This document shows, in pieces, positions 1 through 56,694 of a DNA stretch of 56,694 nucleotides (position 1 is its first letter; each line of letters begins with the position of its first letter). The DNA lies in IMG/VR virus record IMGVR_UViG_2786546887_000004. One strand, written 5' to 3'. The notes under the pieces were generated by a model. The model worked only from the letters and a program-made list of their open reading frames with translations, was not told the DNA's origin and searched no databases. Source of the DNA: an uncultured virus (IMG/VR IMGVR_UViG_2786546887_000004). Taxonomy: Duplodnaviria > Heunggongvirae > Uroviricota > Caudoviricetes. The position numbers and the translations under genes were made by a program.

Positions 1-179
1 AGCATATCAATTACGTTATTGTCATCATGTTTGAAAAAAGGAATTGTTAGTACCCTATTCTTTACATCAAAAGAAGCGGTCTTAACTTGGTTTTGTAAAA
101 CTTGTATATTTTCTGTTGCAAGTAATTTTGCAAGATTAGATTTTTGAGATTTAATATTTGTATAAGTCTTTTTTGTCAT
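1..179 (-). CDS. N-terminus of conserved T4-like metallopeptidase/CobT-like protein (runs off the window edge)
   Basis: Manual translation MTKKTYTNIKSQKSNLAKLLATENIQVLQNQVKTASFDVKNRVLTIPFF. The LAKLLATEN...TASFDVKNRVL motif is typical of the peptidase next to cobS in marine T4-like phages. Not in the ORF track. Confidence 0.75.
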   Translation of the reverse strand, partial: MTKKTYTNIKSQKSNLAKLLATENIQVLQNQVKTASFDVKNRVLTIPFFKHDDNNVIDM

Positions 180-189
180 AGATACACTT

Positions 190-218
190 ATGCTATACTA
201 TAACGGTTTTTTTCACAA
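190..218 (-). promoter_or_regulatory. Candidate sigma70 early promoter
   Basis: Minus strand TTGTGA-N17-TAGCAT, 10 nt upstream of the ATG at 179. Confidence 0.45.
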
Positions 219-274
219 GCACTAATTGGTACGTGAAATATAGGTTTTTAGGGGTGTGTCAAATTGCGCTTTGA

Positions 275-289
275 GAACAAAACGAGAAC
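275..289. promoter_or_regulatory. Alphaproteobacterial-type LexA (SOS) box
   Basis: GAAC-AAAACGA-GAAC (GAAC-N7-GAAC; minus strand TGTTCTCGTTTTGTTCTC), intergenic. Confidence 0.6.
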
Positions 290-290
290 A

Positions 291-419
291 CTATGGTTTT
301 TTAGTCTTTTTGCGACTCTTCTTCTTTGGTTTCTTAAAAATCGAATCAAAGTTTTTCTTATATTNTTCAGTAGGTATTCGGGATCGACCATCCCATTTTC
401 TTCCTGATTCTTTACTCAT
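291..419 (-). CDS. Small basic hypothetical protein (42 aa)
   Basis: MSKESGRKWDGRSRIPTEXYKKNFDSIFKKPKKKSRKKTKKP*. The start overlaps the MTase stop codon (TAATG). Confidence 0.7.
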   Translation of the reverse strand: MSKESGRKWDGRSRIPTEXYKKNFDSIFKKPKKKSRKKTKKP

Positions 420-1504
420 TACTTTGTGCCTATGAATATAGGTTCGTATTTTCTACCTGGCACATCAGGTCTTGCATTTTCAAAACGACCTATATAGTTG
501 TTCTTTTGTTTTACTATTGTCTCACCTTCTTCTAGTGTATTTTTAGCAGATGTACCTTGTTGTGTAGATAAAGATAACCACCATATTTTCATGTCTTTGA
601 AACCTGCCTCAACCATGCAATCGTAAGTATCTTCTTCAAATGTTTTATATGATTTTACATTAGCAACATTAAAGGCAGCNCATTTACCAGGTTTTAAACC
701 ATGATATGCGTTCTTAATTGTTTGTAATAAGAAACCATTACGCCATTGTTCTTGTACTGGAAACTTCTTAAATGATTGTTCTTCTTCATCACCATACATT
801 TCATGTCCTAAATAAGGTGGACTTGTAAATACAAAATCTAAACTATTTTCTTCAGGTATAAATGTTTCTGATCCTTGTCTTAATAAAGTATATTTTCTAT
901 CTTTATGACCATATTCATCTCTAATCATTTCTAAACCTGAATACGTAGGAACACATGGATCTGTACCTATATAATTAACACCAGCTGCAATCGCACCTAG
1001 TAAACGACCCCCATAACCCATACTAGGATCCCATACCGTACCTGGTTGTTCATTAAATAATGTAGAACCTTTTTCTACAAATATATCATATAAAGTTGCG
1101 GCTGCTGTAGGTCTAAAATTAGAGACCATTTGAGTACCTGAATATCGTCTCAACATTGATCTCATGTCTGATGGTGTAATTTCGTGTGCGTCTTTTTGTT
1201 GAAAGAAAGTGCCTGTAAGTATCTTGTTAATACCTTTTTCTAAATGTTCTTCATCTTCCCATATCTCCATAGGTGTCTTCATCTTACCACACTTTATTCC
1301 CCAAGCGTGTTTCATATAAGACCATGCAAGAGATAATCCGTGTGTTGATTGACCTATAATATTATGAGTTCTATCCCAAAGATTTTCTCTTTTAAATTCT
1401 GATAATGACGAATATTCTTTATCACGCCATTTTTTATCTTCAGAATAATAAGGAAATCCTTTGTTATCTTTCCAATCTCTAATTACTTCTTTTGCGTTTG
1501 ACAT
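419..1504 (-). CDS. SAM-dependent DNA amino-methyltransferase (m4C/m6A type)
   Basis: Motif I DPSMGYGGRLLG followed by catalytic motif IV FTSPPY. Confidence 0.8.
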   Translation of the reverse strand: MSNAKEVIRDWKDNKGFPYYSEDKKWRDKEYSSLSEFKRENLWDRTHNIIGQSTHGLSLAWSYMKHAWGIKCGKMKTPMEIWEDEEHLEKGINKILTGTFFQQKDAHEITPSDMRSMLRRYSGTQMVSNFRPTAAATLYDIFVEKGSTLFNEQPGTVWDPSMGYGGRLLGAIAAGVNYIGTDPCVPTYSGLEMIRDEYGHKDRKYTLLRQGSETFIPEENSLDFVFTSPPYLGHEMYGDEEEQSFKKFPVQEQWRNGFLLQTIKNAYHGLKPGKXAAFNVANVKSYKTFEEDTYDCMVEAGFKDMKIWWLSLSTQQGTSAKNTLEEGETIVKQKNNYIGRFENARPDVPGRKYEPIFIGTK

Positions 1505-1913
1505 AAACTAAACCAGGGAGTGTGCCTTTTGCCCAACTTGTTTTCCCCACTTTCTTCATTCCTATGCTATCATAAAATCCACACGCTGTCAAGTTGTCTG
1601 ATCTTACTGATAAATAAACATCTCTAGGACACCATTCGAAGAAAGCTCTCATTATAGATCGAGCATTACCATCACCTGGATACTCACTTGCTATTTGATG
1701 TAATACGGTGTCGCCTTTTCTTAAATTAACATCACCTATTTTCTGTTGTCTTTTACAATGATGAAAAGTTATAATTACGCAATCCTCATAAATGATTTGT
1801 TGTTTATCAATCATTCTTTTCATGTAATCTGTTCTTACATGAGGAAACCATTTCTTATGTTTATAGAAAATTTCTTTTATTTTTTGAAAATCAGACTTTT
1901 GCGCTAATAACAT
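1479..1913 (-). CDS. GNAT-family acetyltransferase
   Basis: LHQIASEYPGDGNA (motif A) and LSVRSDNLTACGFYDSIGM (motif B). Confidence 0.8.
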   Translation of the reverse strand: MLLAQKSDFQKIKEIFYKHKKWFPHVRTDYMKRMIDKQQIIYEDCVIITFHHCKRQQKIGDVNLRKGDTVLHQIASEYPGDGNARSIMRAFFEWCPRDVYLSVRSDNLTACGFYDSIGMKKVGKTSWAKGTLPGLVYVKRKRSN

Positions 1914-2505
1914 TTTCTAACCTTGGATTCATATAACAATCTATAACTAAATGTAGTCTATCATAATCCTCANAATTGTCAACAGCATGAGGTTTAGATA
2001 CATCTACATAGTAATATTTACCTTGTTCTAAATTATAACTATGTGCGTTCTTACCTTTCCATAATGTCATACTTACTTTAGGTCCTGTTTTTAGAGGAAC
2101 ATGAAGCCTTACTAATTTGCCTTCTTTAATTGACTTATCTACCTTATCTGTATGTTTAGATATTTTAGTGCCTGATCTTAATCTCATTACTCTTACTCTC
2201 TCAAACTCAGCAGGTATATGAGACAATATCTCTTTAATAGGTAATAATTCNCTTTGTTCATATAAGTGAGTCCATCTTAAACCTTTATCTGTGCCTTCAG
2301 TTTTTAGAACACCTGGTTTTAAAATATCTTCTACCTCATCACTATAACCTCTAATAGATATTGCTTGCCATTGTTCTTTCTTATTNAATTTTGTTTTTAC
2401 AGCAGAGTATTTACTTAAACTATTTAAATAATTTACAGCTGTATTGAGTTCTTGTTTATAATCAGGTAAGTCTAATTGTTTTACGGTTAGTTCTTTATTA
2501 TACAT
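1891..2505 (-). CDS. Aspartyl/asparaginyl beta-hydroxylase-like Fe(II)/2OG oxygenase
   Basis: RVRVMRL...ISKHTD...RLHVPL...PHAVDN...RLHLVID. Confidence 0.8.
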   Translation of the reverse strand: MYNKELTVKQLDLPDYKQELNTAVNYLNSLSKYSAVKTKXNKKEQWQAISIRGYSDEVEDILKPGVLKTEGTDKGLRWTHLYEQXELLPIKEILSHIPAEFERVRVMRLRSGTKISKHTDKVDKSIKEGKLVRLHVPLKTGPKVSMTLWKGKNAHSYNLEQGKYYYVDVSKPHAVDNXEDYDRLHLVIDCYMNPRLENVISAKV

Positions 2506-3121
2506 TTGTTACCACCAGGTTATAACTAATTGCTATTCTGCTTTTAGTTTTATTATGAAATACACTATGCACTACATCTGATCTCCACATTGCATTTAGA
2601 CCAGTTCTTGCAGGACAATGTACCTTATCTATATTTAATATGTTCTTTTGTTTCACTGGCATATTTTGCCATATATCTCCCCATACTTCAGGTTTATAAA
2701 ATACTAAAGGGCTTGAACCCTCGTCAGCGTGTACATAAAAATTACCACTTACTTGACAATAAGGGTGATGTACATGATGAGGATGTGATCCGCCCTCATA
2801 CATTTCAGATACCCAAGCATTAGTAGCGATAATTTTAATTTTAGTTGTATCTATACCACACTCATCTAAATAAGATACACACTCATTACCTACAAAATTT
2901 CTAAATTCTTTCCAAGGTTCTTCCTCTATTAAGAATAGATTTTTATCCTCTTCAAAAAAACTTGTTTTACCACAAGGATAACTATTATGATCTTTACACT
3001 TACTTAATATTTCTTTACTAGGATTAAGAAGTCTAGTAGCCAAATCTTTGTTTTCATTAAACCTTGCTGCTACNGAAAATATAGATTTAGTTTTTACTTT
3101 TGATTTGTTATCTGTTGCCAT
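2498..3121 (-). CDS. Putative Fe(II)/2OG oxygenase (TIGR02466-like)
   Basis: AWVS...HPHHVH...SGNFYV...HSV...RIAISYN. Confidence 0.8.
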   Translation of the reverse strand: MATDNKSKVKTKSIFXVAARFNENKDLATRLLNPSKEILSKCKDHNSYPCGKTSFFEEDKNLFLIEEEPWKEFRNFVGNECVSYLDECGIDTTKIKIIATNAWVSEMYEGGSHPHHVHHPYCQVSGNFYVHADEGSSPLVFYKPEVWGDIWQNMPVKQKNILNIDKVHCPARTGLNAMWRSDVVHSVFHNKTKSRIAISYNLVVTNV

Positions 3122-3651
3122 TGTCTTTTTACTTTCTTAACCACATTGTCTCTTTTTTTCATTGCAAATTGTAATTTAAATTTACTTACTTTTTCTGTAA
3201 ATACAATACCTTGCATATGATCAAATTCATGTTGATATATTCGAGCAGGCATGCCTGTTAAGTTCTCTTCAACCTTTTTCATATTCTCATCATAGTAAAC
3301 TACTGCTACTGCTCTAGGTCTTTCTATATCTATAAACAAATAAGGAAAGGTTAAACAACCTTCTTTATATTTTATTGTTTCTTTACTATAACCTTTTATT
3401 TCTGGATTATAACATACCCATTTTTTACCCTCTTTTATATTAGGGTGATCACCCATTACAAACATTCTATATGGTTTACCACATTGATTTGCTGATAGAC
3501 CTATGCCACCATATTTTTTCATAGTCTCAAACATATTGNCTGCAAATTCTTTAGTTGTANTCTTCTCTTGTTCTTTAAAGACTTTTTCATCAAACGGTGC
3601 TATAGATGATAACACTCTTGGATCAGTAGGTGGTATTAAATCGTATGTCAT
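3094..3651 (-). CDS. def: Peptide deformylase
   Basis: The three PDF motifs GGIGLSANQ, EGCLT and QHEFDH. Confidence 0.95.
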   Translation of the reverse strand: MTYDLIPPTDPRVLSSIAPFDEKVFKEQEKXTTKEFAXNMFETMKKYGGIGLSANQCGKPYRMFVMGDHPNIKEGKKWVCYNPEIKGYSKETIKYKEGCLTFPYLFIDIERPRAVAVVYYDENMKKVEENLTGMPARIYQHEFDHMQGIVFTEKVSKFKLQFAMKKRDNVVKKVKRQWQQITNQK

Positions 3652-5357
3652 TGTAACCTTGTAAAGTTTTTATATTTTTCAAATTTTATTATATTAGTNA
3701 ATTTATCAAACATTATATCTCCTTTATGAGATATGATAAATGTATTTTCTGTTGTAAGTTGTTTTAGTATTTTAAAAAAGTCATCTGTTCCTGTTGAATC
3801 CAAGGATGAGTCAAAGACCTCATCTAAAATTAGTAAATTGGTATTGGTACTATTTTTCATCTTTGCAATAGTTCGCCATGTAAATAATAATGCAAGGTCT
3901 ATTCTTAATTTTTCACCCTCACTAAAACTATTATAATTAAAGGTATCTCTAAATCTACTTTTAATTGTTTCGTTAAACTCTTCATCTAAATGAAAGTTAA
4001 CAAAGAAATCCATAGATTGTAAATATTTATTTATTAGTTGATTCATTATAGGCAGATACTTCTTAATAATTTTTGCTTTGACACCTGTATCATTTAATAT
4101 CTCTCTAGCAATGTCAATGTATTTTTTCTCTTCTACTACTTTTTGTTTTTGTACATCTACATCTTTTAATTCGTTTTTAATATTTTCTAATTCAAAAGCG
4201 ACCTTATCAGAGTTCTTTTTCTCTACTTCTAGTTTTGCAATCTCATCATTTAATCTATTTGATTGTCTATTGATAGAATCGATAGAGGTATTAATTTTTG
4301 CAACCTCTACATTTAGGTCACTTAACTTTTCAGATAGTATATTTAATTCATTTACTTTTGTTTCGTTTTTAGCTACCTCACTTAATAAATCTTTTAGACC
4401 AGACTCTAATTTACCTATCTTTGTTTTTTCGTGTTCACATTTTTGTGCTTTAAAACCTGCTTCTATTTGTTGTGTACAAGTAGGACAAGTATTGTTTTTT
4501 TCAAAAAATTCTAGTGTCTTTTTATGATTTGAAATATTTGTTTCTATCTTTGTTTCTAATTTTGCAAGTTGAGTTGCCTTTTTATCATGTTCATCTTTAT
4601 GCCATAGTTTTTGTTTCTTACTAATAATTTCTTCATTTATTTTTTCTAATTTATCTTTGTAAACTAGATTGTCTTTATGGTTATCAGCAATTAGTTTTCT
4701 TTTATCTTCTAAATCAGCATTGTCTCTATCAAGTACTTGTTCAAAGTGTTTCTTTTGCATATCATATTTTTCGGTCATCAAGTTGTATTTAACTTTAACA
4801 TCTTGTACTGATTTTGCTAACTCACCTTGTTTCGCTCTTAACAATAAATCCATATGAGTAAAAACTCTTATGTCTAATATTTCTTCTACGACCTCTCTTC
4901 TATATCTTGCTCTTAGGTGCATAAAAGGTTCATATGAAGAAGAACCTAAAATTACTACTTGACAAAAGGCACGATAATTACATTTTAAAATATTACTCTC
5001 TAATGTGTTTTGATAATCTACAGCAGAGGCGTCTTGGTTTATTAAAACATTGTTATTATAAATTTCAAATATATTTGGTTTAATACCTCTTATAACTTTA
5101 TATTCATTATTACCTATTTTAAATTCTATTTGTATTTCACAATCATTTTGATTTATTGTGTTTACAAGTTGTTCTTTTTTAATATCTCTAAAAGGTCTAT
5201 TAAATAAAACAAAGCATAATGCGTCTAGTAAAGTTGATTTACCTGATCCATTTGCACCTACGATTAATGTAGATGGCGACTTTTGTAAATCTACTTCTAT
5301 AAATTGATTNCCTGTGGAAAGAAAGTTCTTCCATCTAATCTTTTTAAAATATATCAT
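3648..5357 (-). CDS. gp46: Recombination endonuclease subunit gp46 (SbcC/Rad50-like ATPase)
   Basis: Walker A GANGSGKST, zinc hook CPTC, coiled coil, FSEGEK signature, LILDEVFDS Walker B. Confidence 0.97.
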   Translation of the reverse strand: MIYFKKIRWKNFLSTXNQFIEVDLQKSPSTLIVGANGSGKSTLLDALCFVLFNRPFRDIKKEQLVNTINQNDCEIQIEFKIGNNEYKVIRGIKPNIFEIYNNNVLINQDASAVDYQNTLESNILKCNYRAFCQVVILGSSSYEPFMHLRARYRREVVEEILDIRVFTHMDLLLRAKQGELAKSVQDVKVKYNLMTEKYDMQKKHFEQVLDRDNADLEDKRKLIADNHKDNLVYKDKLEKINEEIISKKQKLWHKDEHDKKATQLAKLETKIETNISNHKKTLEFFEKNNTCPTCTQQIEAGFKAQKCEHEKTKIGKLESGLKDLLSEVAKNETKVNELNILSEKLSDLNVEVAKINTSIDSINRQSNRLNDEIAKLEVEKKNSDKVAFELENIKNELKDVDVQKQKVVEEKKYIDIAREILNDTGVKAKIIKKYLPIMNQLINKYLQSMDFFVNFHLDEEFNETIKSRFRDTFNYNSFSEGEKLRIDLALLFTWRTIAKMKNSTNTNLLILDEVFDSSLDSTGTDDFFKILKQLTTENTFIISHKGDIMFDKXTNIIKFEKYKNFTRLQ

Positions 5358-5947
5358 TCTTTAATTATTATATCAAAACTAATAGACATTCTTTCTTCGT
5401 CTGTTCTACTAGGCTCTACAAAGTGTTCAAGGAAAGAAGGCCATAATAATAATGAGCCGTCTTGTATTGTATCTATTGTTTTAAGTTCACTACCATCAAA
5501 TCTTTCATTAAAAAAAGCATTACTCATGGCTGCAGGTCGAGGGTCTTTAAATCCTATTCTACCTGAATCTTTAGGATATTTTATATAGTATATTCCTGAA
5601 AAGTGAAAATGGCCATGTTGATGTATTATATTCCAATCACCTCTTTGATTTATACTCATCCATATTTGAGGTATCTCAATCTTTTTAATACCTAATTCTA
5701 ATGTTTTTAGAACATCAAATATTTCATCACATAAAGGTTTAGTTTCTTTGTTAGGGTCTAGTAAATCACTTTGCCAACCACCAACATTTGATTTTCTAAC
5801 ACCTTTATCTTTTTCTTTTAATCCTAACCCATAAGAAAATAAATCATCATTATAGTTTACTCTTGTTGGGTGTGTCTTAAATTCTTTTAGTACTACATGC
5901 CATAAGGGTGTAGTCCACCAATAGTTCTTTTCAATTTTTCTGTGCAT
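5354..5947 (-). CDS. Putative Fe(II)/2OG oxygenase (TIGR02466-like)
   Basis: SNVGGWQS, HQH...SGIYY, WPSFLEHFV...RMSISF. Confidence 0.85.
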   Translation of the reverse strand: MHRKIEKNYWWTTPLWHVVLKEFKTHPTRVNYNDDLFSYGLGLKEKDKGVRKSNVGGWQSDLLDPNKETKPLCDEIFDVLKTLELGIKKIEIPQIWMSINQRGDWNIIHQHGHFHFSGIYYIKYPKDSGRIGFKDPRPAAMSNAFFNERFDGSELKTIDTIQDGSLLLWPSFLEHFVEPSRTDEERMSISFDIIIKE

Positions 5948-6630
5948 TAGAAATAAAACTCATGTTGCCTATTTTTAGGATCGCCCATGCCTGTTGCTGT
6001 TTGTAAATTTTCTTTATTTACAATAAATATGTTGCCTGATACACTTACTCTTTCAACATCTGTATGAAATGGTATTACATAGTGTTCAAGTAAAGAAGGA
6101 AACATAATAAGTAGATTTTTTTTAGGTTGAAACCATCTTTGTTGAGTTGTCCATTTTCTATCAGGCGCTGATGGTTCACCAAAAGAGAACCCTACGTTAC
6201 CTGGTAGATTTGATCTTGCCACGTGATTTTTATATTCTTCGCTTAAATCTACATCATTTAAAAAATAAACAAAAGAATAATCATCACCATGATTGTGCAT
6301 AGGATTTACCTCATGTTTTTTCATAAAGTTTACCCACAATACTCTTGCGCCCCACTCTAATTTCTTTGGTGTTAATTTATGAAAATCACAATGTATATTT
6401 CTATATTGTGAAAAGACAGGATTAAATCTTCTATAAAATTCTTCTCTTATTTTATCAGGAAAATAATATTGTTCTTTTAATTGACCTGCTAAATTTTTAT
6501 TAGCAGATAACTCTTCGTTACCTCGTACTTTATTTGCCTCTTCTAATAACCAATCAGTTAACTCTTCTGGCATTTCAAAGGTCGCTAATAAAGGACCGAA
6601 AGCATGAATATCATATTTTTTCAAACTCAT
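5947..6630 (-). CDS. Putative Fe(II)/2OG oxygenase
   Basis: WVNF...NPMHNH...FPSLLEHYVIPF...RVSVSGN. Confidence 0.85.
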   Translation of the reverse strand: MSLKKYDIHAFGPLLATFEMPEELTDWLLEEANKVRGNEELSANKNLAGQLKEQYYFPDKIREEFYRRFNPVFSQYRNIHCDFHKLTPKKLEWGARVLWVNFMKKHEVNPMHNHGDDYSFVYFLNDVDLSEEYKNHVARSNLPGNVGFSFGEPSAPDRKWTTQQRWFQPKKNLLIMFPSLLEHYVIPFHTDVERVSVSGNIFIVNKENLQTATGMGDPKNRQHEFYF

Positions 6631-6920
6631 TATTCTATTATACCTTGTATTTCTGTTTCAGGTGTTAAGTAGTAAGTTTTATTATCAACTTTAATTTCTC
6701 TAACAGAGTGATAAGTAAATTTAACTTTGTCACCTTGTTTAACCGTCATAGGTATTCGTGTGCCTTTTGGTGTTTTTAGGCCAAGACCAACTGCAACAGC
6801 AATACCCTCATCAGGTTTTGCTACGTTAGTCATAATTATACCACCTTTTGTTTTGTCTTCAGTTTTTTGTTCAACATCAATTAATACTAAATTATTTAAT
6901 GGTTGAAAGTTTATTGCCAT
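6630..6920 (-). CDS. groES: Co-chaperonin GroES (Cpn10)
   Basis: QPLNNLVLI, mobile loop KTKGGII, AVAVGLG, VKQGDKV; 96 aa. Confidence 0.92.
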   Translation of the reverse strand: MAINFQPLNNLVLIDVEQKTEDKTKGGIIMTNVAKPDEGIAVAVGLGLKTPKGTRIPMTVKQGDKVKFTYHSVREIKVDNKTYYLTPETEIQGIIE

Positions 6921-6923
6921 ATT

Positions 6924-7985
6924 TTATACCTCACTTGCTTCGACATATATAGATTTTAAATATTCTTTTAATTTTTGTTTACTTACATCTGTTTCTAATT
7001 GATCTACATAGTTATGTAGGAATGTAAGTGTATCTTCACCCATTTCTATTACATCATCTTTTACGGACGCCTTAATATCAGAGTAATCTTCTATAATATT
7101 TAAATCATAAACCGTTATATCATTATACAACTTTTCTACAAAATTGTCAAACATCTCTTCATTTGTCTTATTTAATACAACTAATTTTATGAAGTGTTTA
7201 TTATATTCTGTAATATCTAATGTATTATAATCCTTTTTAGAATCATCATAAATTATCTTTTTGTGTATTGTTCTAGGATTAATTATTCTTTCTAACTCTC
7301 TTGTTTCTGTATCGAAAATATGAAAACCTTTTGGGTCTTTATAGTCTGACCAGGTTTGTTCNTATTGAGCACCACAATAATAAATGTGACCATCATCTGT
7401 ATGTTTATGAAAATGACCTGATACAACCTTTTCAAATCTTTTAAACTCTGATTTTTCATGGCCGTATTGATTAATAACTCCGTTTTGCATTTCAATACCT
7501 TTTACTTCTAAATGACCAAACACTAAATCTGCTTTTGCTGTTCTTATCTTTTCATAAGACTCTTCTTTATTATCATCACATATCCAAGGTAAAAATAAAA
7601 TAGGCAGACCATCAAACTCTACAACTTTAGGTCTAGTGTAAATGTATGGTTCATTGATACCATCAAAACTTGTATATAAGTTTTCTACTGCGTTTACTTC
7701 ATTTGTATTTTTAAAATAAGTATCGTGGTTACCTATGATAATATGAGTATCTATTTTTTCTTTCCACAATACATCAAAAAACTCTCTTCTAAAGATCGCA
7801 GCTGTTTGGTGGTTGATAAACTTTCTTCTATCAACTACATCACCTAAATGTATTAGTGTTTTTATATTATGTTCTTTTAAGTAAGGAAAAAATTGATCTC
7901 TGTAAAAGTCAACCTGATAGTTTCTAAATGCTTCACTATCATTTCTTACACCAAAGTGAGTGTCGTTAAGTATTGCTATTTTCAT
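6924..7985 (-). CDS. gp47: Recombination endonuclease subunit gp47 (SbcD/Mre11-like)
   Basis: DTHFG, GDVVDRRK, GNHD and SGHFH phosphoesterase motifs. Confidence 0.97.
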   Translation of the reverse strand: MKIAILNDTHFGVRNDSEAFRNYQVDFYRDQFFPYLKEHNIKTLIHLGDVVDRRKFINHQTAAIFRREFFDVLWKEKIDTHIIIGNHDTYFKNTNEVNAVENLYTSFDGINEPYIYTRPKVVEFDGLPILFLPWICDDNKEESYEKIRTAKADLVFGHLEVKGIEMQNGVINQYGHEKSEFKRFEKVVSGHFHKHTDDGHIYYCGAQXEQTWSDYKDPKGFHIFDTETRELERIINPRTIHKKIIYDDSKKDYNTLDITEYNKHFIKLVVLNKTNEEMFDNFVEKLYNDITVYDLNIIEDYSDIKASVKDDVIEMGEDTLTFLHNYVDQLETDVSKQKLKEYLKSIYVEASEV

Positions 7986-9468
7986 TTTGTAAATAATCTA
8001 TTTGTTGGTTTAGTGTTTCTTTNCCACTTCTTAATTTCATAAGGTATTGTTTGTGACCCATAATTGGACATTGTTTATTCATAGGATCAGTTTTAAATGT
8101 TTTAATGTGATGATCTACTTCTTTTTTAACAACATTTTTATTGTGTTCGACTAGCATATCGTATTCTCTTTTAAGTGAGTCTATATTTGCTAATTCTAAT
8201 TCTTTTAATAATACTGCAAAGTTTTGAGCATTAAATAATACATAGTCTGTTTTAAAATCTTCTTTTATAGGCATTCTATCTGACCATTTATCTAAATTGT
8301 GTTTTAATGAATCAGGTAAATTAACTTTAAGTTCTTTCCAAAATTTACTATCATTTCTTTTTACAATATAGTGTAATAAAACAAAGTCTCTAATGTTCTC
8401 TACAATATGTCCTACTTTTGTATTGTATTGATCTATATCTGTTTGTTTGTAATTAATTAAAGTGTGCATTAATAAAAAAGATTGTTGAATAGAAGTTCCT
8501 ATTGATGACGCCTCTAATGGTTCTATAAAACTAGCACATAGACCCATTGCAACACAATTACCTATCCATGGTCTATCTAACGCACCTGCGTCAAACTTAA
8601 TATTCTTTGCAACATTAACTTTAAATCCTAAATAATCTTCACATTCTTTTTGTGCTTGTTCAGCATTTATATATCTGTTATCGAAAACATAACCATTACC
8701 CCAACGACCGTATGTCGGTATACGCCACATCCAACCTGAAGACATTGCCTTTGCAAGTGTATATGGCGTATATTCATCCGTGTCAGGAGTAGGAAAGGCT
8801 ATTGCCTCATTCATAGGCAGATAGTCTTTGTATGAAACCCACTTTGCACCTAATTTAGATATTAAGTATTTTTTAAATCCTGTACAATCAATATAAAAAT
8901 CTGATTCGTACCAACCCTTATCACCTCTAATTCTTTTGATACCATGATTGTCTGTTTCAACATCTGTAATATCATCTGTGTGTACTTCGATACCAAAGTC
9001 CTTACATTTTTTTAATAAGAAAGTGTTTAGTTTATGTGTGTTGAAATGAAATTGTGATGGTATATAATTAGGTAGTACTTCGTTATTAAAACAATGACCT
9101 GAGGTATATTCATCAGGTTTAAGTTTATTAATTGTTGCGTAAGCATAACCAGCATAGTATTGACCTAAAGCAACTTTATGTAGTTCATTTGTAATATTAT
9201 GAAAATATGGTTCTTTAGTCCAGTCTTCAAACATAATACCATATTTAAATGTTGCGTCTGTTTCTAATAAAAGTTCTTTTAAAGGAACACCTATAAATTC
9301 CATAAAGTCTTTCCAGTGTTCAGTAGAACCTTCACCTACGCCTATGATACCTATGTTGTCAGATTTAACAACCTCTATATTTAATTTTTCAAATCTAGCT
9401 TTAAGAACAAGAGCAGATACAAGACCTGCTGTTCCACCACCTAGTACCGTTATTTTATTGACCGACAT
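7966..9468 (-). CDS. Flavin-dependent (tryptophan-type, PrnA-like) halogenase
   Basis: GGGTAG, GVGEGS, ATFK (catalytic Lys), GWMWRIP, FIEPLEAS. Start reassigned to MSVNKIT at 9468. Confidence 0.92.
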   Translation of the reverse strand: MSVNKITVLGGGTAGLVSALVLKARFEKLNIEVVKSDNIGIIGVGEGSTEHWKDFMEFIGVPLKELLLETDATFKYGIMFEDWTKEPYFHNITNELHKVALGQYYAGYAYATINKLKPDEYTSGHCFNNEVLPNYIPSQFHFNTHKLNTFLLKKCKDFGIEVHTDDITDVETDNHGIKRIRGDKGWYESDFYIDCTGFKKYLISKLGAKWVSYKDYLPMNEAIAFPTPDTDEYTPYTLAKAMSSGWMWRIPTYGRWGNGYVFDNRYINAEQAQKECEDYLGFKVNVAKNIKFDAGALDRPWIGNCVAMGLCASFIEPLEASSIGTSIQQSFLLMHTLINYKQTDIDQYNTKVGHIVENIRDFVLLHYIVKRNDSKFWKELKVNLPDSLKHNLDKWSDRMPIKEDFKTDYVLFNAQNFAVLLKELELANIDSLKREYDMLVEHNKNVVKKEVDHHIKTFKTDPMNKQCPIMGHKQYLMKLRSXKETLNQQIDYLQNENSNT

Positions 9469-11032
9469 AATGTTTGTAGTAATCGTTTGTTTTAACACAA
9501 TTCTTTTGTGCGTAATTAAAAAACTCTAAAGCGTGTTTCGTTTGATGTTTTGAGCTTTCATATAAGTTATATTCTTTTAACTCTCTTTTAACCATATCTC
9601 TATCAAGTATATTCATACCTTGACTTATATTTAACCATAGATTATCATCTATGTGATAAAAATCGTTTCTGTTTCCTCTAGCAAAATCTACTAGTCTTGG
9701 AGTTCTAGTTTGCCACATCGCTAATTTTTCCATCAATTGTGGTGACCATCTTTTGTGTGATGAGGCTTCTTTCCAATATTCAGTATCATTTCTAGGAGTA
9801 ATATAGTGATAAACTATAAAATCTTTTATTGCATCCCACATATTAGTCATATCGTCATTATAAGAAGTTTGTAGTGCCTCATTATTAAAGTCTGTTGTTT
9901 CTGTAAAATAATATTGAATCCAATGTTTTAATTGAAATAAGGTAGCATGAATAGATGTTGCCTCTAATGGTTCTATAAATGCACTTGATAATCCTGTTGA
10001 TATAACATTTTTTATCCATAACTTTGTAAATCTACCAGAGTGAAATTTAATATCTTTTTGTACTTCTATTTTTGTCTTTAATACTTTTTCTATTTCTAAC
10101 TTTGCTTCATCAGCAGTGGTAAATGAATCATTAAAACAATACCCAGCACCATATCTTTCTTGTAAAGGTATCATCCATAACCAACCATATTTTTGCGCCC
10201 ATGCGTGTGTATAGTTTCTAATAATAGTTTTATCTGTATAAGGTAAATGAAACGCAAGTGCTCTATTATTTAATAATTGATCGTCATATCTCTTAAAGTA
10301 GTTGTTGTATGACTTTAGTAATATTCTTTTAAAGCCTGAACAATCAACAAATAAATCTCCTGATATAGGTTTATCATGTCCTCTTTTTTTACACCATACA
10401 GACTTAATTGTTTCATCTTCGTTTTTCTCATACCCTAAAACTTCATCATCAATATATTCTATATTGTGTTTACTTAACACAAATTTTTTTAAAAATTTTC
10501 CTGTCTTGTAAGTATCTAAATGAAGNGCTGTGTTGTTTTTTCTTAAATCTTTATAACCACCATAACCCATTAATTTTTTATAAGGATTATTAGCTGGGTG
10601 GTCTGCTCTTACAAATGGTAGTTTATTATGTTTCATACAGAAACCTTGTAAACTAGAATTTTTTAAATTCTCAGCAACAGCGTACATCTTCATTGCGTCA
10701 TAGTCATCACTTGGATATGAGTTAGGTGTATTTAAAAACTCACCTATAGGTGAATTAAAATGTTCACCTTTTTTATACCAATCTCTATGTTGAATACCTA
10801 TCTTATGTGTTGCACCTGTTTCTTTCATAAACACACCTTCAGGTATGCCTACTTGTTTTAGAAAGTGATTAAATAAACCAGTAGTACTTTCACCCACACC
10901 AATAATAGGTATCTCTTCCGAGGCAATAACCGTGATCTTAATATAAGGTGGTGTTGTATCTCTTAAATAACAAGCCGCTGTCCAACCTGCTGTACCACCA
11001 CCAACTATTACTATGTTTTTAATTTTTTTCAT
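9455..11032 (-). CDS. Flavin-dependent (tryptophan-type, PrnA-like) halogenase
   Basis: GGGTAGW, GVGEST, ATHK, GWLWMIP, FIEPLEAT. Confidence 0.92.
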   Translation of the reverse strand: MKKIKNIVIVGGGTAGWTAACYLRDTTPPYIKITVIASEEIPIIGVGESTTGLFNHFLKQVGIPEGVFMKETGATHKIGIQHRDWYKKGEHFNSPIGEFLNTPNSYPSDDYDAMKMYAVAENLKNSSLQGFCMKHNKLPFVRADHPANNPYKKLMGYGGYKDLRKNNTXLHLDTYKTGKFLKKFVLSKHNIEYIDDEVLGYEKNEDETIKSVWCKKRGHDKPISGDLFVDCSGFKRILLKSYNNYFKRYDDQLLNNRALAFHLPYTDKTIIRNYTHAWAQKYGWLWMIPLQERYGAGYCFNDSFTTADEAKLEIEKVLKTKIEVQKDIKFHSGRFTKLWIKNVISTGLSSAFIEPLEATSIHATLFQLKHWIQYYFTETTDFNNEALQTSYNDDMTNMWDAIKDFIVYHYITPRNDTEYWKEASSHKRWSPQLMEKLAMWQTRTPRLVDFARGNRNDFYHIDDNLWLNISQGMNILDRDMVKRELKEYNLYESSKHQTKHALEFFNYAQKNCVKTNDYYKHYVGQ

Positions 11033-11582
11033 CTATGACAATTTCTAAAGGCGTTTTCTTTGTTCTTTTTCTTTTTCTAACTTTAATCTCTTTCTTTTTA
11101 GGAAGTTCATCTGTCTTAGGACTATTCTTTCTTAAAAATTCTATAAACTGATTCTTATAATCTTTGTTTGTGTCATTAGGGTCAATATGTAAATCTGCTA
11201 AATTAGCGTCTTCAATAAGTTTTGCTTTTATATTTACTTGTTTCTTTTCTTTTTGTATTCTTCTAATAAAAGCATAATATATTATCTGCGTAAAATATGC
11301 AAATGGGTTTTTAGATTTCTTTGGATTAAAATTACTTAAATATTGTAAGCAGTTCTCTATACCATCACTAATCATATCATCTCTAAATGTGTAATTAATA
11401 AAGTTAGGTCTATACGACAAGTGATTTGCGATTTTTAAAAAACACTCACCAATGTAATTAGTCACAGGTGGTTTTTTTCTTCCTCTTTTTTCTGCCTTGT
11501 CGCAACGCTCTTTAAATTCTGTCATTGCTTGTAGAAACACTTTGTTATCTACATAGTGTTCACTTCTTTTTCTTTTAGTCAT
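11019..11582 (-). CDS. gp55: Late-transcription sigma factor gp55
   Basis: HYVDNK, YIGECFLKIANHLSYRPNFINY, DGIENCLQY, NPFAYFTQI. Start at MTKRKRS (11582). Confidence 0.97.
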   Translation of the reverse strand: MTKRKRSEHYVDNKVFLQAMTEFKERCDKAEKRGRKKPPVTNYIGECFLKIANHLSYRPNFINYTFRDDMISDGIENCLQYLSNFNPKKSKNPFAYFTQIIYYAFIRRIQKEKKQVNIKAKLIEDANLADLHIDPNDTNKDYKNQFIEFLRKNSPKTDELPKKKEIKVRKRKRTKKTPLEIVIDEKN

Positions 11583-11588
11583 ATTATT

Positions 11589-11617
11589 ATTATACAACAA
11601 TGGTTGTATTATGTCAA
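11589..11617 (-). promoter_or_regulatory. Consensus sigma70 promoter of gp55 (leaderless geometry)
   Basis: TTGACA-N17-TATAAT, then 6 nt, then ATG. Confidence 0.85.
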
Positions 11618-12267
11618 CTCCCTCTAATAGTTGGTAAAGGATATTTTATGTTTTTATCCTTTATGGTTATCTCGTCAAAAAATGTGATTAATGTAAGTCT
11701 GTCCTCAAGTCCTTTGTGTACATGAGCATTGTGATAATTGTGACCATCAAAACATATCATTCTATTATATCTGCCTTTATAAGATATAGTTTCGTTGTAG
11801 TCACTTACCCAACTTTCTCTTGTTTTGTGATATTCTTCTTTTTGTTCTTTTGAAAAACTATTAGGATTCTTAAAAAACTCTCGTTTTATACTATCATCAC
11901 CAGGTGTATAAAAAGAATCTTTTGGTTCATATATTGATGTACCTGCGTCTGACTCTGATAGAAATATAATTGCTGTTAGTATTGATCTTTTGTCTGTATG
12001 CACCCAACCATCATAATCTATACCTGCAGGTATTTTTTGAAATACTGAATATGATTTGTATTGTATTGTTTCTGATTCATTTGGATATAAAGAAGATAAA
12101 ATCTTTACATTTACATGATTATACAAGTTATAATTAACTTTGTGTAAAGGTTCTGATCTTTTACCAGGTGATACACCGTCATTAGTATATTCACACGATT
12201 CAGCAACTTTAATCACTGCTTGTGGATTGTTTAAAAAATTATCTATACAAGTATTCGCAAATAACAT
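11614..12267 (-). CDS. Putative Fe(II)/2OG oxygenase (DUF6445-like)
   Basis: GWVHTD...AIIFL...GTSIY...YNRMICFDGHNYH...RLTLITF. Confidence 0.8.
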   Translation of the reverse strand: MLFANTCIDNFLNNPQAVIKVAESCEYTNDGVSPGKRSEPLHKVNYNLYNHVNVKILSSLYPNESETIQYKSYSVFQKIPAGIDYDGWVHTDKRSILTAIIFLSESDAGTSIYEPKDSFYTPGDDSIKREFFKNPNSFSKEQKEEYHKTRESWVSDYNETISYKGRYNRMICFDGHNYHNAHVHKGLEDRLTLITFFDEITIKDKNIKYPLPTIRGS

Positions 12268-12488
12268 TATTTCTTTTTCATTGTAAAAAGTTTATCTAAA
12301 AAGTAATACCATACACCGTTTATACTAGGTTCTATTAATGCAACTAGTCCTGCCTCAAATAGGCTTGCGCCTGTTAATGTAGAAACAACAGANATTGCAA
12401 TGATTATGTGGCCTATTGTATATANTAAGGCTCTACCTATACTAGTGTTTGCTATAAGTTTAAATATACCTTGTCTAAATTCACTCAT
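12267..12488 (-). CDS. Small membrane protein (DUF2061-like)
   Basis: Two hydrophobic segments; YTIGHIIIA...EPSINGVWYYFLD; RBS GAGGA before MSEFRQ. Confidence 0.7.
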   Translation of the reverse strand: MSEFRQGIFKLIANTSIGRALXYTIGHIIIAXSVVSTLTGASLFEAGLVALIEPSINGVWYYFLDKLFTMKKK

Positions 12489-12502
12489 AATATCCTCACT
12501 AC

Positions 12503-12531
12503 TTGACAATTTTTGTTTTTAGGTGTATAAT
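12503..12531 (+). promoter_or_regulatory. Perfect sigma70 promoter, antisense to neighbouring genes
   Basis: TTGACA (12503-12508) N17 TATAAT (12526-12531), intergenic, with no convincing plus-strand CDS downstream. Confidence 0.75.
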
Positions 12532-12566
12532 ACCCATGTGGGTGCTTCACCAGAAAACTTAGCTAC

Positions 12567-13025
12567 CTAATGCAACTTCTTACTAGGCATTCTTATCTTT
12601 TCAGCNAATTCTTTTAACTTCTTCTTTGTTTCTTCAGCATCGTCCAATTCATCAAGCATTTGATCATAGTCGTCCTCTGACAAATCTCTTTCAATATAGT
12701 CAGGTAATTTTTGTGGTACTTTGTACGCTAAAAGTTTTTTATAACGATTCGTAAATGGTTCACTAGCATTACAGATTGTTAGTATCTTATCTTTTGGTAT
12801 TGTCACTATTTTATCATCTGTAAAACCAACCCATTTAACAAGGGCGATGTAATCGGATACACCCATTTGCCCTATGTGTGGCACATACTTAATTAACATT
12901 GGTTCATCTAACCTCAATAAGTTAGACTTCTTTGTTAATTGGCTTTTTGATAATGTACAACAAATCTCTTCACCTGAAACCAATTTTATTATTTTAGCAT
13001 TTTTAGTGTCTAGTTGTTCGTGCAT
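12567..13025 (-). CDS. Conserved T4-like protein between uvsW and gp55 (Sm-like fold suspected)
   Basis: IIKLVSGEEI...P...W motif, C-terminal KLH, and synteny. Confidence 0.7.
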   Translation of the reverse strand: MHEQLDTKNAKIIKLVSGEEICCTLSKSQLTKKSNLLRLDEPMLIKYVPHIGQMGVSDYIALVKWVGFTDDKIVTIPKDKILTICNASEPFTNRYKKLLAYKVPQKLPDYIERDLSEDDYDQMLDELDDAEETKKKLKEXAEKIRMPSKKLH

Positions 13026-14536
13026 TATGCTTTTAGGTTTACATTGTGTATTTCGTATGCAAACCCCTCCTCGTTGTAAATATTTATTCTTTCCTGAAAG
13101 TGTCCTAGCGTATAATTCTTTTTATCTCGGTGCGTCAAATCATCAGCAATATCATATAAGGTAGCCTGTGATTTATTCTCACCCATTCTTAAACCTCTAC
13201 CAATACTCTGCAAGTTTCTAATACGAGATTTACTAGGACTTGCGAAAACTAAATTATGTAAATTTCTTATATTGATACCTGTACTAAATGTACCATAACT
13301 TGCAACAATAATAGCGTTATCAGATTTTTCNGTAATTTCTCTAACCTTTTCTCTTTGTTCAGCGTCAACACCACCATATACAAAGAAAACTTGTTTGTCA
13401 TCACCTGCTTTTTCTTTTATCATTTTATATAATTCTTTACCATGTTTTTCTACTAACTGAAATAACACTAAACTATTACCTTGTAAATCTAAGGTTAAAT
13501 TTCTAATAAACTTATTTCTAGTTTCATCTGTAACCAAGTATTCTAATTCTTCATGGTACTTTGAACCAGATAATCTTTTAGCAGTACCATCTAGGTATTT
13601 TAAAATTAAACAATATACTTTTAGATTAGCAAGTTGTTTTTTCTCTATAAGTTTTTTTGTTTTTGCTACTTGCATTACAGACCCAAACAATCCTTGTAAA
13701 ACTAATTTGTGTGTTTTACTATCATCTAAAGTACCTGTCATACCAATACGCCAAGGACAATCTACAAGTTTTGTCATTATTTTAGTTAATGATACTGCCT
13801 TGAANAAGTGTGCTTCATCACCTATTACAGCACCAAACTGAGCAAAAAATTCTTTAGGTAGTTTATATAAAGATTGCCAAGTAGATATTAACACAGGTTT
13901 ACTTTCATCTATTTCATAACCATGATATTTTCTAGTAATTACATTATCTACATCACAACCATAATCNTTGAAATCTTTATACAACTGCTCTACTAGTGAG
14001 GTTGTAGGTACTATGATTAATATTTTTTTACCTTCAGGTAATACATCACCCTCACCTTTTTTACCTAGGTTACCTTTCATCATAAAATACTTAACCAACA
14101 TATATGAAATAAGAGATTTACCAGAGGCAGTAGGCGATAGNAATAAACATCTTTTTCTATCTAATGAATATTTAAATGCACTTGTTTGATAATCTCTAGG
14201 TGTAATTGATAAATTAAATTCTTCAAATATACGTTCCACATCCTCTTTGGTAAACATTTCTGGTTTGTAATATAGGTCGTCTGGTCTATCTACTTCTATA
14301 TTATTCTTTGTGCAATAATCAATTAAATAATCTAATAGACCTACATAGATTTGTCCTGTGGCATAAGAATATAATCTTATCTTGCCATCCCAAACTCTAT
14401 TTCTATATTGTGGAGTAAACTTATATCCAGGTACTTCAAAAGAAAAATAATCTGATAAATCTCTTCTAATATTAGCGTCAGCCTCTATTTTGAGATATAC
14501 ATCATTAACTTTTCTTATCTTTAGAGTCGCTGCCAT
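13025..14536 (-). CDS. uvsW: RNA-DNA/DNA-DNA helicase UvsW
   Basis: WDGKIRL, PTASGKS, GDEAH, GTFSTGINI, QSIGRGLR. Confidence 0.97.
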   Translation of the reverse strand: MAATLKIRKVNDVYLKIEADANIRRDLSDYFSFEVPGYKFTPQYRNRVWDGKIRLYSYATGQIYVGLLDYLIDYCTKNNIEVDRPDDLYYKPEMFTKEDVERIFEEFNLSITPRDYQTSAFKYSLDRKRCLXLSPTASGKSLISYMLVKYFMMKGNLGKKGEGDVLPEGKKILIIVPTTSLVEQLYKDFXDYGCDVDNVITRKYHGYEIDESKPVLISTWQSLYKLPKEFFAQFGAVIGDEAHXFKAVSLTKIMTKLVDCPWRIGMTGTLDDSKTHKLVLQGLFGSVMQVAKTKKLIEKKQLANLKVYCLILKYLDGTAKRLSGSKYHEELEYLVTDETRNKFIRNLTLDLQGNSLVLFQLVEKHGKELYKMIKEKAGDDKQVFFVYGGVDAEQREKVREIXEKSDNAIIVASYGTFSTGINIRNLHNLVFASPSKSRIRNLQSIGRGLRMGENKSQATLYDIADDLTHRDKKNYTLGHFQERINIYNEEGFAYEIHNVNLKA

Positions 14537-15341
14537 TTAAAACATCCTTATATTCTTCACCATTAGGTCCATACTTTCTATGACCATAATCTTCAGGATT
14601 AATATCTTCTTTCTTTAATCTACCGTCAATTATGTCATCATGTATTGCCTTTACCTTTTTTCTCTTTTCGATATTTACAAAATCACCTGGCAGAGCGACA
14701 AAAGGCCTAGTATCATATTTTGTTATTTCGCCATACGGGCCTTCTAAATTATTATAATGTAAAAATACTTGGCAGTGATTTCTGCCTTCAAATGGTTCTC
14801 TCCAGTGATCTATTAATGCACCTTTGTAAATAATCATATCACCTGGTTCCATATGTACAGGTTTACCAGGTAAACCTTTATATGAACCAGTCTCTTCTAC
14901 AAACATCGGCCAATTGTATTTTTTATCTTTCATGTTTGATATATCGTAACCTAGACATAATGTTGTTGATATTTCACAACTAGGTCTGTCTTTATGTCTG
15001 CGTAATATATCGCCGTTTTTGTATAATCTCCAATAACTATAAGTTGGTTGTAGTTTCATACCTGAGTTTTCTTCCATGCCTTTTTGAGCATATAACAATA
15101 GGGCATCCATTACTGGATCACCATATCGTTTAAAAGTATTAGGTACTTGTTGATCGCCAAATGCGCCATGCAACTCTTCATTGTATCTAGGAAACTTTGT
15201 TTGTACCATTACATCAGCTGCAAGAACATATGTCTTGCCATAATGATATAAGAAGTCAGCAAGATTCCTAGGAAGAAACCCTTTTATCAATAGATAATTA
15301 TGTTTCTTAAAAAATTCTATATTTTCTTTTTGTGTTTTCAT
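14505..15341 (-). CDS. Fe(II)/2OG oxygenase
   Basis: PTYSYWRLY...RHKDRPSCEISTTL...HWRE...QVFLHY. Confidence 0.85.
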   Translation of the reverse strand: MKTQKENIEFFKKHNYLLIKGFLPRNLADFLYHYGKTYVLAADVMVQTKFPRYNEELHGAFGDQQVPNTFKRYGDPVMDALLLYAQKGMEENSGMKLQPTYSYWRLYKNGDILRRHKDRPSCEISTTLCLGYDISNMKDKKYNWPMFVEETGSYKGLPGKPVHMEPGDMIIYKGALIDHWREPFEGRNHCQVFLHYNNLEGPYGEITKYDTRPFVALPGDFVNIEKRKKVKAIHDDIIDGRLKKEDINPEDYGHRKYGPNGEEYKDVLNGSDSKDKKS

Positions 15342-15356
15342 ATAACTATTTATGGA

Positions 15357-16115
15357 TTATTTAAATGGGGGTCCTAGTGTCCACAATACTAATGAATATC
15401 TAGTACCTTTAGTGACAGGCGTAACCTGGTGCATTAAAAAACTAGGAAATACAATAATACTTCCTTGTTCTCTTGCCTCTTTTATTGTATGATACCTTTT
15501 AGCAGTATGAGTACCAAAGTCAAATTTTAGATCACCACCTTTATAATTTGCCTTATCTGTTAAGTTAATAGTCACTGATATTTTTCTATTCAACCCAACC
15601 ATGAAGTCATTATCAGTTAGACCTTCAGTAAACTTACCATGTTTATTTTTTTTATTGACACCTGGTATTGCTTTCTTATAACTACCGAAGTGATCTGATC
15701 TACCATCAGAGTGCCAACCATAGAAACCACCTGGTTTATAAACCGTAAACTGAAACATCTCACTATCTTTTATATCAAAGTTCCAACCTGCCTCTTTGTT
15801 TGCTGTATGTACTTGGGGTAAAATAAGATCGTATATCCATTTATCGTTTAACCATGATGTATAACTATCTCTTACGTATGTGGTATTTAAGTTAATACCT
15901 TTTTTCTTTGCAGCCTGTTCAGACATACTGCCCATTGCAGTTGTTAATTTTTCGTCTGTTCCTTTTTCTTTGCTACCATATGTCGTTGCAACAATACTCT
16001 TAGGATCATTTTGTTTTTGTACATTCATGGTTGTTAAACCATGTTGTATTATTCTCTGACAATTTTCTTTAGAGATAGCACCTGGAAATGTGTAGTAGTT
16101 GTGTCTTAAAATCAT
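15357..16115 (-). CDS. PKHD/prolyl-4-hydroxylase-type Fe(II)/2OG oxygenase
   Basis: QFTVY...WHSD...RKISVT...GGDL...FPSFLMHQVTPVTKGTRYSLVLW. Confidence 0.9.
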   Translation of the reverse strand: MILRHNYYTFPGAISKENCQRIIQHGLTTMNVQKQNDPKSIVATTYGSKEKGTDEKLTTAMGSMSEQAAKKKGINLNTTYVRDSYTSWLNDKWIYDLILPQVHTANKEAGWNFDIKDSEMFQFTVYKPGGFYGWHSDGRSDHFGSYKKAIPGVNKKNKHGKFTEGLTDNDFMVGLNRKISVTINLTDKANYKGGDLKFDFGTHTAKRYHTIKEAREQGSIIVFPSFLMHQVTPVTKGTRYSLVLWTLGPPFK

Positions 16116-16543
16116 TAAATAACTCCACTAGTAAACTTACGCCACTCAATTGCATTTTTAATTTGAAATGTTCTATTAGTTATAATACGAATAGTTTTAT
16201 CCAAATAATCTACAATACTTTGTATATAAGTTACCTTTTGGTCAATTCTAATTATATCCTCATCTGACTTTAAATATTTATCTACATCTTGTTTTAGTAT
16301 TTTAAGATTGAATGGTTTTACTTGATAAACAGATGGTGCAGATTTGCCTGTATAGTATTCCCATTTTTCTCTAACTAATCTATCTCTTTCATTTTCAGTT
16401 TTCTTTAAAAGATTAATAAATTTAGTATGAAATTTTGAATACTTGTTATGTAATTGTGGTATTTTTAATGACTCTAAATCTAATTCAGTATCATTAATTT
16501 TTAAGTCTTTATCAGCTAATTCTTGTAATTCTTCTAATGTCAT
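16115..16543 (-). CDS. uvsY: Recombination mediator UvsY
   Basis: WEYYTGK...RTFQIKNAIEWRKF; synteny with uvsW and gp3. Confidence 0.95.
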   Translation of the reverse strand: MTLEELQELADKDLKINDTELDLESLKIPQLHNKYSKFHTKFINLLKKTENERDRLVREKWEYYTGKSAPSVYQVKPFNLKILKQDVDKYLKSDEDIIRIDQKVTYIQSIVDYLDKTIRIITNRTFQIKNAIEWRKFTSGVI

Positions 16544-16575
16544 ATCACTCCAGTTCTTTTATAATCTCATTATAT

Positions 16576-16604
16576 ATTATAACACCTTTTCTTTAAAAAG
16601 TCAA
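16576..16604 (-). promoter_or_regulatory. sigma70 promoter of uvsY operon
   Basis: TTGACT-N17-TATAAT with extended TGn; RBS GGAG before the ATG. Confidence 0.8.
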
Positions 16605-16606
16605 GG

Positions 16607-17233
16607 TTATGTAGTAGTTTCTACGGTTGTGCTTGATGACACACCTGCAAATTCGTATATCTTATATGCGAAACTGACCGTAGCGCTTAAATATTGTATA
16701 TCTGTTTCTTGTTGATTGTAATCTAATCCTGATAATGATATAGGGTATAAATCTCTAAATCTAACTTCGAGGTTCTTCGTATTTTTACTAGTTAGGACTG
16801 ACAAGGTTGCGTCAGAATAGAGGCCTCCGTCATCTTGTACTGCTTTAGACACTTTTCCTAATTCTTTACTTATACCGACATTTGAGGTAGTAGGAAATCT
16901 ATCACTACCTGCGTTTTGTAAATTTCTAAATTGTAAGTGATCTTTAGGAAAACCTAGACCTGTTAACCAACCATGTATTTCTCTGTAATTCTCTAAATTC
17001 TCATCTACTAAAAATGATATTGTAAGATTGTCNTAATCTAGTTTATCACCAGGTAATGGTACATCTTTAAGAGGTGTAGGTTGATTTGCTTGNCCTAGTG
17101 AGATACTAGGTATATTTGCAGCCGTACAAAAATACTCTACTTTAGGTAGTTTAATTATACTAAACTTAAACTTTGTAGGTTCAGCATAATCTAATTTGTC
17201 TGGTTGTCTATTGTACGAGTCTAAAATAGTCAT
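16607..17233 (-). CDS. gp3: Tail tube terminator/sheath stabilizer gp3
   Basis: FKFSIIKLPKVEYFC...FLVDENLENYREIHGW; position downstream of gp23. Confidence 0.9.
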   Translation of the reverse strand: MTILDSYNRQPDKLDYAEPTKFKFSIIKLPKVEYFCTAANIPSISLXQANQPTPLKDVPLPGDKLDXDNLTISFLVDENLENYREIHGWLTGLGFPKDHLQFRNLQNAGSDRFPTTSNVGISKELGKVSKAVQDDGGLYSDATLSVLTSKNTKNLEVRFRDLYPISLSGLDYNQQETDIQYLSATVSFAYKIYEFAGVSSSTTVETTT

Positions 17234-17237
17234 ACTA

Positions 17238-17468
17238 CTATTTATCTGTTTGTTTATCTACTTCTTCCCACTCTTTTGTTTGGGATTCTGTCTCTAACTT
17301 CTTCTCGTTTTCAGTTAAAACACTCTCTTTTTGAGCTGCTTCGTCAAGTCTTTTCTCTACATTTTCCAATGCGTTAGGTTTTTGTAGATAATTAAGACCA
17401 TATGCTAATAGTCCTATGAAAGAACCTATTAATATGATACCTGTAATTGCTTTTATGATTGTTTTCAT
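17238..17468 (-). CDS. Small membrane-anchored hypothetical protein
   Basis: MKTIIKAITGIILIGSFIGLLAYG TM segment plus a charged tail; late promoter variant 5 nt upstream. Confidence 0.65.
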   Translation of the reverse strand: MKTIIKAITGIILIGSFIGLLAYGLNYLQKPNALENVEKRLDEAAQKESVLTENEKKLETESQTKEWEEVDKQTDK

Positions 17469-17486
17469 ACTTTTATTTATGCGCTT

Positions 17487-17515
17487 AAAAAAGGGCGACA
17501 CTAGGCCGCCCTTTT
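17487..17515 (-). terminator. Rho-independent terminator after gp23
   Basis: Minus strand GGGCGGC-CTAGT-GTCGCCC-TTTTTT. Confidence 0.85.
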
Positions 17516-17538
17516 AAATTTCTTACGAAAAAGTAAGA

Positions 17539-18915
17539 TTACATTATGTTTGTAACCTGTACTCTTCTGTAATATCTGTTTGCGTTGATATTTCCAACAC
17601 CATCAGCAGTGATTGAATCACCACTTCCAGCACCAGCAAATGGGTTCGCAACTAAACCGTATCTAGTTTTGAATCCAATTTTTGGTTGGAAAGTGTCTTG
17701 TCCAACTGCTCTTACCATTTGTAGAGGTACATACGGACAATAGAATAATCCAGCGTCGTATGGTGAAGTACCTTTGTAACCAACAACATAGTATTGTTTA
17801 CTAGGTGAAGCATTTGACGCAAGGTTTGACGCATAAGGGTCAATGTANACTTTGTATCTGCCGTTTAATACGCCAGCAAAAGTATTACCTGTGTCATCTA
17901 CATTTAGGTTGTTATTAAGAGCAGGTGTGTAATCTAAAACACCAGCCATTTGAAGCGCAGAGGCAACATCTGAAGAACAGATAATTATGTTACCTTTTCC
18001 TCTTCTTGTTCTCTGTGCGATTGTGTTTGCGTCTCTCTCAACTTGGAACATTAGACCTTTGAATCTCTCAACTGACCATCTACCATTTGAGTCAGTATCT
18101 AAATCAAAGATACCAGCCGATGTAGTATTGATAGCCGCGTTTGAGTTATCGTTGTCAGCAGCACCAGCTTCAGCAGTTCNGTAAATTGTTCTTACTACTT
18201 CTCTGTTGATTTCCGCAAGGATCTCAGCAGATAAGATGTTTGACAATTCTGTCTCTGCGTCTAATCCGTGTATTGCTTTAAGGTCTTGTGCTAATTCCAT
18301 AGTGTACTCTGCTTTAAGAGCTCTAGATTTAGCAGTCACCGTTGATTTCTCAATTGAGAATGCCATTTCAGCAAACTGATTACCAGAGTCTTCCCCTAGT
18401 TTTTCAGCAGCTGCTGTTGTCATACCTGTACCAGTTGTGTAACCAGTAGAAGTACCGATAGAGTCGTTAAGCACAGCAGGGTTTTCACCCGCATGAGCNG
18501 TTGATGAATATCCATCCACAGATGATCCAGCAGCATTTCTGCCTGAAAAATCTGTATCTGCTTCGTCAAAAAGAGCTTCAGTACCGCCTTGCGTTGAGAA
18601 TCTACTTCTCATTGCAAAGATCAAGCCTGTAGGACCTGACATAGGTTGAACGCCTGCAATATCGTAAGCGATAAGGTTAGGCATTGCTCTTCTTACTAAA
18701 GAGATAAGGATAGGATTCCAGTTTTGAATAGAAGAACCAGTTGCGTTAGCAGGTGCAGCTTCCGATAAGAAAGCAGCGTCTTCTTTTAACGACTTCTCTT
18801 GGTTTTCTAGTATTACAGATGTGACCGCTCTTTTGTANGAATCCTCGATTTTTGGTAAATCAGGATGATCCAAAACAGGCTGCCATTTCTGTTGTACGTG
18901 TTCTGATAAAAACAT
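17539..18915 (-). CDS. gp23: Major capsid protein gp23
   Basis: LISLVRRAMPNLIAYD, GVQPMSGPTGLIFAMR, KSRALKAEY, FQPKIGFKTRYG. Confidence 0.99.
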   Translation of the reverse strand: MFLSEHVQQKWQPVLDHPDLPKIEDXYKRAVTSVILENQEKSLKEDAAFLSEAAPANATGSSIQNWNPILISLVRRAMPNLIAYDIAGVQPMSGPTGLIFAMRSRFSTQGGTEALFDEADTDFSGRNAAGSSVDGYSSXAHAGENPAVLNDSIGTSTGYTTGTGMTTAAAEKLGEDSGNQFAEMAFSIEKSTVTAKSRALKAEYTMELAQDLKAIHGLDAETELSNILSAEILAEINREVVRTIYXTAEAGAADNDNSNAAINTTSAGIFDLDTDSNGRWSVERFKGLMFQVERDANTIAQRTRRGKGNIIICSSDVASALQMAGVLDYTPALNNNLNVDDTGNTFAGVLNGRYKXYIDPYASNLASNASPSKQYYVVGYKGTSPYDAGLFYCPYVPLQMVRAVGQDTFQPKIGFKTRYGLVANPFAGAGSGDSITADGVGNINANRYYRRVQVTNIM

Positions 18916-18949
18916 TGTTCTATCTCTCCTTATTAAAGTTAATTAACTT

Positions 18950-20392
18950 TTATTTTTTATTAGTTATTTTACTAATAGCAGCGGCATATGCAGCCATAGA
19001 GCCAGATAAATCTGACACAGGTTTGTCTGCCACATCATTAGTTTCGTCTTCACTCACTACTTTTTTCTTTGGAAAGTATGACTCTTTTACCGTCTCTACT
19101 TTCGTTCTGAAATCAGCAGCGTCTTTATATTCAATATTATCTGCTAATCCTTTAAACTTTTCTTTTTCAGTTTCAGCAAGATCACTTGCAACATCTACTA
19201 GAATTTCGTCTCTAGCAAACTCACCGATTTTTTGGTTAAGTTCTACGGATTCATCCATTGATTCGTTAAGTTTTCTTTTTAACTCTTCAATTTCAGCAGC
19301 TTGATTCTCAATAACATTGTATTTCTCTTCTGGAATTTCAATGTAGTGAGATTCAAATAAGTTTTTAAGACCGCCGATAAAATCTTCAGCTATCTCTGAT
19401 CTTAAACCTTTTTCTATTGCAAGTTCATTTTCTTTAGTCCACTCACTTACAACATAGTTTAGATAAGCGTCAACTTTTTCTACGATTTCAGATTTAACTT
19501 CTTCAGTTTTCTCTTCAACCTTAGTTTCGTATTCACTCTCTAATTTCTCAATTTCTTCGACAAGTTTTGCTCTTACAGCAGATTCAAANATTGTTGCAGC
19601 TTTTTGTTTAAACTCTTCTGATAAATCTTCATCAGCAGTTAAAGCCTTAACATCTTCTTTCATGTTCATGTCTTTTACTTTTTCTTTAGCAGTTTTCTTT
19701 TCATCATCATGTTGCATTTCTTTTTTCACTTCTTTTTCTTTATNTTCTGCTTCAGACATTTTTTTCTTCTCGTCTTCTTTTTCTTCTTTTTTCTCTTTGT
19801 CGTCTTTATGATCTTCAGCTTCGTTCATATCTTTTTCTTTGTCAACTTGAGCTTTAAGTTCTTTCTCTTTGTCTTCCATCTCTTTTTTCATAGTTTCGAT
19901 TTCAGCTTTAATCATTTCAGACTTCTTGTCTTCAGTTTCCTTAACATCTTTTTTCTCATCTTCTTTTTCTTCTTTTTTATCATTTTTTTTGTCAAGGTAC
20001 TTTTTAAGACCAGCAGGCATTTCGCCTTCTTTTACGTCTTCTTTTTTCTTGTCGTCTGCTTCTTTTTTCATTTCTTTTTCTTTATCAGACATTTCTGAAA
20101 CTTCTTTTTCTTTATCTTCAGTTTCTTTTTTCATGTCTTCATAAGAAGCGTTCATATCTTTTTTCGGTTCAGCCTCTGCCTTTAAAGATTGCATAGCATC
20201 TGGAGCGCCTGCACTTTTTTGTTGTGGGTCACCTGTAATGTGGTTTACCCCTTGTGCAAAATCTACTTTACCATCCGTTGGAGATGTAATTGCTTTTGTA
20301 ATTACATTCTGAATAGTACTTTGTAATGACTTAGGTGCTTCAGCTGGTGCGGCATTCTTTTTAGGTAAGTCTGCTTGTGTATTCTCAGCCAT
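18950..20392 (-). CDS. gp22: Prohead core scaffold gp22 with long K/E/D-rich insertion
   Basis: LSEEFKQKAATxFESAV...VDAYLNYVVSEW...VKESYF; lies between gp21 and gp23. Confidence 0.92.
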   Translation of the reverse strand: MAENTQADLPKKNAAPAEAPKSLQSTIQNVITKAITSPTDGKVDFAQGVNHITGDPQQKSAGAPDAMQSLKAEAEPKKDMNASYEDMKKETEDKEKEVSEMSDKEKEMKKEADDKKKEDVKEGEMPAGLKKYLDKKNDKKEEKEDEKKDVKETEDKKSEMIKAEIETMKKEMEDKEKELKAQVDKEKDMNEAEDHKDDKEKKEEKEDEKKKMSEAEXKEKEVKKEMQHDDEKKTAKEKVKDMNMKEDVKALTADEDLSEEFKQKAATXFESAVRAKLVEEIEKLESEYETKVEEKTEEVKSEIVEKVDAYLNYVVSEWTKENELAIEKGLRSEIAEDFIGGLKNLFESHYIEIPEEKYNVIENQAAEIEELKRKLNESMDESVELNQKIGEFARDEILVDVASDLAETEKEKFKGLADNIEYKDAADFRTKVETVKESYFPKKKVVSEDETNDVADKPVSDLSGSMAAYAAAISKITNKK

Positions 20393-20464
20393 TGCTTTGT
20401 TTCCTTATTAGTTATAGTTAGTTCAATACTACTGACCTATTGATTTTACAATAATGTCAAGTAA

Positions 20465-20472
20465 TATTTATA
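20465..20472 (-). promoter_or_regulatory. T4 late (gp55) promoter of gp22
   Basis: TATAAATA, intergenic. Confidence 0.8.
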
Positions 20473-20475
20473 AAA

Positions 20476-21120
20476 TTAAAGATTTTTGATAAACGATTCG
20501 AACACTTTTGCCTGTTTAGCAGCAAGTTCGTGTGTTTTTGCGTTTGACATCTCTAACTTTAATCGGTTTACCTCTTGCTCTTTTATTAAACCATTATCCC
20601 ATACCCACTCTTTGCCTTCCATTATACCTTCTACAAAGGCCTCTGGAGCACTAGGATCTGCGACTATATCAGCCGCGGTTGCAAGATAAAAATCATTTGA
20701 TACTACATTAGCGCCGCCTCTATTTGTCAATGTTCCCATACCTCTACTTGAAACGCCTAATTTTGCACCTTCATCTATTAAGTTCTTCACTATTTTTCCA
20801 TAAGGTGTGTCTAATATCTTAGCCTCACCAATAAAGTTATTGCCATCTGGATAGAGAGCCTTGATCATGTGCGATACTCTTTCTAAATTTACCGTTGGTC
20901 CGTCTGGATGACCGAGTTCGCCGAAGGCTCTNCTTTTGTTAATAAACTCTCTATTATATCTACCGACTTCTCTCTCTAAAACATCTTTAGGATATACACG
21001 ACCGTTCTTATTTTTCATCTCGGCCTGCATGAAAATACCCTTAATTTTATAATCTTTTTTACCGTTGTTTTGCTCAACGATATATTCTGCGTTTTGGATT
21101 TCTTCGGTAATTAACTTCAT
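20476..21120 (-). CDS. gp21: Prohead protease gp21
   Basis: NGRVYP, GELGHP, GVSSRGMG, DIVADPSAP. Confidence 0.98.
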   Translation of the reverse strand: MKLITEEIQNAEYIVEQNNGKKDYKIKGIFMQAEMKNKNGRVYPKDVLEREVGRYNREFINKXRAFGELGHPDGPTVNLERVSHMIKALYPDGNNFIGEAKILDTPYGKIVKNLIDEGAKLGVSSRGMGTLTNRGGANVVSNDFYLATAADIVADPSAPEAFVEGIMEGKEWVWDNGLIKEQEVNRLKLEMSNAKTHELAAKQAKVFESFIKNL

Positions 21121-21139
21121 GTCTATCTCTCGTTAATTA

Positions 21140-21147
21140 TATTTATA
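21140..21147 (-). promoter_or_regulatory. T4 late promoter of gp21
   Basis: TATAAATA, intergenic. Confidence 0.8.
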
Positions 21148-21154
21148 CAAATTG

Positions 21155-21547
21155 TTATCTAAACTCCACAACAATTGTGTAATTATCCCCATTTGCAAAG
21201 TTCTTCGTTGAGAGAAGAATATCGCCTGTAGGAGTTGTTGCGTTGTTTGTAATCTCATTTCCATCTGCTCGTAAGTCCCAATAACCTTGACCAGATAAGA
21301 AAACTGCACTAGCATTTGTTGCGCCTGCCCACAATATTTCAACACCAGATTTACTATCTGAAGTGTTTACTGACCAGTAAATTTTACTAATCTTTCTATT
21401 ACCATCTTCAGACATAAAAGTAGTGTTTGAAGCATCCACTTTTGTGACTAAATTCTCACCTGTACCGTCTGAAAAATTAGTAAATTTACCTGTGAATTTT
21501 ACACCACTAGTGTCTGCAATTGTTAAACTAGATACCGTATCAGCCAT
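21155..21547 (-). CDS. Putative virion protein, paralog 1 of 3
   Basis: Beta-rich 130 aa; DAS...KIYW...SGQG...TGDILLST...YTIVVEFR. Confidence 0.6.
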   Translation of the reverse strand: MADTVSSLTIADTSGVKFTGKFTNFSDGTGENLVTKVDASNTTFMSEDGNRKISKIYWSVNTSDSKSGVEILWAGATNASAVFLSGQGYWDLRADGNEITNNATTPTGDILLSTKNFANGDNYTIVVEFR

Positions 21548-21941
21548 TTGTAAAACCTTTTTCTTTTCTAAATTCTATTAATATATTATATTTTGATATA
21601 TTACTATCTGTTGACAACAATATATCACCAGTAGGATTAATCAAAGTTGCACCTGTATCACCTTGTTTTATTTTAGGTTCATCTTTTTTTAATCCGTAAT
21701 TACCACGACCACTAAAAGTCGTTGTAATTTGTTCGTCTGTTTCTGCGTCAAAAAATAAAGTAATTTTGCCTGTACCTAATATCTCATGGTGCACGTTTGC
21801 AATTGATACATTAGGACTTGCTGTTGCCTTACTTAACTTTGAAGCGTCTAACAATAATTCTTTGTCTTCATTACTACCACCATTTGCCTTTATGATAACT
21901 TTAAAATTATCATCTGCTAATGTCGTAGTAGTAATAGACAT
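21540..21941 (-). CDS. Putative virion protein, paralog 2 of 3
   Basis: DAS...SGRG...TGDILLST...YNILIEFRK. Confidence 0.6.
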   Translation of the reverse strand: MSITTTTLADDNFKVIIKANGGSNEDKELLLDASKLSKATASPNVSIANVHHEILGTGKITLFFDAETDEQITTTFSGRGNYGLKKDEPKIKQGDTGATLINPTGDILLSTDSNISKYNILIEFRKEKGFTNG

Positions 21942-21943
21942 TA

Positions 21944-22321
21944 TTAGTTACCAAAACCAGCGGCTTTGACTAACTCTAAATAAACAAATCCATCAGTATT
22001 ACTTGCTGGTGTTAATACTATATCACCGTCAGTTGCGTTGCCTGGTAATGTTGCACCATTTGTTATTGTATGGGCATCAAATTTACCAGCAGTCACACCT
22101 GCAAGATCAATAGCTTCTACAACACCTGAACCTGTAAAAGTAATTGCAACTTCTTTATCTAAACACCACTCTATTCTTTTAATGTCTAATCTATTACCAG
22201 AACCAGCAGCGTTTGCTAATCCACTTGCGTCAATGGTAACAGCAGAGCCGTGATCGTCTAAAGATACAAGTACTTTTGTTCCGAAAGCGTTATCTGTTAG
22301 TGTTCTATTTCTAACTGCCAT
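21944..22321 (-). CDS. Putative virion protein, paralog 3 of 3
   Basis: DAS...RIEW...DGDIVLT...FVYLELVK. Confidence 0.55.
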   Translation of the reverse strand: MAVRNRTLTDNAFGTKVLVSLDDHGSAVTIDASGLANAAGSGNRLDIKRIEWCLDKEVAITFTGSGVVEAIDLAGVTAGKFDAHTITNGATLPGNATDGDIVLTPASNTDGFVYLELVKAAGFGN

Positions 22322-22322
22322 T

Positions 22323-22577
22323 TTATCTCCTTAAAATTGTTAGTGTCTCTTTATCAAAATAATTCATTAATTCTCTATTACTAACATTATGTTTTTTTGC
22401 AGCTGTACTAACATTTTTTTCAAAATTAGCAACTGCGTTTTTGTCTGTTTCAATAGACTTATATACCATATCAACAGCTCTTTTTACTTTAGGAGACAAC
22501 TTGTTGTATTGCCTACTTCTTTTGTAATCATTACCTTCGTCTATTTTAGTTCGAAGATTACTGAGCGTTGTCGTCAT
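22323..22577 (-). CDS. Hypothetical head-module protein
   Basis: 84-aa ORF overlapping the gp67-like gene. Confidence 0.6.
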   Translation of the reverse strand: MTTTLSNLRTKIDEGNDYKRSRQYNKLSPKVKRAVDMVYKSIETDKNAVANFEKNVSTAAKKHNVSNRELMNYFDKETLTILRR

Positions 22578-22788
22578 TTGCTACCTCTACATTATCAGGT
22601 GTATCAACACCAACAACCGTATTTGGTGTATCTGGTTGTTGATATAATGATGTAGCGATATTTTGTTTTGTTGCGTCTAAAGCAGTTGATACTTTGTCTG
22701 CCATTGCATTATTAAATGCGTCTTTGGCTTCAACATTATCACCTTTTGCTAATGAGTCAACAAATTTATTTAAGTTTTCTTTTGTCAT
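22558..22788 (-). CDS. Prohead core protein gp67-like
   Basis: FVDSLAKGDNVEAKDAFNNAMADKV; immediately after the portal gene; late promoter TATAAATA at 22794-22801. Confidence 0.7.
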   Translation of the reverse strand: MTKENLNKFVDSLAKGDNVEAKDAFNNAMADKVSTALDATKQNIATSLYQQPDTPNTVVGVDTPDNVEVANDDNAQ

Positions 22789-22796
22789 AACTATAT

Positions 22797-24299
22797 TTAT
22801 ACCTCTGTTTTATTATCTGCAGGTTTATCAGATTGCTCTTCTTGTATTTGATCGTCAATCTCTTTTACCTCTTGTTCATTTTGTTTTAAAATTTTTGTTC
22901 TAACATATTGATTACTGAAATATTTACCAACATATTGTTCTAAATCTCTAGCAAGACCTACTCTTTCTCTCATCATTTCTGAATTTTTAAGTTCAGCAAA
23001 GTATCCATCTTGTAAGAAACTAAAGTAGATTTTTTCTTTTATTCCATCCCAATCTTCAGGTGCAATAACGCCTTTTAAAATTAATTGTGTTTTTAAAAGA
23101 TCGTGGAACATCATTGTAAATTTCTTTCTTAAACGACCTACAAATTTAGTAAATTTAACTTCATCTCTACTAATTTCTGCAGCTCTACCAAGATTGAAAC
23201 CTTGACCACCTTCTAATCTACTAATAGGAACATTTAAAGAACGATATAGTTTCTTTTGGAAATATTCTATATCTGCAATCTCTCCTAGATTTTGACCACC
23301 AGGTAAAGTAGTAATTTCAGTACCTCTACCACCTTCTCTTCTAGGTAACCAAAAGTCTTCTAGCATAGACATATAGTTTCTATCGTCTCTTATTTCACCT
23401 GTNCTTGCGTCATAAACAAGTTTGTTTCTATATCTTGCCATGACATCTCTTAAATATTGTTCTGCCTTGATCTTAGGTAAATTACCTACATCAATGTAAA
23501 ATATTCTTCTTTCAGGCGCTCTTGCGATTCTGTAAATTACAACAGCGTCTTCAATCATTCTTAATTGATTAACAGGTTTGATTGCCTTATGTAAATATGA
23601 CAATACAATATTTTTACTTGTATCAATTAATCCTGATGGGCAATATGTAATTGCGTCTGTAGCAATTTGTAATCCACCTGCATTTGATGTAGCAGTAGGA
23701 TGTATTCCTTTTTCGTTAAATAGATAAAACTCCTGATATTTGTTTGTCATTGCAAACGAACCAGGCATCCCATCTACTTTGTTTTTTCTAACTTCTCTTA
23801 CTTTTTTAATTTTACGAGGGTCGATATATCTTAACTCTGTTATACCTTTTCTTGGTGATTCTTTATCTATAATTTTGTGATAAAATAATCTACCATCTAC
23901 ATACCATCGTCTGAATATATCGTGTCCTTTTGTATCAAATTGTAATAAATCTAATACTTCATCAAAAGATTCTCTGATAGCTTTTTTGATTGAGTCGTTG
24001 TAATTAATGTGTGATAAGTCTAATTGCACTGAAGCCTGATTTTCATTTGAGACAATTGCTTCTGATACAATGTCCTCAATTGCTAAATCACATTCAGGAT
24101 GCAACGATATTTCTCTATATCTTCTAATGAGGTCTAATTCGTTCCTAGCATTTACATCAAAACCTCCGTAAGACGCAAAAAACCCACCAGCGGGGACGGT
24201 TTGTGTACCGTCATCCGCTTGTGGTGGAACTATATTTTGTCGTGGGTCAACCTTTGAGGAACCTAATCTCTCAATCTTAAACCCAAACAGCTCTGCCAT
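22797..24299 (-). CDS. gp20: Portal protein gp20
   Basis: YRIARAPERRIFYIDVGNLPK, EDFWLPRREGGRGTEITTLPGG. Confidence 0.99.
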   Translation of the reverse strand: MAELFGFKIERLGSSKVDPRQNIVPPQADDGTQTVPAGGFFASYGGFDVNARNELDLIRRYREISLHPECDLAIEDIVSEAIVSNENQASVQLDLSHINYNDSIKKAIRESFDEVLDLLQFDTKGHDIFRRWYVDGRLFYHKIIDKESPRKGITELRYIDPRKIKKVREVRKNKVDGMPGSFAMTNKYQEFYLFNEKGIHPTATSNAGGLQIATDAITYCPSGLIDTSKNIVLSYLHKAIKPVNQLRMIEDAVVIYRIARAPERRIFYIDVGNLPKIKAEQYLRDVMARYRNKLVYDAXTGEIRDDRNYMSMLEDFWLPRREGGRGTEITTLPGGQNLGEIADIEYFQKKLYRSLNVPISRLEGGQGFNLGRAAEISRDEVKFTKFVGRLRKKFTMMFHDLLKTQLILKGVIAPEDWDGIKEKIYFSFLQDGYFAELKNSEMMRERVGLARDLEQYVGKYFSNQYVRTKILKQNEQEVKEIDDQIQEEQSDKPADNKTEV

Positions 24300-24337
24300 A
24301 ATATTTCTCCAATTCTACTTAACTATTTAGTCGTCTA

Positions 24338-24865
24338 TTAAGTAGTTGTATTTGTTTCAAAGTACTGGTATCTATGCGTAGCAGTAAATGATTCTACTAC
24401 GTTGTTAGTACCATAGTCTAAAGCAATATCATCCAATGTTGTTGGAAACATTCCTCTAAACGTGTATGATTTAATCACATTGCCGTTTCTGTCTAATTGG
24501 TCAACAAAAGCGTCAACTTGATAGTCAGCAGGGTTAACAAGTCCTTCGTTATCGGACATATTGTTAATACCATTTAACCATCTTTCGTATGCGTTCCTTA
24601 GTTTGAAGTCTGTATCATTTAAGATAGTAGTTGTCCATGTAGCAAATGTTCTATCACCTGCAACATATAACTCCCTACCTCTAAATGGTATCGCAACTTC
24701 NCCTATTGTCATACCAGGTAAAGNTGTTGATGTACATAGGAAACTCATTTCTTCAGTTTCACCACCTACAGCAGCATATCCTGGGAAAGGCATTGTCACT
24801 CTAAACTGGTTAGCACGAGCTCCGCCGCCTCTTAATTTACTTTTAAAGTCATTAATGTTTGGCAT
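24338..24865 (-). CDS. gp19: Tail tube protein gp19
   Basis: GGGARANQF, FRGRELYVAGDRTF. Confidence 0.97.
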   Translation of the reverse strand: MPNINDFKSKLRGGGARANQFRVTMPFPGYAAVGGETEEMSFLCTSTXLPGMTIXEVAIPFRGRELYVAGDRTFATWTTTILNDTDFKLRNAYERWLNGINNMSDNEGLVNPADYQVDAFVDQLDRNGNVIKSYTFRGMFPTTLDDIALDYGTNNVVESFTATHRYQYFETNTTT

Positions 24866-24869
24866 GTTT

Positions 24870-26777
24870 TTAAGCTCCTACTACTTCGTTAAATGCAACG
24901 CCTGTTCTAGTCGCTACGAATTGAAGTGTTATAAAGTTGATTGATCTAGCAGGTTTAACAAAAATGTCAGCCTTAAACTCATTTCTATTGATTACATCAG
25001 CAGTGTTATTTGAGTCATCACATACTACTAAAAAGTCTGTGATACCTCTTCTACCTTGTACATCTCTTAAAAAAGGTTCTACAATGTTTCTGAAATTTGC
25101 TCTTGTAAATTCATCATTGAATTCAAACAATTGAAATTTAGAAGCAGTTGATATTGCCTTCTCTAAAGTAATGAATAGTCTTCTAACATTTATTCTGTCA
25201 AACGCACTAGGAGCACTTAATCCAGTTTTATCACCAAACAAGATTGTACCTTGTCCTGGGAATGTAACCACTGGGTTAATTCTAGCTCTGTAAAGTTCGT
25301 CTCTCTCTGCTTTTGTGGGATTATAAGCAAGTTTAACAACACCTCTTAAAACTCCTCTGTTCAAACCAGCAGGTGAGAACCATGAGTCGTTAGTTAGGTC
25401 TGTTCTTGCAGCCAATCCTGCCACATCACCGTTTAAAGGAACGAATCTAAATACGTCATTGTATTTGTCATATGCGTATTTGTATCCACTATCGAATACT
25501 ACGTATGAAGATGATCTAATACCATCAAAGAATCCTTTAACATTGGACGTTTGAGTGACACTAGAAGTCACATTAACTACATCTGATCTCTCAGGTGAGC
25601 AGAATACAACAGCGTCTTTTCTGTTTTCTGCAATAGTAATTAAGTTATCTATGTGCGTAGCATCGCCTTTTCCAGCGATAATTAAATTGCAATCAATTGT
25701 TTCAGCGTCTGCAAATTTTTCGTAAGCATTTTTTAACTGANCAGTTGATACAGCAGAACCGTCTGAACCACCAGATAATGGTGCGTTNTTAACTGAAGTG
25801 ACTGAAGTAAATGTTAAATTTAATGCAGCTGTACCCCAATTAGTACCACCAGATATGTGATCCATCCAGTAAATGTATTGTGATTGATTGTATATTACAT
25901 CAGGATAATAGTTTGTATCACCTTGAGGAGTTTTTGCGTCAGAAGCTTTTGATAATGAATCATATACTTCTAATATGTCTCCTGCTTTTCCTGTAATACC
26001 ACCATCTTCATCAACAACAACAATGTGTAGTTCGTCTCCTGAACCACCTCTATCTGAAACGTAAGGTGAAGTTCCTGGCGCAGCCGATACTTGATCGTAA
26101 TATTGCCATCTTCTTCTTACATTTGATCCGTTAGCAACAGCAGTATGTAAACCACCAACACCTGAAGGGTGTCTAACGAAAGTTATTGTTTGATTAGATA
26201 TGTTTGTTATTCTATATTCGTATCCGCCTGTTTCGCCAAAGTTTATGATGTCTCCGACTGAAAAACCAGTGCCAGATTGTACTACGATAGATGTATCACC
26301 TACAGCAGAATCAGTATCTTGCGTTGTTGTTTTTGCAGTTTCTTCATAAACGGTTGATGAAGGACAAACCGACACTCTTAAATTGTTACCATGTGCACCT
26401 GCAGTTCTAGCCGCCCACGCGCCAACATTACCAGCACCACCAGAATAGTCATTCTGATATGATGTTGTATTGTTGATTAGTAAACCACTACCATTTGCAG
26501 TTGCATTAAGTAGACCAGTATTTGTAGCTCTTACAACTTTTAAGCTTGATGAGTATTGTAAAAACGATTGAGCAGAGTAAAAGTATTCAAAAGTATTACT
26601 ATCTGGTTTACCAAATTGTTCTACTAATTCTTTTTCTGAGCCAATGGTTACAACTTCATCAAGTGGTCCTTGAGTAGATTGTATAGCGATTGCGCCGATC
26701 GAAGTCGCAACTGCTGGTACAACATTTGTCAAGTCTTTTTCTTGTACGAGAACACCTGGTGAAACTTGAAATGCCAT
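24870..26777 (-). CDS. gp18: Tail sheath protein gp18
   Basis: SPGVLVQEKD, WFSPAG, FDRINVRRLF, KPARSINFI; late promoter at 26825-26832. Confidence 0.98.
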   Translation of the reverse strand: MAFQVSPGVLVQEKDLTNVVPAVATSIGAIAIQSTQGPLDEVVTIGSEKELVEQFGKPDSNTFEYFYSAQSFLQYSSSLKVVRATNTGLLNATANGSGLLINNTTSYQNDYSGGAGNVGAWAARTAGAHGNNLRVSVCPSSTVYEETAKTTTQDTDSAVGDTSIVVQSGTGFSVGDIINFGETGGYEYRITNISNQTITFVRHPSGVGGLHTAVANGSNVRRRWQYYDQVSAAPGTSPYVSDRGGSGDELHIVVVDEDGGITGKAGDILEVYDSLSKASDAKTPQGDTNYYPDVIYNQSQYIYWMDHISGGTNWGTAALNLTFTSVTSVXNAPLSGGSDGSAVSTXQLKNAYEKFADAETIDCNLIIAGKGDATHIDNLITIAENRKDAVVFCSPERSDVVNVTSSVTQTSNVKGFFDGIRSSSYVVFDSGYKYAYDKYNDVFRFVPLNGDVAGLAARTDLTNDSWFSPAGLNRGVLRGVVKLAYNPTKAERDELYRARINPVVTFPGQGTILFGDKTGLSAPSAFDRINVRRLFITLEKAISTASKFQLFEFNDEFTRANFRNIVEPFLRDVQGRRGITDFLVVCDDSNNTADVINRNEFKADIFVKPARSINFITLQFVATRTGVAFNEVVGA

Positions 26778-26835
26778 AATTGTTATTCTCCTTATTAGCT
26801 AATAAGTATCATTAATCTCACTGATATTTATAATA

Positions 26836-28461
26836 CTATAAACCTTTACGAACTGATACAGGATTCCACACTTCTCCTTGATCGTCTATGATTTGTTCTT
26901 CTTCTAAACCATCATCTAAAAATCCAAAAGGTGCCATATCTTGTTCTATTGCGTTTTTCTGTTCTTCATACATTCTTGCTCGAACATCTTGGTCTGTTAA
27001 CTCTTTGAAATATCTTTGATTTGATATCCATGCAAAGATTACTAGACACATTGTTAAATCGTCATTAGACCCCTCTTCAGCCGCCCAGGATTGACCTCTC
27101 CTTACGAAAGTTGATAGTTCTTCTATAATGTGAAAGTCTTGTACAATTAACTTGTCACCCTCTATAAGTGTCTTTAAATTAGTACAACCTATTCGTTTTA
27201 CTTGTTTTGTCATTCTAACACCAAGTTGTGATCCTCTTTTAGAGAAACCACCACCTAATATCTGACCTGCTCTTCCTTTCATCATACACATTAATAGATT
27301 TGTGTATTCTAATTCAAATTGTAATGCGTCAGCGACTTGATGACCTACATCATTTACTTCAACACATACATGAGCATTGTTATAATTTTTTGCTACTCTC
27401 TCTATCGTATGAGGAAATAGTAATGGTTTAATTTCATTGTTTCTATACTTCGCAACAATCTTGTATGGCATTTGTGATACATCAAACACAACAAATGCTG
27501 AATAATCTTTTACGGTACCTCTTGCGACATCAACCGTAATTACATAATCTTTTCCTTTTTGTGGTTGTTCATAAACATCTAAACCTTGATTTGATATTAA
27601 AGGATTGTTATGAGACAATGTTCTAATTTTAGATGGATTTAATAATGTATCTACTGAACCTACAAACTCACACTCAAACTCTGTAGCAAATTGTGCCTCA
27701 CTAGTGTTTCTTATAGTTTCTTCTTTCCACTTATCATCTCTACCTGGTACTTCAGACCAATGTACTTCAATAGGTTTGTAATCATTTCTTTTATGTATTG
27801 CGTCATTCCACAACTTATAAAACATATTCATACCATGTGGTGTAGATACAATCATCACTTTAGATTTTTTACCAGATGATATTGTAGGATATACAGAGCT
27901 AAAAAATTGTTCAGATATATTTGCAGGTATAAAAGCAAACTCATCTAAAAATATTATGTTAAATGAACCACCTCGAATTGCACTTGAAGAAGTTGCAGCT
28001 GCAAGTATTTTTGATCCATTCTCTAACTCTAACGAACCTTTGTTCCAGTTTAAAACACCTTGTTGTAAAAATGTAGGTAAGTTTTCATATGCAAGTTGTA
28101 ATCTACCTAGTAAGTCTCTAGCAGTTGTAGATTTGTTGGCAAGTATTGCAACATTAATATTATCATTAAATATAACTTGATGTAATAGATATGCAATGAT
28201 AGTAGTTGACTTACCTGATTGTCTTGGNAGTTTACAAATAGAAAATCTGTTATTATGAAAAGTGTCTACCATCTTTTCCTGAAACTTGTACATTTCAAAA
28301 GGCACTAGACCATCATCTATATTTACAATTTTTGTATATGATTTAATAAAGTAAATAGGATCTTCCATACACTTTGCAATCTCTCTGATTTGTTCTTCAG
28401 TGTATTGTTGTTGTGTATTTGCTTTAAATAGATTAGGATTGCCTAAATAATTTTCACTCAT
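26836..28461 (-). CDS. gp17: Terminase large subunit gp17
   Basis: YLGNPNL, PRQSGKST, IFLDEFAF, STPHGMN, DDLTM. Confidence 0.98.
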   Translation of the reverse strand: MSENYLGNPNLFKANTQQQYTEEQIREIAKCMEDPIYFIKSYTKIVNIDDGLVPFEMYKFQEKMVDTFHNNRFSICKXPRQSGKSTTIIAYLLHQVIFNDNINVAILANKSTTARDLLGRLQLAYENLPTFLQQGVLNWNKGSLELENGSKILAAATSSSAIRGGSFNIIFLDEFAFIPANISEQFFSSVYPTISSGKKSKVMIVSTPHGMNMFYKLWNDAIHKRNDYKPIEVHWSEVPGRDDKWKEETIRNTSEAQFATEFECEFVGSVDTLLNPSKIRTLSHNNPLISNQGLDVYEQPQKGKDYVITVDVARGTVKDYSAFVVFDVSQMPYKIVAKYRNNEIKPLLFPHTIERVAKNYNNAHVCVEVNDVGHQVADALQFELEYTNLLMCMMKGRAGQILGGGFSKRGSQLGVRMTKQVKRIGCTNLKTLIEGDKLIVQDFHIIEELSTFVRRGQSWAAEEGSNDDLTMCLVIFAWISNQRYFKELTDQDVRARMYEEQKNAIEQDMAPFGFLDDGLEEEQIIDDQGEVWNPVSVRKGL

Positions 28462-28762
28462 TGACTAGTATTCCTTCTATTGCGTTGTAACCTTTTTTGA
28501 TAGCCGCATTTACTCTACTACTACCATATTTAACTTTATACTTTTTTTCAACATACTCAANACCACCTGCACCTTTACGAGGTTTATTAGTAATGCCGTA
28601 TTCAATAACTTCAATTGGATTGTTCATACCCTCATCTAACCAAGTATCTTTATTTTTCTCTTTATGAGGATAAGGCGTCTTATTTGTATAACCTAAATCA
28701 CTTATCAGAAATGTCTGTTTCTGTGGGTGTAATTGTTTTGCCTTTAAAACTTTTATCTTCAT
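28454..28762 (-). CDS. Hypothetical protein, possible ParB/Srx-like fold
   Basis: GMNNPIEV...GSSRVNAAIKKGY resembles the ParB-N GxxR motif. Confidence 0.45.
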   Translation of the reverse strand: MKIKVLKAKQLHPQKQTFLISDLGYTNKTPYPHKEKNKDTWLDEGMNNPIEVIEYGITNKPRKGAGGXEYVEKKYKVKYGSSRVNAAIKKGYNAIEGILVNE

Positions 28763-29192
28763 CACTTTGAACATCCTTATTTTTATTCTTCAAAAGTGTA
28801 TGTAATTCTTTTGACGAACCAACAAACAATGCTTGTTTGATGTTTGTATTTGTTTTATTGGGCACATCTTTTAATGATTTAAGTTTGCCTTGTAAATCTT
28901 GTAGTTTATCAACCGTATCAGCAACTTGTTTAATTAAATTACCTGCAACTTCATATGCTCTAGGGTGTTGACTTTCGTTTGCAATATCAAGTATGCCTTG
29001 AATAGCGTCTTGTCCTCTTTCGATTAAGTTATAGTAATTTTCTCTACTATACTTGTAATCGTTTTCAACATCTTCTTTATTTTTATCCTCTAATCTAGGA
29101 ACAGGAGGTATAGTTTTTTTTTCTGGTAAATTTTTAATATTATCTACCGTNGGTATACCTAACACTTCNTTTATTTTATCGTTAATGCCCAT
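28698..29192 (-). CDS. gp16: Terminase small subunit gp16
   Basis: DYKYSRENYY, HPRAYEV, ALFVGS; late promoter at 29198-29205. Confidence 0.95.
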   Translation of the reverse strand: MGINDKIXEVLGIXTVDNIKNLPEKKTIPPVPRLEDKNKEDVENDYKYSRENYYNLIERGQDAIQGILDIANESQHPRAYEVAGNLIKQVADTVDKLQDLQGKLKSLKDVPNKTNTNIKQALFVGSSKELHTLLKNKNKDVQSDEDKSFKGKTITPTETDISDK

Positions 29193-29200
29193 AGGACTAT

Positions 29201-30658
29201 TTATAGTTTTTTTAAATAGTCAGACATGGTATCTGCATACTTAGCGTTATAATCAATAAGTTTTTTATAATTATCTACTGACGGTTCAATATTTTCAAAA
29301 CCTTTTATATTAATTGGCACATCTGCAACACCTAGACCTTGAGCAACTTGAACATAACTTGACATTCTAAATTGTGCCGTTAACATTGTATCAACACAAT
29401 CATAGTGTCTAATATTGTTTTGTTTTAATTTGTGTAATTTTTTTTCAAAATGTTTAGGTGGTTTATGTTTTGTAGGAAAGTCAATCCAAAATTGACTATC
29501 TTTTCTTTTAGTAATATAATGTAGATATACAAAACTTAATGTCTCTTTCATATTATTACCACATATTAAGTTGTACATATCTCTATCATCTTCATTACTT
29601 TCAAACCANGTATTATGAAAATGATTAAACATCATCAATTGTTCTATTGTCAAAAATAGAGATGTTGACTCTAAAGGTTCAATAAAAGTAGATGATAATC
29701 CTACAGCAACACAATTATTTACCCATACTTTTTCAAATCTACCTGCGTCAAAATCAATTACCTTTTTAACATTTATTTTTTCACCATAATACTCTTCACA
29801 CTCTTTAAGTGCTTGTTCTTCGTTTATATAATCTGAGTCAAAGATATATCCTCTACCTACTCTATGTTGTAAAGGTATTTCAAATATCCAACCATACTTC
29901 ATAGCAATCGCTTTTGTGTAAGGAAATAAATCTTCTTTTTCTTTTGGTATTATGATTGCCTTTTTCATAGGCAAATGATCTCTATAAGATATCCATTTTT
30001 GTTTATAATGTTCACCTATAATTTTTCTTGCCATACCTGAACAATCAAATACAAAATCTACATCTACACTTTGATCATTGTTTAAAGTAATTTTTGTAAT
30101 ATCATTTTTATCATTAGTAGATAGACTTTCAAACTCTGCGTCTATATGGTTTATACCTCTTTCAATTGCTGTCTTCTTCAAAAATGCAGCTAACATACCT
30201 GCGTCAAAATGTAATGCGTATGAAGTATGTTTAGTATCTACTTTATTTTGATAAGATATTAATGGTGAATATTGATAATCTTCTAAATTTTTATTTTCAT
30301 GTATTAAATGTTTTAAGTAAAATTCAAAGCAGTCATTTGAAAACATTGGGTGTACTTTAAACGGAGTTAAGTGTTCAAAGAAAGCATGAAAATATTTTTT
30401 ACCATCACCATTCCAGTTCTCAAAACTGATACCATTTTTGATAGTACCATTTGTATTTTTAATTACATCTTCTATTGGTATGTTAAGATAAGTAAAAAAG
30501 TTAATAACATTTGGGGTTGTCGCCTCGCCTACACCTATTGTACCTATTTTTGTGCTTTCTATAATAGATACATTGTCGTTAGGTCTGACTTTTTGAATAA
30601 AAAGGGCAGTGAACCAACCTGCTGTACCACCACCTAAAATAACAAAGTTTTTTTTCAT
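29201..30658 (-). CDS. Flavin-dependent (tryptophan-type) halogenase
   Basis: GGGTAGW, GVGEAT, GTIK, GWIFEIP, FIEPLEST. Confidence 0.9.
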   Translation of the reverse strand: MKKNFVILGGGTAGWFTALFIQKVRPNDNVSIIESTKIGTIGVGEATTPNVINFFTYLNIPIEDVIKNTNGTIKNGISFENWNGDGKKYFHAFFEHLTPFKVHPMFSNDCFEFYLKHLIHENKNLEDYQYSPLISYQNKVDTKHTSYALHFDAGMLAAFLKKTAIERGINHIDAEFESLSTNDKNDITKITLNNDQSVDVDFVFDCSGMARKIIGEHYKQKWISYRDHLPMKKAIIIPKEKEDLFPYTKAIAMKYGWIFEIPLQHRVGRGYIFDSDYINEEQALKECEEYYGEKINVKKVIDFDAGRFEKVWVNNCVAVGLSSTFIEPLESTSLFLTIEQLMMFNHFHNXWFESNEDDRDMYNLICGNNMKETLSFVYLHYITKRKDSQFWIDFPTKHKPPKHFEKKLHKLKQNNIRHYDCVDTMLTAQFRMSSYVQVAQGLGVADVPINIKGFENIEPSVDNYKKLIDYNAKYADTMSDYLKKL

Positions 30659-30674
30659 AATAATATATTAGTAT

Positions 30675-31475
30675 TTATTCGTCTGAATCAGTCTCTGGAT
30701 TGTAGTTCTTACTATCTGTAAAATTAGTTATTGTTGTTGTGAAACCAAAATCATCATCAGCGTCTGCACTTGTAGGATTAGGAACTACAATAATTCTTTC
30801 TTCTCTTTTAGAACCAGTTGCTGTATCTGTATATAAGTCTGCTTGAGTTTCTTTGATAACTCTTTTTGCATATACAGGTCCATACAAATATGTTTTAGCA
30901 GTAAAACTCATTGTGTAATTTACTGCTCTTCTTTGTGTAAATGAACCATCATAGGTATCCTCATAGTTAACACTATTTAGAACAACAGGAACATCTCGTT
31001 TAACACCCATAGTTGGTATTGCATTTACGGTTATTGTGTAATCTGGTTGAAAGTAAGGTAATATTTGTTCAACAATTTGTAAACCACCTTCAGCAGTTGC
31101 TGTAAAAGAATATAAATTAAAACTTATATTGTAAGGTACAGGATTATATTGATAATCTAAAACATCACCTCTATCTGATCTTGTNGCTTTAAATCTTCCT
31201 AGTCTTTGTAGTTTACGACTTGGATCATAACTTAATCCTGCAATCTCAAAACCCATACGAGGTAAAGTTATTGCAACTTCTCTTTTATTTAAATCTGATT
31301 GTTGTTCTAACCTTGTTAAAAACTTTTCTTTAGGCGAATATGCAAGAGGCACTTTTAAAGATTGTATTACATTACCACTACTATCTTTTCTATGAATAAC
31401 AATATTGTTAAAGATAGTGCCAAATGCAACTACAATTTTTCTTAATGACTCATGGTAAAAATGTTTTCCGAACAT
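30675..31475 (-). CDS. gp15: Tail sheath stabilizer/completion gp15
   Basis: FYHESLRK...FGTIFNNI, QILPYFQP. Confidence 0.95.
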   Translation of the reverse strand: MFGKHFYHESLRKIVVAFGTIFNNIVIHRKDSSGNVIQSLKVPLAYSPKEKFLTRLEQQSDLNKREVAITLPRMGFEIAGLSYDPSRKLQRLGRFKXTRSDRGDVLDYQYNPVPYNISFNLYSFTATAEGGLQIVEQILPYFQPDYTITVNAIPTMGVKRDVPVVLNSVNYEDTYDGSFTQRRAVNYTMSFTAKTYLYGPVYAKRVIKETQADLYTDTATGSKREERIIVVPNPTSADADDDFGFTTTITNFTDSKNYNPETDSDE

Positions 31476-31477
31476 TA

Positions 31478-32278
31478 TTAAAATCCTTCATCTACTTCAC
31501 CAAAAGGGTTTCTTTCTGTAAAGTCTAATATATCATCAGCAGTGCTTGTTGTACCAAAACCTGCGTCTGATTCATATGTATTGTTATCTGCAAAATCTCT
31601 AGTTTGAGTTTGTAGATTGTATTCTTCGTTAATTAAATAGTTTGTTTCGCCAGTAGAAGACTCAAGTAATAATGCACCAGTGCCACCATCTGTTGCCGTC
31701 TCTAAACTAAATTGATAATTCAATTGGTCTATTGATAGATTGTCTTCTAATTTATTAATATCAGAAACATTTGTATCAATTTTTTCAGACGCATATTCAA
31801 ATCNAGTACATCTTAATTTATAAACAGGTAAATTACCTAGTTGAAAGAATGGTTCCTGATCTTCAACAAATTGTATCTCAAAAAAACTATTCATTAGAGG
31901 GAAATAAATTAAGTCACCCTCATTAGGTCTGCCACCTTTTATTAATGTTGCAGGATCATCTACTGAATCTGACCATCTTCTTTTTGCAACCGTAAATGTT
32001 GTATCTTCTCTAATTTCTAAACCAAATTTAGATACTAATTCTTGTTCACCTTGGAAACCTTCAGTTGTTTCCATATACATTTCTATTAGATAAGAAGAAG
32101 TAAATTTACTTAATACATCTTCACCTAATATTAAATCTTGGTTAACCAATGTCCTAGGTAGATAATAGACATCATGCCCATAGATTTTTAGGCCTTCTAT
32201 TATTAGATTTTCATGTAATCTTTTTTCGGCGGCGTTTCCTATACCGTCACCACCTTGAAAAAAATGGTTAACTGCCAT
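31478..32278 (-). CDS. gp14: Neck protein gp14
   Basis: YYLPR, SKFGLE, RPNEGDLIYFP, DFTERNPFG. Confidence 0.95.
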   Translation of the reverse strand: MAVNHFFQGGDGIGNAAEKRLHENLIIEGLKIYGHDVYYLPRTLVNQDLILGEDVLSKFTSSYLIEMYMETTEGFQGEQELVSKFGLEIREDTTFTVAKRRWSDSVDDPATLIKGGRPNEGDLIYFPLMNSFFEIQFVEDQEPFFQLGNLPVYKLRCTXFEYASEKIDTNVSDINKLEDNLSIDQLNYQFSLETATDGGTGALLLESSTGETNYLINEEYNLQTQTRDFADNNTYESDAGFGTTSTADDILDFTERNPFGEVDEGF

Positions 32279-32282
32279 GTAA

Positions 32283-33089
32283 TTATCCTATCATGTAGGT
32301 TACAGGTGTTTCGTAAGTACCTCTGATCTCGGTCTCTAGTTTTTCAACATCCTGTAGCGCTTCTGAATAAATTTGTTGTCCGTTTAAGGTTACTCCACCT
32401 ATCATTGCGACACCATTAAATTTAGATAGATTAGCACCCCATTGTTTTTTAAATAAAGCGGTCACATATCTTTTTAGATATATGTCATTATATACATCTG
32501 TCATTGTCTCTGGATCTAATTTTCTATAACATTCAATTACAATATACTCACCTACTGATAAATCTTCAGACCAATCCATATCTATNTAAAGTCTATTNTT
32601 ATGTTGATTAAATCTTACTGGTTTTTCACCTACTAAAATGTGGTCTAAAAAATCTAAATGTCTTAAAACCATATCATAGTGAATTATACTTGTAGAAGAA
32701 AAATCATACAAATCNTTTAATCTTAATTGGTATCTAACATCAAACATATTCATATTATTTTTGTCTGATAAATTAAATATTTTATTAACTGCCAATACAC
32801 TATCAGGAACAATTAAATAATTGTTTGCTTCTTCGTAAGATGTACTTTCGGAGTTTTTAGTAGCAGATGAAGATGTATTTGAAGTTAATCTTGTTTTATC
32901 TGCCTCTGTGTATTTGTATTTTAAATATACTCTTTCAACACCATCATAGTGATATTGTGAGAAATATTGTAGTGCTTCATCTAATCTATCTTCTAATTGA
33001 GCGTCATCTACGTTTATTTCAATAACAGGCTTACCTAAATTTCGTAAAGCGTATTGTTTAAGTTGTTCTCTTGTTGCTGGTTCTGCCAT
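32283..33089 (-). CDS. gp13: Neck protein gp13
   Basis: LGKPVIEINVD, QWGANLSKF, GGVTLNG; late promoter at 33113-33120. Confidence 0.95.
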   Translation of the reverse strand: MAEPATREQLKQYALRNLGKPVIEINVDDAQLEDRLDEALQYFSQYHYDGVERVYLKYKYTEADKTRLTSNTSSSATKNSESTSYEEANNYLIVPDSVLAVNKIFNLSDKNNMNMFDVRYQLRLXDLYDFSSTSIIHYDMVLRHLDFLDHILVGEKPVRFNQHXNRLXIDMDWSEDLSVGEYIVIECYRKLDPETMTDVYNDIYLKRYVTALFKKQWGANLSKFNGVAMIGGVTLNGQQIYSEALQDVEKLETEIRGTYETPVTYMIG

Positions 33090-33123
33090 TAATATACCTC
33101 GTTATTCAGGTATATTTATAAGA

Positions 33124-33537
33124 TTAACCAAGTGCTATTGCTTGTGCAATTGCGAATGGTTTAGTTGATACATCACTACCATTAATTTGAAGTGATCCTG
33201 TGACGTTTAAAGATGATGTTGTGATATATGTCTTAATTTGAGATAATCTAATTCTACCTTCAGTACCACCATCAGAAGCCATAAGTTGATCATTATCTAC
33301 TAAAGTTTGACCAGTTAAGTCAGTTGCACCATCAATATTGATGATTGCCTCTACTGCCCCAAATTCTAATGCTGACCCGCCAGTGTTAACTTTTAAAACT
33401 TGTCCTGCACTACCGATTGATAATGAAGCGCCTANACCACCATGTGATAATGCGATAAATTCTCCTGTTTGAAACTCTGCAAGTCCTGTTGCAGTTGATC
33501 CATCAAATACGGTTCTTATAGGTACTTTTGCTGACAT
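33124..33537 (-). CDS. Putative fibre-associated structural protein
   Basis: GSAGQVLKVN fibre-like motif; C-terminal FAIAQAIALG; late promoter at 33554-33561. Confidence 0.6.
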   Translation of the reverse strand: MSAKVPIRTVFDGSTATGLAEFQTGEFIALSHGGXGASLSIGSAGQVLKVNTGGSALEFGAVEAIINIDGATDLTGQTLVDNDQLMASDGGTEGRIRLSQIKTYITTSSLNVTGSLQINGSDVSTKPFAIAQAIALG

Positions 33538-33573
33538 TAATATCTCCTATCTCTATTTATATATTTTTTCATA

Positions 33574-34938
33574 CTAAAAACTAAACAATTCAAATCTACC
33601 TTGCGTACTACCATCTGCCTTCTTAAATGAAGTAAATACTGAAGATTTAGAAGAACCTGCAGCCATAGTAAATGTAGCATTTGCACTACCTAAACCACCT
33701 GCCTGTGTAAAGAAAGGTACACTTTTTGTCACGGTACCCTCTGCGTTAGTCTTTGCGATTGCTTCTGTTCCTAGTTTAGAACCTACAGGTAATGTTGCAC
33801 CAGTAGCAGATATTGTAATTGCACCTGTACCATCGCCTGATATTGTTGCACCTGCAAGATCAATTGTATTACCTGATAAGTAAATATCTCTCCATCTTCT
33901 TGCTGGGGAACCTAAGTCATGTGTTAATGTTGTTAAAGGTTCTAAATTTGAAATAAATCTTCCGACTACATTTATCGTATCTTCAGTTGAGTCGCCTGTG
34001 TTGACACCAATAACGGTATCACCTTTTAAAGTTGTATCGTTTGAAACTTCTAATGTTGATCCTGATACGTAAACATTTTTAAAGTAACCATTTCTAAATG
34101 CTTTAGATCCACTACCTATATCTCTTTGATTATCTGCGTCAGGTACTATATGTTGATCTACGGCAGATAAGTCACTTGCAACTTCACCAAAGTCGTATTT
34201 GCCAGTGCTTGAATTATACTTTAATGCAAAACCATTTTGTTGAGCAGATATATCAACATCTCCTAAATCTTTTAAGTCACCAGCACCTCCACCACCAATT
34301 GATTGTAGTTGTAGAGTTGTTAGTTGTTTAAATTTATTAAAACTTTTTGATAATTCATCAAGTGAGATATTGCCTGTTTCAATGTCTTCAGTAATTTGTT
34401 TTGCGTTTTTAGAAAGAACATCATAGATAGTTGCTGAGTCAACAAACTCTTTTGTTGCAGGTATAGATTCACCTGGTTGAATTGACCATTTGTCAATCTC
34501 TGGCATCTGTGGTTTAATATTTTTACTAATAACTTGTTCTACCTCATTTACTAAACCTTCAGATACTTGTTTGATAGGTTGTTTTTGAGCAAATTTAGTT
34601 ATAGAACCATATAGATCACCTAAAGATTCTAAAAGTTTTTGTTCTTGTATAGGTGATTTTTGTTTAATTACTTTTGCGTTAGTTTCAATTGTTTCTTTGA
34701 TTTGTTCTTTGAACTCTTGTATACCAAATAAATCTTCTAGTACTGATAATTTTTTAGTTTCAGATAGTTTTCTTTTTTCTTTTTGAGCAACAATCTGTTT
34801 TTGTTTTTCTGCTGCCTCTTCTATCTTTTTTTGTTCTTGTAATTCTTTTTGTTTTTTTTCTTCATCTAATTTACCAACAAAATCAACTCCAGAAATATCT
34901 GTAAAGAAATTTTCTAGTCCTGTTCTTTTTTTACTCAT
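33574..34938 (-). CDS. Putative structural/fibre protein
   Basis: N-terminal coiled coil, GGGG hinge, fibre-type repeats DIGSGSKAFR and DLGSPARRWRDIYLS. Confidence 0.6.
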   Translation of the reverse strand: MSKKRTGLENFFTDISGVDFVGKLDEEKKQKELQEQKKIEEAAEKQKQIVAQKEKRKLSETKKLSVLEDLFGIQEFKEQIKETIETNAKVIKQKSPIQEQKLLESLGDLYGSITKFAQKQPIKQVSEGLVNEVEQVISKNIKPQMPEIDKWSIQPGESIPATKEFVDSATIYDVLSKNAKQITEDIETGNISLDELSKSFNKFKQLTTLQLQSIGGGGAGDLKDLGDVDISAQQNGFALKYNSSTGKYDFGEVASDLSAVDQHIVPDADNQRDIGSGSKAFRNGYFKNVYVSGSTLEVSNDTTLKGDTVIGVNTGDSTEDTINVVGRFISNLEPLTTLTHDLGSPARRWRDIYLSGNTIDLAGATISGDGTGAITISATGATLPVGSKLGTEAIAKTNAEGTVTKSVPFFTQAGGLGSANATFTMAAGSSKSSVFTSFKKADGSTQGRFELFSF

Positions 34939-35288
34939 TATATTTTAGTTGCTTCTGCGTTAACGGTTATGATTCCGTGATGAACTTTCTCTATTGTTGA
35001 GTCTGCTAAAATCAATTCTACATCATAAACATATCTAGTATCACCATCTAAAGCAGCTGTGACAACATCTGTTAATTCTAGTTTATACGTTCCTGCTGTT
35101 CCAGAAACTATTGTACAAGTAAATGTAGTTGCAGCTGTTGACGCATATGATTTTCTCATTTGCGCCTGAAGAGTTAGACCTGAAATATCATAAGCAGTAG
35201 TACCATCAGTTGTAACCGTTAAAGTCCTACTGAAGTCAGCGCCTTGATCTATTGAAAAGTTTTCTGCCGATTTTACGGTAACTGCCAT
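34938..35288 (-). CDS. Conserved small virion protein (BppU-N-like)
   Basis: IDQGADF...AQMRKSY...RYVYDVE; late promoter at 35307-35314. Confidence 0.65.
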   Translation of the reverse strand: MAVTVKSAENFSIDQGADFSRTLTVTTDGTTAYDISGLTLQAQMRKSYASTAATTFTCTIVSGTAGTYKLELTDVVTAALDGDTRYVYDVELILADSTIEKVHHGIITVNAEATKI

Positions 35289-35305
35289 ATCTATCTCCTA
35301 TCAGA

Positions 35306-35923
35306 CTATTTATATGGCTTAGGATTTAGTCTTATATTAAAAGATAAAGATATTCTGTCTGTATCAGACATATTAGGTTTTACAAAGTGTTCTAAATATG
35401 CAGGAAAAATAATTAACTTACTGGTTTCTGCAACATAAAATATACTTGAGGATGCTAATAAACTTTTATCATTTCTAAATTGTGCTTGATAATGTATTCT
35501 AGGTTTTACTGGATCAACAAAATGAATATTACCACAATTCTCTGGTGTTTGAAGATAGTAAACACCTGACCATAAACAATGTGGGTGTGAGTGTGTATTA
35601 TTATATCCGTATTTAGGATTGATATTACCCCAAAATGAATGAATATCTAACTCATAATTAGGATCATAATCATAGAAAGTAAATATTTCACCTAATGTAA
35701 ATTTTAAATGTTTATTAAATTCATCAAATTCAGGATAATTTTGTATATTGACATCACTATGCCAACCTAATTGATTTGATCTTTCTATACCCTTTGTTGT
35801 ATTTTTAAGAGTATATAATCTGTTTATGATTTTTTTATTTTCTTCTTCAAAGTTAGGTAATACTTTGTGAAATATTTTACTTGCAAAGGTTGTGTCTATC
35901 GAAGAACCATTTGTGTTTGTCAT
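35306..35923 (-). CDS. Putative Fe(II)/2OG oxygenase (TIGR02466-like)
   Basis: SNQLGWHS, HSHP...SGVYY, FPAYLEHFV...RISLSFN. Start reassigned to MTNTNG. Confidence 0.85.
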   Translation of the reverse strand: MTNTNGSSIDTTFASKIFHKVLPNFEEENKKIINRLYTLKNTTKGIERSNQLGWHSDVNIQNYPEFDEFNKHLKFTLGEIFTFYDYDPNYELDIHSFWGNINPKYGYNNTHSHPHCLWSGVYYLQTPENCGNIHFVDPVKPRIHYQAQFRNDKSLLASSSIFYVAETSKLIIFPAYLEHFVKPNMSDTDRISLSFNIRLNPKPYK

Positions 35924-35925
35924 AT

Positions 35926-36534
35926 TTAAAAGAAAGTAGGACCATGTACCCAACCGACAATAGCGTGTCTAACGCCTTTTGTCACTTTTGACATTCTATG
36001 AGTTATAAAAGAAGGAAATATAATTAATTTTCCTTGTTGTCTTAATGATTCTTTATCTGTTTTACTATTTAAAAATTCTACATCACCACCTTCATAATCT
36101 TTAGGATCAGATAATTGAACTATGAAACTTAATTTTCTAGTAGGAAAATTGTTACCTATATCTACGTGCCAATCATAAGAACTACCTTTAGGAAACTGCC
36201 ATAGAGTAGGTGCGTCATTATCCATGAAACCTCTTAAATCAAATTTAAATTTTTCTGAATCTGCTTCTTTAAGACCTGCTAAAAAATATGTTAAAGGCCA
36301 ACCATCTGTATTCATAGGTAATGGCTGTCTTTGAATATTTTTGATTATGTTTGTGTCTTTTGTACTAACATCTGACCATAACTCAGGTACGATCTCTTTA
36401 TTAATAGCCTCACATTGTTTAGTACTTAATATATCTGTATGAACTATTGAACAGAAATTTTTATTTAATCTGATATTCTCTAGTTGTTTTATAGATGTAA
36501 GAGGCACATCTTTTTTAGTTTCATTTTCACTCAT
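35926..36534 (-). CDS. PKHD-type Fe(II)/2OG oxygenase
   Basis: WHVD...RKLSFIVQL...YEGG...FPSFITHR...GVRHAIVGW. Confidence 0.9.
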   Translation of the reverse strand: MSENETKKDVPLTSIKQLENIRLNKNFCSIVHTDILSTKQCEAINKEIVPELWSDVSTKDTNIIKNIQRQPLPMNTDGWPLTYFLAGLKEADSEKFKFDLRGFMDNDAPTLWQFPKGSSYDWHVDIGNNFPTRKLSFIVQLSDPKDYEGGDVEFLNSKTDKESLRQQGKLIIFPSFITHRMSKVTKGVRHAIVGWVHGPTFF

Positions 36535-36540
36535 ATTAAT

Positions 36541-36569
36541 ATTGTATCACTTTCTTAATATAATGTCAA
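36541..36569 (-). promoter_or_regulatory. sigma70 promoter (leaderless geometry) for an oxygenase pair
   Basis: TTGACA-N17-TACAAT with TGn extension, then 6 nt, then ATG. Confidence 0.8.
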
Positions 36570-36572
36570 TAA

Positions 36573-37283
36573 CTAGTGGTTTTCGTCCATTATACCTTCA
36601 AAACCTGATATAGGATCATCCCACATAAGTTTTCGTTTTCTATCATCTTTACTACCTAAGAATTTAGACTCTTTTAATAACCATCTCCACTTCATTAATG
36701 CTCTCTTTTGAGTTGCTTCGTGGTGTTGATGTCTCTCTTCTCTTGTAGGTTCATTTCTTGTTATAGGTATTCGATTAGGATTTAATGATCCTACAAATAC
36801 ATCACCGTGTTCAGCAGCCTTTAACCAATCTCTAATTCTTCTACTTCTATGAGGTTTATATTCTTGTTGCCAACGACCTGTAAGATTAGATTGAACCATT
36901 TTACCTTTACCTGCAGGTTTTGGTGGTTTAGTCCACCACCATTTAGAAAACATATCTTGTCCTCTTTTACCTAAATCTAATGCTTTTTTAAGATATTCTT
37001 TTGGATTGTCTTTAAATGTTGAATAGTCTCTTAATAATTTTTGTTCTAAATCTTTTTGATGAAATTGTTGTTCCCATCTTCTAAATCTATCTTCTTCATT
37101 TTCCATCCATCTTGCACGAAACTGCTCTAATCTTTCTTTAGATACTTTTTCAGGATTTTGTTGGTGTTGTTTAAGTAATTCTTTATAACGTATTTTATTA
37201 ACCGTTACCTTCTTAAAATCCTCGTCTGGATTTTTAGGAATCTTAAAATTTGTAGGTATATATTTTTTAAAATCGAATCCCAT
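36573..37283 (-). CDS. Hypothetical basic, Trp-rich protein
   Basis: 236-aa ORF with no recognised family; late promoter variant CTAAATA at about 37294-37300. Confidence 0.6.
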   Translation of the reverse strand: MGFDFKKYIPTNFKIPKNPDEDFKKVTVNKIRYKELLKQHQQNPEKVSKERLEQFRARWMENEEDRFRRWEQQFHQKDLEQKLLRDYSTFKDNPKEYLKKALDLGKRGQDMFSKWWWTKPPKPAGKGKMVQSNLTGRWQQEYKPHRSRRIRDWLKAAEHGDVFVGSLNPNRIPITRNEPTREERHQHHEATQKRALMKWRWLLKESKFLGSKDDRKRKLMWDDPISGFEGIMDENH

Positions 37284-37309
37284 AATGTATTATTATTTAG
37301 TTGTTTAAA

Positions 37310-39184
37310 TTAAGCCCACTGAAGAGATACACCGTGTATCTTAACAGCGTTATTTCTTAACTCTAACTTCCATCTCATTGAAGTACCTGATGGTTGACCA
37401 GATACATCAGCAGTTCCAGTTAAAATTCTTTGACCAGAAGAGCCTGTCACATAACCACTATCTGATAAAGTAGCCTGTGAGAAGTTAGAACCACCATCTC
37501 TACTTACTCTAGCGATGATGTCTGTATTCAATGTAGGTGTAGCAATGTTTTCTTCAAATACTACTATTCTTGCACTTGATGGTGCTGAACCAGCAGTAAA
37601 TGGTTCTGAAACTAAATCTGTTGCAGTTGTAGCAGCAGCGTTAAATCCTGTTGCAGTAATAAACACATAACCACCTTGAGATGTATTCCAGTAGTTTACA
37701 CCGTTACCAACACCTGGTTGATATACAGGATCGCCTGAGTCAGCAACACTTGTACCAGAACCTGCAGTTGTAGCACCAGAAGCAACCTGTGGGTGACCAA
37801 AGTAAGATGATCCTCCACCACCTGCCCATGCACCATGGTGACCCATTTGACCACCACCACCNCCGCCTGCAAAGAATCCCATCCCTGCACCAGCCTGGTC
37901 AGTGTGCATAAATCTTTCTGTTTCGAAACCGTCTGGACCACCAGCAGAAGGGTGTTTTGTACCCGCCTGTTCTTGGTCTCCTCCACCACCACCGTTTGGT
38001 CCGTTTGATGTTTGTTCGCCTCCGCCTGCAGCTTCTCCAGTTGTTCCCCCACCAGCACCACCATTTCTTGTTGGTGTACCTAGTGGTTGTGAACCGTTTG
38101 CACATCCTCCACCACCAGCAACAAATGCGATTTGTGGTGAAATAGGTGTGTAATTCATTCTTTGTCCACCTGGTGAATAAGGTGGAGATGCCCCAGCAAC
38201 CTGAGGTGTAGAGTTTGTTGAAACTCCAAAAGTATTTCCTGTATTTTCCCAATCAATCTCTGCAGGACCTACAGATACGTATGACATTGAACCACCGCCA
38301 CCAAAGTGACCGTGACCCGAAACTCTTTGTCCCCAACCACCACTATCTAGTGAATCAGGAAGGTAAGCATATATACCTGTACCTGGGTGGTTATTATTCA
38401 TTGGGTTAGAAGTTGGCCATGGATTACCAGGACCTTTTAGTACATGACCATTTGTTGTTTGGTTATCTACTCCAACTCCTATATAAACCGTTTGACCAGC
38501 TGTTACCGTTAAGTTACCAGAAACGTGGCCTCCACCACCTCCAGTACCTCTCATAAAGTTAGGTTGGTTATAAGGACCTCGTCCTCCGCCGCCCCAACCT
38601 TTAACCGTTATAGTACTTACACTTGGGTCAACAGCATATTGACCGTCTGAATAGTGATGTCCTAATGGTTGATATGATTGTGGGTGAACTGCTTGTGCAG
38701 TTGAAGTGTCAGGTTCTGTTACCGAACCAACACCTGTTTCATATAAAAATCCGCCTGCAAATGAACCCATTGGAGATGATTGACCATCATCCTGTGTAGA
38801 GTTAATATAGTAATCTGAAGCAGCAACGTATCTATCGTTAGCACTTGCAGTTTCTTCAACTCCTGATTCATCATGGAACTCATCAACAACTCCATCAACA
38901 AAATTAAAGACCGTTAAACTTTCGTTAACAGCCATTTTAAAACCTAATAAACCGATATTATCTTTGATTGTATTTAAATCACTTGAAGTAGCGACACCTG
39001 TTACCTTAGAACTTGCGATAGCAGCTGATGGACTTATGTCTGCATTGACAATAGCACCATCTGTAATTTCGTTTGATGTAACCGCATTGTTNGCAAGCTC
39101 ATCTGCTGTTAGAATATTTGATTTNACTTTATCAGCNTCAATTGTTCTAGTTGTTAAATTCGCATTAGTAATCTTTGTTGTCAT
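37310..39184 (-). CDS. Glycine-rich tail fibre/receptor-binding-like protein
   Basis: N-terminal IxADK/AVTS repeats; WGGGG...GGGGG...GGGGSSY glycine-rich domain. Confidence 0.75.
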   Translation of the reverse strand: MTTKITNANLTTRTIXADKXKSNILTADELXNNAVTSNEITDGAIVNADISPSAAIASSKVTGVATSSDLNTIKDNIGLLGFKMAVNESLTVFNFVDGVVDEFHDESGVEETASANDRYVAASDYYINSTQDDGQSSPMGSFAGGFLYETGVGSVTEPDTSTAQAVHPQSYQPLGHHYSDGQYAVDPSVSTITVKGWGGGGRGPYNQPNFMRGTGGGGGHVSGNLTVTAGQTVYIGVGVDNQTTNGHVLKGPGNPWPTSNPMNNNHPGTGIYAYLPDSLDSGGWGQRVSGHGHFGGGGSMSYVSVGPAEIDWENTGNTFGVSTNSTPQVAGASPPYSPGGQRMNYTPISPQIAFVAGGGGCANGSQPLGTPTRNGGAGGGTTGEAAGGGEQTSNGPNGGGGGDQEQAGTKHPSAGGPDGFETERFMHTDQAGAGMGFFAGXGGGGQMGHHGAWAGGGGSSYFGHPQVASGATTAGSGTSVADSGDPVYQPGVGNGVNYWNTSQGGYVFITATGFNAAATTATDLVSEPFTAGSAPSSARIVVFEENIATPTLNTDIIARVSRDGGSNFSQATLSDSGYVTGSSGQRILTGTADVSGQPSGTSMRWKLELRNNAVKIHGVSLQWA

Positions 39185-39202
39185 ACTACTATTTATCCTT
39201 TT

Positions 39203-39445
39203 TTAAATTGGTAATTCTCTTATAATAAGCTGCACACCAACTTCTGGNGCAGTTCCTAATGTTAAGGTAGTACCTGAAATAGTGTAGTCGGCAGTCGGTC
39301 TTTGTAAGACACCGTTTTCAGTGACTAATACTTTATCAACCGTCATTCCTTGAGTACAAGTAAATCCTTGAGTAGATCCATCACCTGTACTTACTCTCAC
39401 ATTAATTTCTGTTGGTCTATCTTTTCCGTTAATATATCTAACCAT
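39203..39445 (-). CDS. Small tail-associated beta module protein
   Basis: GDGST..F...VTENGVLQRPTADYTISGTTLT, a module common in myophage tail proteins. Confidence 0.7.
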   Translation of the reverse strand: MVRYINGKDRPTEINVRVSTGDGSTQGFTCTQGMTVDKVLVTENGVLQRPTADYTISGTTLTLGTXPEVGVQLIIRELPI

Positions 39446-39639
39446 TAAATGTCCGTTCCTACTTTTTTAACCCAATAGCCATGGTTTTTGATTTTTCTAG
39501 TTTCTCCCTCTGCATTTGAATTAAATACAGGTGAAGATAATTGAACGTATGTTTGTCCTCCTGGTGTACTAGATTTAGCACCATTTTGAGGATTATCGTT
39601 AGCCTTTGATCCACTTGGGACTATTGTCTGAACTGCCAT
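39445..39639 (-). CDS. Hypothetical protein
   Basis: 64 aa, translationally coupled (TAATG) to the next gene. Confidence 0.6.
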   Translation of the reverse strand: MAVQTIVPSGSKANDNPQNGAKSSTPGGQTYVQLSSPVFNSNAEGETRKIKNHGYWVKKVGTDI

Positions 39640-39656
39640 ACTTCAATCCTTAACTA

Positions 39657-40025
39657 TTATACGTCTTCCAAAACTGAAAGAACAACATCAATTGATGAAC
39701 CAGCAGAAGCTTCTGCTCTGATTACATCAGCGTTTGAACCATCGTTTTGAACTACAATTTTGTTTCCTTGCATAATCTCAACCGTTGTATTTGCAGGTAC
39801 TTTTAATCCATTAACAATGTATGCGTCATTTGAACCGTCTTCGTTATCTAAAAAGATACCGACCGTTCTTTCAGCCGCATTTTTATTACAGATTGATATA
39901 CCGATAATGATTGATTCTAATGCAGTGGAACCAGCGCCTGCAGGTACTGAATACACAGCGTCACCTGACGCACCTGTACTTGTTCCTACATTTGGTTTTG
40001 CAAATCTTTTAAAATCGTTAGCCAT
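39657..40025 (-). CDS. Conserved small virion protein (MANxFK family)
   Basis: MANDFK...IIGISICN...GNKIVV...DVVLSVLE; late promoters at 40044-40051 and 40073-40080. Confidence 0.7.
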   Translation of the reverse strand: MANDFKRFAKPNVGTSTGASGDAVYSVPAGAGSTALESIIIGISICNKNAAERTVGIFLDNEDGSNDAYIVNGLKVPANTTVEIMQGNKIVVQNDGSNADVIRAEASAGSSIDVVLSVLEDV

Positions 40026-40086
40026 TTAAACTACCCTTTATAGTATTTATACTTTTTAAAGTATAATGTTTATATTTATATTATAA

Positions 40087-40479
40087 TTAACCTAAAGCAA
40101 TTGCCTGTGCAATCGCAAAAGGTCTAGTTGCAACTCTATCACTACCTTCAGTAATTGTAGTCGCAGTAATTGAAGAAATCCCAGTAATTGTAGTACTTAA
40201 AGCAATATTGAATTGATCTGTAGCAGATACCGTTGCTGAAATATTTGAGTCTCCAACTATATTTAGTATGTCACCACCACTAATAGTTTGTGTGGTACTT
40301 GTACTATCTCGTATAACAAAGTTATTAGTACCCCCAGCAGCCTCGTTAATCGCAGCTACCAATGAGGTTTTACTAGAAGTCGTTAAAGCAGTCAAATCTC
40401 CTGTGTCTGTCGCATGGGAATTGAATGTTGTTCTTAGCGTTTCTAAAGTATCTGTTGTATCTACACTTCTTACAGCCAT
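40087..40479 (-). CDS. Putative fibre-associated structural protein
   Basis: TDTLETLRTTFN, GDLTALTT..KTSLVAAINE, C-terminal FAIAQAIALG. Confidence 0.65.
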   Translation of the reverse strand: MAVRSVDTTDTLETLRTTFNSHATDTGDLTALTTSSKTSLVAAINEAAGGTNNFVIRDSTSTTQTISGGDILNIVGDSNISATVSATDQFNIALSTTITGISSITATTITEGSDRVATRPFAIAQAIALG

Positions 40480-40480
40480 T

Positions 40481-40702
40481 TTACTTGTTTAATACCTTTG
40501 TTAATAAACTTTTTATTTCTTTCATTTCGTTTTTAATAGTATTTATTTCTTTTACAGCACCTCTTAAAACGTCATTTGTTTTTTCTCTGTTTTTATACTT
40601 ACTCATGTAAGCAGTAAATTCAGACGTACTTGTATTTAATATAGCATTTGATTTTACATCTCTTACTAAATTTGTTTGTCCTTGTACTTTAATTTGTGCC
40701 AT
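40481..40702 (-). CDS. Conserved hypothetical coiled-coil protein
   Basis: KVQGQTNLVRDVKSNAILNT; usually follows the DUF4815 gene in marine T4-like phages. Confidence 0.7.
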   Translation of the reverse strand: MAQIKVQGQTNLVRDVKSNAILNTSTSEFTAYMSKYKNREKTNDVLRGAVKEINTIKNEMKEIKSLLTKVLNK

Positions 40703-40704
40703 AA

Positions 40705-43700
40705 TTATACCGCAAGAGCAATTGCTCTTAAATCTTTTATTCGTGCAGTGTATGAACTATTTGTTCCTTTAAACACTACTTTAATTTGAAAACTTGTAAA
40801 CTCTGATAAATCACTTACACTAAACTTATGATCTTTGAAATCTATATCTAATACTTGATCTCCTGTTGATGGATCAACAGCACTATCAGGTGCACCAGTT
40901 GTGTTAAATGGTGTAAATGGTATATCTTCTATTCTTCTTGTTTCTTCACCACCACTTACTCTGAAAAATGCAGTTATAGAAGAAGTATCTCTAACACTAG
41001 CNGCAAGTCTTACATCTAAAGCAGTAGATTGATTTACTAGATTAATTGGTTTTGTAATGTATTGACCAGCAGATGAACCACCCTCTGTTGCAGTATCTTC
41101 TTCAAAGTCAACCGTGTTTGTAATTTTTGCAACAACTCTAGCACCGTTAGTTGGCGCAGTCGTCATTGTTAATGTTGTACTTGAAACCGTAAAGTCTATT
41201 TGAGGTGTTAACTTTTTACCATCTTTTCTAACATCCATTATGTGTACATCACTTGGTGTAGCACTTAAAGTAAATCCTGCTGTTGAACCATCACCTATAA
41301 ATGTGTCAGTAGATGATACCGTAGGATTATTTAATCTGTTTGAAATTGCAAAAGCATTAACTCTTTTTAAATCTATCACTGGTGATAAATTAGCATTTGA
41401 TGAACTAAATGTTATATTGGACACAATTGATTTAGAACCAGACATTTCGTTTGTTTCATTAATTTCACTTGCAACTAATCTAGGAGATGTAAAGTAAATA
41501 TTATCTCCTAATACTACATTTTGAGCATCGGATGCTGATTGTAAAGTAAATGGTGTTTCTGTACCGTGTATAGATTTACCTGTTGTTGTTCTTAATGTAG
41601 CACTTAAAGAAGTATTAGGATGAATAACATGACCTATTTGAAGTTGTAATACGTCAAATAATCTATTTTGTGTTGCCGTTGCTGTTGCGCCACCAACATC
41701 TCCTGTTGCGTTTGCAGCTCCACCAGCAACTACATCATAAGAATCTAGTGTTATATTTTTTATACTAGTATATGTACCGTTAATATTACTATGAGTAATA
41801 CCATTATATGTGCCTGAAGCAATATCACCAATTGTCACATTGTCAGACGTGTTGTGCATACCATGATTTTTATGAAATACTCTAATTGTAGTTGAACCAT
41901 TAAATGTTCTAATAGAATTATTATTTAATAATTTTGTAGGTAAAGTTTTATTTGCCAATGTTAATGTACCAGACGCAGTTGTATCAAATACTGCTTTTTT
42001 CAAAGTGTATTTTAAATCTTCCATTTGATCTGGTTGCCATGTTCTATTATTAGCAGACTTAAATAATACACCACTTGCTGGTTGTTTAGATACCGTTCTA
42101 TCACCACCAATTACTTTATCACCTAGTCTTGCAACATAAACATTGTAATCTGTTGAGTCAGAATATAATACTACGCAATATTCTTTTCCCTCTTGTAAGT
42201 AAACTGGACTATCAAATGTAAATGTAGTTGCAGTTGTACCATCTGTTGATGTATTTACATCACTTGCATTTAAATATTTTTGTGCAAATGGTAATAATGT
42301 AGTAGATGGATAACCATTTACCATTTTTCTAATTTCTGCCCTTACAGGAATAGTTGAAGATTTAGAAGAGAAGAAAGCATCCACACTTGTTATAAATGCG
42401 CCATCTTCATCTTCAACAATAAATGATTGTGCTAATGGATCACTAGTATTATTCTGACCATTATCACCATCATTTCCAGTTTGTCTTTGAGCAATAACTC
42501 TACTTGCTGATCTTGTTGTTGATCTTCTTCCAGAGGTCGTTGTTCTAATTGTTCGTGCTTCTCTTGTTGAAACGATAGCTTCTTGTACCGTTTCTATTAA
42601 TCCTTTTGCGTCATAGTCTGCTTCTGCCGAAGTTTCTATATTACTTTGATTTAAAGAATTAGTTGATGAACTTGTTAATCTGAAAACTCTTTTACCTGTT
42701 CTCCATCTTGGATTTACACCATTAAATGGATCAGGTATTGCAAATGTTCCTACTACACCACCGTTAGCATCCGTCACTAGGTTACCACCCAATGAACCGC
42801 CAGATGGTGTCACATAAACTGATATGTCAATATTATCAAAGAAAGGATGAACTCTAGTATTAGGTCTCATACCTCTTGCAGTAAATGTAATTGTTCTTTG
42901 TCTTATAAATGGTGCAAATGCAACAGATATAACTCTACTACCTAAACTTTGTCTTACTGCCTGTGGTACTATTACTGATCTGATACCACTTCTTGTTTGA
43001 ACAACATCTCTACTTGTTGTTTGCACTAAAGAGTCNCCTTGCCATCTTGTAGTTGTTCTTGGATTACCTGACCATTGATCTTGCCATTCATTCCATTCAG
43101 TACCTAAAGGTATTTCAGATGTACTTGTATTATCAAGGCCTAAATCTCTAGCCATGTTATCAAAAGAACCATTAATGTTAACTACTAATTCTGGAGCTCT
43201 TCTTGTATCTTTCCACTCATCAAGTGGTGGATCTAATTCTATGTTACCTACCCAATTGAATATTAAGAACGGATTTAAATTTTCTGTTGTAGTTGCATAT
43301 GGTTGCTCAATCATATTAGTTTGAGAATATGGTAATGTAATTAAGTCACCAGTTTTCTGATAGTTTGCAGCCGTTCGATCTCCTGCAACAATTGTCGTTA
43401 GATCGTCATCTATTTCTTCAAATTCTACTATGTCTTCATTAAATAATGTTCTTGCTTCACCTCTTGCTCTATCTATTGCAAGTTTGTAATCATTGTTGCC
43501 TACGTCACCAACATTGTGACCACTAAAATTATCAACAACAAAACCATTTTTAAATCTGTCAAAACCATCAGCGTCTTGTATTTGTAAATTTTGTGCATCG
43601 GCTTCTAATAAAGAAAGTTGAGTGTAGTATTCAATATTTTTAATTCTATCTTCTATTCTACCAATGTCTCTCATGGTAAATCTTTGATTGTCTTCTTTCT

Positions 43701-46700
43701 TAATTTTGACATCTCTTGTATCTAAAGTATAACTAGGTATTGTAAATGTTGCCAATAACATATGACCATCTAAATCTGATGGCTCTAATGGATTAAGAGC
43801 AGACGCACCTTCAACTGCTTTTAATAAACCATTTCTAGTCATAAAAATTTTGTCTATTCTATTTAAATAAAATTCAAAGTCAGCAGTAATATCTGAACCA
43901 AATTTTATAACATCAACCGTAGAGTTACCAGAACCATCAAAACTTCTATCGTTGCCNCCAGAATTAATTGTACTTGCGTCATCTACTCGTGGTCTGAAAT
44001 CTAAACAATCTCTTAATTCAAATTTATCACCAGTGGTATCTGAAGTATAACTTGGTATGTTTTCGTAATCTACTTGACCTGAATATGAGTCAACATCAAA
44101 ATAATCACCAGTACCATGTGCAAAGAAATCAAAATTTACAAGTAATCTACCTGTTGGTACAATTGCACCTGGTTTTAATTTTAATCTACCTATATCGTAG
44201 AAGTTATCTCTTTGACCAGTGTCTAAATCAAATCTATCTGAAATATCTGTATCACTAGCAGTAGCGTTTGTACTAAAATCAGCAGACATATAAACATTGT
44301 TTATATCAAATACGTCAGCCTTACCAAGACCAATAGTACCTGATTCTATTTCTGTCTGACTTGTTTTTTGAATAGTTGAACCGTTTGTTAAAGTTTTTGT
44401 TTTAGAACCATCTGTCTTACTTAATGTTGCAAGTATCTTAACTTTGTGACCATTAAAGTTTGCACCAAAGTCTAGTTTTAGTGAAGCACCTGTAGGTGAA
44501 CCTGTTAATTCAAATATTGCGTCACCCTCATGGTTATTACCAGTTAAGTTTAATACATCACCAACAGCACCAGTTCCACCAGAACCAGTCGTCATAATTG
44601 TAACCGTAAAGTCATCACTTGAAAGTGAAGAGAATGTTTCATCAGTTCCTGCGTTAATAGTACCATCACCATTAGATGATAATGTTGAAACAAATTGTCT
44701 TCTTATAGAATAATTTGTATCAGTAGCATTACTATTAGCTGCTGTCTTTAATGTTTTAATTGTTTTATAAGGTAGTTTTTTAATTGCAGTATTTTGCTCA
44801 GGATTTTGTATCTTNGATCTTCTTCTTGTTATAATAGTAGAAGTTGATACATCAGCAGCCCCAACATTAGCAGTTAAAGTTGCCTGTGTTTGAGATACAA
44901 TATTTTTAACTAAAGCAGTAACCGTACTACCTGCGTCATTAATAAATGAAATTGAATCACCTATTTTTAAATCTCTTGTAAAGTTTGTTCCTTTACCAAT
45001 TAAGTTATTTGTAGCATTTGCAATTGAAGCAACACCTACTAAATCTACATTAGCACCATGAGTAGAGGTTAAATCTGTATCTGAAGTATAAGTTGGCGAA
45101 CCAGCCATACCTATTTGTTTTACTGCTGACACTTCTCTTGTTGTTGCAGCTTTTAATCCTAATACATCTGATTGTAAAGTACCACTTACATTTGAAGTTT
45201 GACCAGAAATGGTTTCACCTGCAGTAAATGTTCCTTTAACACTTGACAACACAATAGTTGTGTGTGTAAATGTTGGTGAAGATGAAAAGGCAGTGACTAC
45301 TTGAGGAGTTAATCCATCTGAAGAATATAACTCAAAAGTATTTGTTGTAGAATTTCTAATTGTAAAAATGCCAGGTGTATATGCTGTTGAAGCAATTGAC
45401 ATTGTACCACCCGATACATTAACTTGTTGACCATCTTTTAATCCATGTGCAGATTTTGTAAATACACCAGCACCATCAGGAGCAGGAGTTGTTGAACAAG
45501 ACGCACCAGCAAATGAAAGAGTTGCAGTAATACTTTCTACAATACCTGTAGCACCTGAACTTGCACCAGAAAGAACTTCACCAGTTGTAAATGAACCAGT
45601 TGTAGTTAATTCTAAATGTGTAAACATTTCTATATCAAATAGATAATGTCTGTAAATTGAAGTCGTTGCGTTAATGTCTAAAGATTCTGTTGCAGATACG
45701 GTTTCAAAACCACGAGATTTTGCTCTACCAATTTGAGGTATAGTTGTACCGACCGTTGATTGTTGAGTTCCTCTTACAGCAGTTGCAGTATCAAATAAGT
45801 TAACCGTTTTATATGCCTCTACTGGACCACTACCAACAAATCCTATATCTGGTGAACCAAATACATTATTTACATTAATAAAATTTTGAACATCAAATCT
45901 TTGTTTGTGATTATTTTGTGTATCAAACTCTCTTGCTTTATTTAATGCAACAAAGGTTGTTCCTATTGTTTCATTTTCATATCCTCTAACATATGCTTTA
46001 AAAGGTGAAACACCAATTGCAAGTTTTGTAGCAGAACCGCCGTTTCCTCCAGTAAATATACCTCTGTTAGTTCCTGATAATAAATGTTCTCTTACTTCAA
46101 AATCAGGATTAGTTAAAGAATAATCTCCTGACTCGTCAAATGTTCTTCTAGCAAATGTATCTTCTAGTACAGCATATTCTGTATGTCTAACTTTTGATTT
46201 AATTTCACCATTTTCTACTCTAGCAATTTCATAAAAGTTATCGTCTTCAGTAGAAGCTAAAGTTTTTTTAGCAAGTGTTAATAATATTTTAAATCTATGA
46301 GCACCAGGTGCGTTTAAGTTTGAAGAACCTTGAGCGTTGTCTGATAAACTTGCGTCATCATTAGAGGTTACAAAAGATTCAGTAACCGTAAAACCAATTC
46401 TGTATGAAGGTGAGTTTGTATATTTGTCTAATATTAAAACTGAAGCATCAGCCTGTACAAAGAAACCATTAATATAATATACACCTGATTCAACAGCAGC
46501 TGCTGAACCTGTTGCAGTTGTATTTACTACAGCAGTTGGTGAACCACCACCACTTGATGTAATTGTTTCTCCATCAGTAAATACGGTTGCAGTATTATTA
46601 GTTCCTGTCTTATTATATTTTACAAATAATGTATCAGGATCAGTTCCGTCATCAGCAGATACGCCAATAACTTCAGCAATAACTCCTGAAGAACCACCTG

Positions 46701-46986
46701 TTATAGTAGTATTATTGTAATCGTTAATTGAACTTGCAGATTTAGATGTTAACTTTACAGCGTAGTATTTTGTGTCAACAGATATTTGACCAGGTATTAC
46801 ACTTGCTCCTTGTTGGAACATATGATCACCAAATCTTTCAATTTGATTTTGTATAATACTTTGTGATTGTGTTAACTCTCTTGCTTGTACAGCAAACGCA
46901 GGTCTAAAAAGTATTCTATGAAACTTTTTCGACTCGTTAAAATCGTCATAATAGGGACTGACATTAAAATCAGTTGAAGCTGCCAT
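40705..46986 (-). CDS. Large structural protein (DUF4815/VrlC-like)
   Basis: FNVSPYYDDF, QARELTQ, APGAHR, ARRTFDESGDY, RFKNGFVVDNF, DPLAQSF. Confidence 0.9.
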   Translation of the reverse strand: MAASTDFNVSPYYDDFNESKKFHRILFRPAFAVQARELTQSQSIIQNQIERFGDHMFQQGASVIPGQISVDTKYYAVKLTSKSASSINDYNNTTITGGSSGVIAEVIGVSADDGTDPDTLFVKYNKTGTNNTATVFTDGETITSSGGGSPTAVVNTTATGSAAAVESGVYYINGFFVQADASVLILDKYTNSPSYRIGFTVTESFVTSNDDASLSDNAQGSSNLNAPGAHRFKILLTLAKKTLASTEDDNFYEIARVENGEIKSKVRHTEYAVLEDTFARRTFDESGDYSLTNPDFEVREHLLSGTNRGIFTGGNGGSATKLAIGVSPFKAYVRGYENETIGTTFVALNKAREFDTQNNHKQRFDVQNFINVNNVFGSPDIGFVGSGPVEAYKTVNLFDTATAVRGTQQSTVGTTIPQIGRAKSRGFETVSATESLDINATTSIYRHYLFDIEMFTHLELTTTGSFTTGEVLSGASSGATGIVESITATLSFAGASCSTTPAPDGAGVFTKSAHGLKDGQQVNVSGGTMSIASTAYTPGIFTIRNSTTNTFELYSSDGLTPQVVTAFSSSPTFTHTTIVLSSVKGTFTAGETISGQTSNVSGTLQSDVLGLKAATTREVSAVKQIGMAGSPTYTSDTDLTSTHGANVDLVGVASIANATNNLIGKGTNFTRDLKIGDSISFINDAGSTVTALVKNIVSQTQATLTANVGAADVSTSTIITRRRXKIQNPEQNTAIKKLPYKTIKTLKTAANSNATDTNYSIRRQFVSTLSSNGDGTINAGTDETFSSLSSDDFTVTIMTTGSGGTGAVGDVLNLTGNNHEGDAIFELTGSPTGASLKLDFGANFNGHKVKILATLSKTDGSKTKTLTNGSTIQKTSQTEIESGTIGLGKADVFDINNVYMSADFSTNATASDTDISDRFDLDTGQRDNFYDIGRLKLKPGAIVPTGRLLVNFDFFAHGTGDYFDVDSYSGQVDYENIPSYTSDTTGDKFELRDCLDFRPRVDDASTINSXGNDRSFDGSGNSTVDVIKFGSDITADFEFYLNRIDKIFMTRNGLLKAVEGASALNPLEPSDLDGHMLLATFTIPSYTLDTRDVKIKKEDNQRFTMRDIGRIEDRIKNIEYYTQLSLLEADAQNLQIQDADGFDRFKNGFVVDNFSGHNVGDVGNNDYKLAIDRARGEARTLFNEDIVEFEEIDDDLTTIVAGDRTAANYQKTGDLITLPYSQTNMIEQPYATTTENLNPFLIFNWVGNIELDPPLDEWKDTRRAPELVVNINGSFDNMARDLGLDNTSTSEIPLGTEWNEWQDQWSGNPRTTTRWQXDSLVQTTSRDVVQTRSGIRSVIVPQAVRQSLGSRVISVAFAPFIRQRTITFTARGMRPNTRVHPFFDNIDISVYVTPSGGSLGGNLVTDANGGVVGTFAIPDPFNGVNPRWRTGKRVFRLTSSSTNSLNQSNIETSAEADYDAKGLIETVQEAIVSTREARTIRTTTSGRRSTTRSASRVIAQRQTGNDGDNGQNNTSDPLAQSFIVEDEDGAFITSVDAFFSSKSSTIPVRAEIRKMVNGYPSTTLLPFAQKYLNASDVNTSTDGTTATTFTFDSPVYLQEGKEYCVVLYSDSTDYNVYVARLGDKVIGGDRTVSKQPASGVLFKSANNRTWQPDQMEDLKYTLKKAVFDTTASGTLTLANKTLPTKLLNNNSIRTFNGSTTIRVFHKNHGMHNTSDNVTIGDIASGTYNGITHSNINGTYTSIKNITLDSYDVVAGGAANATGDVGGATATATQNRLFDVLQLQIGHVIHPNTSLSATLRTTTGKSIHGTETPFTLQSASDAQNVVLGDNIYFTSPRLVASEINETNEMSGSKSIVSNITFSSSNANLSPVIDLKRVNAFAISNRLNNPTVSSTDTFIGDGSTAGFTLSATPSDVHIMDVRKDGKKLTPQIDFTVSSTTLTMTTAPTNGARVVAKITNTVDFEEDTATEGGSSAGQYITKPINLVNQSTALDVRLXASVRDTSSITAFFRVSGGEETRRIEDIPFTPFNTTGAPDSAVDPSTGDQVLDIDFKDHKFSVSDLSEFTSFQIKVVFKGTNSSYTARIKDLRAIALAV

Positions 46987-47001
46987 TTATTTCCTCTTTA
47001 A

Positions 47002-48489
47002 TTAAAATTCAACAACGAGTTTGACGTTTTCAGTTTGGTCAGTAGCCCTTGTAATAGGTGCTCTGTTCTCAATGTACATTACATCGCCTGTATCGTTATC
47101 TAACTCTGAAGAAGAATAACCACCAGTAAATGAAGCACCGTTAACTGAACTAGAAAAACCTGTGTCTGGAGTACCAGTTGCACTTGAATCTTGTCCACTT
47201 ACAACAGCCGCAGTACTAAATGCAGTTTTATTACCATTAGAGTCAGCACCCTCATCATTGAATCTTGTTTGTATATAATATAAAATTCTGTTTGTTGAAT
47301 CGTATTCAACAACTTTACCTACAGCACCAGTAGTTGCCTGATTGATTTCTTCATCAACCGTAAATGTTCCTGGTGTAGGTGAAGCGGCAAATCTTATTGC
47401 CTTTGTAGCTCTTAATGTTGTTGCCGAAGCAGCACCGCCACCTGATTGTGGATCTCTTATAAGAGCAATTTTTCTAAAATCGTTAGCAGCAGATACATCT
47501 GAACCTGATCCTGATTCAACACCTTCAAAGTTAGTGTTTAACATTACAAAGAAACCACCTAATTCTTTGATTGCGTTTGAACCGTGACCACCTTTTGGTC
47601 CGATAATTACATCTAATTCTGCACCTGAACCAGCACCACCACCTTGAGATAATATATCAGCATTTCTAATATATCCGTAAGTGTATCCTGTACCAGCAGT
47701 TGTAATTGCAACAGCAGTAATAACTCCTGAAGAAAGTGTAACCGTACAAGCGCCTGAAGCACCATCACCTCTTATTGGTACTGAAGTAATAGTACCTGAA
47801 GTAGCACCACCCGATACCGTNTANCCTGATCCTGCAGTTTTAATTTTTACTATATCTAATGCACCGTTAACAGCAGCAGATGAAACCGTTGAATTAGTTG
47901 CGACTGCCATAAAGTCAGTAGATAAAAAGTTTGCTTGTTGAGTTGCAGATAAAGTGTACATATATTTCCACTTGTATCCATCACCTGTTGTTAATGTAGA
48001 AGTTGAAGTTCCTGTAGGTTCTACCGTTGAGGCAGCCCCAGCGTTATTATCTAAAACTTTGTAAACATTGTAAGCAGATGATACAACAAAAAATGTTGCG
48101 TCAAATAAATTTGTAGCACCACTATTAGCACTTTGAGTAGAAGTTCCGCCAGTAATTCTTCTACCGTAATCATGTCTGTAATAGTCGTAAGTTGTGCCAG
48201 TTGTCCAGTTTCTTCTTGGTATCACTATTGATACGTCTGAACTTGTAATTTTCTTAGCTGCGATTGCGTCATCAAAAGTATAAAACTCATCATCTACTGA
48301 ATCAATCGGTGCGATAGGTGCTGAGTCAGTACCTTCGTTTTCTGTTCTTGCGTCTGGTCTTGTTGATGTTGCGAAAGGTTGAGGTCTTCCTAACATCATA
48401 TAATAAACATTTGCTCCGCTTTCTGAAAAAGACTCGACAAATTGTTCTTGGTTATGAACCCTAAATTTGTTGGTTACTATTGCTGGCAT
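47002..48489 (-). CDS. gp8: Baseplate wedge protein gp8
   Basis: PRRNWTTG..YDYY, VYKVLDN, DGYKWKYMY, ENVKLVVEF; late promoter at 48509-48516. Confidence 0.9.
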   Translation of the reverse strand: MPAIVTNKFRVHNQEQFVESFSESGANVYYMMLGRPQPFATSTRPDARTENEGTDSAPIAPIDSVDDEFYTFDDAIAAKKITSSDVSIVIPRRNWTTGTTYDYYRHDYGRRITGGTSTQSANSGATNLFDATFFVVSSAYNVYKVLDNNAGAASTVEPTGTSTSTLTTGDGYKWKYMYTLSATQQANFLSTDFMAVATNSTVSSAAVNGALDIVKIKTAGSXXTVSGGATSGTITSVPIRGDGASGACTVTLSSGVITAVAITTAGTGYTYGYIRNADILSQGGGAGSGAELDVIIGPKGGHGSNAIKELGGFFVMLNTNFEGVESGSGSDVSAANDFRKIALIRDPQSGGGAASATTLRATKAIRFAASPTPGTFTVDEEINQATTGAVGKVVEYDSTNRILYYIQTRFNDEGADSNGNKTAFSTAAVVSGQDSSATGTPDTGFSSSVNGASFTGGYSSSELDNDTGDVMYIENRAPITRATDQTENVKLVVEF

Positions 48490-48518
48490 TTTAATTCTTC
48501 CTTATTCATATTTATATG

Positions 48519-49070
48519 TTATCCTAAAGCAATTCCCATTGCTATCGCAAATGTTCTTGCGTTATTAATTTGAGTTTGAACATTACTAGTCACTCCGTTT
48601 AAGTGACCAAACTCTGTATTATCTACCGTTCCACCACCTATATCTGTAGCAGCGATACCTCCAGTAAAATTGATAGTATATGTACTACCTGATACTGAAC
48701 TTGATAGACCAGTACCTGTATTAATTCGTAAATCACCCCCTAAAGACACTACCCCAGCAGTTGAACTATCATCAATTAAATTCAATGATGGGAATGTGTT
48801 GGTAACATTAAAAGTTTTATTAGTGACTGATTGTGTTAATGTTGTAGTAAGTACGTTTGCAGGTTCAAATTTAGAACTTGAACTATTAAAAATTAAACCT
48901 TGATTTGCACTTACGCCTNTAGCATTAACATTAAAACTAATAGATGATCCATCACCTATTGCACTATAAACTTCAGAAAAGTTTGCATTAACAATCTGAC
49001 CACCTGCTCGAATAGTACTACCCGTTCCGTCATTGACCGTTGTACCTACATTAATTATTTGTTTAACCAT
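48519..49070 (-). CDS. Baseplate gp9/gp10-like N-terminal domain protein
   Basis: KQIINVGTTVNDGTGSTIRAGG..VNANFSEVY; C-terminal FAIAMGIALG. Confidence 0.75.
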   Translation of the reverse strand: MVKQIINVGTTVNDGTGSTIRAGGQIVNANFSEVYSAIGDGSSISFNVNAXGVSANQGLIFNSSSSKFEPANVLTTTLTQSVTNKTFNVTNTFPSLNLIDDSSTAGVVSLGGDLRINTGTGLSSSVSGSTYTINFTGGIAATDIGGGTVDNTEFGHLNGVTSNVQTQINNARTFAIAMGIALG

Positions 49071-49072
49071 TG

Positions 49073-49237
49073 TTAATCGTCTTCTCTAACTTCTTTTAAA
49101 ACTCTTATTCTGTCATTGATTTCAGGCGCAATTTTAAAAGTAAGATTACCATTTTCTATTGTGTAATCTTCATTTTTTTTCATAACTACACCGTTCACCG
49201 TGACTAAAATTTCGTTATCTATACTATTTATACTCAT
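49073..49237 (-). CDS. Small beta-module protein (54 aa), not in the ORF track
   Basis: MSINSIDNEILVTVNGVVMKKNEDYTIENGNLTFKIAPEINDRIRVLKEVREDD*; paralogous to 39203..39445. Confidence 0.6.
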   Translation of the reverse strand: MSINSIDNEILVTVNGVVMKKNEDYTIENGNLTFKIAPEINDRIRVLKEVREDD

Positions 49238-49239
49238 AA

Positions 49240-51823
49240 TTAAGCCTTATCAAATTTTATACTTCCACTATCAAAAGTTGCAAGTGTTTCATCAAAACTA
49301 TCATTACTAATCTGCCATATCTCTGAAGGTATTGTAAAACTTGATTTTAATTTAAACCCAAAGTCTGATAGATTATTTAACTCTCCATCAATTGATGTGT
49401 TTTGTGTGCCTTGTAATCTTATACCAGCCACGTCAGAAACACTGACCTTTGTTGCAAAATGTTGTGCTAACATTCTATGAGATAATCCTTTTAATGTAGG
49501 ACCTGCAACAGGTACACCAAATTTAGTAGAGTTGCTTCTGATAGCAGTTGTTTCTTTTACAACACCACCAGCAGACTTTAATATATATTGTCTTTTTAAA
49601 GTGACATCTCTTGTATTAGGTGTAAAGTGATTATGTGTTGAGTCATCTAAATCTGCAGGTACACCAGCAAGAGGATTTGCTCTTAATGAAGTACCATCAT
49701 CAACCGTACCTAGTTTTCTTCGTAAGATAGTTGTAAATATAGTTTTGATTACTCCTAATATTTCTTCGGTTACTGAACTATTTAATCCAGTCACATTTTT
49801 TAATCTCATGTTTACATTATTTGTAATATCTACTTCACCTTTAAAATAGAAACCAGCAGAGTGTAAAGTTTTCTTATAAGTGTCTCTCCACTCATTAATA
49901 GAACGACCTACTTTTATAATGTAAGAATAATCCTGATACAATAAACTATCTTGTATTCTCATTGAGTCCTCAGATATGTGACCATCTTGTCCAATGTATG
50001 CACCATCAGTGTCAACAATTACATCAACNGTTGCTGTTGCAGTTGCCTGATCGACATGATGTATCGTTGCAGTGGTACCTGAAGAACCGCCTGAGATTTG
50101 TGTCTCAGCAGTAAATATTCCTGACGCACCTGAACATTTTAAAAGATTAGTATTTGTATCTAAAGAAACTACCGTAGCAGTAACCACACTTGAACTTGCG
50201 TCTAAACCTGTAATTGTTTCGCCAATTGTAAAACCCGCTGTTCTACTTTTTAATAATAGATAAGTTGGTAATGCAAGTGAAGGTGGTGATGGTGAGTCAC
50301 CATAGTTTGCGCCTAACTCTGTTGTTTTTAATTTTGTAATTCTTCCTACTTCACTGCCTTTTGCAAATATGCTAGCATTATTACCTGAAGTAGATGTTAT
50401 TGTTAAAGTTGGTAAAGTATTATAACTACCACCAAGAATAACTCTGACATCTGTAATATCATTTGAACCTGTGTTTGCCTCTTGTACTATTTTATTACCT
50501 GTATATGAATCACCTTTAGTTGTTTCATCTTCAAGTACAATATGATCTGTTGCACTCATGCCTGTTGTATTATCTTCAGGTGCAATACCACCATTTACAA
50601 CAGATACTTGAGCCGTAGCAGTACCAGTGTTAAAATTAATTGTATCTCCTATTTCATATCCAGTACCACCTGCGTCAACATAAATTTCTTCTAAGGCACC
50701 TGAACCTACATCTTCAATATTAATAACAGCCCCATTACCACCACCAGTAATTACGGTTGTGTCGTTTGGATTATAATATGATCCATCATTAGTTAAAGTT
50801 TTTGTAGCAATACTTGCCATTAATGTACAACTAATCACTACATCTGAATCTGTGTTATCAACGCCAGTTATATTTTGACCAGCAATAAAAGTACCATCAA
50901 TACTATCTTCATTTAAAATAATTTCTGTAATAGTTTCACCACCTATTGAAAACTTAAATACGTTTTCTACAATGGCAGTCGCTTCATTAATAATAAGACT
51001 TGACGGTACGTCTGCTTGAGTTATAGTTTGACCTATAAGATTTAATGATTCTGAATCACCTACTTCTTTACATCTTAAAACTTTTTTAATATCCCAAGTA
51101 CCATCAGATACTCTTAACATATTTTCTTTAGGAAAAGTTAATTCTGCATTTTCATTAAATAATAATTTAAAAAATATTTCNGANGCTCTTTTNGTACCTT
51201 TTGCTCTGATAAAGTGATTTAACATTTTTAATTAATTTTCTTTTGTTTAAACCAGTTGTTAAATTTTCAGGTATAGATTGTAGAAAAGCATTTCTAAACT
51301 TGTTTAAGAATCCTTGAATTACTTTATCAGGATCAGGATAGTTTAAAAGTTGTTGAATATTTTGTACTGGGTTTGCTCTGTAAGTTGTAATTGTAGCAGT
51401 TGCACCAGAAGTTGAACCTGTGATTTCTTCNCCCTCTTGGAATTTATTATCATGTGCAACAAATAATCTTTGACCACCATCTATATCTTCAATTAGAATA
51501 GTTGTAGTTGCACCTGTTGTTGTGCCAGTTATTGTCTCACCATTTTGAAAGTCACCAATAGTTGAATCTTCTAAAATTAAGTTATCACCATCATCTCTTT
51601 TTTGTCTGTTAGTAGAGTTTAATAATATTCTGTTTANATTAGCTGTTTCAGTTTCTAATAGTAAAGTATTAGGCGCACCAATATCTTTAAGTTTCATCTC
51701 AGCACATTCTAAAAATTTGTAATACTCTTTTACAAAATCTAAAAAGAATGGATGATCTTCAAGTACAAACTCTGGTACTTGATGTTTTATGATATGGGAT
51801 ATTTTATCTTTAAAGTCTGCCAT
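49240..51823 (-). CDS. Baseplate wedge gp7-like protein, split by an apparent 1-nt insertion near 51208
   Basis: Removing one base joins ORFs 51167..51823 and 49240..51225 into LIKNVKSLYRAKGTKRASEIFFKLLFNE; later IQDSLLYQDYSY. Confidence 0.8.
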
Positions 51824-51826
51824 TTA

Positions 51827-53680
51827 CTAATAACTTGATGTTGTAGTATAACCAACACCAGCATTAGCAGAACCACCTACAAGTGTATCAGCGGCTACCG
51901 TAAATGAACTATTGGTTACATCTATGTTAACTATTTGATTTCTTACAGGCACTACATCATTTGAACTAGGAGTAACCGTACATTCAATAACACTTGAAGC
52001 AGATCCTCTTATATTTTCAACACTAGTAATATTAACTGAATTGATTGATAATGATCCTGCTGAATAATCAATTGTACCAGCAGTATTGTCAACATATGTT
52101 CTAACTTGGTTTGCAAGATAGTATCTTCTTATGTTTCCTTGTCCATCATCATCAAAGAAATAAACATTAGTAGTATCTCCTGAAACTTTAAAACCTGTTG
52201 AAGATAATATACCACCAGCACTTGAATTATGGCCTGAGTGTGGATTATATAATGCGTTATTAAATGACACCGTATAGTTTGTTGCAGTGCTTAAAGTTGG
52301 AGTAAATGATTTTCTAATTTTCACCGTTGTAATATTTGATAATATACTTGAGTCAGCGTCATCAATCAATTCTATAACTTTTGAATATCTAAACACACCA
52401 TCAAATTGATTTAATGTGTTATCGTTGTAATTAGTTAAAGCATTTGTAATATCTGTTTTAATAGTTTCTGTTCCTTTAGTTGTAGCCTGTTCATNATATT
52501 TTACATTTGATGTTAAAANAATATCAGTTGTTTCTGGATCAAGTATAACAGGAGTAACCGAAGCAATAGAAAACTTTTTTAATTGATTTACTATATCTGT
52601 TTTAGTTGTCTCTGTTAAATTAGAACCTGATTTTGCTTTTATTGAAATGTAAACACGACCATAAAAAGGTGTNTCGTTATCTTCACCACCCCAAGCAGAA
52701 ACAGATTTTGCATTAGCATAAATCTCTTGTACTTTAACTTTATAATCTTCTACGGTTACTGCTCTATCCTGTGCAGAGTAAGATTTCGGTGCATTAAATT
52801 TAACACTTGCATTTGTCTCAGCNTCTGAACCATTAGCAGCATTTGAATTAGTTGTTATTGTTGTATCACTAAAACCACCAATGTTGCCATTTAGTGTAAA
52901 TGTTGTTGCACCATTAGCAGCAGTTTTATTTGTCACAACATATTTTAAAATTACTATATTACCATCTTCTAATTTTTTACCAATAACACCATCACCAAAG
53001 TACACTTCAAATTTACCATCTTCATCTTCTTGTAAAAAATAAACTTTAGAAGTTGAATCTAATTCTGTAATTGAAGTTGCTTTAGTGTAAGTATTAGTTG
53101 TTGTATCACTGGCACTATTTTGTACCGATACAGATAAAGTTGTTGTATCAGCATTTGCTGATTGTATTAAAAACTTTTGATCCAGATCTGCTGTATTTGC
53201 AGTATATTGAAAGGTTACATATGTACCTTCATAAATTTTAACATTTGAAAAAGTGTAAATGTTATTAATAGGTGAAATTGTATTNGATGTGATGGTTACA
53301 AAGTTATAAGTTTGACCATCAACCGTTGTTGAAAATTTTGTACCAACAGGCATTGTTAAAGTAGAACCTGTTGCNTTGTTAACTACAATATTTAAATCNG
53401 CTACTGGNGATCTTGGTGAGTTAGGTGTATAACCAAGTGCCTTTGCTAAAGATACAATGCTGTTTCTTAAATCAGCAGTATCAATAAACATTTCATTTGC
53501 TAAAATGTTTGCATTGTAGGATAAGTAGTGTGTGTTGTAAGCAAGTAAGTCCAATAACACAGACATACCTGATCCTTCAAAATCATAATCGTTAAAAGTA
53601 TTTTGTTGTGATAAAAATCTTTTTAAGTTTCCTTTGATTTGATCAAAATCTAATTGTGATATATTTAATTTACTTGCCAT
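51827..53680 (-). CDS. gp6: Baseplate wedge protein gp6
   Basis: LDFDQIK, DYDFEGSG, LAYNTHY, QDRAVTVEDY. Confidence 0.95.
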   Translation of the reverse strand: MASKLNISQLDFDQIKGNLKRFLSQQNTFNDYDFEGSGMSVLLDLLAYNTHYLSYNANILANEMFIDTADLRNSIVSLAKALGYTPNSPRXPVXDLNIVVNXATGSTLTMPVGTKFSTTVDGQTYNFVTITXNTISPINNIYTFSNVKIYEGTYVTFQYTANTADLDQKFLIQSANADTTTLSVSVQNSASDTTTNTYTKATSITELDSTSKVYFLQEDEDGKFEVYFGDGVIGKKLEDGNIVILKYVVTNKTAANGATTFTLNGNIGGFSDTTITTNSNAANGSXAETNASVKFNAPKSYSAQDRAVTVEDYKVKVQEIYANAKSVSAWGGEDNXTPFYGRVYISIKAKSGSNLTETTKTDIVNQLKKFSIASVTPVILDPETTDIXLTSNVKYXEQATTKGTETIKTDITNALTNYNDNTLNQFDGVFRYSKVIELIDDADSSILSNITTVKIRKSFTPTLSTATNYTVSFNNALYNPHSGHNSSAGGILSSTGFKVSGDTTNVYFFDDDGQGNIRRYYLANQVRTYVDNTAGTIDYSAGSLSINSVNITSVENIRGSASSVIECTVTPSSNDVVPVRNQIVNIDVTNSSFTVAADTLVGGSANAGVGYTTTSSY

Positions 53681-53681
53681 G

Positions 53682-54113
53682 TTATCTTAATCTTTGTAAA
53701 AATTCTGTTATGGTTACTGGTTCAGGTCTATTTAAAACATAGAAAGTAATCGTAACCTTATATTGATTTCTATCTATATCATCTTGTACAATGATCTGAT
53801 TTATATCTACTCTTGGCTCAAAGTTTATTAAAACTTCTTCTATTCTATCTTGTAATAAAACAGCAGATAGAGGACTAATAGGTTCAAATAATAAATCTCT
53901 AACACTTGACCCGATTTCAGGATGAAAAGGTTTTTCAAACTTGTTTGTAAGTATTAAATTACGAACCGATCTTTTTACTGCCTCAATNTCTGTTAATCTT
54001 GCAACATCATTAGTCGCAGGATTTTTAGTAAAATTTAAATTTAGATCGCTGTATGTTCTAGTCGATCTAGTCGAGTTATTTTTACTTTGTGCGTCATAGT
54101 TAGATAGTGCCAT
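53682..54113 (-). CDS. gp25: Baseplate wedge protein gp25
   Basis: YSDLNLNF, AVKRSVRNL, EKPFHPEIG, FEPRV; late promoter at 54122-54129. Confidence 0.95.
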   Translation of the reverse strand: MALSNYDAQSKNNSTRSTRTYSDLNLNFTKNPATNDVARLTXIEAVKRSVRNLILTNKFEKPFHPEIGSSVRDLLFEPISPLSAVLLQDRIEEVLINFEPRVDINQIIVQDDIDRNQYKVTITFYVLNRPEPVTITEFLQRLR

Positions 54114-54131
54114 AGTGCTAATATTTATACA

Positions 54132-54431
54132 CTATCCACTGAAGACATTAGAAGAACCTGAGGTCATTGCGCCTGCGTCTGCACTATCACCTATTCTACC
54201 TATTGCAATACTATTAATAAACACCGTACTTGATCCTGCGTTTAAATTTGCAACATGATCAGCACATGGAGGGTTAGGTGGGAAAGGGTGAGGAACCGTA
54301 GGTGTGCCTACAACAGACACTAATATACTATTTGAAAATACGGTTGATTGTAAAGGTGTTGATAAAGTCGTTGTACTTGAACAAATATGACCTGTACTTA
54401 AACTATCACCTTTTCTACTTACTGCTGGCAT
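54132..54431 (-). CDS. PAAR-repeat spike tip protein (gp5.4-like)
   Basis: PAVSRKGD..STGH, GSSTVFIN, RIGD, GSSNVF. Confidence 0.9.
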   Translation of the reverse strand: MPAVSRKGDSLSTGHICSSTTTLSTPLQSTVFSNSILVSVVGTPTVPHPFPPNPPCADHVANLNAGSSTVFINSIAIGRIGDSADAGAMTSGSSNVFSG

Positions 54432-54706
54432 TATGCACTTCTTACTACTCTTCTTGCTTCTAATTTTGCTTTTTGTTCAGCTCTTCGTTTTTCAACTACT
54501 ATTGCTTGTCTGATTTTTCTACCTATAGGTATTTTAACTGTGTCTGTTATTGATTTGCCTTTTTTACTAACATATTCAACACTTATAAATTTATCATCTT
54601 TATAATCGTTTTGAACAGACATTACTGCCTTTTTTAAACTCAAAGCTTCTTTTTCTTTTTCTTCACCTGCTACATTCCAAAATTTGTACATTCTCATTTT
54701 TGCCAT
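54431..54706 (-). CDS. Hypothetical basic protein
   Basis: 91 aa; RBS AAAGGA; coupled to the PAAR gene. Confidence 0.7.
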   Translation of the reverse strand: MAKMRMYKFWNVAGEEKEKEALSLKKAVMSVQNDYKDDKFISVEYVSKKGKSITDTVKIPIGRKIRQAIVVEKRRAEQKAKLEARRVVRSA

Positions 54707-54726
54707 TATATGATTCCTTTATTATA

Positions 54727-54846
54727 TTATTCTACACATTCAGCACATCTACAATCATCACAATTGTCCTGTGTATTTACGTTATTACAATGCTGAGGAG
54801 CATTGCAATTGCTACACAATTCTGTACCTTCGTTATTTTTAGCCAT
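54727..54846 (-). CDS. Cys-rich microprotein (39 aa, 7 Cys + 1 His)
   Basis: MAKNNEGTELCSNCNAPQHCNNVNTQDNCDDCRCAECVE*; RBS GAAAGGA. Not in the ORF track. Confidence 0.75.
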   Translation of the reverse strand: MAKNNEGTELCSNCNAPQHCNNVNTQDNCDDCRCAECVE

Positions 54847-54865
54847 TTTAGTGTCCTTTCTTTAC

Positions 54866-54889
54866 GGCGCCTTTAAAAAAAAAGGCGCC
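54866..54889. repeat. Perfect 9-bp inverted repeat (hairpin)
   Basis: GGCGCCTTT-AAAAAA-AAAGGCGCC, intergenic. Confidence 0.7.
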
Positions 54890-54906
54890 TAAAGTTATAC
54901 TATTAT

Positions 54907-55068
54907 TTAGTCTTTATCTTCATCATCATTATCATCATCATCTTCATCAAAATCTTCATCTTGTGGTGCTTCAATTTCTAAAACTGACTCAATTTCTTCA
55001 ATTCTTTGCTCTAAATTGTCAATTTTTTCTTCAAGTCTTTCTAAGATGTTTTTATTTTCTTCGGCCAT
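54907..55068 (-). CDS. Acidic coiled-coil microprotein (53 aa)
   Basis: MAEENKNILERLEEKIDNLEQRIEEIESVLEIEAPQDEDFDEDDDDNDDEDKD*; RBS AAGGA. Not in the ORF track. Confidence 0.75.
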   Translation of the reverse strand: MAEENKNILERLEEKIDNLEQRIEEIESVLEIEAPQDEDFDEDDDDNDDEDKD

Positions 55069-55147
55069 GAATGGTTCCTTGTTAATTTGTGTTTTTCAAC
55101 GCAATTTTCAAGTTTATTTTCTAAAATTATAGGGAATGATTCGAATC

Positions 55148-55155
55148 TATTTATA
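55148..55155 (-). promoter_or_regulatory. T4 late promoter heading the baseplate operon
   Basis: TATAAATA in the divergent intergenic region. Confidence 0.7.
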
Positions 55156-55201
55156 GAAATCGGTAAATTTACGGAAAAAATGAGTAAAATAAAGGGTTTT
55201 T

Positions 55202-55216
55202 GTTCACATTTTGTTC
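55202..55216. promoter_or_regulatory. Alphaproteobacterial-type LexA (SOS) box
   Basis: GTTC-ACATTTT-GTTC (GTTC-N7-GTTC), intergenic. Confidence 0.6.
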
Positions 55217-55276
55217 TATACACGCCAAAATGCCGAGGGGTTACGGAAGAATCGGACAATTTTCACCATTTTTTGC

Positions 55277-55316
55277 TTGAGGAACTTGACTTTTTCGTGT
55301 AAATTATACTTATAAA
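55277..55316 (+). promoter_or_regulatory. Candidate sigma70 early promoter region
   Basis: TTGAGG-N17-TAAATT; TTGACT and TATACT/TATAAA are also present with non-optimal spacing. Confidence 0.4.
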
Positions 55317-55336
55317 ACAAACAAAAGGAAAACACT

Positions 55337-55708
55337 ATGATAAATGTTAATTGGACTGCTAAAACATTAGACGAAGGTATCTCAAATATGATGTCTGGCG
55401 CAAAAGCTGACTACGAGAGATTTCATACTTCTAATGGAAAAAAAGAAATAGTACCTGGTTCATATGGGGATACTGAATTGAAGACGTATGACAGTAAAAC
55501 AAAAATAAATCACGGTAAAAAGTACATTAAAGTTGTACAAGGAAACACTGTTTTTGCTTTTATTGTAAAAGAAGATTTTAAACACTTTAAAAAAGGTGAT
55601 ATATTGAAACCTGCTGGTTGGAATGCACCTGCTTTAAACTCACCAAGAGGAAACGTACTTACTGGTAATTACAATATTCAATGGACTGGTCCATTATACT
55701 TAAAATAA
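55337..55708 (+). CDS. Conserved hypothetical phage early protein
   Basis: GKKYIKV...GDILKPAGWNAPA...RGN...WTGPLYL, a family common in T4-like phages; RBS AAAGGA. Confidence 0.8.
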   Translation: MINVNWTAKTLDEGISNMMSGAKADYERFHTSNGKKEIVPGSYGDTELKTYDSKTKINHGKKYIKVVQGNTVFAFIVKEDFKHFKKGDILKPAGWNAPALNSPRGNVLTGNYNIQWTGPLYLK

Positions 55709-55718
55709 GGAGAACACT

Positions 55719-55844
55719 ATGTTGAAAAATATATGGGAAATAACTAAGGCACTTGTTGGGACTGCTTTCGCAATAGGTTTCTTTTATGCGTTGTACATAA
55801 TTATGTGGGCAATGTCACCTGAAAACGGTTTAGGGTTGTATTAG
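55719..55844 (+). CDS. Single-TM microprotein (41 aa)
   Basis: MLKNIWEITKALVGTAFAIGFFYALYIIMWAMSPENGLGLY*; RBS AAGGAG. Not in the ORF track. Confidence 0.75.
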   Translation: MLKNIWEITKALVGTAFAIGFFYALYIIMWAMSPENGLGLY

Positions 55845-55858
55845 TACAACTCAACATT

Positions 55859-55885
55859 AAAGGGCGCTTTTGGCGCCCTTTTTTT
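55859..55885. terminator. Rho-independent terminator between convergent genes
   Basis: AAAGGGCGC-TTTTG-GCGCCCTTTTTTT. Confidence 0.9.
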
Positions 55886-55892
55886 AAGCTTA

Positions 55893-56093
55893 TTATTGAA
55901 ACTTTGTATTACTATGTTTTACTGATATATGTCCTAAAACTCTACCTTTATTAGGTCCTTCTTTAATTGTAAAACCAGATGTTCCGTTGTCGTTAATGCC
56001 AACTTCTTTTCTAGCTCTTAAAAGAACATTCTCTTTTTTTTTATTAAGAGAATTATTTGCAAAGTTTTTTAGGAGTTCGGTAAATCTTCCCAT
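55893..56093 (-). CDS. Small basic protein downstream of the glutamine riboswitch
   Basis: 66 aa with strong SD AAAGGAGG; monocistronic between a late promoter and a terminator. Confidence 0.8.
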   Translation of the reverse strand: MGRFTELLKNFANNSLNKKKENVLLRARKEVGINDNGTSGFTIKEGPNKGRVLGHISVKHSNTKFQ

Positions 56094-56123
56094 AACACCC
56101 TCCTTTGTATATTTAAAGTTAGG

Positions 56124-56172
56124 TGCGTTCCTTCAGCGATTGCTTACTTCCGACTCATATGAGTTGAACGAT
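56124..56172 (-). ncRNA. Glutamine-I (glnA motif) riboswitch
   Basis: AUCGUUC-A-ACUCAUAUGAGU-CGGAAGUA-AGCAAUCGCU-GAAG-GAACG-CA. It shows P1 CGUUC/GAACG, a P2 hairpin, the CGGAAGUA linker, a P3 hairpin and the E-loop GAA. Confidence 0.9.
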
Positions 56173-56178
56173 ATTAAG

Positions 56179-56186
56179 TATTTATA
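56179..56186 (-). promoter_or_regulatory. T4 late promoter of the riboswitch transcript
   Basis: TATAAATA, 6 nt upstream of the aptamer 5' AUCG. Confidence 0.85.
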
Positions 56187-56393
56187 TTACATTTTAGATA
56201 ACCATTTTTGATAACTATAATCTTCACCAAATTTCTTAATATATTCTGCTGATAATTTTCCGTACCTTAATCTATTATATAATTTAAAAGGTAGTGTCCA
56301 AAAAAAGTGATAAAGTATACCGTAAAGTATAACTATGTAAATTACAACTAGACAAATATTTTCAAATGTCCAATCTATTTTTCTTTTATCCAT
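56187..56393 (-). CDS. Small membrane protein
   Basis: One hydrophobic helix, ICLVVIYIVILYGILYHFFW. Confidence 0.6.
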   Translation of the reverse strand: MDKRKIDWTFENICLVVIYIVILYGILYHFFWTLPFKLYNRLRYGKLSAEYIKKFGEDYSYQKWLSKM

Positions 56394-56563
56394 TTTATTA
56401 CAATCCTTTGTACATCAATAACTATAATTAATAATAATATAATACAATATTCCTCTAATAAATTTGAACCAAAAANNTNTAAAGATTTTTCTTTTCCTAA
56501 ACTAGCAGCTATAATNACTATGGTTATATATGGTAAAAATAACCAAGCAAATAACCTATTCAT
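56375..56563 (-). CDS. Small membrane protein
   Basis: Two hydrophobic helices; overlaps both neighbours. Confidence 0.55.
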   Translation of the reverse strand: MNRLFAWLFLPYITIXIIAASLGKEKSLXXFGSNLLEEYCIILLLIIVIDVQRIVIKWIKEK

Positions 56564-56694
56564 TAAAATATCTAACTAACTTAAATTCACCTTCGTGTGT
56601 TTCAACAAGTGCTGTTAAACTTTCTACCCAATCACCATCATTCATATATTCAATACCATCTATAACTTCAATTGCTGGTGTATGAATATGTCCA
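56556..56694 (-). CDS. C-terminus of a PlcP/LpxH-like (COG2908) metallophosphoesterase (partial)
   Basis: Manual translation GHIHTPAIEVIDGIEYMNDGDWVESLTALVETHEGEFKLVRYFNE*. Confidence 0.8.
   Translation of the reverse strand, partial: GHIHTPAIEVIDGIEYMNDGDWVESLTALVETHEGEFKLVRYFNE

What the first reader, a model, noticed from the sequence alone, without database searches (positions are those of the whole stretch)
55859..56186. Phage late-promoter-driven glutamine riboswitch gating a 66-aa basic protein
Seen on the minus strand, in order: TATAAATA (56179-56186); 6 nt later a complete glnA-type aptamer (P1 CGUUC/GAACG, P2 ACUCA/UGAGU, CGGAAGUA, P3 AGC/GCU, GAAG); SD AAAGGAGG; a 66-aa ORF; a terminator. 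This is a self-contained monocistronic unit. The aptamer 3' end GCACCU..CUUU can pair with AAAG..GGGUGU across the SD, and this overlaps the last P1 base and the C that makes the long-range pair. Established: glutamine-I riboswitches report nitrogen status and act as an ON switch for the glutamine synthetase inactivating factor gifB (IF17) in cyanobacteria. Inference: the phage senses host glutamine during late infection and translates this protein only when nitrogen is replete. The protein could be a GS or N-metabolism regulator, or a lysis-timing factor. The gp55-type promoter suggests the unit is integrated into the phage programme rather than a passive host remnant. The RNA motif is already known from marine metagenomes; the effector's function is unknown to me.
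Basis: partly seen in the sequence, partly recalled or inferred. Interest (0 to 1): 0.9.

Follow-up and report, generated by a model that had tools for sequence, protein, structure and literature searches.

The report
Phage glutamine riboswitch gating small protein
A marine phage related to those that infect SAR11 bacteria carries a genuine glutamine-sensing RNA switch, placed behind a late-infection promoter, that controls a tiny protein also found in most SAR11 genomes, where a different and apparently undescribed RNA leader usually precedes it.

Summary
Window 56172-56122 (-) is a full-length glutamine-I riboswitch (RF01739, 65.3 bits, cut-off 35). A TATAAATA lies 6 nt upstream. A hairpin (-11.2 kcal/mol) sequesters the SD, followed by a 66-aa ORF and a strong hairpin.

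The window is a T4-like phage contig closest to Pelagibacter phage Mosig (capsid 79%) and encodes a gp55 homologue. All 15 TATAAATA sites lie on the coding strand.

In IMG/VR, 21 of 122 riboswitch instances precede homologues of this ORF. The SD-sequestering helix covaries. This fits the translational ON model proposed for cyanobacterial gifB.

Glutamine riboswitches in such phages are published (Buchholz 2022), and this scan has noted similar units on other DNA. That paper assigned the Melnitz copy to tmRNA; here it precedes an unannotated 32-aa ORF.

New here:
- The ORF is not DUF4278/IF17.
- Its family matches 316 of 401 Pelagibacteraceae genomes.
- Only 2 of 151 Pelagibacteraceae genomes carry the riboswitch, both in front of this gene.
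- Most host copies examined carry a covarying double-pseudoknot leader with no Rfam match. It may be the orphan "RS05825" candidate.

The protein's function is unknown.

The parts
56179..56186 (-). T4-late-type promoter box TATAAATA. It starts directly after the stop codon of the upstream 68-aa ORF and ends 6 nt before the aptamer model's first base.
   Evidence: 15 of 15 such boxes on the minus strand; placement before late genes. NTAAATA ends 5-13 nt before the aptamer in 62 of 106 unique IMG/VR instances, against 2 of 119 in a control window. Function as a promoter is inferred.
56122..56172 (-). Glutamine-I riboswitch aptamer (glnA RNA, RF01739), complete
   Evidence: 65.3 bits, gathering 35, E 2.9e-12, model 1-53/53. 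P2 and P3 covary across 19 related loci.
56095..56126 (-). SD-sequestering hairpin (expression platform). GCACCU (56126-56121) pairs with GGGUGU (56100-95), and CUUU (56118-15) pairs with AAAG (56106-03).
   Evidence: -11.2 kcal/mol, z -3.64; 64 of 87 unique tails have at least 5 contiguous pairs anchored right after P1; 93% of cells paired, with 3 pairs changed on both sides.
56099..56106 (-). Shine-Dalgarno AAAGGAGG, 5 nt before the AUG
   Evidence: it lies inside the hairpin.
55893..56093 (-). 66-aa basic ORF ('family a'). AF2 predicts an N-terminal helix (3-27) followed by a Gly-rich NGTSGF..K.G.NKG..LGH segment.
   Evidence: ORF; phrog_32989, E 1.3e-10, unknown function; 20-sequence alignment with 7 invariant residues; AF2 pLDDT 73.5; matches in 316 of 401 Pelagibacteraceae genomes.
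55855..55885 (.). GC-rich hairpin between convergent genes; a likely bidirectional terminator, canonical only for the plus strand
   Evidence: -16.7 and -15.9 kcal/mol. (scan found 0; on the minus strand only UUU follows).
11019..11600 (-). gp55-type late sigma factor, the trans-acting factor for TATAAATA promoters
   Evidence: phrog_234 'late sigma transcription factor', E 3e-62. The gp45-like clamp is elsewhere on the same contig (phrog_223).

Best explanation
The unit is a late-transcribed, glutamine-gated translational switch in a Mosig-like T4-type marine myophage. SHOWN: the aptamer is a complete glutamine-I riboswitch. The nucleotides directly after P1 (GCACCU) form a stable hairpin with the SD region. 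That hairpin recurs, with compensatory changes, behind this aptamer in many viral contigs. A TATAAATA box sits where a T4-type late transcript would begin at the aptamer's 5' edge (the spacing rule is recalled). The phage encodes gp55 and a gp45-like clamp. The gated ORF is conserved, and its family is present in most Pelagibacteraceae genomes searched. INFERRED: during late infection gp55-RNA polymerase makes a short mRNA that starts at the aptamer. Without glutamine the SD is locked in the hairpin. Glutamine binding recruits the C after P1 and its neighbours into the aptamer's tertiary fold, melts the hairpin and allows translation (ON switch, as proposed for Synechocystis gifB). The product is a phage copy of a host small basic protein, so the phage boosts a host regulatory or accessory function only when host nitrogen is plentiful. 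What the protein binds is unknown.
For: Aptamer: (65.3 bits; every upper-case consensus base matches).

Platform:
- Searches give the fold.
- In one search, 64 of 87 unique tails have at least 5 anchored pairs. Arm types are CACCU/GGGUG 25, CACUU/AAGUG 9, CACUU/GAGUG 7, CAUCU/GGGUG 6 and CAUCU/AGAUG 5. Mean helix length is 4.57 against 3.58 with swapped arms (maximum of 1000 swaps, 3.91).
- In one search, 95.2% of cells pair against 83.8% in shuffles (0 of 500 as high) and at most 47% when the partner is slid.

Promoter:
- Searches give strand and placement in the window.
- In one search, the window and all 20 viral family-a loci with enough upstream sequence have NTAAATA 6-12 nt before CGTTCA.
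- One search finds gp55 and the clamp.

Phage identity: (capsid 79% to Mosig, 72% Melnitz, 70% HTVC008M, 65% best cyanophage).

Co-occurrence:
- 21 of 122 IMG/VR riboswitch instances have a family-a ORF starting 27-37 nt after P1.
- 3 of 12 genome-contig loci holding family a have the riboswitch.
- 2 of 151 Pelagibacteraceae genomes carry RF01739, both directly before a 70-aa family-a gene. In G033 the cassette is on the same contig as glnA.

Host family: (316 of 401 genomes; one of the 401 is flagged unpublished, G376).

ON model in print: Klahn 2018, PMC6212724, passages read.
Against: There is no ligand-binding, reporter or 5'-end data.
- Metatranscriptome contigs laid on the locus matched mainly the conserved aptamer core of related loci, and contigs cannot show a transcript start.
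- In the full-length fold the aptamer helices and the sequestering hairpin coexist. Only the last P1 base and the following C are shared, so the switch depends on tertiary contacts that no tool here can model.
- The TATAAATA count is not enriched overall.
- 44 of 106 unique viral instances lack an NTAAATA box.
- Read-through from the upstream genes is not excluded.
- The minus-strand terminator lacks a proper U tract.
- Homologues in six pelagiphage loci have no riboswitch (0 of 6), so the protein does not need this control.
- The host of this phage is not established. The MAG in which the contig was binned has no riboswitch elsewhere, and none was found in the 15 genomes of its genus that were searched.
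Confidence: 0.75

Rival explanations
1. The 66-aa protein is a functional analogue of the cyanobacterial GS-inactivating factors (IF7/IF17). It would bind and inhibit host glutamine synthetase, or another nitrogen-assimilation enzyme, when glutamine is high. It could be the missing post-translational nitrogen control of SAR11, which lacks PII, GlnD and NtrBC.
For: The only glutamine-riboswitch output with a known function is the GS inhibitor IF17 (PMC6212724). SAR11 lacks GlnB, GlnD, GlnK and NtrBC (PMC3870248, abstract seen in the listing). The riboswitch-bearing SAR11 genome G033 has a type I glnA on the same contig. The protein is small and basic with a long N-terminal helix.
Against: None of 32 family members matches DUF4278 or any Pfam or NCBIfam model above its cut-off. 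No PDB sequence match at E up to 10. No fold match (best Foldseek E 4; best VIA Z 3.0). Buchholz et al. state that OM43 and Melnitz lack glnA although Melnitz has the riboswitch, but Melnitz gates a different small protein.
Confidence: 0.2
2. The protein is an RNA- or ribosome-binding housekeeping factor of SAR11. On this reading the conserved host leader is its own autoregulatory binding site, like ribosomal-protein leaders, not a metabolite sensor. The phage copy, put under a glutamine switch, tunes translation or RNA metabolism late in infection.
For: The family is near-universal and usually single-copy in Pelagibacteraceae (316 of 401). It is basic and small. Among the 12 loci returned (L163-L174), five have an rlmN-like rRNA methyltransferase gene alongside. 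The structured leader lies immediately upstream of the gene.
Against: No similarity to any ribosomal or RNA-binding family. In two SAR11 genomes and many phages a metabolite riboswitch replaces the leader, which fits interchangeable metabolite sensors better than a protein-binding site.
Confidence: 0.2
3. The protein is a lysis-timing factor, released when glutamine accumulates after virion protein synthesis ends. This is the idea Buchholz et al. raised for Melnitz.
For: In two podophage loci (Lederberg, HTVC100P) the homologue lies five genes downstream of an M15 peptidase gene. Small membrane-protein ORFs lie directly upstream in the window. The speculation is in PMC9004378.
Against: The protein has no predicted membrane segment (sequence; AF2 model). 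A lysis role does not explain a single conserved copy in most SAR11 chromosomes.
Confidence: 0.07
4. The switch is OFF-type or inactive. Either glutamine stabilises the sequestered state, or the aptamer is a decaying remnant, or it controls another RNA such as a tmRNA.
For: The aptamer and the hairpin coexist in the MFE fold. Buchholz et al. read the Melnitz aptamer as part of ssrA.
Against: All consensus bases are intact. There is no tmRNA or tRNA in the window. In Melnitz the aptamer is followed by a conserved platform and a 32-aa ORF of the commonest effector family. gifB reporters are ON-type (PMC6212724).
Confidence: 0.07

Closest known systems
Type 1 glutamine riboswitch of the Synechocystis gifB (IF17) leader (Klahn et al. 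2018, PMC6212724; Rfam RF01739)
   Same: Same aptamer class, full length. Same proposed platform: the C after P1 and its neighbours pair with the RBS and are freed by glutamine. A small protein is the output.
   Different: The promoter is a phage late-type box, not NtcA-controlled. The output is not DUF4278/IF17 (0 of 32). The organism is a SAR11-type myophage, not a cyanobacterium.
Glutamine riboswitches reported in Melnitz-like and pelagimyophages (Buchholz et al. 2022, PMC9004378): Melnitz, Mosig, 10 PMP-MAVGs, 5 GOV2 contigs
   Same: Same phage group (capsid 79% to Mosig, 72% to Melnitz) and same aptamer. The Mosig copy is in the syntenic place.
   Different: That paper reads the aptamer as the 3' domain of ssrA and as a regulator of tmRNA or lysis. 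Here each aptamer is followed by an SD-sequestering helix and a small ORF. In Mosig it is the annotated 51-aa Mosig_00116. In Melnitz it is an unannotated 32-aa ORF. In the window it is a 66-aa ORF of a third, unrelated family (hhalign probability 2% and 0.1%).
RS05825 RNA, an orphan 'strong riboswitch candidate' of SAR11 (Stav et al. 2019, PMC6429828; main-text passages and supplementary table row seen)
   Same: Confined to SAR11. Always upstream of a gene of unknown function, close to the RBS. This resembles the leader found here before the host homologues of the window's ORF.
   Different: It is described as three hairpins with an internal loop, not a double pseudoknot. No sequence or alignment is in the held supplements, so I could not test whether it is the same RNA. 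No Rfam 15 family matches the leader.
T4 late promoters (TATAAATA read by gp55 with gp33 and the gp45 clamp)
   Same: Identical octamer, strand-specific placement before structural genes, and gp55 and clamp homologues encoded.
   Different: No gp33 homologue was identified here, and no 5' ends were mapped. The rule that the start lies about 6 nt after the box is recalled, not taken from a call.

Membership tests
Glutamine-I riboswitch (glnA RNA, RF01739) | Covariance-model score above the curated gathering threshold over the whole model | tested here: met
   65.3 bits against 35, model 1-53/53, E 2.9e-12. One search gives the same hit in the whole assembly.
Glutamine-I riboswitch (glnA RNA, RF01739) | Three-stem junction P1/P2/P3 supported by covariation, with conserved CGGAAGUA and GAAGG joining strands | tested here: met
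   on 19 loci: P1 100% paired (invariant). P2 has 4 of 4 pairs and P3 3 of 3 pairs with changes on both sides. The joining strands are invariant.
Glutamine-I riboswitch (glnA RNA, RF01739) | Selective binding of L-glutamine | not testable with these tools
   Needs in-line probing or ITC.
gifB-type translational ON platform | Nucleotides directly 3' of P1 pair with the ribosome binding site | tested here: met
   for structure and covariation. The regulatory direction was not tested.
GS-inactivating factor IF17 / DUF4278 | Match to Pfam DUF4278 (YRG-repeat N-terminal domain) | tested here: not met
   no Pfam family at E up to 1; 0 of 32 family members. YRG-type ORFs do occur behind other viral copies of the aptamer.
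GS-inactivating factor IF17 / DUF4278 | Binds and inactivates glutamine synthetase | not testable with these tools
T4-type late transcription unit | TATAAATA box at the -10 position and a phage-encoded gp55 sigma | tested here: met
T4-type late transcription unit | Transcript 5' end a few nt downstream of the box, late in infection | tested here: inconclusive
   only contigs of RNA libraries were available. They cannot show starts and mostly belong to related loci.
Intrinsic terminator | GC-rich hairpin followed by a U tract on the transcribed strand | tested here: inconclusive
   The hairpin is strong. On the minus strand only three U follow it, and the scan called nothing.
PHROG 32989 (unknown function) | Profile match | tested here: met
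   E 1.3e-10, residues 4-52 on profile positions 3-52 of 54.
RS05825 RNA (Stav 2019), for the SAR11 host leader only | Sequence and structure match to the published motif | not testable with these tools
   No sequence of the motif is held. Rfam 15 has no matching family.

The most novel reading that the evidence does not exclude
One near-universal SAR11 small protein is the output of two interchangeable RNA sensors. Pelagimyophage-type contigs and rare SAR11 lineages use the glutamine-I riboswitch. Most SAR11 use a double-pseudoknot leader that no Rfam family describes and that may be the orphan RS05825 candidate. If the sensors are functionally equivalent, the orphan leader is a new glutamine (or nitrogen-status) riboswitch class in the ocean's most abundant bacterium. 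Its output would then be the long-sought PII-independent nitrogen regulator of SAR11, which myophages re-deploy from a late promoter.
Probability: 0.2. Interest if true: 0.9.

Novelty: new variant of a known kind. Interest (0 to 1): 0.62.

Why it matters
The aptamer class and its presence in this phage group are known. What changes is the reading of what it controls.
- In the window and in the two isolate phages examined (Mosig, Melnitz), the switch gates a small ORF through a conserved, covarying SD-sequestering helix. This differs from the published assignment to tmRNA.
- The window's ORF belongs to a family found in about four fifths of the SAR11 genomes searched. Two of those genomes also put it behind a glutamine riboswitch.
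- Most of the host copies examined put it behind a structured leader of unknown ligand.

This link gives a concrete, cheap experiment for an orphan SAR11 RNA: test glutamine. It also points to a candidate nitrogen-responsive small protein in an organism that lacks the canonical PII/Ntr system. Finally, it shows phages pairing a host metabolite sensor with their own late-promoter timing.

Tried and rejected
- Structure and function of the protein: no PDB sequence match at E up to 10. Foldseek against PDB gave a best E of 4. VIA-align wide gave a best Z of 3.0. The ESM Atlas best score was 0.83, with unnamed clusters. Pfam and NCBIfam gave nothing above cut-off.
- A GS-protein complex prediction could not be run, so GS binding remains untested.
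- Expression: four RNA runs held only small shares of the stretch. Laid contigs mostly matched the aptamer core (56108-56187) of related loci. One 108-nt piece matched the ORF (55890-55997) exactly in a single run. This shows no transcript start and is not proof of transcription. One search failed on N in the stretch and was repeated with a shorter range.
- The terminator scan found none, so I folded the hairpin directly.
- Homology among effector families a, b and c was rejected (hhalign probability 2% and 0.1%).
- The idea that the MAG holding the contig is cyanobacterial was rejected: there is no PSII hit at 82% completeness. No 16S gene was found.
- Riboswitch in pelagiphage loci holding homologues: 0 of 6.
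- Earlier notes of this scan: nothing near this place or by sequence.
- Literature: no paper was found on a chromosomal glutamine riboswitch in SAR11 or following up RS05825 RNA. The motifs of Meyer 2009 (PMC2704228, passages read) do not fit the host leader's context.
Full report
**What is there**

Reading the minus strand of 56186-55855 gives, in order:
- TATAAATA (56186-56179), which starts directly after the stop codon of a 68-aa upstream ORF.
- Six nt (CTTAAT).
- A complete glutamine-I aptamer.
- A 32-nt tail that holds AAAGGAGG.
- AUG at 56093.
- A 66-aa ORF ending at 55893.
- A GC-rich hairpin.

cmscan against Rfam 15 gives one hit in the 56.7-kb window: RF01739 at 56172-56122 (-), 65.3 bits against a gathering score of 35, E 2.9e-12, covering model positions 1-53 of 53. 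It is also the only RF01739 hit in the whole 1.86-Mb assembly that holds the window.

**What the window is**

The window is the last 56.7 kb of a 118.7-kb contig (C28) of a 63-contig MAG.
- PHROG scans show a T4-like myovirus. They find major head, portal, sheath, tube, baseplate and terminase genes, SbcCD, UvsY, three tryptophan-halogenase-like genes and many 2OG-Fe(II) oxygenases.
- The rest of the contig holds gp43 polymerase, clamp loader, a gp45-like clamp, RegA, UvsX, helicase, primase and NrdAB.
- The capsid protein is 79% identical to Pelagibacter phage Mosig, 72% to the OM43 phage Melnitz, 70% to HTVC008M and 65% to the best cyanophage.
- At DNA level only 55331-55729 matches a listed phage (Mosig, 77%).
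- The MAG has no PSII hit at 82% completeness. None of the 15 genomes of its genus that were searched has the riboswitch.

The contig is therefore best read as a phage contig binned with, or infecting, a heterotroph. The host is not established.

**Late promoter**

TATAAATA occurs 15 times, against 12.1 expected, so the count alone is not significant. All 15 lie on the coding strand. Eleven lie 5-47 nt upstream of an ORF start, including the scaffold, prohead protease, sheath, terminase small-subunit and baseplate genes. The phage encodes a gp55-type late sigma (window 11019-11600, phrog_234, E 3e-62).

Among unique riboswitch instances from IMG/VR, 62 of 106 have NTAAATA (ATAAATA 34, CTAAATA 28) ending 5-13 nt before the aptamer's CGTTCA. 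In a control window 100 nt further upstream the figure is 2 of 119.

That a T4 late transcript starts about 6 nt after the box is recalled knowledge. If it holds here, the mRNA begins at the aptamer's first modelled base.

**Expression platform**

The tail folds as GCACCU..CUUU / AAAG..GGGUGU (-11.2 kcal/mol, z -3.64, 0 of 200 shuffles as good). The hairpin buries the SD and uses the last P1 base and the following C.

- Of 87 unique tails with a downstream ORF, 64 have at least 5 contiguous pairs anchored at the first base after P1. The 3' arm mostly ends 1-2 nt before the start codon.
- The arm pairs covary: CACCU/GGGUG 25, CACUU/AAGUG 9, CACUU/GAGUG 7, CAUCU/GGGUG 6, CAUCU/AGAUG 5.
- Swapping arms between instances lowers the mean helix length from 4.57 to 3.58 (maximum of 1000 swaps, 3.91).
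- The remaining 23 tails use other arrangements.

I then took 19 loci chosen only because their downstream protein is homologous to the window's ORF. On these the named structure has 95.2% of cells paired, against 83.8% in shuffles (0 of 500 as high) and at most 47% when slid. The sequestering helix is 93% paired, with three pairs changed on both sides.

This is the architecture that Klahn et al. postulated for gifB (C68 and its neighbours pairing with the RBS and melted by glutamine; passages read). They showed in vivo that gifB is ON-type. The ON direction here is an inference.

In the full-length MFE fold the aptamer and the hairpin coexist. The competition is therefore confined to the junction and to tertiary contacts.

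**End of the unit**

The hairpin at 55878-55862 is strong (-16.7 kcal/mol, z -4.07). On the minus strand only UUU follows it, and the terminator scan called nothing. On the plus strand a run of seven T directly follows the core stem (the predicted fold draws three of them into a longer stem). It lies between convergent genes and probably serves both. The ORF is the last minus-strand gene before two plus-strand ORFs, so a short, effectively monocistronic message is plausible. Read-through from upstream is not excluded.

**The gated protein**

It has no Pfam match. It matches phrog_32989, of unknown function (E 1.3e-10).
- Weak tblastn hits (E 3e-3 to 0.9) occur in 17 records, 16 of them Pelagibacter phages: podo-, sipho- and myoviruses.
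- Six such loci have no riboswitch (0 of 6).
- In the IMG/VR sample, 21 of 122 riboswitch instances are followed by a homologue.
- The alignment of 20 sequences has seven invariant residues.
- A profile search finds 137 cluster representatives at E up to 1e-3. That library holds no names.
- AF2 gives a helix (3-27) plus two short strands at pLDDT 73.5, with no fold match.

Clustering of all downstream ORFs (112 of 123 instances had one) gives these groups:
- a 28-48-aa 'WC' family, 35;
- this family, 22 including the window;
- a 49-51-aa '..DPRLQGI' family, 11;
- YRG-type (DUF4278-like) groups, 9+4+1+1;
- several smaller groups.

Families a, b and c are unrelated by hhalign.

**Published phage cases re-read**

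Buchholz et al. 2022 (passages read) reported glutamine riboswitches in Melnitz, Mosig, a Prochlorococcus phage, 10 pelagimyophage MAVGs and 5 GOV2 contigs. They interpreted the Melnitz copy as the 3' domain of ssrA controlling tmRNA and perhaps lysis.
- In Mosig the aptamer (92197-92250, 50 bits) lies in the syntenic place. CATAAATA precedes it, and an anti-SD hairpin and the annotated 51-aa Mosig_00116 (family b) follow it.
- In Melnitz the aptamer (46398-46446, 52.8 bits) overlaps the annotated tmRNA end. A CACUU/GAGUG platform and an unannotated 32-aa ORF of family c follow it. The record annotates an opposite-strand ORF there instead.

In the window and in the two isolate phages examined (Mosig, Melnitz), the switch therefore gates a small ORF. 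This scan has also noted phage glutamine riboswitches before short unrelated genes on other DNA (e1-5361874). My pattern scan agrees with that note.

**Host connection**

A scan of one genome per species found 12 loci with family a. Three of them, in marine Pelagibacteraceae or Alphaproteobacteria MAGs, have the riboswitch.

Of 151 Pelagibacteraceae genomes, 2 have RF01739.
- In both, the aptamer, the CACCU/GGGUG platform and a 70-aa family-a gene lie between a dehydrogenase/PNPOx-like gene and other cellular genes.
- In G033 the cassette is on the same contig as glnA.
- No TAAATA box lies upstream, and the sigma-70 scan calls no promoter there.

The family-a profile matches 316 of 401 Pelagibacteraceae genomes, mostly once per genome and often on contigs of 100 kb to 1.16 Mb. 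Among the 12 loci returned (L163-L174), five have an rlmN-like gene next to the family-a gene. The phage protein is therefore a copy of a near-universal SAR11 small protein.

**A second leader**

Upstream of the host gene there is no Rfam hit (0 of 10 loci with a family at E up to 1 apart from two chance PhrS rows; no relevant hit at E up to 10 on one leader). There is, however, a conserved leader.

Of 50 host loci, 39 could be parsed for the ORF. Of these, 31 show the same plan:
- P1 (CCAU/AUGG).
- The last three loop bases (CAC, GUC or CUC) pair with GUG, GAC or GAG 6-7 nt after P1.
- A second hairpin follows.
- Its loop (CUAC, UCGC or UCGAC) pairs with GUAG, GCGA, GCGG or GUCGG 5 or about 20 nt downstream.
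- Then come an A-rich linker and the SD.

Of the other eight, two have a GCAU/AUGC variant of P1, one has an insertion, and five have a different hairpin-plus-loop-pairing leader.

I aligned 28 unique sequences with MAFFT. I left out duplicates, the insertion variant L201 and the five other-type leaders. On this alignment the named pseudoknotted structure has 96.2% of cells paired, against 84.9% in shuffles (0 of 500 as high) and at most 35% when slid. Two of three PK1 pairs and three of four PK2 pairs change on both sides.

Caveats:
- The sequences fall into a few clades, so events are fewer than cells.
- I derived the structure from these sequences.
- MAFFT mis-registers three sequences in P2.

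The leader may be the 'RS05825 RNA' of Stav et al. 2019. That motif is a SAR11-only 'strong riboswitch candidate' before a gene of unknown function. I could not compare sequences. No follow-up was found.

**Mechanism and verdict**

Most likely (0.75): gp55-dependent late transcription yields a short mRNA that begins at the aptamer, and glutamine binding frees the SD so that a phage copy of a core SAR11 small protein is made only when the host is nitrogen-replete.

The protein's target is unknown. The readings I weigh are a nitrogen-assimilation inhibitor (0.2), an RNA/ribosome-binding factor with an autoregulatory leader (0.2) and a lysis factor (0.07).

The RNA class and its presence in these phages are known. 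The corrected target, the host-wide effector family and the link to an orphan SAR11 leader are the new parts.

Noticed in passing
Loci L165-L214 (Pelagibacteraceae genomes), about 75-110 nt upstream of the family-a gene; e.g. L167:1684-1759(-), L173:1684-1764(-): A conserved double-pseudoknot leader (P1 CCAU/AUGG; loop triplet pairing 6-7 nt downstream; a second hairpin whose loop pairs 5 or about 20 nt downstream) precedes the host homologue of the window's ORF. No Rfam 15 family matches it. It may be the orphan RS05825 riboswitch candidate of Stav 2019.
   Followed up: partly
L154 (Melnitz MZ577097.1) 799-968(+): The Melnitz glutamine aptamer overlaps the annotated 3' end of the tmRNA. A conserved anti-SD platform and an unannotated 32-aa ORF follow it. 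The record annotates an opposite-strand 33-aa ORF there instead.
   Followed up: yes
L158 (G174:C1) 1268-1614(-), and L155-L162: In 4 of 5 searched genomes of another genus of the MAG's own family, two tandem RF01739 aptamers precede a YRG-repeat (DUF4278-like) ORF of about 60 aa. The MAG itself has no PSII genes. This suggests an IF17-like cassette outside cyanobacteria. The family's name is not known to me.
   Followed up: partly
IMG/VR loci L008-L127: The same aptamer and platform gate at least six unrelated small-ORF families, and some loci have two aptamers in tandem (e.g. L070, L082). The upstream box comes in two forms, ATAAATA (34) and CTAAATA (28).
   Followed up: partly
window 56187-56563(-) and 55719-55844(+): Three small ORFs (68, 62 and 41 aa) with hydrophobic, membrane-like stretches flank the riboswitch unit. 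The 62-aa ORF spans N bases at about 56476-56516.
   Followed up: no
window 7966-11032(-), 29201-30658(-), and eight ORFs matching 2OG-Fe(II) oxygenase: The structural region is interleaved with three tryptophan-halogenase-like genes, many 2OG-Fe(II) oxygenase genes, a peptide deformylase and ferrochelatase-like genes.
   Followed up: no
G000 contig C28 against the rest of G000: A 118.7-kb T4-like phage contig is binned in a bacterial MAG. None of the 15 genomes of its genus that were searched has the riboswitch, and the MAG has only a weak GS-family match (66.8 bits). This points to mis-binning or an infecting phage.
   Followed up: partly
L132-L139 (freshwater and other MAG contigs): Family-a homologues also occur on short contigs binned to Chitinophagia, Actinomycetes, Verrucomicrobiota, Thermoplasmatota and others, without the riboswitch. 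These are probably phage contigs of other hosts.
   Followed up: no
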